A stretch of DNA of 32,114 nt from an uncultured Eubacteriales bacterium (GCA_900321645.1 ONWZ01000137.1:1-32114); one strand, 5' to 3'; numbered from the stretch's first letter, positions 1 through 32,114 are shown. Notes: generated by a model from the sequence alone, not told the origin. Program-made: numbers and translations.

Positions 1-311
1 ACTTTATAATTACCAATACTATTTACATCAATATTATTCTCTATAGCAACATCTGGGGTTAAATCTTTGCCTTTATCATCTGTTCCTGTATAACCAGGCT
101 CGACATATTCTTCACCTAGATATAGGGTAATATTACTATCACCAACTAAGGTAATGTAATATAATCTATCTTCATAGACAACTTGTTTATTACTTAACTT
201 AACAATTAAGAAGATAATTAATATGATTAAAATTAGTGATACAGCCATAAGTAATATCATTTTATTCTTATTAGCATCATTCATGGTATCATCCTTTTTT
301 ATAAAAAACAT
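1..311 (-). CDS. Membrane-anchored protein, N-terminal part (gene runs off the window start); one TM helix followed by an Ig-like (DUF5011-type) extracellular region
   Basis: Not in the ORF track because it is truncated by the window edge. The reverse complement reads GGAGGTAGTAATATG (SD plus ATG at 311). It then translates as MFFIKKDDTMNDANKNKMILLMAVSLILIILIIFLIV (hydrophobic anchor) ... ITLYLGEEYVEPGYTGTDDKGKDLTPDV, open to position 1. Confidence 0.55.
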   Translation of the reverse strand, partial: MFFIKKDDTMNDANKNKMILLMAVSLILIILIIFLIVKLSNKQVVYEDRLYYITLVGDSNITLYLGEEYVEPGYTGTDDKGKDLTPDVAIENNIDVNSIGNYK

Positions 312-380
312 ATTACTACCTCCTATTCCTTTATAATAATTTTATCACATTAAATTGTTTTTGCATATTAAAAGATGATA

Positions 381-1655
381 TTAGATAATATCACCTTTTA
401 CTTTATTATTTTCTATTTTTGTTATTTTCACTTTTACTTTTTCGTTATTTGATAAATCGGTTACTACTTCGACTGGAATGTAATTAGTAGTTATGACTAT
501 TTTTTTACCATCTTTTCTAGTTTCGATAATACCATCATAGATATTACCTATCTTTTGTTTATAGAAGGCTAATTCCGATTTGTCTGATATATTGATAACT
601 TCTTTAACACGACATTTTTTGGTATTTCCATCTATTTGATTCGGCATTGAAGCAGCTTTAGTGCCATCTCTTTTGGAATATGGGAAAGTATGAATCTTGG
701 TAAACTTAATTTTGTTTAATGTACCTAGCGTTTCTTTAAAATTTGCTTCGGTTTCGTCAGGAAAGCCTAAGATTAAGTCAGTTGTAATTGATATATCTGG
801 TATTTCTTTTCTGATATAATATATTCTCTCAATAAAGGTTTCTTTATTATATAGACGATTCATTTTTTTTAAGATTTCATTACTTCCTGATTGAAGTGGA
901 ATATGTAAATGCTTAGCCATAATATCATTATTTTTAATTAAATCAATGATACCATCAGTTATTTCGTTAATCTCAATGCTCGACAATCTAATTCTAAAAA
1001 TGTTAGGAATTTTAACTAATTCTCTTAATAATGTTTCTAGATTAGTATGTTTTTCAACACCATAGCGACCAGTATGGATACCAGTTAAAACAATTTCATG
1101 ATACCCATTATTAACTAATGTGGTAACTTCTGAGATTACTTTATCAAAATCTTTGCTTCTAATACCGCCTCTGGCGTACGGAATAGTACAATATGCGCAA
1201 AAGGCATTACAGCCATCTTGAATTTTAACAAAAGCTCTTGTATGAGTTACAAATCGATTTATATACATATCTTCAAAATCAGTTTTAGTAATATTATCAA
1301 CTTTAATTATCTTCTGCTTACTATTTTGATATTCTTTAATTAATTCAATAATTTGTGATTTATATTTATTACCAATAACGATATCCGCATCAATTTTGCT
1401 AGGATTTAGTTGGGAATAGCACCCCATAACGACTAAGATTGAATGAGGATGATTTTTTCTTGCCGTATGAATTAATTTACGATCTTTCTTATCGGCTTCA
1501 TTGGTAACTGTACACGTATTAATAATATAGACATCCGCCACTTCTTCACTATCAAAAGGAATCATTTGATAATGATTTTCTTGCATTAGATTAGTTACAT
1601 ATTCTGATTCATAAATATTTACTTTACAACCAAAGGTATGAATAGCAAAAGTCAT
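381..1655 (-). CDS. mtaB: tRNA threonylcarbamoyladenosine methylthiotransferase MtaB (radical-SAM MTTase)
   Basis: 424-aa ORF. N-terminal MTTase Cys triad (TFGCKVNIYESE, NTCTVT, MGCY). Radical-SAM CxxxCxxC (CNAFCAYC). C-terminal TRAM-like tail. The FGCKVN-YESE signature looks MtaB-like rather than MiaB or RimO. Confidence 0.85.
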   Translation of the reverse strand: MTFAIHTFGCKVNIYESEYVTNLMQENHYQMIPFDSEEVADVYIINTCTVTNEADKKDRKLIHTARKNHPHSILVVMGCYSQLNPSKIDADIVIGNKYKSQIIELIKEYQNSKQKIIKVDNITKTDFEDMYINRFVTHTRAFVKIQDGCNAFCAYCTIPYARGGIRSKDFDKVISEVTTLVNNGYHEIVLTGIHTGRYGVEKHTNLETLLRELVKIPNIFRIRLSSIEINEITDGIIDLIKNNDIMAKHLHIPLQSGSNEILKKMNRLYNKETFIERIYYIRKEIPDISITTDLILGFPDETEANFKETLGTLNKIKFTKIHTFPYSKRDGTKAASMPNQIDGNTKKCRVKEVINISDKSELAFYKQKIGNIYDGIIETRKDGKKIVITTNYIPVEVVTDLSNNEKVKVKITKIENNKVKGDII

Positions 1656-1756
1656 ATTATCACTTCCAATCAGTGGTATTATATCATGACATACAAAAAA
1701 ATGAAAGATATTTAAAAAAGAATTATTATATGTTAAAATACTTATTGGTGGTATAG

Positions 1757-2683
1757 ATGTTTGAATATACTTTGGATAATAAACGATATCATACTTTAAA
1801 TTATTTTTATAAGAGTAAATTTGGTATAAAAATATTTAAACTTAGTTTAAATGGCGGTTTTACCTGCCCTAATTTAGATGGTACCAAAGGATATGGGGGA
1901 TGCATTTATTGTTCTAAAACAGGCAGTGGTGAATTTGGTGGGGATAAATTTAAATCATTAACCGAACAAGTTGAAGATATGAAAAAGATTGTCAATAAAA
2001 AGCATATTCCTTGCAAGTATATTGGATACTTTCAAGCAAGGACTAATACTTATGCACCCGTTAATATTTTAAAGGCTAAATATGAAGAAGTATTAGCGTG
2101 TCCTGATATAATTGGTTTAAATATAGCTACAAGATGTGACGCAATTACTCCGGAATGTCTAGATTATTTAACCGAATTAAATAAAAAGACATTCTTAACA
2201 ATTGAATTAGGACTTCAGACAATTCATGAAAAGACATCTAAGTTAATAAATCGTTGTCATACTTTAGCCGAGTTTGATGAAATGGTTAAACAGTTAAGAA
2301 AAAGACATATCAATGTCGTGGTTCATATCATTGATGGGCTGCCATATGAAGATGAAGATATGATGTTAGAAACAGTTAAACATTTAAACAATCTAGATAT
2401 TCAGGGAATAAAGATTCATATGTTACATGTTATTAAAGATACAGAAATGGCTAAGTTATATGAAAAAGAAAAATTTCATGTACTTACAAAAGATGAATAT
2501 ATTGATATTGTTATTAAACAATTAGAGATATTGAATCCTAAAATAATCATCAATCGAATAACTTCTGATCCTGATAAAGATTTATTGATTGAACCAAAGT
2601 GGTTATGTGAAAAATGTCAATTACTTAATGATATTGATAAGGAAATGAAAAAAAGAAATACATATCAAGGAATAAAATATTGA
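1757..2683 (+). CDS. TIGR01212-family radical SAM protein (YtqA/YhcC-like)
   Basis: 308-aa ORF. The N-terminus YHTLNYFYKSKFGIKIFKLSLNGGFTCPNLDGTKGYGGCIYC is the characteristic signature of this family. Confidence 0.8.
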   Translation: MFEYTLDNKRYHTLNYFYKSKFGIKIFKLSLNGGFTCPNLDGTKGYGGCIYCSKTGSGEFGGDKFKSLTEQVEDMKKIVNKKHIPCKYIGYFQARTNTYAPVNILKAKYEEVLACPDIIGLNIATRCDAITPECLDYLTELNKKTFLTIELGLQTIHEKTSKLINRCHTLAEFDEMVKQLRKRHINVVVHIIDGLPYEDEDMMLETVKHLNNLDIQGIKIHMLHVIKDTEMAKLYEKEKFHVLTKDEYIDIVIKQLEILNPKIIINRITSDPDKDLLIEPKWLCEKCQLLNDIDKEMKKRNTYQGIKY

Positions 2684-2692
2684 TATGTATTT

Positions 2693-2833
2693 TTACTTTG
2701 ATAGATTAACCATTACATATTTGCTTTCTTCACGAAGATTATCTTGCTTTACATCATTGATTATTAATAATGTAGAGATTAAGATAATGGCATAAAACAA
2801 GATAGCCCCTTTGTTCTTTTCCAAAAATTTCAT
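2693..2833 (-). CDS. Unannotated 46-aa single-pass membrane protein divergent from lexA; candidate SOS-induced small membrane protein
   Basis: Hand translation of the minus strand gives MKFLEKNKGAILFYAIILISTLLIINDVKQDNLREESKYVMVNLSK-stop. The SD GGGTGA lies 5 nt upstream of the ATG (GGGTGATTAGAATG). It has its own near-consensus promoter (next feature). It is below the ORF-track size cutoff. Confidence 0.4.
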   Translation of the reverse strand: MKFLEKNKGAILFYAIILISTLLIINDVKQDNLREESKYVMVNLSK

Positions 2834-2856
2834 TCTAATCACCCTTTCTTGGTTTT

Positions 2857-2885
2857 ATTTTATTACGTATAAACGTTCGTGTCAA
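2857..2885 (-). promoter_or_regulatory. Sigma-A type promoter for the 46-aa ORF: TTGACA-17 nt-TAAAAT, with the spacer occupied by CGAACGTTTATACG
   Basis: The minus strand reads TTGACA CGAACGTTTATACGTAA TAAAAT. The -35 is 2880-2885 and the -10 is 2857-2862, with exactly 17 nt between them. Confidence 0.5.
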
Positions 2886-2998
2886 TATTTTTTTAATATT
2901 TTTGCAAACAAATGTACAAGTTTTACACTTTTGTGTAAATTGTTTATTATATAGTATTTTTGTTCGTAATTTTTTAAAGAAATTATAAACAAATGTTT
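2866..2998. promoter_or_regulatory. Four LexA (Cheo-type, CGAAC-N4-GTTCG-like) box candidates in the lexA divergent intergenic region
   Basis: Read in one orientation the four sites are CGAACGTTTATACG (2866-2879), CAAACAAATGTAC (2905-2917), CGAACAAAAATACT (2953-2966) and AAACAAATGTTT (2987-2998, overlapping the lexA -35). All are degenerate relative to the Bacillus consensus. Confidence 0.4.
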
Positions 2999-3025
2999 GA
3001 CATTCGTTTGCTTTTGTGTTAAGAT
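2997..3025 (+). promoter_or_regulatory. lexA promoter: TTGACA-17 nt-TAAGAT with an extended -10 TGT
   Basis: TTGACA at 2997-3002 and TAAGAT at 3020-3025, preceded by TGT. It lies about 20 nt upstream of the lexA SD. Confidence 0.55.
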
Positions 3026-3045
3026 ACTTAGTGAAAGGAGTTATT

Positions 3046-3675
3046 ATGAGACAAAAAACAGAAGGTTTAACAAGAAAACAAAAAGAAGTTTTAGATTTTA
3101 TCAAACAATTCCATGCGCAAAATAAATATCCTCCTTCAATCAGACAAATATGTAGTGCCATCAATTTATCTAGTCCTGCAACAGTACATGTGCATATTAA
3201 TCACTTAGTTGATAAAGGATATATTAAAAGAAGTAAAGAGGGCAATAGAGCAATGGAACTATTAGTTCCAAATGAATATGAAGATCGTGGTGACGACGTT
3301 GTCAATGTTCCACTATTAGGAAAGGTTACCGCTGGTTCTCCAATTGAAGCAATTGAAATGCCAAACGAATTATTTTCACTACCTTCATACTTAATTCCCA
3401 AAAAGAAAGAAGTATTTACTTTAAAAGTAGATGGTGAAAGTATGATTAATAAAGGCATTTTATCAGACGACATTGTGATTGTAGAAAGAACAAGCAATGC
3501 TAAAAATGGTGAAATGGTCGTAGCAATGAACGACAACAACGAAGTTACTTTAAAAACATTTTATAAAGAGGATGGCCACATTAGATTGCAACCAGAAAAT
3601 GATTATATGGAGCCAATCATTTTAGATGATGTAACTATCTTGGGAAAGGCTATCGGTTTGTATCGTAAATTTTAA
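3046..3675 (+). CDS. lexA: LexA transcriptional repressor (SOS regulator, S24 autopeptidase)
   Basis: The N-terminal winged-HTH region (LTRKQKEVLDFIKQFHAQNKYPPSIRQICSAINLSSPATVHVHINHLVDKGYI) is recognisable. So are the cleavage-site region VPLLGKVTAGSP and the catalytic Ser (GESM) and Lys (TLKT) regions. The start was moved from the track value 3016 to the ATG at 3046, which follows AAAGGAG. Confidence 0.92.
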   Translation: MRQKTEGLTRKQKEVLDFIKQFHAQNKYPPSIRQICSAINLSSPATVHVHINHLVDKGYIKRSKEGNRAMELLVPNEYEDRGDDVVNVPLLGKVTAGSPIEAIEMPNELFSLPSYLIPKKKEVFTLKVDGESMINKGILSDDIVIVERTSNAKNGEMVVAMNDNNEVTLKTFYKEDGHIRLQPENDYMEPIILDDVTILGKAIGLYRKF

Positions 3676-3704
3676 AAGAGATCAAAATTTGATCTCTTTT
3701 TTTT
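3676..3704. terminator. Bidirectional intrinsic terminator between the convergent lexA and membrane-protein genes
   Basis: AAGAGATCAAAATTTGATCTCTTTTTTTT. The stem is AGAGATC/GATCTCT, flanked by an A-run and a T-run. Confidence 0.7.
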
Positions 3705-4764
3705 AGAAAAAGTAAGTATTAAACAAGAAGAAACTACAGACATTAATCGAAAATACCGCCAGTAAAGCATAATTAATAAATTTATCTTTAATCATATAAT
3801 ATACAGGAAAACAAGCAAAGATATAACGATAATAGCTTGTTAAAGGATCGCCATTACCTTTTATGCTAGTGCAAATTATAATAAGCGTCATAATAAAATA
3901 TAAATATATGTCGTAGTAGTTTTTTTCTTTATGATGATTAACAATATATTTAATAAAGAATGTAACAATAACAATCGTTAAAATAGAATTAATAATAAAA
4001 ATCATTTGGGGATCTTGAATAGTTTTAATAACGACATCATAAAGAATTCTAAAAATATTCGTTTTTTCTTTTAGCCAATAGCTTTGTACCTCAACAAATT
4101 TTAAGGAATTGCCCGTTTTAAAATATAGATAAGCGGGATATAAACAACTAATAATAGTTGCCGGTATATAAGTAATAATAATATTTTTAATTTTAATTTT
4201 TTTCTTAAACAAATCAATAATCATTAAGATAAACAAGGTAAAGAACAAAATGCTTCCAGTGCTTCTTACCGTGGAACACAAACCTAAAATAATGCCTAAT
4301 ATTAAATAATAATTTTGTTCTTTATATAGATAATATACGAGAACAGTTAAAAAAACAAAAATAGATTCAGTGTAAAAGAGCATCGTCATTAGAGCAATTG
4401 GTGAAATTAGCCAAAAAACAACCGGTGTTAATGGTTTCTTTAGTTTTAAATATTTATCACCAATGATATATAACAAATAACTCGTTAAGGCAACGCATAT
4501 TTGATTAATTAAAAGAAAGCCAATTTTTCCTAAATATCTTATTAATAATGGCACTCCTGGAAAGAAAGCATATAGATAATAAATAGTATAGCCGTTCTTA
4601 GCAATATTAAGATAATGTTCTCCATCATATAAATAAAATATTGATGGAATATCTGGATATTTGGTTTTTAATAAGAAATTATCAAGAATCATTAAAAAAA
4701 TCAAAAAGATTCTAGTTATTAAATAACATCTGAGAATTTTTTTGATTATTTCTTTTTTGGTCAT
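3703..4764 (-). CDS. Polytopic integral membrane protein, possibly a GT-C-fold glycosyltransferase (PMT_2 / PIG-V-like)
   Basis: 353-aa ORF made almost entirely of hydrophobic helices, about 10 TM segments by eye. The functional family is a guess from architecture only. Confidence 0.6.
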   Translation of the reverse strand: MTKKEIIKKILRCYLITRIFLIFLMILDNFLLKTKYPDIPSIFYLYDGEHYLNIAKNGYTIYYLYAFFPGVPLLIRYLGKIGFLLINQICVALTSYLLYIIGDKYLKLKKPLTPVVFWLISPIALMTMLFYTESIFVFLTVLVYYLYKEQNYYLILGIILGLCSTVRSTGSILFFTLFILMIIDLFKKKIKIKNIIITYIPATIISCLYPAYLYFKTGNSLKFVEVQSYWLKEKTNIFRILYDVVIKTIQDPQMIFIINSILTIVIVTFFIKYIVNHHKEKNYYDIYLYFIMTLIIICTSIKGNGDPLTSYYRYIFACFPVYYMIKDKFINYALLAVFSINVCSFFLFNTYFF

Positions 4765-4772
4765 AATATCAC

Positions 4773-5777
4773 CTATTTGTTTTCTTCTTTAATTATTCCT
4801 AAGTGCTTGTATGTTTTATCAGTGACTACTCTACCGCGAGTAGTTCTTTTTAAGTAACCATTTTGAAGAAGAAATGGTTCATATACATCTTCGATAGTGG
4901 ATACTTCTTCGCCAATTGAAGATGCAATAGCTTCGATGCCAACTGGACCACCATTAAATTTTTCAATAATTGATAATAGCAAATTGTAATCAGTTTCATC
5001 TAAACCTAATTTATCAACTTTTAAACGATTTAAGGCATCATCTAAGATTTCATTATTGATAACTCCTTCGCCATTAACTAAAGCAAAGTCTCTTACTCTT
5101 TTGAATAGTCGATTAGCAATTCTTGGAGTCCCCCTACTTCTTTTAGCTAATTCATGAGCTGCTTCATCGGTTATCTCAGTATCTAATACACGAGAAGTCC
5201 TTTTTACTATTTGATATAGTTCATCTTCGGTATAGTAATTTAATTTGGAAATGATGCCAAAACGATCTCTTAATGGACTCGACAAATCACCTGCTCTTGT
5301 AGTTGCTCCGATTAAGGTAAATGGTGGTAAATCTATTTTAATACTACGGCTTGTTCCTTCAGAACCACCAATAACAATATCTAAATAAAAGTCTTCCATC
5401 GCGGGATATAGAATTTCTTCAATATATCTTGGAATACGATGAATTTCATCAATAAATAAGACATCATTTGGTTCTAGAGTTGAAAGGATCGCTGCTAAAT
5501 CGCCACTTTTTTCAATGGAAGGGCCAGAAGCAGTTTTAATATTACTACCAAGTTCATTGGCAATAATATAAGCTAATGTAGTCTTTCCTAAGCCTGGAGG
5601 ACCATATAGTAAAACATGATCTAAATTTTCACCACGCATTAAAGCTGATTTGATAAAGACACGAATATTTTCTTTAACTTCTGTTTGACCAATATATTCA
5701 TCTAAACTTTCTGGTCTAATATTCTCGGTTTTATCTTCTTCCAATAATTCACTTGTTAAAAGTTCATTTTTACTCAT
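4773..5777 (-). CDS. ruvB: Holliday junction branch-migration helicase RuvB
   Basis: [11 protein letters not shown], Walker [10 protein letters not shown], Walker B LFIDEIHR and the sensor GATTRAG are all present. 334 aa. Confidence 0.95.
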
Positions 5778-6337
5778 CTTGTCACCTCTTTTACGTATTC
5801 ATAGATTTCCTGCCATGATTTAACATGTTTGACATCCGTACAATACTTATTATAGTATGCTTCAAACAATAAGACATCAATGCCTAATTTTGATACTGCT
5901 AGGCAATGTTTCACACTATCATCAATAAACAAATCAATATGTTCTTTTTCACATACTTGGGCTTTATCTAAGCTACCAACTAGTATCTTTTCATATTTAA
6001 TACCATGCTTATCTAAGTAATCTTTACTTGTTTTATAGGGATCAGTATGATCGATTCCCCTTGCGGTAATAAAATATACTTTATGACCTAATTCGTACAA
6101 CTTATCGATGGTTTCTTTAACACCATCTTTGATGGTAATATTAGGAATTACTTGATCATAAACCGGTTTTAATATTTTGAAATATTCATCTAAGGTAATT
6201 AGATGTTTAACCGAGTTATGATATGGGAGTGATTTATGCAAAGTCTCTTCAGGAATACCAAATATTTTAGAATAATATGGAATTAAACATTCCCAACTAT
6301 TGGTAATTGTATCATCGATGTCGACACCAATACGCAT
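5774..6337 (-). CDS. HAD-superfamily hydrolase, 5'(3')-nucleotidase-like
   Basis: HAD motif I DIDDT at the N-terminus ([15 protein letters not shown]) and a C-terminal DD motif (LFIDDS). Its stop overlaps the ruvB start by 4 nt. Confidence 0.65.
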
Positions 6338-6352
6338 AATATCACCTTCTTT

Positions 6353-6907
6353 TTATTTTAATAATAATTTTAAAGCTTCTTTAATTTGATTTTCAATGGT
6401 TAATGTGTCATCAACATTTTTAACTACTTTATTAATATCTGGGCGTTTGTAGCCTAGAGCTACCAATGCTTCCACTAATTCATCATTGACATTATCTTTG
6501 ACATCTTTATTGTCAGATGCTAATTTGCCTTTTAAATCAAGAATGATTTGTCTAGCTACTTTATCGCCAATCTTAGGAAACTTTTTCAAATATAGAATAT
6601 TTTCCCTATCGATGGCATCAACGATGCCATTAATTGAACCAGTTGCTAACATAGGCAGGGCCATTTTAGGGCCTAGTCCTTTAACTGAAATTAATTTTAA
6701 GAAAAGATTTAATTCTTCTTTGGTATTAAAGCCATATAAAGAGTATTCATCTTCCCTAATATAACTATAAGTATATATTGTATATTGTTCATTTAATTTA
6801 TAGGAATAAGGATTAGGAACATATATTTGATAACCAATATCATGGTTATCAATTACAACATAATTACTTTCAATATCTTTAATATAACCTTTTATATAAC
6901 CATACAT
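6353..6907 (-). CDS. ruvA: Holliday junction DNA-binding protein RuvA
   Basis: 184 aa. OB-fold N-terminus, HhH region (LISVKGLGPKMAL ... KKFPKIGDKVARQI) and a C-terminal domain III. Confidence 0.9.
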   Translation of the reverse strand: MYGYIKGYIKDIESNYVVIDNHDIGYQIYVPNPYSYKLNEQYTIYTYSYIREDEYSLYGFNTKEELNLFLKLISVKGLGPKMALPMLATGSINGIVDAIDRENILYLKKFPKIGDKVARQIILDLKGKLASDNKDVKDNVNDELVEALVALGYKRPDINKVVKNVDDTLTIENQIKEALKLLLK

Positions 6908-6908
6908 A

Positions 6909-8063
6909 TTATTTATATTCCTTTATGTCACTATTTTTTAAGCCATGTAAAACACTCATATCCATTTCTTTTACCATATCAGTATCACGATTGATATTTT
7001 CAATGGTATCGTTAATCATGATAGTGAATAATTCTTTATATGAAATGTGGGCTTCTTCCCACAAATGATGTGAGAAGCATGTTGGGATACTATTGATTTC
7101 ATCAATATATAGTTTCTTCTTCTTTTTATCATACAAGAAATCAACGGTTGATAATCCAGTGTTATTTAAGAAATTAATCGTTCTTTTAGCTAAATCAATT
7201 ATTTCATTTTCCATCTTATCAGATATTTTAGCAGGAACTGTTCTCACAATATTACCATTACGATAATTTTCTAAATTACATTTATCAATATAATCACGAA
7301 AATCTAGGTTAGTAGCAATTTCTTCAATGGCAGATGCGAATAATTTATCATTTGTTTTTAAGATAGAGACATTGTATTCAAGAACATCTTCAAGTTGTTC
7401 TTCGACGATAATTTTACGATCAAATTTTAAGACTTCATTAATTATCGTATCCAATTCTTCTTTACGTTTAACGACTTTTATACCGATACTACTGCCTAAA
7501 GTAGCTGGTTTAACAATTAATGGATAATCTAATTTATCAATCTTTTTAAATAATTCTTCTTTATTCTTTTTATATTCATTATCAAAAAACCAGACATATT
7601 TAACAGTTGGTAAATCATTTTGTTCTAATAATTGCTTAGTAAATACTTTATCTTGGCAAATTACGGATGAATAAATATTGTTAGATACATATGGAATGCC
7701 TATTGTTTGAAGAAATCCCGCAATGGTGCCATCTTCAGTTCCACGGCCATGAACCATTGGAATTGCTAAATGAATCTCTGTTAATTCTCTTTTAATAAGA
7801 CCTGTCGTTTGTAAAATAAAGCGACCATTTTTATTAATTAAATTTACCTTTGTAGCATATCTTTCAATTAAATTAAAATTATTAAAACTATCAATATAAC
7901 GTAAGCATCCTGAAGAATACCATACCAATTCTTTAGTAATGTAGATTGGAACAATATCATATTTTTCGGTATCGATATTATCCATCGCTTGAAGTGCCGT
8001 TATAATTGATAATTCATGTTCAAGACTTTGACCTCCGAAAATTACCCCTATTTTCAATTTCAT
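6909..8063 (-). CDS. ddl: D-alanine--D-alanine ligase (ATP-grasp)
   Basis: N-terminus KIGVIFGGQSLEHELSIITA. ATP-grasp core (PLIVKPATLGSSIGI). C-terminal EINSIP motif region. Confidence 0.85.
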   Translation of the reverse strand: MKLKIGVIFGGQSLEHELSIITALQAMDNIDTEKYDIVPIYITKELVWYSSGCLRYIDSFNNFNLIERYATKVNLINKNGRFILQTTGLIKRELTEIHLAIPMVHGRGTEDGTIAGFLQTIGIPYVSNNIYSSVICQDKVFTKQLLEQNDLPTVKYVWFFDNEYKKNKEELFKKIDKLDYPLIVKPATLGSSIGIKVVKRKEELDTIINEVLKFDRKIIVEEQLEDVLEYNVSILKTNDKLFASAIEEIATNLDFRDYIDKCNLENYRNGNIVRTVPAKISDKMENEIIDLAKRTINFLNNTGLSTVDFLYDKKKKKLYIDEINSIPTCFSHHLWEEAHISYKELFTIMINDTIENINRDTDMVKEMDMSVLHGLKNSDIKEYK

Positions 8064-8081
8064 ATAATCACCTTCATTTTA

Positions 8082-8111
8082 AGTATACCATAATTTAAAA
8101 GACCCCGTCAA
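8082..8111 (-). promoter_or_regulatory. Candidate ddl promoter: TTGACG-18 nt-TATACT with an extended -10 TGG
   Basis: The minus strand reads TTGACGGGGTCTTTTAAATTATGGTATACT, about 15 nt upstream of the SD GAAGGTGA. Confidence 0.4.
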
Positions 8112-8155
8112 TTGTTATAACTGTAGGTTAACTATTATGTAAAATAAGTGTCTAA

Positions 8156-8186
8156 TAGAAAAACAACTGATTAAACTTCAGCTGTT
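8156..8186 (-). terminator. Intrinsic terminator overlapping the stop codon of the ClpX-like gene
   Basis: The minus-strand RNA is AACAGCUGA-AGUUUAA-UCAGUUGUU, a 9-bp stem with one G-U pair, followed by UUUUCUAUU. Confidence 0.5.
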
Positions 8187-9676
8187 TTTACTCTTTTTTT
8201 CACTTTTTTAGGTACTAATTGATAGTCGGTATTATCTTCGATAATATTCGGTCCAATAATCAAATTATCATACTTGTCTGGATTGTCACCTAAATCTTTG
8301 ATAATTTTTAGGAATGCTTCGGCAACTGATTTTGTTAATCCTCGAGCGCCAATTTTAGCTTTGATAGCTTTATCGACTAACCCATCGACAATGACATCTA
8401 AATTCTCAATTGTTACACCCATCGATTCAATTGTTTCAACCGTTCTCATTAATTTGCTTTCATCAGAATTCAAAAGGATATCTTTTAAATCTTCACGGCT
8501 CAATTCATTTAATCTAACGATGACTGGTAGTCTACCTGCTAATTCGCTGATAATACCACCTTTTTTAATAATCGTCTCTGTGTCGATAACAACATCGTTG
8601 GCTTTCTTTTCTTCAGGATAATTATTAAATCCGATGCTTGGTCTAACATCCTTTTGTGGATTAAATAGATCAGAGAAAGCGCCACAACCAACAAAAACAA
8701 TATTTGTTGTATCAATATTAATGGTATTAAAGGAATCTAGTGAAATTTGTCTTTCACAACCCTCGACCAATTTTAATAATTCGTTTTGAATGGCCGTAGT
8801 TCCAATTTCACCCTGTTCACGATTACCTGATAATTTATCAAATTCATCAATAATAACGATACCATTTTGTGTTTTATCGATATCCATACCACTATTAAGA
8901 TATAACTGAATAAGCATTTCTTCGATATCGTGTCCTTTATATCCAGCTTGCGATGTACCAGTAACAGAATATATGGCAAGAGGCACATCAAAAATTTGTT
9001 TCATTTTTCTAAAGATAGCCGTTTTCCCAACACCGGTAGGTCCAATAACCAACATATTAGTTTTATCCATCATTGGTAGATTATATTTTATCCATAAAAG
9101 GGTGGCGATCGTTTCAATTGCCTTATCTTGGCCCTTTATGGTTTTTTTCACTTCGGCAACGATTTGACTTGGTGTGTAGTTAACTACTTTTTCTCTTTCA
9201 ACAGTTGCCCCTTCGGATGGTTCTTCTTTGCTTTCTTCGGATTCTTTCTTTTCATCAACCAAATGAATTTCATAGTATTCATCACTGTCTTTATCTCGGA
9301 AAACACTAAATTCACCAGTTTCTTTATTACGCATCATAATGACGGCATATTCTTCGGCATCTTCGTTCATATTTTTATAGTATTCATATTTACTTAGACT
9401 ATCTAAGATTTCTTTTTTTATTTTCATAATCGATGAATCTTTATTCTTGTTTAATAATTCAAGGACATTGACTCTGCAAGCATATACATTACCATAATCG
9501 ACTAGATTCGCCATATGGGGATATACATATTGATCTAAATCTACGAAAAAGCCATCTTCTTCGCAATAGTATCCTTCGACTACCCTTACAGGAATAAACT
9601 GAACAATCGATTCATCATCTGTTTTCTTTCGATTAAATATAACGGCAAATTCACCGATTCGATTTTCTTCAACCAT
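8171..9676 (-). CDS. ClpX-family AAA+ unfoldase paralogue with a non-canonical N-terminal domain
   Basis: Walker A GPTGVGKT and Walker B IVIIDEFDK are present. The pore-loop region is AGYKGHD, where canonical ClpX has GYVG. An IGF-type tripeptide is retained (RPSIGFNN). The first ~180 aa have no Cys4 zinc-finger motif. Confidence 0.75.
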   Translation of the reverse strand: MVEENRIGEFAVIFNRKKTDDESIVQFIPVRVVEGYYCEEDGFFVDLDQYVYPHMANLVDYGNVYACRVNVLELLNKNKDSSIMKIKKEILDSLSKYEYYKNMNEDAEEYAVIMMRNKETGEFSVFRDKDSDEYYEIHLVDEKKESEESKEEPSEGATVEREKVVNYTPSQIVAEVKKTIKGQDKAIETIATLLWIKYNLPMMDKTNMLVIGPTGVGKTAIFRKMKQIFDVPLAIYSVTGTSQAGYKGHDIEEMLIQLYLNSGMDIDKTQNGIVIIDEFDKLSGNREQGEIGTTAIQNELLKLVEGCERQISLDSFNTINIDTTNIVFVGCGAFSDLFNPQKDVRPSIGFNNYPEEKKANDVVIDTETIIKKGGIISELAGRLPVIVRLNELSREDLKDILLNSDESKLMRTVETIESMGVTIENLDVIVDGLVDKAIKAKIGARGLTKSVAEAFLKIIKDLGDNPDKYDNLIIGPNIIEDNTDYQLVPKKVKKRVKTAEV

Positions 9677-9690
9677 AACCCTACTCCTTA

Positions 9691-11430
9691 CTAATCTCTA
9701 ATTTTAATATGGGTTTCACGTAATTGTTTTTCAAATACTTCACCAGGGCATCCCATCATTTGATCAGCACCATTAGCCCCTAGTGGAAAGGCAACCATTT
9801 CACGAATGTTTTCTTCATCTTTTAAAAGCATCAAAATACGATCGATACCAGGCGCCATTCCAGCATGAGGAGGAGCGCCATATCTAAATGCTTCATATAA
9901 TGATGGGAATTTAGCAGCCACTACTTTTTCATCATAGCCAGCAATTGCAAAGGCTTTCTTTAATATTTCACGGCTGTGATTACGAACACCACCAGAAGCC
10001 ATTTCAAAGCCATTACATACAAAGTCGTATTGATAAGCTTTAATTGACAACGGATCTTGATTGTTTAATGCTTCAAGACCTCCTTGAGGCATTGAAAATG
10101 GATTGTGGCAGAATGCAACGCCGCCATTTTCTTCATCGACTTCATAAAATGGAAAATCGTTAATGATACAAAATTCATATCTACTCTTATCAATTAGGTC
10201 TAATTCTTGACCTAGTTTAATTCTTAACTGACCCATTAATTTAGCGCATTTTTCTTTATCAGCCATAATGAATACAACATCACCTGCTTTTAGCGATAAA
10301 CCTTTTTTTAATTCTTTACGAACTTCATCAGTCATAAATTTATCTAAGGTAGATTTAAAGGTCATATCATCATTTACTTTGATGTAACTTAAAATACCAC
10401 CGATAGATTTAGCATATTCTTCCATATTCTTATACCAAGAATTTGATTTATCAATCGTGTCTACCTTGATACCTCTAATAGTAGTATCTTTGAATGGTGC
10501 AAAATCCATTTTAGATAAGATATCCGTCAAATCAGTTATAATTAATGGATTTCTTAAATCCGGTTTATCGCTACCATATTTTAGCATGGCATCAGTATAA
10601 GATATTCTTTTAAATGGTCTTGGACTAATTTCCTTATTGCCAAACTTTTTAAAGACATCATAAAATACTTTTTCGCCAACTTCATAGACATCTTCTTCCA
10701 TGGCAAAAGACATTTCAAAATCTAATTGATAAAATTCACCATATAGTCTATCACTTCTTGGATCTTCATCTCTAAAGCATGGTGCTATTTGGAAATAGCG
10801 ATTAAAACCAGATACCATCAATAATTGTTTAAATATTTGGGGAGCTTGTGGTAAAGCATAAAATTTACCTTTAAATTTACGAGAAGGGACAATAAAGTCT
10901 CTAGCTCCTTCAGGTGAAGTAGCGGTAATAATTGGAGTTTGGATTTCGGTGAAATCCATTTCTTTCATCGTCGTTCTAATAAAGTCAATTACTTTACTTC
11001 TAAATAAAATATTTTCATGAACTTCTGGATTTCTTAAATCTAGATAACGATATTTTAAACGAGTATCTTCGAATGATTCTTTACTTCTCGCAATTTCAAA
11101 TGGCAAAACATTTTCACATTCTCCTAATACCTCTAGCGAAATGATTTTAACTTCAATTTCTCCTGTTGCCATATTTTTATTAACCATATCCGGTGTTCTA
11201 TTCTCTACAATGCCAGTTACAGTAATGGTTGTTTCACGATTTAAATGCATATATTTTTCGGCGTCTTCGCTAATTAGTTGAACAATTCCAGTTTCATCTC
11301 TTAGAGTCATAAATAATAATCCACCAAGATTTCTAATTGAATTGATCCAGCCAGCTAATCTTACTTCTTTGCCGACATAGCCAGTATCTACTTTCCCACA
11401 GTAGACGTTTCTGTAAATATTTTCTTTCAT
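9691..11430 (-). CDS. aspS: Aspartyl-tRNA synthetase (class IIb)
   Basis: 579 aa. N-terminal OB anticodon-binding domain, motif 2 QIAPCFRDEDPRSDR and motif 3 GAPPHAGMAPGIDRILML. Confidence 0.95.
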   Translation of the reverse strand: MKENIYRNVYCGKVDTGYVGKEVRLAGWINSIRNLGGLLFMTLRDETGIVQLISEDAEKYMHLNRETTITVTGIVENRTPDMVNKNMATGEIEVKIISLEVLGECENVLPFEIARSKESFEDTRLKYRYLDLRNPEVHENILFRSKVIDFIRTTMKEMDFTEIQTPIITATSPEGARDFIVPSRKFKGKFYALPQAPQIFKQLLMVSGFNRYFQIAPCFRDEDPRSDRLYGEFYQLDFEMSFAMEEDVYEVGEKVFYDVFKKFGNKEISPRPFKRISYTDAMLKYGSDKPDLRNPLIITDLTDILSKMDFAPFKDTTIRGIKVDTIDKSNSWYKNMEEYAKSIGGILSYIKVNDDMTFKSTLDKFMTDEVRKELKKGLSLKAGDVVFIMADKEKCAKLMGQLRIKLGQELDLIDKSRYEFCIINDFPFYEVDEENGGVAFCHNPFSMPQGGLEALNNQDPLSIKAYQYDFVCNGFEMASGGVRNHSREILKKAFAIAGYDEKVVAAKFPSLYEAFRYGAPPHAGMAPGIDRILMLLKDEENIREMVAFPLGANGADQMMGCPGEVFEKQLRETHIKIRD

Positions 11431-11587
11431 TTTATCCTCCTTAAAAAGAAAAGCACGAAAAGGAAATACATAAGGACGGAATATTCCGCGGTGCCACCTT
11501 ATTTCACTTTCGTGCGCTTATTTAAATTAATAAATTGTCAGTCTCGTTATATGCTTACTTGTCACTGATAAGCCGAAAACTAAATAT
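11431..11587 (-). promoter_or_regulatory. T-box riboswitch leader of aspS
   Basis: The minus strand carries the conserved T-box sequence AAGGTGGCACCGCGG (about 11486-11500). The terminator helix is GCACGAAA...TTTCGTGC followed by TTTTCTTTTT, directly before the SD AAGGAGG. Confidence 0.8.
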
Positions 11588-11615
11588 ATTATAGCATACT
11601 TTTAATGATTTGCAA
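11588..11615 (-). promoter_or_regulatory. aspS/T-box promoter: TTGCAA-16 nt-TATAAT with an extended -10 TGC
   Basis: The minus strand reads TTGCAAATCATTAAAAGTATGCTATAAT. Confidence 0.5.
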
Positions 11616-11618
11616 CAA

Positions 11619-11640
11619 TAAAAAAAGCGATTGCTCGCTA
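11619..11640 (-). terminator. Short intrinsic terminator after the SipW-signal protein gene
   Basis: The minus strand reads AGCGA-GCAA-TCGCT (5-bp GC-rich stem with a GNRA loop) followed by TTTTTTT. Confidence 0.5.
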
Positions 11641-11653
11641 TTTTTATAGTTTA

Positions 11654-12352
11654 TTAAGATACTGTGAATGTACCAGTTAACTGATTACCATTACCAGCAG
11701 TTGATGTATAAACGATTTGACCGGTATAAGTTGCACCCATTTCTGATGATTGATCGCCATTATCATTTAAATAAATCAATGCATAAGTTGTTGTAGATGA
11801 ATTAGCATTTACAGTAATTGTATCAGTAGCAGTTACGCCATCAACAGTTTGATTTAATGTTGTAGCAGTTCCACCAATTGTGTATAGTTCTCCATTTTTT
11901 GTTACAGGTCTATACGTTAGATTACTGAATGCTGTAGCACCAGATCTTTCAGCTGCTTCATTAGTATTTGTAACAATCTTACCTTCTAGGGTTAAATTCG
12001 TTGCACCACCATTCGTAATTGTTATTTCATATAAAGCACAAATCTTGAAACCAGCATCATCAGTACATTTTTTGGCAACGTTTAATGCATATGCTAAATT
12101 TGTATTGTTTGGTGCAGTTGCATTTTCAATTACTGTTGTTGGATCAACTGGAATTAATTTTGCATCGCTTGGATAAATTTCACGTAAACTTAAGCCAGCA
12201 TTGAATTCATAAGCAGTTAGGTTAACAGCTCCTTCGGCACTGCTTGCTTGAGCACTGAAGTATGCGAATGATGCTCCAATAATCGCAACGATTAAAGTAG
12301 CTACTCCAACGATTCCTAAAAATATTCCATTTCCTTTTCTATTATCTTCCAT
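11654..12352 (-). CDS. Secreted or cell-surface protein with a SipW-dependent-type signal peptide (TasA/camelysin-class N-terminus)
   Basis: The N-terminus GIFLGIVGVATLIVAIIGASFAYFSAQASS matches the G-x-FAYFS motif of SipW-cognate signal peptides such as TasA and CalY. The mature part is Thr/Asn/Gly/Ala-rich with no Cys. Confidence 0.6.
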   Translation of the reverse strand: MEDNRKGNGIFLGIVGVATLIVAIIGASFAYFSAQASSAEGAVNLTAYEFNAGLSLREIYPSDAKLIPVDPTTVIENATAPNNTNLAYALNVAKKCTDDAGFKICALYEITITNGGATNLTLEGKIVTNTNEAAERSGATAFSNLTYRPVTKNGELYTIGGTATTLNQTVDGVTATDTITVNANSSTTTYALIYLNDNGDQSSEMGATYTGQIVYTSTAGNGNQLTGTFTVS

Positions 12353-12376
12353 TTATTTTCCTCCTCTACTATATTA

Positions 12377-12405
12377 ATAGTATCAAATAATATAACAATT
12401 TGCAA
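12377..12405 (-). promoter_or_regulatory. Promoter of the SipW-signal protein gene: TTGCAA-17 nt-TACTAT
   Basis: The minus strand reads TTGCAAATTGTTATATTATTTGATACTAT, followed by the SD GAGGAGG. Confidence 0.5.
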
Positions 12406-12430
12406 GTGTTTTTTACTATTTTACACTATT

Positions 12431-15400
12431 TTAAAATAAACTTAATTGACTAGTTTCGGGCATATCGTTAAATATTCCCATAACTTTCATTTTATCGACA
12501 AGAGTTGAAGAAACTTTGCATCTGTTTTGAAAGTCTTCGATTGAAATAAATGGATGTTTTTTAGCTTCCTCTTCAATATTTTTAGCCACGACATCCCCCA
12601 ACCCATCAATTGAAGCAAATGATGGAATAATTGTCTTATCATCTAAAACATCAAAAGTAAGGGCTTTACTCTTATACAAATCGACATTGGCAATTTTAAT
12701 TCCTCTTGCGGTTGCTTCAAGGGCAAGTCTTAAACATTCAGCAATACCGGCTTCTTTGTTACTAGCATCATAGCCTTTTTCATTGATTTCAATTAATTTA
12801 GCTTTAATGGCATCATAACCACTAATCATCGCATCGATATCAAAATCAGTGGCTTTGGTTGAAAACCATGAAGCATAATAATAGGCTGGCATATGAACTT
12901 TATACCATGCGATACGGAAAGCGCTAATAACATATGCAGCTGCATGGGCTTTAGGGAACATGTACTTAATTTTGGCACATGAATTGATAAACCAGTCTTC
13001 AATACCAGCGGCTTCCATTGTCTTAACATGTTCTTGCCATCCATCTGGATCTTTGCTTGCTTTGCCTTTACGAACAAATTCCATAATTTTGAAAGCTTTA
13101 ATTGGTTCAACACCGTGATACATTAAATAAACCATAATATCATCACGACAGCCAATTACTTCTTTAAATGGAACAATGTTGTTACGGATTAATTCTTGGG
13201 CATTACCTAACCATACATCGGTACCATGTGATAGACCGGATATTTTAACTAATTCGGCAAAAGTAGTCGGCTTAGTATCTTCCACCATACTAATTGTAAA
13301 TGATGTGCCAAATTCAGGAATACCGAGAGTGCCAGTTTTACACATAATCTCATCTTCGGTAACACCTAACGATTTTGTTCCTGTAAATAAAGCCATCGTA
13401 TCTTTATCATCCATTGGCACTTTTAAAATATCAGTATTGGTCAAATCTTGAATCATACGTAATTGCGTAGGATCAGAGTGGCCTAAAATATCTAGTTTTA
13501 ATAAATCTTGGTCAATAGCATGGTAATCAAAATGGGTCGTACGCCAAGCGCTCGTTGCGTCATCAGCTGGATATTGAAATGGCGTAAAATCTGAGACGTC
13601 CATATAATCTGGAACTACGACGATACCACCCGGATGTTGGCCAGTTGTCCTTTTAACACCGGTACAGCCAATGGCTAATCTTTCAATTTCACAACTGCGC
13701 TTATCCATAATACCGCGATCTTCATAATAACCCTTAACAAAACCATAAGCTGTCTTATCGGCCACCGTACCAATTGTTCCGGCACGATAAACATTATCAA
13801 CGCCAAATAATACTTTGGTATATTCATGAGCTGATGCTTGGTTTAAATCAGAAAAATTCAAATCAATATCAGGTACTTTATCGGCATTAAAGCCTAAGAA
13901 TGTAGCAAACGGCATATCTTGACCATCTTTATACATTAATTCACCACAATTAGGACATTTTTTATCAGGCAAATCAAAACCGCTTGAATAAGTTGCTCCC
14001 AAATCATTACCATCTTCATCTTTAAAAATACTATGCTTACACTTCTCGCAACGATAATGAGCTGGTAGTGGATTAACTTCGGTAATACCCATCATTGTTG
14101 CAACGAAAGATGAGCCAACAGATCCACGAGAACCAACTAAATATCCATCATCATTAGAGTGCTTTACTAGTCTTTGAGCAATTAAATAGATTGGATCAAA
14201 GCCACCGCCAATGATACCGCCCAATGATTTTTTAATTTTTTTGGCAAGTGATTTGTCATTTAATTCGCCATCAGCTTCAGTCCAATTTTCTTTGACATAG
14301 TCACTTACTAACCCTTTAACATTATCAAAACCAGCAATAATGGTTTCATGTAATTTGTTAAAGATTTCAGTTTCTAATTTATCACCAGTTAATTTTTCCT
14401 TGCTTAGTTTTTCACTCCATATTTTATAGACAATATCACCATATAATTCTTTGGCAATACGTTCTTCAATATTATGTGGAAGTGGTGTGCCATATAATTC
14501 ACCAGCTTTGTTATAAACAAGTTCCGTGACAACACGTGGGCAGTCTAAGTAACTTTTTCCATCATCGCTTTTTACTCTTGGTGAAAATGGAATGCCGCCA
14601 GTATCAATAATAACTTCAATTTCCTCCACCATATCCAAGATTTTATTAGTATTCTCAACAACAATTTTATATGCTAAATCTTTATCTAAGAAACTAAAAT
14701 CGTTTAACATCTCAGTAGTTGTTCTAAAATGTTGCGATGGTATTTCTTTGATACCAGTCTTTGCAAGTGGGTGTCTACCACCACCAGGTACTTTTTGATT
14801 AACAATAATTTCACGATAGATTTTGTCTTCTCGTGTAAAGTGATGCACGTCACCTGTGGCAACGATTATTTTACCGGCTTCTTCAGTGGCATCAATTATT
14901 TTCTTAATATGTTCTTCAAGTTCTTTTTCATTAGCAAATTCACCGGTTTGAATCAAGTGATTATATACCTCAGGTGGTTGAACTTCAACATAATCATAAA
15001 AGTTTATAACATTGGTAAGTTCTTGTCCTTCTTTACTTCTTGCTTCGATGAATACTTCTGATTCATAACAACCACTGCCGATTAATAATCCTTCACGTAG
15101 TTCATTTAGTTTACTACGTAAAATTCTCGGTGTTTTATATAGATAAACTGTATTCGCCAAAGAGATAATTTTAAATAGATTTTTTAAACCTGTTTTATTT
15201 AAGGCAATCGCATTAAAGTGATATGTACTACCAAATTTATAAATTTCATCTTTGGAAACTAATTTATCTAAGTCTTTAATCGTTTTATAATTTTGACTTT
15301 TTAATTTATTTATCATCTTGGCAAAAACAAGAGCAGTTCCCTCAGCATCATAATCTGCCCTATGATGAGCAGTTTCTTCCCAAGGAATATTATATCTAGC

Positions 15401-17062
15401 AACCAAAGCTGAAAGATTATGTCTAGCATAGCCTTGGTCTAGGGCGCGTGATAATTCAAGGGTATCAATAACTGTATTTTCGAATTCACCTAAAGCATAT
15501 TTTTTCATGGCACTAGTAATAAAGGAAATATCAAATTTAGCATTATGGGCAACCATTGGAGCATCCCCAGCCCATTCCAAAAATCTTTTAGTGACATTTT
15601 CTTCAGTATCTTTATCTTTTAACATATCATCGGTGATATTTGTTAATTCCGTTATTTTTTTTAGTAGTTTTCTATTTGGATTAATTAATTCATCAAAGTG
15701 ATCAACAATTTCACCATTGCAGATTTTGACAGCCCCAATTTCAATCATTTGATCGGCACCGCCAGCATTAAAACCAGTTGTTTCGGTGTCAAATACGACG
15801 AATATTGTATCCTCAAGTGGTAAATCGCTAGGCCTTACGGAAATATTAACAGTGTCATCAACAAGTGTTAATTCAGTACCATATAACCCTTTAAAATGAT
15901 CTTTCGGATTTTCAATTTTTTTATTATGATCATTAATTAAGCCATAAGCTATTGGGAATGCTTGGCAACCATTATGATCGGTAATGGCAACCCCACGATA
16001 ACCCATATTAATCGCTTTAGTAACAAGTTCACAAGTATGTTTACCTAAATCAACTCTTGTAATACCATCCATTTGACTCATCATCGTATGAGCATGTAAC
16101 TCTACTCTTTTAATTGGCTCATTATCGACAATTTCTTTTTTTTCTGGGGAATCTACTTGTTCGGTATCTTTATATCTTGTATTAAAGACAATTTCATTGG
16201 CAAATTTATCCATTACAGCTTTACCATAGAAATTATACCAATTACCCTCTTTTAATAATTTTTTAATTAATTTATATTCATCATCATCTTTAGTAAACAT
16301 TTTGACATACATACTATCAGTATAGTCCGTTACTTTTAAAGTAATGATTTTATAACCAGATTTAGATTCAAAATAATCGATACCAAAAATACATCCCTTT
16401 ATATTGATGTTATCTACTTCATAAATGACATCTTTAATAGGTGTTATTTCGGTCGTTTTTTTAGCATGATAGACAGGTTTCTTATCATCTTTTACTTCTT
16501 TTTCTTTCTTAGTTATTTTTGTAGTACTAACTGTTACTTCTTTCTCTTTTTCAATTTGATTTTTTAATTCATTATCGCCATCCAAAATTAAATCAACATT
16601 TATATCAATATCAACGCCATAGCGATACATTTTATCAATTAATTCTTGTTTTAAGCCAAGTAAATTAGTACATTCAATTTTGTTATAAGCTTTAATAGTA
16701 ATCATATTATCAGTAATATCAATATCACGTTCTAAAAAGATATTATATTTATTGCGATCTAAACAAATATTTTTTAAGATATCTAAATAGTATTCTCTAA
16801 TTAATTTATTATCTACTTCTTTAGGGCGAATAATCAATTTTACTTCTTTAATTTGATGAAAGTACGCAATTAATTTATATAAAACATTATTATAGACATC
16901 AATTGGTAAAACTTCTTTTGTATTAATAATGAAATCTAATAGTTTATTGTTGTCATAGATAACTACTTTTTCAATCGAAGCATCAGAAAAATATGATAAT
17001 AAATTATCATCTAAGTCAATTTCAGTAAATAATTTTTGTAACTTATCTTGCATACTACTCAC
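12431..17062 (-). CDS. polC: DNA polymerase III PolC-type alpha subunit (Gram-positive replicative polymerase)
   Basis: 1543 aa. PHP domain (ELHAHTMMSQMDG), inserted DEDDh 3'-5' exonuclease (FVVFDTETTG ... HRADYDA) and polymerase core. The track start at 17062 is a GTG. An ATG three codons downstream is an alternative start. Confidence 0.97.
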   Translation of the reverse strand: MSSMQDKLQKLFTEIDLDDNLLSYFSDASIEKVVIYDNNKLLDFIINTKEVLPIDVYNNVLYKLIAYFHQIKEVKLIIRPKEVDNKLIREYYLDILKNICLDRNKYNIFLERDIDITDNMITIKAYNKIECTNLLGLKQELIDKMYRYGVDIDINVDLILDGDNELKNQIEKEKEVTVSTTKITKKEKEVKDDKKPVYHAKKTTEITPIKDVIYEVDNINIKGCIFGIDYFESKSGYKIITLKVTDYTDSMYVKMFTKDDDEYKLIKKLLKEGNWYNFYGKAVMDKFANEIVFNTRYKDTEQVDSPEKKEIVDNEPIKRVELHAHTMMSQMDGITRVDLGKHTCELVTKAINMGYRGVAITDHNGCQAFPIAYGLINDHNKKIENPKDHFKGLYGTELTLVDDTVNISVRPSDLPLEDTIFVVFDTETTGFNAGGADQMIEIGAVKICNGEIVDHFDELINPNRKLLKKITELTNITDDMLKDKDTEENVTKRFLEWAGDAPMVAHNAKFDISFITSAMKKYALGEFENTVIDTLELSRALDQGYARHNLSALVARYNIPWEETAHHRADYDAEGTALVFAKMINKLKSQNYKTIKDLDKLVSKDEIYKFGSTYHFNAIALNKTGLKNLFKIISLANTVYLYKTPRILRSKLNELREGLLIGSGCYESEVFIEARSKEGQELTNVINFYDYVEVQPPEVYNHLIQTGEFANEKELEEHIKKIIDATEEAGKIIVATGDVHHFTREDKIYREIIVNQKVPGGGRHPLAKTGIKEIPSQHFRTTTEMLNDFSFLDKDLAYKIVVENTNKILDMVEEIEVIIDTGGIPFSPRVKSDDGKSYLDCPRVVTELVYNKAGELYGTPLPHNIEERIAKELYGDIVYKIWSEKLSKEKLTGDKLETEIFNKLHETIIAGFDNVKGLVSDYVKENWTEADGELNDKSLAKKIKKSLGGIIGGGFDPIYLIAQRLVKHSNDDGYLVGSRGSVGSSFVATMMGITEVNPLPAHYRCEKCKHSIFKDEDGNDLGATYSSGFDLPDKKCPNCGELMYKDGQDMPFATFLGFNADKVPDIDLNFSDLNQASAHEYTKVLFGVDNVYRAGTIGTVADKTAYGFVKGYYEDRGIMDKRSCEIERLAIGCTGVKRTTGQHPGGIVVVPDYMDVSDFTPFQYPADDATSAWRTTHFDYHAIDQDLLKLDILGHSDPTQLRMIQDLTNTDILKVPMDDKDTMALFTGTKSLGVTEDEIMCKTGTLGIPEFGTSFTISMVEDTKPTTFAELVKISGLSHGTDVWLGNAQELIRNNIVPFKEVIGCRDDIMVYLMYHGVEPIKAFKIMEFVRKGKASKDPDGWQEHVKTMEAAGIEDWFINSCAKIKYMFPKAHAAAYVISAFRIAWYKVHMPAYYYASWFSTKATDFDIDAMISGYDAIKAKLIEINEKGYDASNKEAGIAECLRLALEATARGIKIANVDLYKSKALTFDVLDDKTIIPSFASIDGLGDVVAKNIEEEAKKHPFISIEDFQNRCKVSSTLVDKMKVMGIFNDMPETSQLSLF

Positions 17063-17132
17063 TTCATTCTTTCTTTATCTATTCTAGCATAAATAGAAAA
17101 ATATAGATATATCTTTACGTTAATTTAACATT

Positions 17133-17158
17133 AAAAAAATGAGATATTACTATCTCAT
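17133..17158 (-). terminator. Intrinsic terminator after the SPFH gene
   Basis: The minus strand reads ATGAGATA-GTAA-TATCTCAT followed by TTTTTTT. Confidence 0.65.
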
Positions 17159-17162
17159 TTAA

Positions 17163-17924
17163 TTATTTTTCTTTTTTGTTACTTCCAAGGCCTTCTAAAG
17201 CTCTTAAAACTTCAACTGGTAAGGCAAAAACTACTGTATTAGATTGATCTGATGATAAATCATTAATTGTAGCTAATGTACGTAAATGAAGTGCTCCAGG
17301 AGTATTACCCATCATATTAGCAGCTTCGGCTAAATTCTTAGCAGCTTCAACTTCACCTTTAGCTTTTGTAATAACAGCATTCTTTTCTCTTTCAGCTTCA
17401 GCAACTTTCGCCATAACTCTTTGCATTTCCATAGATAGTGAGATGTCTTTTAATTCGACATTTTCTACTTTTACACCCCAAGGATCAGTAGCATTATCAA
17501 TGATTTCACAAATTTTGGCAGAAATTTTTTCACGGTCAGTTAATAATTGGTCTAAAGTAACAGTACCAACAACGTTACGCATCGTTGTTTGAGCTAATTG
17601 ACCAACAGCATAATGGAAGTTTTCTACTTCACATAAAGCTTTTCCAGCATCAAATACTTTATAGTAAATAACGGCATTAATTTTAATAGATACGTTATCA
17701 CTAGTAATAGCTACTTGTTCTGGAACATCGACTGCTCTAGTTCTAATATCAATCTTTTTCATTGATTGGAATATTGGCCATACAACATGCCATCCTGGGT
17801 TTAACACCTTAGAATATTTACCCATTTTGAATAATATTCCTCTTTCATATTGATTGATTTGTTTAATTGAACATAAAGCAATAAAGCCAATTATTACAAG
17901 TAAAGTTATAAAAAATTCACCCAT
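17163..17924 (-). CDS. SPFH/band-7 (stomatin/slipin-like) membrane protein
   Basis: 253 aa. N-terminal TM helix, then an SPFH core (ERGILFKMGKY ... VDVPEQVAITSDNVSIKINAVIYYKV) and a coiled-coil AEAEREK region. Confidence 0.85.
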   Translation of the reverse strand: MGEFFITLLVIIGFIALCSIKQINQYERGILFKMGKYSKVLNPGWHVVWPIFQSMKKIDIRTRAVDVPEQVAITSDNVSIKINAVIYYKVFDAGKALCEVENFHYAVGQLAQTTMRNVVGTVTLDQLLTDREKISAKICEIIDNATDPWGVKVENVELKDISLSMEMQRVMAKVAEAEREKNAVITKAKGEVEAAKNLAEAANMMGNTPGALHLRTLATINDLSSDQSNTVVFALPVEVLRALEGLGSNKKEK

Positions 17925-17954
17925 AATATCCTCCTTCCTATAATTAGTTTATAA

Positions 17955-17979
17955 CAATATTGATTAAAAATCAATATTG
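17955..17979. repeat. Perfect 11-bp inverted repeat (CAATATTGATT-AAA-AATCAATATTG) between the GNAT and SPFH genes
   Basis: Read directly from the sequence. It is an AT-only stem with no clear U-tract, so its role (weak terminator or operator) is unclear. Confidence 0.35.
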
Positions 17980-17983
17980 GTTA

Positions 17984-18466
17984 TTATATCTTTTTAATCA
18001 TATGATACATTCTGTTATGATATCCGTCTTTACTGTAAAAATTAAAGCCACGGTCATTATAACCAAAAACCTCTACGAAAACATATTCACAACCTTTTTC
18101 TTTAAAATAGGCTTCCATTTTATTCATAAGTTGTTTACCAATACCCTTACTTCTTACTTTTTCAGTGACAATTAATTCAGTTATTTCTCCTCTGTTAGGA
18201 CATTTATAATCTAAATAGTCATGTTCTTGATAAGGAAAAATGCAACCCATAATTAAACCAACTACCCTATCATTATCAATGGCTAGATAGCACTTACCAT
18301 TATTATTATTAACATCTGCAAGATCATATAAAGCCATCTTTTCACGATATTCGGGATGTACTCTATCTAATTCATCTTTATCAATTGAGACAAGATATTC
18401 TTCTAATTCAACAAGTAAATCTTTGACATCTTCAAGATATTTTTCTTCGTACTCTACTATTTGCAT
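17984..18466 (-). CDS. GNAT-family N-acetyltransferase
   Basis: 160 aa. Acetyl-CoA binding motif VTEKVRSKGIGKQLMNKM (R/Q-x-x-G-x-G/A). Confidence 0.8.
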   Translation of the reverse strand: MQIVEYEEKYLEDVKDLLVELEEYLVSIDKDELDRVHPEYREKMALYDLADVNNNNGKCYLAIDNDRVVGLIMGCIFPYQEHDYLDYKCPNRGEITELIVTEKVRSKGIGKQLMNKMEAYFKEKGCEYVFVEVFGYNDRGFNFYSKDGYHNRMYHMIKKI

Positions 18467-18467
18467 A

Positions 18468-18959
18468 CTACTCCTTAATTATGTAATTATTAAATATATA
18501 AGCATGTGATTCTAGAAAAGAACCATTATCAATTAATTCAATTATTTCTTTTTTTGATAACCATAAGACTTTTTCGACTTCTTCCGTTTGCAACTTTAAT
18601 TTACTTATATCAATATTGATATTATCAATTAAATAAACATCAAATAAACAATATCTATCTGGATATTTAAAAGTCTTTATATGTTTGATTTTATCTTCAA
18701 TATTCGTTAACCCTAATTCTTCAGCTACTTCCCTAATAATTGTCGTATAACTATCTTCATTATGAATTACATGACCACCGGTACTTGTATAATTACCACC
18801 TTTTTCTGCAGATGATTTTTGAATTAAATAATTACCTTCAATATTCTTGATAAAGGCTACTGATAACATAATATTTTCACCTTCGTTAGGTACTTCTCCC
18901 CTAACAATTGTCTTATCTAATTTGTTGCCATAATTATCATATAAATCTAATAATTCCAT
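18468..18959 (-). CDS. NUDIX hydrolase
   Basis: 163 aa. Nudix box GGHVIHNEDSYTTIIREVAEELGL. Confidence 0.75.
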   Translation of the reverse strand: MELLDLYDNYGNKLDKTIVRGEVPNEGENIMLSVAFIKNIEGNYLIQKSSAEKGGNYTSTGGHVIHNEDSYTTIIREVAEELGLTNIEDKIKHIKTFKYPDRYCLFDVYLIDNINIDISKLKLQTEEVEKVLWLSKKEIIELIDNGSFLESHAYIFNNYIIKE

Positions 18960-18967
18960 ATTCCTCC

Positions 18968-19609
18968 TTAATTAAATTTATTATTTATTATAGGCATTTT
19001 TTTATCAAAAGTTACTTCTTTATAGCAATCAATATCTTGTTCATGGCACAATTCTTCATATTTATCATCCCAAGATAAACGATATGAAGTACCAATATCT
19101 AGTCCTAAACGATTAGTCCAATACTTGACAATTTCTTTTGGATCTTTGTCAATACTTTTATTTTCAATTTCTAAGCATATGCCAAAAGGATATTCATCAA
19201 CAGCTATTTCAATATCATTATTTTCAAAAATAGTACGATATCTTTCATAACTTTCAACAACTGTAAAATGCATAACATTTTCAATGATATAGATAAAATT
19301 ATCGACATCATTAGCATTAATTCTAACTTCTTTTTCAATTTCTTCGTTAACAATATCTTTAGTGGTATTTTTAGTTCTTTGTTTCCAACTTAGTTTACAT
19401 TTATTTGTTAAATCATTTTTAGATACTCTTAATCTAAATCTACCATCTATTTCTTTGGTATAAAAGTCATATCTTGGATCAGTATGATTATATTGAATTG
19501 TTTTTTCATATATTCTGCCATTACTATGTAATTCTGGTATTTCTTTTAATAAATCAATAATCTTAGATATTTCATTAGTATCATAATAAAATCTTACTTC
19601 ATATTCCAT
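18968..19609 (-). CDS. CYTH-domain protein (triphosphate tunnel metalloenzyme / CyaB-like)
   Basis: 213 aa. An N-terminal E-x-E-x-K/R-like strand (MEYEVRFYY) is followed by alternating charged beta-strand pattern (RFRLRVSK, KLSWKQRT, EKEVRI, EIAVDEYPFGICLEIE). Confidence 0.6.
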   Translation of the reverse strand: MEYEVRFYYDTNEISKIIDLLKEIPELHSNGRIYEKTIQYNHTDPRYDFYTKEIDGRFRLRVSKNDLTNKCKLSWKQRTKNTTKDIVNEEIEKEVRINANDVDNFIYIIENVMHFTVVESYERYRTIFENNDIEIAVDEYPFGICLEIENKSIDKDPKEIVKYWTNRLGLDIGTSYRLSWDDKYEELCHEQDIDCYKEVTFDKKMPIINNKFN

Positions 19610-19627
19610 CTTTATCCCCCCATTATG

Positions 19628-20107
19628 TTAGTCTTTAATAATATAATGATTAAATGCTATTTCATCTTTAAGTAAAAGGTCTTTTAAATATGTTGGCTTT
19701 AAATTAACATCTTTTAGTTCATTTAAATCAAACCATTTAAAATTTAAATCAACTAGTGTACCCTCATCATTTTCGATGTGTGATAAATCGTTTATTTCAT
19801 TATCTTTAAAATCCATTAAATAATAATATGCTATTTCATGGATATGTTTATTATGTTTATTAGTAAAGAAATTCTCTATATTGCCTAAATACTTTTTAAT
19901 ATAGGTGTCTTTCATTGTTTCTTCCTTCATCTCTCTTATCATCGCTTCTTCGGTGGTTTCTCCTAATTCAACATGACCACCAGGTAAGCAAAAGAAACCA
20001 GCTTTATCCATTTCAACTAAGAGGATTTTATTATCTCTAATAATTACTCCGGATACTCTAAATTTAAAAGTATAGTGTTCATTTTTAATATCAATATGTT
20101 CTCTCAT
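19628..20107 (-). CDS. NUDIX hydrolase
   Basis: Nudix box PGGHVELGETTEEAMIREMKEET. The start was moved from the track GTG at 20116 to the ATG at 20107, which follows AAAGGTGAT. Confidence 0.8.
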   Translation of the reverse strand: MREHIDIKNEHYTFKFRVSGVIIRDNKILLVEMDKAGFFCLPGGHVELGETTEEAMIREMKEETMKDTYIKKYLGNIENFFTNKHNKHIHEIAYYYLMDFKDNEINDLSHIENDEGTLVDLNFKWFDLNELKDVNLKPTYLKDLLLKDEIAFNHYIIKD

Positions 20108-20141
20108 AAATATCACCTTTTTTCAATTATTATTATATCAT

Positions 20142-20169
20142 AAAAAAGATTAAGTACTAACTTAATCTT
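20142..20169 (-). terminator. Intrinsic terminator after the DUF6273-like gene; a TGATATAAT extended -10 for the Nudix operon follows at 20132-20140
   Basis: The minus strand reads AAGATTAAGT-TAGT-ACTTAATCTT followed by TTTTTT, then ATGATATAAT. Confidence 0.7.
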
Positions 20170-20170
20170 T

Positions 20171-20953
20171 TTACTTTCTTCCTCTATTTGAAGTGGTTTC
20201 ACCATATATTTGCTTATATTCTTCAGTTGGTATAATTTCCTTTGAAAAAGTAGTATCTAAATAATACTTTATATCTGAATCTTCAAACTTGATTTCATTA
20301 TTTCCTTTTCTCTTGTCATAATACATATGGAATAGTATTTTTTGGGAAAGGGCAATATCATTCTTCTCATCTATTAACCATGTGATTGGCTCCACTTTTA
20401 ACCAATATGTTTGAAAGCGTTTAACTTCTTCATCAGTCGAAAGAAATTCTTTTGATCCGTTGGTGTCTCTAGATCTTTCAAAGCATACATATCGTTCACC
20501 CTGATATTCATATTCCACAAGGTCTATATATTGGTTATCATTATCTTTATATGTTTTACCAGTAGCGGTTAGAGCATTTTCTTCAAATAATCTATCCAAG
20601 GTGTTAGCAAGTTCTGGGCTAACAACAGTCTGTGGATATTCTCCCCATTCTGTTTCTTTAATACCAGCATGATTTACCTTTATTGGACCACACATTGATG
20701 CAATAGTAGAAAATCTTATAGCAGGTCTTACACCTCGGCCTCCAGCATCTACGTGAGATTCACCAATGCTACCGCTTTCAAATACAGTAGCAATATCATT
20801 TGGATAATACTCAGCATGTCCGGTATCAAAGTGATCACTAATATCCATAAGGCAAGTTGATGTCCACCACCAACCTTTGTTGATAGAATCTTTCTTGGTA
20901 GCAAAGCAGCCCATTACAATCGCATAATCAGTAATTTCACTTTCAAGTCCCAT
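20171..20953 (-). CDS. DUF6273-like domain protein, possibly 5'-truncated
   Basis: 260 aa. ITDYAIVMG...KGWWWTSTC...GVRPAIRF resembles the TdYA / WWLRS / VRPA signature of DUF6273-type domains. There is no signal peptide and no SD before the only ATG. The reading frame stays open upstream as far as the stop codon of the preceding gene. Confidence 0.5.
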   Translation of the reverse strand: MGLESEITDYAIVMGCFATKKDSINKGWWWTSTCLMDISDHFDTGHAEYYPNDIATVFESGSIGESHVDAGGRGVRPAIRFSTIASMCGPIKVNHAGIKETEWGEYPQTVVSPELANTLDRLFEENALTATGKTYKDNDNQYIDLVEYEYQGERYVCFERSRDTNGSKEFLSTDEEVKRFQTYWLKVEPITWLIDEKNDIALSQKILFHMYYDKRKGNNEIKFEDSDIKYYLDTTFSKEIIPTEEYKQIYGETTSNRGRK

Positions 20954-21061
20954 TTTTTTAAAAATATCTAATGCTTTTTCCCCTTGTAATTGTTCTTTTG
21001 ATAAAATTATAAAATGTAAATGTTTTGACGGTATTTTACAATTACCTAAAAAGAAGATAAA

Positions 21062-22843
21062 TTATTTTTTATCTTCTTTTGTATATTTATCAATTTTAGC
21101 AAGTAATTCTTCTTTCTTTAATGGCTTTAGAATATAATCAGTAAAACCTAATTTTAGATACTCCTCATTGTATTCATAACTATTATCTTTAGTAAGAAAA
21201 ATTACTGGTGTATCAAAATTTCTAATTTCTTTGATTTTTTGCATTAATTCAATGCCACTGATTTGAGTTAGAGCTTCATCTAATAAGATTAAATCATATT
21301 TACCAATTTTAATCATATCAATGCATTCTTTACCAGTAGTGGCTAAATCTAATTTAATATTAGTACCCTTTAATAATTTTTCAATTATTTTAAGTCCTGA
21401 TTCAGAATCATCAACTGATAAGATAGATATATTTTCAAAAACGCTCTCATATTTAGATGCTTCGGTTTGTTCAGTTTCGGCAATCTTCTGGTCAAGAATA
21501 ACTTTAACTTTAGTACCTACCCCATAATCGGATGATATTAACATCGTACCATTCATAATCGTAATTAATTTATTAGCTTTAGATAGTGATTTATCATCTA
21601 CCTTAATCTTATTAATATCTTCACTCTTAATACCTGGACCAGAATCTTCGATTGTAAAAATTAATCTACAGATATCATTTTTAATAATCGTATTGACATT
21701 AAATTCAACATATCCACTACTTGTATATTTAGTACTATTACTTAAAATTGTATTTAATACTTCTTTTAGGTTAATACCGTCGCCATATAACATATCAGGT
21801 ATATCATGATCGATATTAGTTCTAAATTTTAATTCTTTATTCTTACAAATATCACTATAGACATTAACCATTTGTTTAATGATATTCTTAACGCTATACT
21901 TATTCTCATATGTCTTAAGATTGGATGCATCGATTGTTCCAACATCAAGAATATCATTTGTCATTGATGTGAATTCTGATGTTTTAGCTTTAATATCTCT
22001 AGCACTATCATGTATTTCATCAAGTTCTTTGCTTTCTAAAATGGCATCAGCATCATTATTAATCTTATCGGTTATGTTTCTAATTTCTTGTGTCATATTA
22101 TATACGAATAGCGTTTTTTCTTCATTGGCACTATCAGATATTTCTTTAGATCTATGAGCTTCTTCCAAAAGCCTCATATCTGGATTTTCTATTGTAAAAT
22201 ACATAAGAAATATAACTAGTGTTTCAATCGGTGTAGTTAATAGAATATGGGGATATATTTTTTGTACTACACCTGCAACCCCTGCTAATATAATGAAAAG
22301 AATTATTGGTGCATATTTGTTTATTTTAATATTTTTATATTTTCTTATAAGCACTATTATCCATATTGTCATTACTATTACTAACATAATAGCTAAGCAA
22401 TCAGTAGCTGCGCCATATGAATATACATATCTCTCATCTGAATAATATTTCATTGGCAAAGAACATACTATAATTGAACATATTACAAAGCCTATTAAAC
22501 AATAATTTTTAATCTTTTGATAGTACTTTTTAAGTTGCTTTTTATCTTCACTATCATTTTTGTATGATATAGCAAAAACATATATCGTATATATTGAAAT
22601 GAAAAGTAAATAATACACTAGCAACGACTTTGTAATTATGGTATTTAATATAGCTGGCATAATATCCATATGCGATACTGAATAAAAACAACATAATCCA
22701 ATAGTCAATCCTAGAACATTTAATACTAGCAAATATTTATATATTTCATTTTCAATGTTAGAAACACGGCTTCGTGAAAAATAGAAAAAATTTAATAATA
22801 CAATATATATTAAACTTGTTATTTGCAATAATATTAAACTCAT
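21062..22843 (-). CDS. Hybrid sensor histidine-kinase-like protein: multi-TM sensor, degenerate HisKA, HATPase_c and a C-terminal receiver domain
   Basis: 593 aa with about 6-7 N-terminal TM helices. The H-box region is FVYNMTQEIRN, with Gln where the His is expected. The N-box is NTILSNSTKYT and the G1 box is EDSGPGI. The REC domain has VDDSES...LILLDE...ILKP. Confidence 0.8.
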   Translation of the reverse strand: MSLILLQITSLIYIVLLNFFYFSRSRVSNIENEIYKYLLVLNVLGLTIGLCCFYSVSHMDIMPAILNTIITKSLLVYYLLFISIYTIYVFAISYKNDSEDKKQLKKYYQKIKNYCLIGFVICSIIVCSLPMKYYSDERYVYSYGAATDCLAIMLVIVMTIWIIVLIRKYKNIKINKYAPIILFIILAGVAGVVQKIYPHILLTTPIETLVIFLMYFTIENPDMRLLEEAHRSKEISDSANEEKTLFVYNMTQEIRNITDKINNDADAILESKELDEIHDSARDIKAKTSEFTSMTNDILDVGTIDASNLKTYENKYSVKNIIKQMVNVYSDICKNKELKFRTNIDHDIPDMLYGDGINLKEVLNTILSNSTKYTSSGYVEFNVNTIIKNDICRLIFTIEDSGPGIKSEDINKIKVDDKSLSKANKLITIMNGTMLISSDYGVGTKVKVILDQKIAETEQTEASKYESVFENISILSVDDSESGLKIIEKLLKGTNIKLDLATTGKECIDMIKIGKYDLILLDEALTQISGIELMQKIKEIRNFDTPVIFLTKDNSYEYNEEYLKLGFTDYILKPLKKEELLAKIDKYTKEDKK

Positions 22844-22858
22844 ATTATTCCTCCCTTT

Positions 22859-24664
22859 TTATTTTTTTTTATTAAAAATGTTTTTTATTCTTGCTTTTGG
22901 CTTTGTATTATTTTTTATATCATAATACATTTTTTCTAATGCTTGTAAATCTGGCTTTTTAGTTGATGTTTCTGGAATGCTTTCAACAAAATATATTTTA
23001 CTTGGAACCATATATTCAGGAACACCTCGTAAACAATGCTCAAAAATTATTTCTTCTGTTTTCTTATTCTCCGGTAGATCTTTTACCACAACAAATGCTA
23101 TTGCTGTGTTTACCACTGATTCACTTGGGACGGTAATTACTTCACACTTGTTAATTCCAGGTATTTCAGCGATACATCTTTTTGTCCTTTCAGGAATAAT
23201 TTTAGTAGGATTACCCTTTGAATCTAATGTCAAAACAACCCTTCTAATTCTACCATCAAGAAATATTTCACCTTTTTCATTAATATGAAGTAAATCTTCT
23301 GTATTGTACCAAGTGACACCGTTTTCATCTTTCACTAAATTATGGTTAGTTGCTGCCTCATTGCCATAGTAACCATCCATTCTAGCTGCAGAATACAGAT
23401 ATCCTACACCTGTTTCGTTCGCTTTAAGTGGTACTCCTGTTTCGACATCAAGTATCTTAATCATATTACCAACGCATGGTATTCCAACACTTCCAATTGT
23501 TGGATTGTCATAGTATCCATAAGAAAACGATCCAAGCAATTCACTTGCTCCATAACCTTGTTCTACGTGTGCCGTGCCACCATTTTTATGTATATAATCA
23601 TCTGCCTTTATTTTTATGTCACCCTGTAGAGCATCTCCACCAGTAACAATTATTTTCCACTTTGAACAATCTATCGGTTTGTCTTGTTCAATTGCTGTTT
23701 TTATGTATGGTGGTATGGTTAGCCAGTGATTAAATTTGTATAGTTCATTCCTTTTTGCAATATCTTTAGGATTAAATAATGGATCTAATGCTAATGTTAC
23801 GCCTAGGCTCAATGGTTCATGAATCATATTCAATAAACAATAATATATCCATAATGGAAAGGTAGTAAGCATTATATCATCTTCTGCAAAGCGTCCAATT
23901 TCTGTCATTCCCATTATTTGAATCATGGCATCTATTCTTTCCCAACTGGCGGCACATGCTTTACATGTTCCTGTTGAACCACTAGTATATGCAATTGTAG
24001 CCATTTTATTAGGAACAAATTCACAAGCTTCAACTACCCTCGAACTATTTCTTCCAATTTTCAACAATTGTTCAAAATTCATTAGTTCACGACCGTCGAA
24101 TTCTTTTTTGTTTATTCCCTTTAATTTTTCAATGAGTTCAAACTTTAGTTTATCGCCATTGAATCCCATTGGTATTGCATCTGTTAGAGAGGTAGTTATT
24201 ATTCTCTCAACTCCGCATTCTCTTAACATGTCGCGAGTTTTTTTGTTGCAAAACAAGTCATTTGCTATATAGTATTTTGATTCTATGTGACTTATTTCTC
24301 TTCTAATCTCATTGGCGTTACTAGCACCATTTATCATATGCATTATAGCGCCTATTTTATCCAAGGCATATAATGATACGATGGCATATGGAGTTGATAA
24401 TAGGCTCATAGCGACAACATCGTTATATCCAATTCCAATTTCTTGAAATCCTTTAGCGGCAATATCTACCAAACTTAATAGTTGTCGATATGTTATAGCA
24501 TTACCAAAATATAGTATTGCTACACTATCAGGTTTTTTTTCGGCAATACTTTTAAATCTATTATATAATGTTTCATATTCTAAAATTTTTTCTATTTCGC
24601 CAGGTTTGTCTATTTTTAACACCTTTTCTCTTAAATTAATTAATTCTTCCTTTGTCAGTTTCAT
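22859..24664 (-). CDS. AMP-dependent synthetase/ligase (ANL superfamily; acyl-CoA or acyl-adenylate forming)
   Basis: 601 aa. AMP-binding core motif IAYTSGSTGTCKA, plus GYGASE and a C-terminal lysine region (STKKPD). SD GGGGGA. Confidence 0.85.
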   Translation of the reverse strand: MKLTKEELINLREKVLKIDKPGEIEKILEYETLYNRFKSIAEKKPDSVAILYFGNAITYRQLLSLVDIAAKGFQEIGIGYNDVVAMSLLSTPYAIVSLYALDKIGAIMHMINGASNANEIRREISHIESKYYIANDLFCNKKTRDMLRECGVERIITTSLTDAIPMGFNGDKLKFELIEKLKGINKKEFDGRELMNFEQLLKIGRNSSRVVEACEFVPNKMATIAYTSGSTGTCKACAASWERIDAMIQIMGMTEIGRFAEDDIMLTTFPLWIYYCLLNMIHEPLSLGVTLALDPLFNPKDIAKRNELYKFNHWLTIPPYIKTAIEQDKPIDCSKWKIIVTGGDALQGDIKIKADDYIHKNGGTAHVEQGYGASELLGSFSYGYYDNPTIGSVGIPCVGNMIKILDVETGVPLKANETGVGYLYSAARMDGYYGNEAATNHNLVKDENGVTWYNTEDLLHINEKGEIFLDGRIRRVVLTLDSKGNPTKIIPERTKRCIAEIPGINKCEVITVPSESVVNTAIAFVVVKDLPENKKTEEIIFEHCLRGVPEYMVPSKIYFVESIPETSTKKPDLQALEKMYYDIKNNTKPKARIKNIFNKKK

Positions 24665-24723
24665 TAAAATTCCCCCATAACATACGTAATCTACGTTTCA
24701 TATTAATTATAACACATATAAAT

Positions 24724-24754
24724 AAAGAAAAAAAGAATAAAATCAATTATTCTT
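24724..24754 (-). terminator. Intrinsic terminator overlapping the metG stop codon; the only terminator seen downstream of the YcaO operon
   Basis: The minus strand reads AAGAATAA-TTGATT-TTATTCTT followed by TTTTTCTTT. Confidence 0.6.
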
Positions 24755-26390
24755 ATTTATTTTTTATTTTTTTGTATGTGTTTTCTTCATCTAATCTACT
24801 ATATAGCATTGATGAATTATTAATTTTATAGTCACCTTTAATTACTTCTTCTTTCCATGTATATGTTGGTAACGTTAACATATCTTTGATTCTTTTTGAA
24901 CAATTTGGTAAGACAGGCTCAACTAAATTGGCTAGATTAGCAATCATATATATACATGTATAGGTTGTATCATTAAAACTGGCTAAATCATTTTTAACTT
25001 GAATCCATGGTTCACGACTATCATAATATTTATTAGCTAAACTAATATATTCAATTATTTGTGTTGTGGCATTTCTTATTTCGCCTCTTTCAAAATATTC
25101 ACCAACTATTTTGAAAGTTTTTTGGGTAATATCAATTATTCTTTTATCAATGTTTGCTTCTTTGATGATACCATCAAATCTTTTATTGATAAATGAGAGA
25201 TTTCTATTTACAAAATTGCCTAACATTCCCACTAAATATTTATTATGTGTTTGAATTATATCTTCAATAGAACAACTTATATCATTGGTTTCAGGTCCTT
25301 TAAGTGAGAAATAGAACCTTATGGTATCACTATCAAATTTTTCCAATAATTCATTAATTGTTATTAGATTACCTTTAGATTTACTCATTTTTTCTTGATT
25401 TAGGTTTACGTAGGCAGAAGAAATTATGTAATCTGGCAAGCGATAATTGTTTTTAATGGCCATTATTAAAGCTGGATAGATAGTTGTATGAAAAGGGATA
25501 TTATCTTTACCATGAACATAATATGTTATGAGGTTTTCATTTTCATTTGACATATATTTGTCAAAATCGATGCCTCTTTCTTCAGCTACTTTTTGGCCTA
25601 CTGATAAATAGCCTAAAACAGCTTCAATCCACACATAGATTCTTTTATCGTCATAGCCATCTACGGGTACTGGAACTCCCCATTCCAATTGTCTAGTTGC
25701 AGCTCTATCTACTAGCCCAGTATTAATATATTTTTGTGCTTCACCAATAGCGTTTTTACGCCATTTATTTTTATTATCATCGATTAATTGCTGAAGCAAT
25801 TCAGTAAATTCTGGCAATTTAAAATATAGGTGTTTATTCTTTCTCAAGGCTGTTGTATTGCCACATTCTTTACAATGTTTATCTAATACTTCACTACTAT
25901 CTAATGATGAACCACAACTATCACATTGATCGCCGGTACTTTTTTTACCACAGTGTGGACATGTTCCTTCAATTTCTCTATCCGATAAAAATTTATGGCA
26001 TTTTTCACAGTAATCTTGTAATTCTTCTCTTTCATAGATATACCCGTTTTCAACCATTTTTTTGAATTGTTTCATAACATACTGTTTGTGATGGTTATCC
26101 ATAGTAGCAGCATATTCATCATACTTAAAATTTGAAGCAGTGAACGTTTTAACAAATTCATTATGATAATATTCGGCTATTTCTTGTGGGCTTTTATGTT
26201 CCTTTTTGGCTCTCTCAGTTATTGGTGTACCATGGCAGTCTGATCCTGATACATAAATGACATTATCGCCTTTACCGCGGTAATATCTAGCAATGATATC
26301 TCCCGGCAATAAGGCAGCAAAATGTCCAACATGTAAATAATAATTGGCATATGGCCAAGCGCCACCAATAAATACGTCTTTTTTATTCAT
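24753..26390 (-). CDS. metG: Methionyl-tRNA synthetase, short form without the C-terminal tRNA-binding domain, with four CxxC pairs in the connective-peptide insertion
   Basis: 545 aa. HIGH-type motif YYLHVGH and KMSKS are present. CEKC...CPHC...CDSC...CKEC are read from the translation. SD GGGGGAGAA. It starts only 19 nt downstream of the preceding ORF. Confidence 0.9.
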   Translation of the reverse strand: MNKKDVFIGGAWPYANYYLHVGHFAALLPGDIIARYYRGKGDNVIYVSGSDCHGTPITERAKKEHKSPQEIAEYYHNEFVKTFTASNFKYDEYAATMDNHHKQYVMKQFKKMVENGYIYEREELQDYCEKCHKFLSDREIEGTCPHCGKKSTGDQCDSCGSSLDSSEVLDKHCKECGNTTALRKNKHLYFKLPEFTELLQQLIDDNKNKWRKNAIGEAQKYINTGLVDRAATRQLEWGVPVPVDGYDDKRIYVWIEAVLGYLSVGQKVAEERGIDFDKYMSNENENLITYYVHGKDNIPFHTTIYPALIMAIKNNYRLPDYIISSAYVNLNQEKMSKSKGNLITINELLEKFDSDTIRFYFSLKGPETNDISCSIEDIIQTHNKYLVGMLGNFVNRNLSFINKRFDGIIKEANIDKRIIDITQKTFKIVGEYFERGEIRNATTQIIEYISLANKYYDSREPWIQVKNDLASFNDTTYTCIYMIANLANLVEPVLPNCSKRIKDMLTLPTYTWKEEVIKGDYKINNSSMLYSRLDEENTYKKIKNK

Positions 26391-26409
26391 TTTCTCCCCC
26401 TGTTAAGTT

Positions 26410-26775
26410 TTACATTTCTTTGTATACATTAATTATTGTTTGACCAAAACATTTTTTATTTTTGTCATATATTACATTATCTATAACCGGGAACATATGA
26501 TAATCATTTTCTTTTTTACAAAATACAATATATTTCCCTTTTCCTAGTTTTAAATCATCGGTGTTAGTTGCTTTTACATTTATTCTCTGATAATTATTAT
26601 TTGATAAATATTTTTCAAAAACAATTTGTTCTCGATAATCATCACAATTTAAATTATGAGCTAAAGCTAGTAGTTCTTCTTTTACGATATAGAAGTCTTT
26701 ATTTAATAATTTAGTAAATGTTCTTATGACGCAACTTCCTTTTTCATCAACTGGATTGTATTCAATAAATTTCAC
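26410..26775 (-). CDS. 121-aa protein with papain-fold-like Cys...His...Asp/Asn arrangement (predicted thiol peptidase or acyltransferase)
   Basis: GSCVIRTF lies near the N-terminus and YHMFPVIDNVIYD near the C-terminus. The start was re-assigned to the GTG at 26775, preceded by AAGGAGG-ATAAA, 10 nt after the YcaO stop. The track start at 26811 is an internal GTG overlapping ycaO. Confidence 0.6.
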   Translation of the reverse strand: MKFIEYNPVDEKGSCVIRTFTKLLNKDFYIVKEELLALAHNLNCDDYREQIVFEKYLSNNNYQRINVKATNTDDLKLGKGKYIVFCKKENDYHMFPVIDNVIYDKNKKCFGQTIINVYKEM

Positions 26776-26785
26776 TTTATCCTCC

Positions 26786-28060
26786 TTATGGAAATGGATG
26801 CGGTGTTTCACGCAATTCTTCCTTAACTTTAATATTTAATTTAGCTGGTACTGTCCAAAATCTATCAGCTCCCAATCTAGGTAATATGTGACTTTTATTT
26901 AAATCTATTAATCCGGGAGCGATTACTTTAACGACTTTAATGCCCGTATTGGCAACATCGGCGGTTGTAATTTCTTTATAATATACATCAATGTGATTTT
27001 TTTGCAAATTATCAATTATTTGCTTATGGGTAATTTTTTTTCTTTTATATGCAATCTTTTTACTATCAAATAAGATTTTATTAAAATTCTCTTTTTGATA
27101 GTATAAGAAATGTTCATATAAGGCTGTTATTTCATTAGGATTAGTTTTTCTTTCATTTAAGATGTTTTTAGAATAGAAAAAAGTAAATAAACATTCTTTT
27201 AACGATTTATTAATAGCAATATCAGAATCTTTATTAGCACATCCGCCAATTCCATAGTGAATTACGCCATGTTTCTTTTGCCATATTAATGATAGATAGG
27301 TAGGAACACCACTATCGGTATATAGATTATATATCTTAATGGAATAATCTTTAGCAATTGTTGAGATAAACTTTTTATTAATGCCAGTTATGGTTTCAAT
27401 GTCAATTTCTGGCGGATTTAATTTTTGCATAAAGTTTATCATTAGTGCGTCTCGCTCAATTAATTCCAATAAGCCACTCTCGATACAATCTGCTATTCTT
27501 ATACCAGCGGCGGTTCCTGTCGTAGTTGTTTCAGCTACTGGTTTAGAAATATTAAATGGAATGTATATTAAACTGGCTGGCCAATATTTCCAAGTTTTAC
27601 CGTCTAATGATACTACCTTCGTCCAATGTAGGTGATCCTTTTCGGGATTAGCAAATTGTTTATTTTGATCATATTGTTTTTGGCTATATGTATAAAAATT
27701 TTGAAATACTCGTGATTTGGGTAATTCACTTTTTTTCTTATATATAACTTCTTTTTTGGGAATATATGAAATAGTATATCTTTCGATGGCCTCAGCAAGA
27801 CAACTTATCATAGCAGATTTTTCATCTTCACTTACGCCTAAACCACCGCTCGACACTTCTCTGTCAAGATTATATAATACTTTAGCATTGGCACTTAAAC
27901 ATTGATACATATATAACCCATATTTCGATAGTTCTTCCCTTTTTAACATCGCATTTATGATACCAAATTTATCACTAAATATTTCTGCTAAACCATTATA
28001 ATCTTTTCCTAGGAAATCAATTATTTCTTTTGAATCTAAGATTAATTTATTCTTTTTCAT
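26786..28060 (-). CDS. Stand-alone YcaO-domain protein (ATP-dependent peptide backbone amide activation)
   Basis: SGGLGVSEDEKSAMISCLAEAIERYT and GLLELIERDA are YcaO signatures. The C-terminus ...ETPHPFP-stop is a PxPxP motif. The start is set to the ATG at 28060, preceded by AGGTGA (the track start at 28069 is a GTG). Confidence 0.85.
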   Translation of the reverse strand: MKKNKLILDSKEIIDFLGKDYNGLAEIFSDKFGIINAMLKREELSKYGLYMYQCLSANAKVLYNLDREVSSGGLGVSEDEKSAMISCLAEAIERYTISYIPKKEVIYKKKSELPKSRVFQNFYTYSQKQYDQNKQFANPEKDHLHWTKVVSLDGKTWKYWPASLIYIPFNISKPVAETTTTGTAAGIRIADCIESGLLELIERDALMINFMQKLNPPEIDIETITGINKKFISTIAKDYSIKIYNLYTDSGVPTYLSLIWQKKHGVIHYGIGGCANKDSDIAINKSLKECLFTFFYSKNILNERKTNPNEITALYEHFLYYQKENFNKILFDSKKIAYKRKKITHKQIIDNLQKNHIDVYYKEITTADVANTGIKVVKVIAPGLIDLNKSHILPRLGADRFWTVPAKLNIKVKEELRETPHPFP

Positions 28061-28373
28061 AATTATCACCTGGTACTGGTATTATCTTATGTATTTTTAT
28101 TTTATTGCCTTCAATTTCATATATTTCATTTTCTTTTAAGTGTGAATAATAAGTATCTAACAAAGTAGTTATTTTCTTCTTATTTATCTTTTTTTTATAT
28201 ATCTTGGTTGAATATATACAATTAGATTGTATTCTTTTAATAAATGAATTTACGTCAAAATTTGTGGTTATTCTAGGCCCAATAAGATATGCTTTTTTTG
28301 TTTTACCGACAAGGATATCAATATTTTCAATATTTTTATTATTTAGTATTTCATAATAGGATATATATTTCAT
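28047..28373 (-). CDS. 108-aa Lys-rich hypothetical protein, translationally coupled to ycaO
   Basis: SD GAGGTGA lies 5 nt before the ATG. The ORF starts 13 nt after the upstream stop, and its 3' end overlaps the ycaO start by 14 nt. No recognisable motif. Confidence 0.6.
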   Translation of the reverse strand: MKYISYYEILNNKNIENIDILVGKTKKAYLIGPRITTNFDVNSFIKRIQSNCIYSTKIYKKKINKKKITTLLDTYYSHLKENEIYEIEGNKIKIHKIIPVPGDNYEKE

Positions 28374-28386
28374 TATTTCACCTCTA

Positions 28387-30003
28387 TTATTTTCTAATTA
28401 GTCCCTTGCCTTTTACACGTGCATATTCAATTATTTTATCATCTGCTTGATTGTTAAATGTTTCTAGACTTGCCAATAATTTATCTTTTTCTTTGGTCTT
28501 TTGTTTTATCGTTATGCACCATCTTCCAATTCCAGTATTCATATACTGGAATAGCGCTATTGGATTTAGCGTAATGTTACCACCCTTTAGTGGATCAAAA
28601 GCAATAATATTCTCTTCGTCATAACCACATAGTAGTATGGCATGTAAATAGTTTCCACTATTGCCAGCTAACATTACTATTTTATTATTTTTTAGTTGGT
28701 CAATAATAAAATCATAATCAATATCTATACCATTATTGACTTTGACATTTACTTCTTTTGCCAAATCTATGTATTTTTGATATTCAGCCATTCCTTTATC
28801 AAATAGATATTTTGGTAAATAATGTCGTTTATTGGTAAAGATATTGGGTTCTGAGTGAACTAATTCAACATCCAAGTCATTTTTAGCAAGTTCATAAGCA
28901 ACTGCCGAAAACGGTGTTCCGATTAGAACTCTTGAACGATATTTTTTAAAGTAGGAAAATTCATTTTTAGAGTTAATATCAGATATGCATCCATAATACT
29001 TCATCGCTGACAACATACATACGATAGCACACGTATCGGCATTTTGAGTATATTTAGGAACATTTTTAATCATTCTGTGTTCTGATCTCTCATGTAATTT
29101 TTCGAGTCCTTCAAGAACTGTTTTATCTGAAAACTCATAAATATATCCATTATTTTTTAGTATTCTACTTTCGTTTAAGTATTCTAAAATTTTTTTTCTA
29201 TATAAAAAACCTGATATACCAATTAATTGAAATGCTAATAGTTTTTCATCAACATTATCATATTTAATTATTTCATTAAATGCTTTTCTATCTGGATGTT
29301 CAAGCATAAGATAATAATGCTTAGTTTTGTAATCTTGAGATATCTTGTATGAATTAATTATTTTTACCAATTCTTCAATGCTTAATTCTGTTTTTGATTC
29401 AAAATCTCTTTTAAATCTACTTTTAAAAATGATTTCGTCATTAGCATGATATTGATTTAATAAATATTTTCCCCATTTAACACTTTCACTATCATTACTT
29501 TTGGTTAGAACGATATACTTTAAATGATCTATTTGATATTGTACATAGAATGGTTCAATTGGTGGTGTCAATAACATGAATTGCGAATCATTGACATTAT
29601 AATCTTCATTGACGATTGAGATTTTATCTAGCCAATAGTCTAAATGCTTTTTTATACCACAAGATGTTATCATCGTTACTTTATCGACGTTAAGACAGGT
29701 ATTATATACCGCAATTAATTCTTTTACCTGTGATGGTGTCAATTCATCTAAATTACTAGTAATTAATTCTTTATAAGCAACTTCTAATCCATCTTCATAG
29801 AATTTATTATGCCAAAGCCATCTTTCTTTTAATTCTTTTAGATAGATGGTTGGTGGTATAAGAATAAAACTATCAATCAATTCAAATATCTCTTTATTAT
29901 CTTCAGCATAATTTCTATTTGCATTAAGTAATTGTTCTTCCAACACTCCATCAATAATTGGTTTCATATCGGTAGGTATTATTTCTCTTTTAATTAGATT
30001 CAT
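28387..30003 (-). CDS. 538-aa cytoplasmic protein: unknown ~330-aa N-terminal region plus a C-terminal C39-type cysteine peptidase domain
   Basis: Cys motif QNADTCAIVCMLSAMKYYG. His motif HAILLCGYDEENIIAFDP, with the canonical H-x15-DP spacing. No TM or ABC domains. The start is set to the ATG at 30003, preceded by AAGGAGG-AATAAA. The 28-codon GTG extension in the track is rejected. Confidence 0.8.
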   Translation of the reverse strand: MNLIKREIIPTDMKPIIDGVLEEQLLNANRNYAEDNKEIFELIDSFILIPPTIYLKELKERWLWHNKFYEDGLEVAYKELITSNLDELTPSQVKELIAVYNTCLNVDKVTMITSCGIKKHLDYWLDKISIVNEDYNVNDSQFMLLTPPIEPFYVQYQIDHLKYIVLTKSNDSESVKWGKYLLNQYHANDEIIFKSRFKRDFESKTELSIEELVKIINSYKISQDYKTKHYYLMLEHPDRKAFNEIIKYDNVDEKLLAFQLIGISGFLYRKKILEYLNESRILKNNGYIYEFSDKTVLEGLEKLHERSEHRMIKNVPKYTQNADTCAIVCMLSAMKYYGCISDINSKNEFSYFKKYRSRVLIGTPFSAVAYELAKNDLDVELVHSEPNIFTNKRHYLPKYLFDKGMAEYQKYIDLAKEVNVKVNNGIDIDYDFIIDQLKNNKIVMLAGNSGNYLHAILLCGYDEENIIAFDPLKGGNITLNPIALFQYMNTGIGRWCITIKQKTKEKDKLLASLETFNNQADDKIIEYARVKGKGLIRK

Positions 30004-30031
30004 TTTATTCCTCCTTAATGGTGATAATGTA

Positions 30032-30056
30032 CTGCTGCGATATGTACTCGCAGCAG
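30032..30056 (-). other. GC-rich perfect 9-bp stem / 7-nt loop RNA hairpin between the 18-codon ORF and the C39 gene
   Basis: The plus strand reads CTGCTGCGA-TATGTAC-TCGCAGCAG, with seven G:C pairs in an otherwise very AT-rich region. No U-tract follows on the minus-strand transcript, so it is not a canonical terminator. Confidence 0.6.
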
Positions 30057-30074
30057 CACAATATCTTAACCATA

Positions 30075-30131
30075 TTATCCAGTACACATCAAATCGTACT
30101 TTTTGTTAAATTTTCTCATTAATTTTTTCAT
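30075..30131 (-). CDS. 18-codon ORF (MKKLMRKFNKKYDLMCTG): candidate precursor peptide or regulatory leader peptide at the head of the YcaO operon
   Basis: Hand translation of the minus strand. A strong SD GGAGG lies 8 nt upstream of the ATG (GGAGGCGAAAAAAATG). This SD is separate from that of the next gene. No homology evidence is available. Confidence 0.35.
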   Translation of the reverse strand: MKKLMRKFNKKYDLMCTG

Positions 30132-30183
30132 TTTTTTCGCCTCCTTTTTAATTAGTTTTTTGTTGAGATCACTATAAACTCAA

Positions 30184-31614
30184 TTACTTTTTATTAAATT
30201 CTCTTATTTTTTTCTTAGCATAACTTGTTTTAGCAATATCTAACCAATCGCCTCTAGGACCGAATGATAATTCATCAGTGATAATTCTCACACGATCTTT
30301 ATTCTTCAACTCATAGTTGATTGGGACATATTCATTATTGACAACAGCCGCGACCATTGTATTACCTATATCGGTATGTATTTTATAGGCAAAATCAATT
30401 GGGGTAGATCCTTTAGGTAGTTCAATAATGTCACCACTTACCGTATAAACATATACTTTGTTGGCAAATAATTCATTCTTTACTTGGCTAACAAATTGTT
30501 GATTATCGCCAAACATAGCATTCATTTCAGTTAATGAATTAAAGAATTGATATTTATCTTTTAAATCTTTTTGCATAACATTTCTAGCTTCGCCTTTATT
30601 GATATCCCAATAAGCAGTTAGGCCAAAAGATGCAATTCTATCCATATCAAATGTTCTTATTTGTGTTTGTACTAATCTGTCATCTGGTCCAAAGACTGTC
30701 GTATGTAAAGATGAATACATATTCGTTTTAGGATTGGTAATATAATCCTTGAATTTATCATTGATTGGATGATATTCTTTATGAACCAAATATAATGTTT
30801 TATAACAGTTTTCTACTTCATCAACCATTATTTTTAAGGCTAACAAATCGTGAATATCACATATTTTATTACCTTCATTTAATCTTTTATAAATGCCATA
30901 AATATTTTTAGTTCTTACTTTTATCTCATTGGGAATGTTTCGGTCATCTAACATTCTTTTGATTTTAGTTAACATTTCCGCTAAACATTCACTACTGTCA
31001 ATTTCTATTTTTTGCTTTCTTTCTTCGATTTGTTTATACATGTCTGGTTTTAAATATCTAAGCGATAAATCTTCTAGTTCACTTTTAATGCGATATGCAC
31101 CGATATAGTATGCTAATGGAACAAATATTTCCATCGTTTCCAAAGCATTTTCTTTTTGTTTAAATTCATTTTTATATTCTAATGTACGCATATTATGTAA
31201 TCTATCTGCTAGTTTAATAATGATAATTCTAACATCTGACGTGATACCAGTAATTATTTTTCTCGTATTTGCTAAATTTTGTTCTTCTTTGGTGGAAAAA
31301 CTTATTTTAGCAAGTTTAGTGACACCATCAACTAAGTTAGCAATATCTTTATTAAATATATCCGCAATATCTTCTTTGGTGGCATTAGTATCTTCGATAA
31401 CATCGTGTAATAATCCGGCACATACCGTATCTCTATCGGCATGCATCTCTGCTAAAATGTGAGCCACATTCAAAGGATGATTAATATAGGGTTCACCACT
31501 TTGACGATATTGTCCTTTATGCATCTCATTGGCATATTCATATGCTTTTTTGACAATGTCTACTTCATCAGGATTATAATCTTTAATTATTGCTAGTAAA
31601 TCATTGATTGTCAT
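30184..31614 (-). CDS. rel: Short RelA/SpoT-homologue (HD hydrolase, synthetase and TGS domains; no distal C-terminal regulatory domains)
   Basis: HD motif LLHDVIEDT. Synthetase region YGIYKRL...YSSLHTTV...QTQIRT. TGS domain VYVYTVSGDIIELPKGSTPIDFAYKIHTDIG. The protein ends about 25 aa after TGS. The start is set to the ATG at 31614, preceded by GGAGGTG (the track start at 31659 is rejected). Confidence 0.85.
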   Translation of the reverse strand: MTINDLLAIIKDYNPDEVDIVKKAYEYANEMHKGQYRQSGEPYINHPLNVAHILAEMHADRDTVCAGLLHDVIEDTNATKEDIADIFNKDIANLVDGVTKLAKISFSTKEEQNLANTRKIITGITSDVRIIIIKLADRLHNMRTLEYKNEFKQKENALETMEIFVPLAYYIGAYRIKSELEDLSLRYLKPDMYKQIEERKQKIEIDSSECLAEMLTKIKRMLDDRNIPNEIKVRTKNIYGIYKRLNEGNKICDIHDLLALKIMVDEVENCYKTLYLVHKEYHPINDKFKDYITNPKTNMYSSLHTTVFGPDDRLVQTQIRTFDMDRIASFGLTAYWDINKGEARNVMQKDLKDKYQFFNSLTEMNAMFGDNQQFVSQVKNELFANKVYVYTVSGDIIELPKGSTPIDFAYKIHTDIGNTMVAAVVNNEYVPINYELKNKDRVRIITDELSFGPRGDWLDIAKTSYAKKKIREFNKK

Positions 31615-31633
31615 ATTTACACCTCCATATATA

Positions 31634-31678
31634 CAAAAAACGGCAGTGAGGCTAATCATATAGTCAAACTACCGTTTA
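31634..31678 (-). terminator. Terminator-like hairpin immediately upstream of the rel SD (possible attenuator)
   Basis: The minus-strand RNA is AAACGGUAGU-(20 nt)-ACUGCCGUUU followed by UUUG. The single non-Watson-Crick position is a G-U pair on the minus transcript but a C-A mismatch on the plus transcript, which supports minus-strand function. Confidence 0.5.
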
Positions 31679-31786
31679 TTTTTTCTTTTTAAATATAAGG
31701 CGCAAAGTATTAAAGTACATTATATTAATGTGTTTTTTAAAGATTGAATCATGATTTAAATATAAATACATGTTATTGTACTTCAT
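31676..31786 (-). CDS. 36-codon ORF (MKYNNMYLYLNHDSIFKKHINIMYFNTLRLIFKKKK) in the rel leader
   Basis: Hand translation. The SD is GAGG, in GGCGAGGGGTTTTTATG, 7 nt before the ATG. The stop codon UAA abuts the 5' arm of the terminator-like hairpin. Confidence 0.3.
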   Translation of the reverse strand: MKYNNMYLYLNHDSIFKKHINIMYFNTLRLIFKKKK

Positions 31787-31801
31787 AAAAACCCCTCGCC
31801 T

Positions 31802-31846
31802 TTTCAAATAAAATTTTAGATTACTTTACTACTATTTTATTTGAAA
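31802..31846. repeat. Perfect 13-bp inverted repeat TTTCAAATAAAAT-(19 nt)-ATTTTATTTGAAA
   Basis: Read directly. It lies just downstream of the helicase stop codon and brackets the -10 of the candidate promoter below. It could be the helicase terminator stem or an operator. Confidence 0.5.
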
Positions 31847-31851
31847 GTCAA
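31823..31851 (-). promoter_or_regulatory. Candidate promoter of the rel leader: TTGACT-17 nt-TAAAGT
   Basis: The minus strand reads TTGACTTTCAAATAAAATAGTAGTAAAGT. AT-rich DNA produces many -10-like hexamers, so confidence is moderate to low. Confidence 0.4.
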
Positions 31852-31867
31852 CATATTTCGGTAGTTT

Positions 31868-32114
31868 TTATTTGATTAATCTTTTAGTATTACTGTTTGT
31901 TAAATTATTTAATGAGTGAGATATCTTGCCAGTATAGTTAATATATAATTCATGCATAGCTCTTGTTATTGCAACATATAGTAATTTTTGACTGATAAGA
32001 TCATCACCATAATTTTCTTCATTTGCGTTATATAAGATGACAGCATCAAATTCTAATCCTTTAGATAGGTATGATGGTAAGACTGATACACCACCATGAT
32101 ATTCTTCATTTTTA
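31868..32114 (-). CDS. C-terminal end of a UvrD/PcrA/HelD-like superfamily-1 helicase (gene starts beyond the window end)
   Basis: Hand translation gives ...HGGVSVLPSYLSKGLEFDAVILYNANEENYGDDLISQKLLYVAITRAMHELYINYTGK...KRLIK-stop. GLEFD and LLYVAITRA are the helicase motif V/VI region. Confidence 0.7.
   Translation of the reverse strand, partial: KNEEYHGGVSVLPSYLSKGLEFDAVILYNANEENYGDDLISQKLLYVAITRAMHELYINYTGKISHSLNNLTNSNTKRLIK

What the first reader, a model, noticed from the sequence alone, without database searches (positions are those of the whole stretch)
24753..30131. YcaO operon with an orphan C39 peptidase, two small ORFan proteins and a co-transcribed MetRS: candidate undescribed peptide or protein amide-modification system
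Six minus-strand reading frames are packed as one apparent transcription unit. In order they are:
- an 18-codon ORF with its own SD;
- a GC-rich hairpin;
- the C39-domain protein;
- after a 13-nt gap, a 108-aa ORF;
- after a 14-nt overlap, ycaO;
- after a 10-nt gap, a 121-aa Cys/His protein;
- after a 19-nt gap, metG.
The only intrinsic terminator I can see is at the metG stop. The YcaO has the ATP/Mg-site style motifs (AEAIERYT, LELIERDA) and ends in PHPFP. That PxPxP C-terminus is known from catalytically active cyclodehydratase-type YcaOs.

None of the usual partners is recognisable. I see no E1/ThiF-like or Ocin-ThiF-like protein, no McbC-type FMN dehydrogenase, no TfuA, no methyltransferase, no ABC exporter and no immunity gene. 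Instead there are two putative thiol peptidase folds and an aminoacyl-tRNA synthetase. That combination does not match the azol(in)e, thioamide, bottromycin or amidine YcaO cluster architectures I know.

By eye, the cassette DNA and its Lys/Asn/Ile-rich proteins look even more AT-biased than the flanking polC and aspS. That is compatible with horizontal acquisition.
Basis: partly seen in the sequence, partly recalled or inferred. Interest (0 to 1): 0.85.

Follow-up and report, generated by a model that had tools for sequence, protein, structure and literature searches.

The report
New YcaO peptide-modification cassette; MetRS bystander
The window holds a real, conserved and apparently undescribed four-gene cassette (an 18-residue peptide gene, a protease fusion, a small partner protein and a YcaO enzyme) that probably makes a tiny modified peptide, and the methionyl-tRNA synthetase next to it is an ordinary housekeeping neighbour.

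Summary
Comparison with 25 distinct related loci splits it in two.

**Conserved core**
- It comprises the 18-codon ORF, a hairpin, a 538-aa protein (new acidic all-helical domain plus C39-type cysteine peptidase), a 108-aa protein and a SagD-like YcaO ending in PHPFP.
- It occurs in every complete locus, in gut and rumen uncultured Bacilli and in Paceibacterota (CPR).
- The small ORF is under purifying selection (consensus M+KL+KKFN+KYD[LM][LMI]C[T/C][AGSV]).
- It stays with the cassette even where it has moved to between the peptidase gene and the 108-aa gene.
- No E1-like, Ocin-ThiF, TfuA, FMN-dehydrogenase or exporter partner was detected.

**Not core**
- metG follows the cassette only in the window's own clade. 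It has more than 100 orthologue clusters at 73-81% identity and sits among housekeeping genes in relatives without the cassette.
- The 121-aa protein is a patchy accessory. Its thiol-peptidase fold is unverified.
- The AT-bias argument does not hold.

**Best reading:** a new family of YcaO-dependent ribosomal peptide maturation, probably azoline formation at Cys16/Thr17, that uses non-canonical partner proteins.

The parts
30163..30183 (-). Conserved non-coding element TTGAGTTTATAGTGATCTCAA directly after the relA stop. It contains a TATAGT -10-like box and is the putative promoter or operator of the cassette.
   Evidence: Conserved as TGAGTTTATAG[TG]GA[TG]CTCA in 12 of the 13 aligned loci whose upstream flank carries the end of relA. 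The cassette copy in a mobile context (L008) has a canonical TTGACA-17-TATAAT instead. Function is inferred.
30075..30131 (-). 18-codon ORF, MKKLMRKFNKKYDLMCTG. It is the candidate precursor (substrate) peptide: basic N-terminal part, invariant Cys16, Thr17 and a small last residue.
   Evidence: Strong SD. Present in 24 of 25 distinct loci, including CPR loci where it has moved. pN/pS = 0.22 with pS = 0.72. K7, F8, K11, D13 and C16 are invariant. Position 17 is Thr, or Cys in L025.
30018..30073 (-). Stem-loop between the small ORF and the peptidase gene (13-bp G+C-rich core at 30028-30060), with no T-run here. Probably an attenuator or transcript-stabilising element.
   Evidence: -31.6 kcal/mol, z = -7. 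A hairpin of unrelated sequence follows the small ORF in all 16 loci tested. In CPR loci it carries a T-run, as a terminator would.
28387..30003 (-). 538-aa fusion protein. Residues 1-307 form a new acidic all-helical domain. Residues 308-530 form a C39-type papain-fold cysteine peptidase (Gln320, Cys325, His454, Asp470).
   Evidence: AlphaFold2 pLDDT 92. Foldseek best hits are LahT150, ComA PEP and 3erv, with target TM about 0.7, for the C-terminal domain only. PF13529 scores 22.2 bits. The family has about 112 clusters, all 516-561 aa apart from five truncated entries (331-467 aa). The N-domain has pI 5.35, net charge -10.
28047..28373 (-). 108-aa basic protein, always placed between the peptidase gene and ycaO and overlapping the ycaO start. 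It is the candidate YcaO partner or peptide-recognition subunit.
   Evidence: Present in every complete locus. AlphaFold2 pLDDT 84. No Pfam, NCBIfam or PDB sequence match. The only recurrent Foldseek hits are E. coli MccB chains, and they are not significant (E 0.4-3, query TM 0.34-0.47).
26786..28060 (-). YcaO, 424 aa, SagD-like ATP-dependent cyclodehydratase type, ending in PHPFP.
   Evidence: PF02624 at 1.4e-40. TIGR03604 scores 199 bits, below its cut-off of 219. Best PDB relatives are TruD, LynD, MusD and McbD. It is 50% identical to the Paceibacterota copy, which also ends in PHPFP.
26410..26775 (-). 121-aa Cys/His/Asp protein (GTG start). A lineage-specific accessory gene of unknown function.
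   Evidence: It directly follows ycaO only in the window clade. Homologues lie near the cassette in L030 (after a radical SAM gene) and L005 (upstream of relA). It is a small family: 59 representatives among 1.84 billion proteins. Cys15 and Asp104 are invariant; His93 is near-invariant. No family or fold assignment was obtained.
24753..26390 (-). metG, a 545-aa two-knuckle (E. coli-type) MetRS without the C-terminal tRNA-binding domain. It is an adjacent housekeeping gene, possibly co-transcribed, and is not part of the conserved cassette.
   Evidence: TIGR00398 scores 460 bits, above its cut-off. HIGH (HVGH) and KMSKS motifs are intact. More than 100 clusters share 73-81% identity. It occurs without the cassette in L048 and L049. 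It is adjacent to the cassette in only one clade. No T-box or other Rfam element lies upstream.
24727..24754 (-). Weak A+U-rich hairpin plus T-run at the metG stop. A possible terminator.
   Evidence: 8-bp stem AAGAAUAA/UUAUUCUU followed by UUUUUC. The consensus scan, which requires G-C pairs, did not detect it.

Best explanation
The window carries one member of a compact, previously unclassified family of YcaO-dependent ribosomal-peptide maturation cassettes.

Proposed mechanism:
1. The 18-residue peptide (basic N-terminal two thirds, C-terminal D-[LM]-[LMI]-Cys-Thr-small) is the substrate.
2. It is transcribed from a promoter just after relA. The stem-loop behind it lets the peptide message outnumber the enzyme message.
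3. The SagD-like YcaO uses ATP to activate the backbone amide before Cys16, and probably the one before Thr17. This would give a thiazoline, perhaps a thiazoline-methyloxazoline pair, at the C-terminus.
4. No E1-like or Ocin-ThiF partner exists. Substrate recognition and YcaO activation are instead supplied by the 108-aa protein, which is translationally coupled to ycaO, and/or by the acidic 307-residue helical domain fused to the peptidase.
5. The C39-type Cys/His domain then trims the basic leader at a site that is not a double glycine.

Other points:
- In most other lineages, further tailoring genes follow ycaO (a Pol-beta-type nucleotidyltransferase, then thiE, a MoaA/viperin-like radical SAM enzyme, NUDIX or a nucleotide kinase).
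- In the window's clade that place is taken by the 121-aa Cys/His protein.
- metG is simply the next housekeeping gene.

Shown: gene content, conservation, selection on the peptide, folds, and absence of known partners. Inferred: the substrate-enzyme relation, the chemistry, the roles of the 108-aa protein and the helical domain, and the cleavage.
For: - Core co-occurrence: peptidase fusion, 108-aa protein and YcaO occur in all complete loci, 25 distinct sequences.
- The small ORF is present in 24 of 25 loci. It is kept at 17-18 residues with Cys16 invariant across Bacilli and Paceibacterota, although the enzymes diverge to 33-50% identity.
- In CPR loci it has moved to between the peptidase and the 108-aa gene, with its own TTGACT...TAtACT box and a terminator-like hairpin.
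- The one natural change at position 17 is Thr to Cys, another residue that can be cyclised.
- A hairpin follows the peptide gene in 16 of 16 loci.
- The YcaO is of SagD type and keeps PHPFP.
- The peptidase has a confident C39 fold with an invariant Gln/Cys/His/Asp set.
- The peptide is basic (pI 10, net +5) and the helical domain is acidic (pI 5.35, net -10).
- The CAG:776-type loci (L014, L018) have nothing but these four genes on that strand, so the core looks self-sufficient.
Against: - No chemistry has been observed.
- The peptide has only two residues that can be cyclised and no recognisable leader/core boundary or double-glycine site.
- No exporter, immunity gene or dehydrogenase is present.
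- The YcaO scores below the curated SagD-family cut-off (199 vs 219 bits).
- The 108-aa protein could not be shown to be an RRE. The Foldseek hits to MccB are not significant.
- The many invariant polar residues of the helical domain suggest an enzyme rather than a docking module. An additional unknown reaction may therefore be central.
- The peptide is far more strongly conserved than antibiotic RiPP cores usually are.
- The YcaO gene is split by a frameshift in some members (L008, L009, L032, L028).
Confidence: 0.6

Rival explanations
1. One reading: all six genes, including MetRS, form one functional system. MetRS would act as a self-resistance copy against a MetRS-targeting product, or as a supplier of Met-tRNA for peptide extension.
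For: - The gaps are tight (19 nt before metG), and no T-box or other leader RNA lies upstream of metG.
- The arrangement is kept in a sister species with a 70% identical peptidase.
- That sister locus also carries a divergent ProRS-like paralogue and LeuRS just downstream.
Against: - metG follows the cassette in only 3 of 25 distinct loci, all in one clade.
- More than 100 clusters of 73-81% identical MetRS exist, which outnumbers and out-conserves the cassette.
- The closest homologue (81%) lies between a NUDIX gene and polC with no cassette. Another (75%) lies four genes downstream of relA with no cassette.
- The C-terminal residue of the peptide is Ala, Gly, Ser or Val, not Met.
- No LanB-like or PEARL enzyme is present.
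Confidence: 0.06
2. The YcaO modifies a cellular protein, as with McrA or uL16 thioamidation or the E. coli YcaO/S12 link. The small ORF would be only a regulatory leader peptide controlling the operon through the hairpin.
For: - The chromosomal position next to relA and housekeeping genes is stable in dozens of gut lineages.
- No exporter or immunity gene is present.
- The peptide sequence is unusually conserved.
- The hairpin lies directly downstream of the small ORF.
- Protein-modifying YcaOs are known (PMC5589413, PMC13063428, listed).
Against: - The small ORF keeps its amino-acid sequence, not just its position, across phyla.
- In CPR loci it sits downstream of the first enzyme gene with its own promoter-like box and terminator. 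That placement does not fit a leader that controls the whole operon.
- No TfuA is present.
- The YcaO is closest to azoline-forming SagD, TruD, LynD and McbD and keeps PxPxP.
- The cassette also travels in mobile contexts.
Confidence: 0.12
3. The end product is a peptide-nucleotide conjugate or a cofactor-like or signalling molecule rather than a plain azoline peptide. The YcaO-activated or heterocyclised C-terminus would be joined to, or processed together with, a nucleotide by the accessory enzymes. The system would be functionally tied to nucleotide or alarmone metabolism.
For: - A Pol-beta-type nucleotidyltransferase directly follows ycaO in 13 of 25 distinct loci.
- It is followed by thiE, by a MoaA/viperin-like radical SAM enzyme with or without a NUDIX-C39 fusion, or by a Cmk/NadR-like kinase.
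- A RelA/SpoT-family gene is adjacent both in Bacilli (full-length Rel) and in some Paceibacterota loci (HD-only hydrolase).
- A tiny precursor followed by a hairpin resembles microcin C, and the 108-aa model's only recurrent hits are MccB chains.
- Strong conservation of the whole peptide is typical of cofactor-type RiPPs (established knowledge for PqqA and MftA).
Against: - The window's own cassette and the CAG:776-type loci lack the nucleotidyltransferase altogether, so nucleotide attachment cannot be essential to the core.
- The accessory genes differ between lineages.
- thiE passes the housekeeping ThiE cut-off and may be a bystander.
- The relA linkage in Bacilli may reflect one ancestral insertion.
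- The MccB resemblance is not significant.
Confidence: 0.15
4. The cassette is decaying or non-functional in this genome, and the conservation reflects recent spread of a selfish or mobile module.
For: - Some members sit next to relaxase, resolvase or Bro-N genes.
- Some have a frameshifted ycaO.
- The Bacilli and CPR YcaOs share 50% identity, which suggests horizontal transfer.
Against: - All four core genes are intact here, with start and stop positions matching homologues.
- Purifying selection acts on the peptide.
- Catalytic residues are invariant.
- Synteny with relA is stable across lineages whose peptidases have diverged to about 45% identity.
Confidence: 0.04

Closest known systems
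Linear azol(in)e peptide (TOMM) synthetases of the streptolysin S / microcin B17 type (SagBCD, McbBCD)
   Same: - A discrete SagD-like YcaO of about 425 aa with the ATP/Mg motifs and the C-terminal PxPxP.
- A short ribosomal precursor with Cys/Thr next to the enzymes.
- A protease in the cluster.
- TIGR03604 is the best NCBIfam hit.
- McbD is among the PDB sequence hits.
   Different: - No E1-like C protein (SagC/McbB), no FMN dehydrogenase, and no ABC exporter or immunity gene.
- The precursor is only 17-18 residues with two cyclisable residues and is highly conserved instead of hypervariable.
- The YcaO scores below the family cut-off (199 vs 219 bits).
F-protein-dependent cyclodehydratases (heterocycloanthracin, thiopeptides) and cyanobactin heterocyclases (PatD/TruD/LynD)
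   Same: - Leader recognition is delegated to a separate or fused module of about 100 residues (an RRE) that also activates the YcaO (PMC4603692). The 108-aa protein, translationally coupled to ycaO, is the right size and place for that role.
- TruD and LynD are the best PDB sequence matches to the YcaO.
   Different: - The 108-aa protein matches no RRE, Ocin-ThiF or PqqD model and no solved structure significantly.
- Its predicted topology (three strands, three helices, two strands) is not shown to be a winged helix-turn-helix.
Bottromycin-type stand-alone YcaOs (BotC/BotCD)
   Same: - The YcaO acts without an E1-like partner.
- A single thiazoline forms from a Cys near the C-terminal end of the core.
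- There is no canonical N-terminal leader logic. (Established knowledge, not tested here.)
   Different: - No follower peptide, no radical SAM methyltransferases, and no amidohydrolase or M17 peptidase set.
- Different phyla.
- Here two dedicated new proteins always accompany the YcaO.
Double-glycine C39 peptidase domains (LahT150, ComA PEP, PCAT1)
   Same: Papain-like fold with target TM about 0.7 and a Gln/Cys/His/Asp catalytic set.
   Different: - Not fused to an ABC transporter.
- Preceded by a 307-residue acidic helical domain with no detectable relative.
- The candidate substrate has no GG, GA or GS site.
Microcin C (mccA heptapeptide gene, hairpin, MccB)
   Same: - A very short precursor ORF followed by a stem-loop and then the modifying enzymes.
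- Nucleotide-handling accessory genes occur in most family members.
- The weak, recurrent Foldseek hits of the 108-aa model are all MccB chains.
   Different: - No ThiF/E1-type adenylating enzyme.
- The ATP-using enzyme is a YcaO.
- The resemblance to MccB is below significance.
- The C-terminal residue is not Asn.

Membership tests
TOMM / linear azol(in)e peptide cyclodehydratase system | YcaO (D protein) domain with ATP/Mg-binding motifs | tested here: met
   PF02624 at 1.4e-40, profile positions 3-324 of 325. AEAIERY and LELIERDA are in the translation.
TOMM / linear azol(in)e peptide cyclodehydratase system | Score above the curated SagD-family model TIGR03604 | tested here: not met
   199 bits against a cut-off of 219.25. 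The CPR copy scores 189 bits. It is still by far the best-scoring family.
TOMM / linear azol(in)e peptide cyclodehydratase system | C-terminal PxPxP motif | tested here: met
   The protein ends in PHPFP, and the 50%-identical Paceibacterota copy ends identically.
TOMM / linear azol(in)e peptide cyclodehydratase system | E1-like C protein or Ocin-ThiF-like F protein carrying an RRE | tested here: not met
   No Pfam or NCBIfam hit for the 538-aa, 108-aa or 121-aa proteins. No PDB profile hit. Foldseek gave nothing significant.
TOMM / linear azol(in)e peptide cyclodehydratase system | FMN-dependent dehydrogenase (B protein) for azole formation | tested here: not met
   No nitroreductase- or SagB-type hit among the window proteins scanned (18 of 26 genes, Pfam; the six scanned with NCBIfam). 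None appears in the Pfam tables of the loci that have them. Loci L014-L047 were not scanned for it.
TOMM / linear azol(in)e peptide cyclodehydratase system | Precursor with a leader and a Cys/Ser/Thr-rich core | tested here: inconclusive
   A conserved 17-18-residue peptide lies next to the enzymes, but it has only Cys16 and Thr17 (Cys in one lineage) and no evident leader/core boundary.
TOMM / linear azol(in)e peptide cyclodehydratase system | Azoline or azole actually installed in the peptide | not testable with these tools
   Needs expression and mass spectrometry.
C39 bacteriocin-processing peptidase | Papain-like fold with a Gln/Cys/His/Asp catalytic set | tested here: met
   Model pLDDT 92. 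Best Foldseek hits are 6mpz, 5xe9, 3k8u and 3erv. Q320, C325, H454 and D470 are invariant in 33 sequences.
C39 bacteriocin-processing peptidase | Pfam PF03412/PF13529 above the gathering score | tested here: inconclusive
   The window copy scores 22.2 bits against 24. Most relatives carry a precomputed PF13529 hit.
C39 bacteriocin-processing peptidase | Double-glycine-type cleavage site in the substrate, and fusion to or pairing with an ABC exporter | tested here: not met
   No GG, GA or GS lies upstream of the C-terminal residues in any of 19 peptide variants. No ABC transporter is in the window or the conserved neighbourhood.
YcaO-TfuA thioamidation systems | Adjacent TfuA partner | tested here: not met
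   No TfuA hit in any cassette protein. TIGR03266 scores only 60.7 bits against a cut-off of 365.
Microcin C-like peptide-nucleotide systems | ThiF/E1-type MccB adenylating enzyme | tested here: not met
   No ThiF-family hit. Only a non-significant structural resemblance of the 108-aa model to MccB chains (E 0.4-3).
Aminoacyl-tRNA synthetase as a biosynthetic-cluster component (self-resistance or donor) | Co-occurrence of the synthetase with the cluster across the family | tested here: not met
   metG is adjacent in 3 of 25 distinct loci, all in one clade. Orthologues at 75-81% identity lie in cassette-free housekeeping contexts.
Aminoacyl-tRNA synthetase as a biosynthetic-cluster component (self-resistance or donor) | A second, divergent copy in addition to the housekeeping enzyme | not testable with these tools
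   No complete genome of this organism was available. The copy here is the lineage-typical type.

The most novel reading that the evidence does not exclude
The cassette makes a conserved small molecule from the last few residues of an 18-mer, rather than a strain-specific antibiotic. The molecule would be a cofactor-, metallophore- or signal-like azoline compound, in many lineages further joined to or processed with a nucleotide.

The YcaO would be served by two protein modules with no known relatives: the 108-aa partner and the 307-residue acidic helical domain, whose roughly 25 invariant polar and aromatic residues suggest a new enzyme activity.

The system is shared between reduced-genome gut Bacilli and CPR Paceibacterota. 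It is repeatedly linked to RelA/SpoT-family genes, which would tie a RiPP-like pathway to nucleotide or alarmone physiology.
Probability: 0.2. Interest if true: 0.85.

Novelty: new variant of a known kind. Interest (0 to 1): 0.62.

Why it matters
- YcaO enzymes are known to need an E1-like, Ocin-ThiF-like or TfuA partner, or to work alone. A widespread family that always pairs a SagD-like YcaO with two unrelated, uncharacterised modules would add a new way of recruiting and activating this enzyme class.
- Its 17-18-residue precursor would be among the shortest candidate RiPP precursors.
- The hosts are uncultured, reduced-genome gut and rumen Bacilli (including the prevalent human-gut 'Mycoplasma sp. 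CAG:776' type) and CPR Paceibacterota. Little specialised peptide chemistry is reported from such organisms (my own knowledge, not tested here).
- The cassette is only four genes, about 3.4 kb, so it can be tested directly by synthesis and expression.
- Showing that metG is a bystander prevents a misleading 'tRNA synthetase in a RiPP cluster' story.

Tried and rejected
1. MetRS as a component was rejected on distribution and synteny.
2. Compositional island was rejected. Per-gene GC of the cassette falls in the window's range; only the two smallest genes are low.
3. The 121-aa protein as a C39 or papain-like peptidase could not be supported. There is no Pfam or PDB hit, and hhalign against the cassette's own C39 domain gives probability 4%. 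Its fusions to DHH, GNAT, HIT and tautomerase domains are heterogeneous and uninformative.
4. The 108-aa protein as an RRE, PqqD or E1 fragment could not be supported. There is no HMM or PDB profile hit. The Foldseek top hits to MccB are not significant. hhalign against the peptidase's two domains found nothing.
5. N-terminal helical domain: no Foldseek or PDB profile relative. The model could not be cropped to search the domain alone.
6. The promoter/terminator consensus scan is uninformative in this AT-rich DNA (70 sites found, 72 expected).
7. Rfam found nothing in the window, so there is no T-box before metG.
8. PADLOC found no hit for the core proteins. Only accessory genes of other loci hit pVip, VakA and PDC models.
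9. Literature: five full-text searches, including the peptide motifs, found no description. The 2015 TOMM landscape paper does not mention such clusters.
10. A thiamine-thiazole route (because thiE follows the nucleotidyltransferase in many loci) was considered and set aside. A peptide-derived 2-substituted 4-carbonyl thiazoline does not match the substitution pattern of the thiamine thiazole (established chemistry), and the thiE passes the housekeeping cut-off.
11. The exact look-up of the 427-aa GTG-start YcaO failed. The 424-aa ATG start is the one on record.

Full report
**Observation**

- An 18-codon ORF (30131-30075, MKKLMRKFNKKYDLMCTG) lies behind a strong Shine-Dalgarno sequence.
- A G+C-rich stem-loop follows (core 30060-30028). 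The 74-nt spacer folds at -31.6 kcal/mol, z = -7 against shuffles.
- Next come a 538-aa gene (30003-28387), a 108-aa gene after 13 nt (28373-28047) and ycaO overlapping it by 14 nt (28060-26786).
- Then come a 121-aa gene after 10 nt (26775-26410, GTG start) and metG after 19 nt (26390-24753).
- The YcaO has the motifs AEAIERY and LELIERDA and ends in PHPFP.
- The window is from an uncultured low-GC (29.7%) Bacilli-type organism. The identical YcaO occurs on ENA metagenome-assembly contigs, and relatives are annotated 'uncultured Bacilli/Firmicutes bacterium'.

**What the proteins are**

*YcaO*
- It matches Pfam PF02624 over its whole length (1.4e-40).
- Its best curated family is the azoline-forming SagD family TIGR03604, but at 199 bits it is below the cut-off of 219.
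- Its nearest solved relatives by sequence are the cyanobactin heterocyclases TruD, LynD and MusD, and McbD.

*538-aa protein*
- It gave a confident AlphaFold2 model (pLDDT 92).
- Residues 308-530 are a C39-type papain fold. Best Foldseek matches are the double-glycine peptidases LahT150 and ComA and the C39-like 3erv, with target TM about 0.7.
- Gln320, Cys325, His454 and Asp470 are invariant in 33 homologues.
- Residues 1-307 are an all-helical domain with no match by Foldseek, Pfam/NCBIfam or PDB profile search.
- That domain is acidic (pI 5.35, net charge -10), whereas the small peptide is basic (pI 10, net +5).
- It keeps about 25 invariant polar and aromatic residues, even in the most distant homologue.

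*108-aa protein*
- It folds with pLDDT 84 into three strands, three helices and two strands.
- No HMM or PDB profile hit exists.
- The only recurrent Foldseek hits are E. coli MccB chains, and they are not significant (E 0.4-3).

*121-aa protein*
- It belongs to a small family: 59 representatives among 1.84 billion proteins.
- Cys15 and Asp104 are invariant and His93 is near-invariant.
- No family, structure or profile relation to the C39 domain was found. The 'second thiol peptidase' remains a guess.

*MetRS*
- It is a complete two-knuckle, E. coli-type enzyme without the C-terminal tRNA-binding domain (TIGR00398 at 460 bits).

**Comparative genomics**

One scan of species-representative genomes, one of metagenome contigs and exact look-ups gave 38 loci with the peptidase fusion and the YcaO. 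These represent 25 distinct peptidase sequences.

*Core*
- Every complete locus has the order peptidase fusion, 108-aa gene, ycaO.
- 24 of 25 loci have the small ORF. The remaining contig begins 80 nt before the peptidase gene.
- The peptide is M[RK][KR]L[MLR][RK]KF[NDE][RK]K[YFLMC]D[LM][LMI]C[TC][AGSV].
- Across 19 different nucleotide versions, pS is 0.72 and pN is 0.16.
- In four loci from Paceibacterota (CPR; name, taxonomy), the enzymes are only 33-50% identical to the window's.
- There the peptide is still MKFIKKFDKKYDLLCT[AS]. Its gene has moved to between the peptidase and the 108-aa gene, behind a TTGACT...TAtACT box and in front of a terminator-like hairpin.
- A hairpin of unrelated sequence follows the small ORF in all 16 loci examined.
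- A conserved coding sequence that travels with the enzymes, ends in an invariant Cys plus Thr (Cys in one lineage) and is followed by a stem-loop is the signature of a RiPP precursor gene. It is not the signature of a regulatory leader.

*What is not core: metG*
- metG follows the cassette only in the window's own clade: the window and its near-identical contigs, plus L012, L013 and L050, whose peptidase is 70% identical.
- The MetRS itself has more than 100 clusters at 73-81% identity. This is much more conserved, and more numerous, than the cassette proteins.
- Its closest non-identical homologue (81%) lies between a NUDIX gene and polC, followed by aspS, next to the same AMP-ligase and hybrid kinase genes that flank the window's metG, with no cassette (L048).
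- Another homologue (75%) lies four genes downstream of relA in a sporulating relative, again without the cassette (L049).
- metG is therefore the lineage's ordinary enzyme in its ordinary neighbourhood, and the cassette sits beside it.
- No T-box or other Rfam element precedes metG. It may well be read through from the cassette, but that is an operon accident, not a system.

*What is not core: the 121-aa gene*
- It is a patchy accessory. Besides the window clade, homologues lie after a radical SAM gene downstream of the cassette in L030, and upstream of relA in L005.
- Most loci lack it within 7-8 kb.

*Accessory genes elsewhere*
- In 13 of 25 distinct loci, ycaO is followed by a protein of about 300 aa with a Pol-beta nucleotidyltransferase signature. 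8 of 11 members give weak PF14907 hits and 3 give ANT(2'') hits.
- That gene is in turn followed by one of three things:
  - a thiE whose start overlaps its stop;
  - a MoaA/viperin-like radical SAM enzyme, with or without a NUDIX-C39 fusion;
  - a Cmk/NadR-like kinase in copies that sit next to relaxase, resolvase and CBASS genes.
- The CAG:776-type loci have nothing after ycaO on that strand. The four-gene core therefore looks self-sufficient.
- In the gut and rumen Bacilli the cassette almost always follows relA, with a conserved element TGAGTTTATAG[TG]GATCTCA right after the relA stop.
- In two of the CPR lineages, an HD-only RelA/SpoT-type hydrolase lies within about 1 kb.

**How it most likely works**

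Shown:
- gene content and co-occurrence;
- purifying selection on the peptide;
- the folds;
- the absence of E1-like, Ocin-ThiF, TfuA, dehydrogenase and exporter genes in the proteins scanned (18 of the window's 26 genes and the loci with Pfam tables).

Inferred:
- The 18-mer is the substrate.
- The SagD-like YcaO uses ATP to cyclodehydrate Cys16 and possibly Thr17. The one natural substitution at position 17 is to Cys, which keeps a cyclisable side chain.
- The 108-aa protein and/or the acidic helical domain replace the usual RRE-bearing partner in binding the basic N-terminal part of the peptide and activating the YcaO.
- The C39-type domain removes that part at a site that is not a double glycine.
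- With no dehydrogenase, the product would be an azoline rather than an azole.

I put this at about 0.6. The main uncertainty is the chemistry. The strongly conserved peptide, the lack of export and immunity genes, the enzyme-like conservation of the helical domain and the nucleotide-handling accessory genes all leave room for a different, possibly cofactor-like or nucleotide-linked, product.

**Comparison with what is known**

- The cassette works most like a linear azoline-peptide (TOMM) pathway.
- It resembles the F-protein-dependent systems in delegating leader recognition to a separate protein (PMC4603692).
- It resembles bottromycin-type YcaOs in lacking an E1-like partner.
- It fails the membership tests for the canonical TOMM trio: no C/F protein, no B protein, and a YcaO below the curated cut-off.
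- It fails the tests for PCAT-type C39 peptidases: no transporter and no GG site.
- It fails the tests for YcaO-TfuA systems and for microcin C systems.
- Full-text searches, including searches for the peptide motifs, found no description.
- I therefore rate it a new variant of a known kind: a YcaO-dependent RiPP pathway with new partner proteins and an unusually small, conserved precursor.

**Verdict**

There is a real and apparently undescribed YcaO cassette, but it has four genes, not six. MetRS is a bystander, and the compositional argument for horizontal acquisition does not hold here.
- Interest is 0.62.

Noticed in passing
L005 11290-12776; L010 11212-12733; L016, L019, L024, L026, L051 (same layout): In at least seven lineages the nucleotidyltransferase after ycaO is followed by a thiE that passes the curated ThiE cut-off (197-200 bits vs 145). 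The thiE start overlaps the nucleotidyltransferase stop. No thiM or thiD lies nearby.
   Followed up: partly
L006 4796-6614; L025 4909-6760; L030 5869-7198; L031 11201-13115; L007 11590-13029: Another set of lineages has, after the nucleotidyltransferase, a MoaA/viperin-like radical SAM enzyme (PADLOC pVip 9e-11; NCBIfam MoaA 1e-32 to 2e-37; viperin 3e-21). In three of these five loci (L006, L025, L031) a MutT-like NUDIX domain fused to a second copy of the cassette's C39 domain also follows.
   Followed up: partly
L035 11335-11994 (minus strand), L036 9224-9868 (minus strand), L044 4473-5147: In Paceibacterota (CPR) loci, a 214-224-aa HD-only RelA/SpoT-family hydrolase lies within about 1 kb of the cassette. 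This echoes the full-length relA directly upstream of the cassette in gut Bacilli. Two other CPR loci (L038, L042) lack it.
   Followed up: partly
window 30163-30183 and the matching place in 11 other relA-linked loci: A conserved non-coding element, TGAGTTTATAG[TG]GA[TG]CTCA, lies immediately after the relA stop. It contains a -10-like TATAGT and a short inverted repeat, so it may be a promoter or operator.
   Followed up: partly
L050 9713-15505 (also L012 6427-8799): The sister species of the window organism has four extra genes between metG and the AMP-ligase. They are a very divergent ProRS-like class II synthetase paralogue (TIGR00408 at 96 bits vs cut-off 437), a weak HprK-related kinase A match, a 334-aa unknown protein and LeuRS. 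None is present in the window.
   Followed up: partly
L008 1-7550 and 13833-16302; L009 6551-7381: The most divergent Bacilli-type cassette copies (38% identity) sit beside relaxase, Mob, resolvase and TnpV genes and a CBASS (SMODS + SAVED) pair, or beside a Bro-N gene. This suggests the cassette moves on mobile elements.
   Followed up: no
L008/L009 9954-11229; L032 2477-3752; L028 5106-6392: ycaO is split into two overlapping frames (361 + about 110 aa, or 70 + 342 aa) in contigs from several independent assemblies. This could be a real frameshift or pseudogene, or a recurrent assembly error.
   Followed up: no
L038 8798-9121 and other CPR copies of the 108-aa protein: The CPR versions of the 108-aa protein carry CxxC and a C-terminal PGCNH, a possible metal site. 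The Bacilli versions have no cysteines at those positions.
   Followed up: no
L038 10430-14022: Downstream of the CPR cassette lie an alpha/beta hydrolase, a 140-aa protein with an HExxH motif and a 796-aa protein. The 796-aa protein has an APH/Bud32-like kinase region and, by eye, a G-S...D-I-D nucleotidyltransferase motif.
   Followed up: partly
P0338, P0336, P0353, P0348 (homologues of window 26410-26775): A few homologues of the 121-aa protein are fused to GNAT, DHH, HIT or tautomerase domains. In L005 the stand-alone gene overlaps the end of a GNAT gene.
   Followed up: partly
window 1-24664: The rest of the window is housekeeping: MiaB-like and another radical SAM enzyme, LexA, RuvAB, Ddl, AspRS, PolC, an SPFH protein, GNAT, two NUDIX proteins, a hybrid histidine kinase/receiver and an AMP-dependent ligase. 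The ligase and kinase also flank metG in the cassette-free relative L048.
   Followed up: yes
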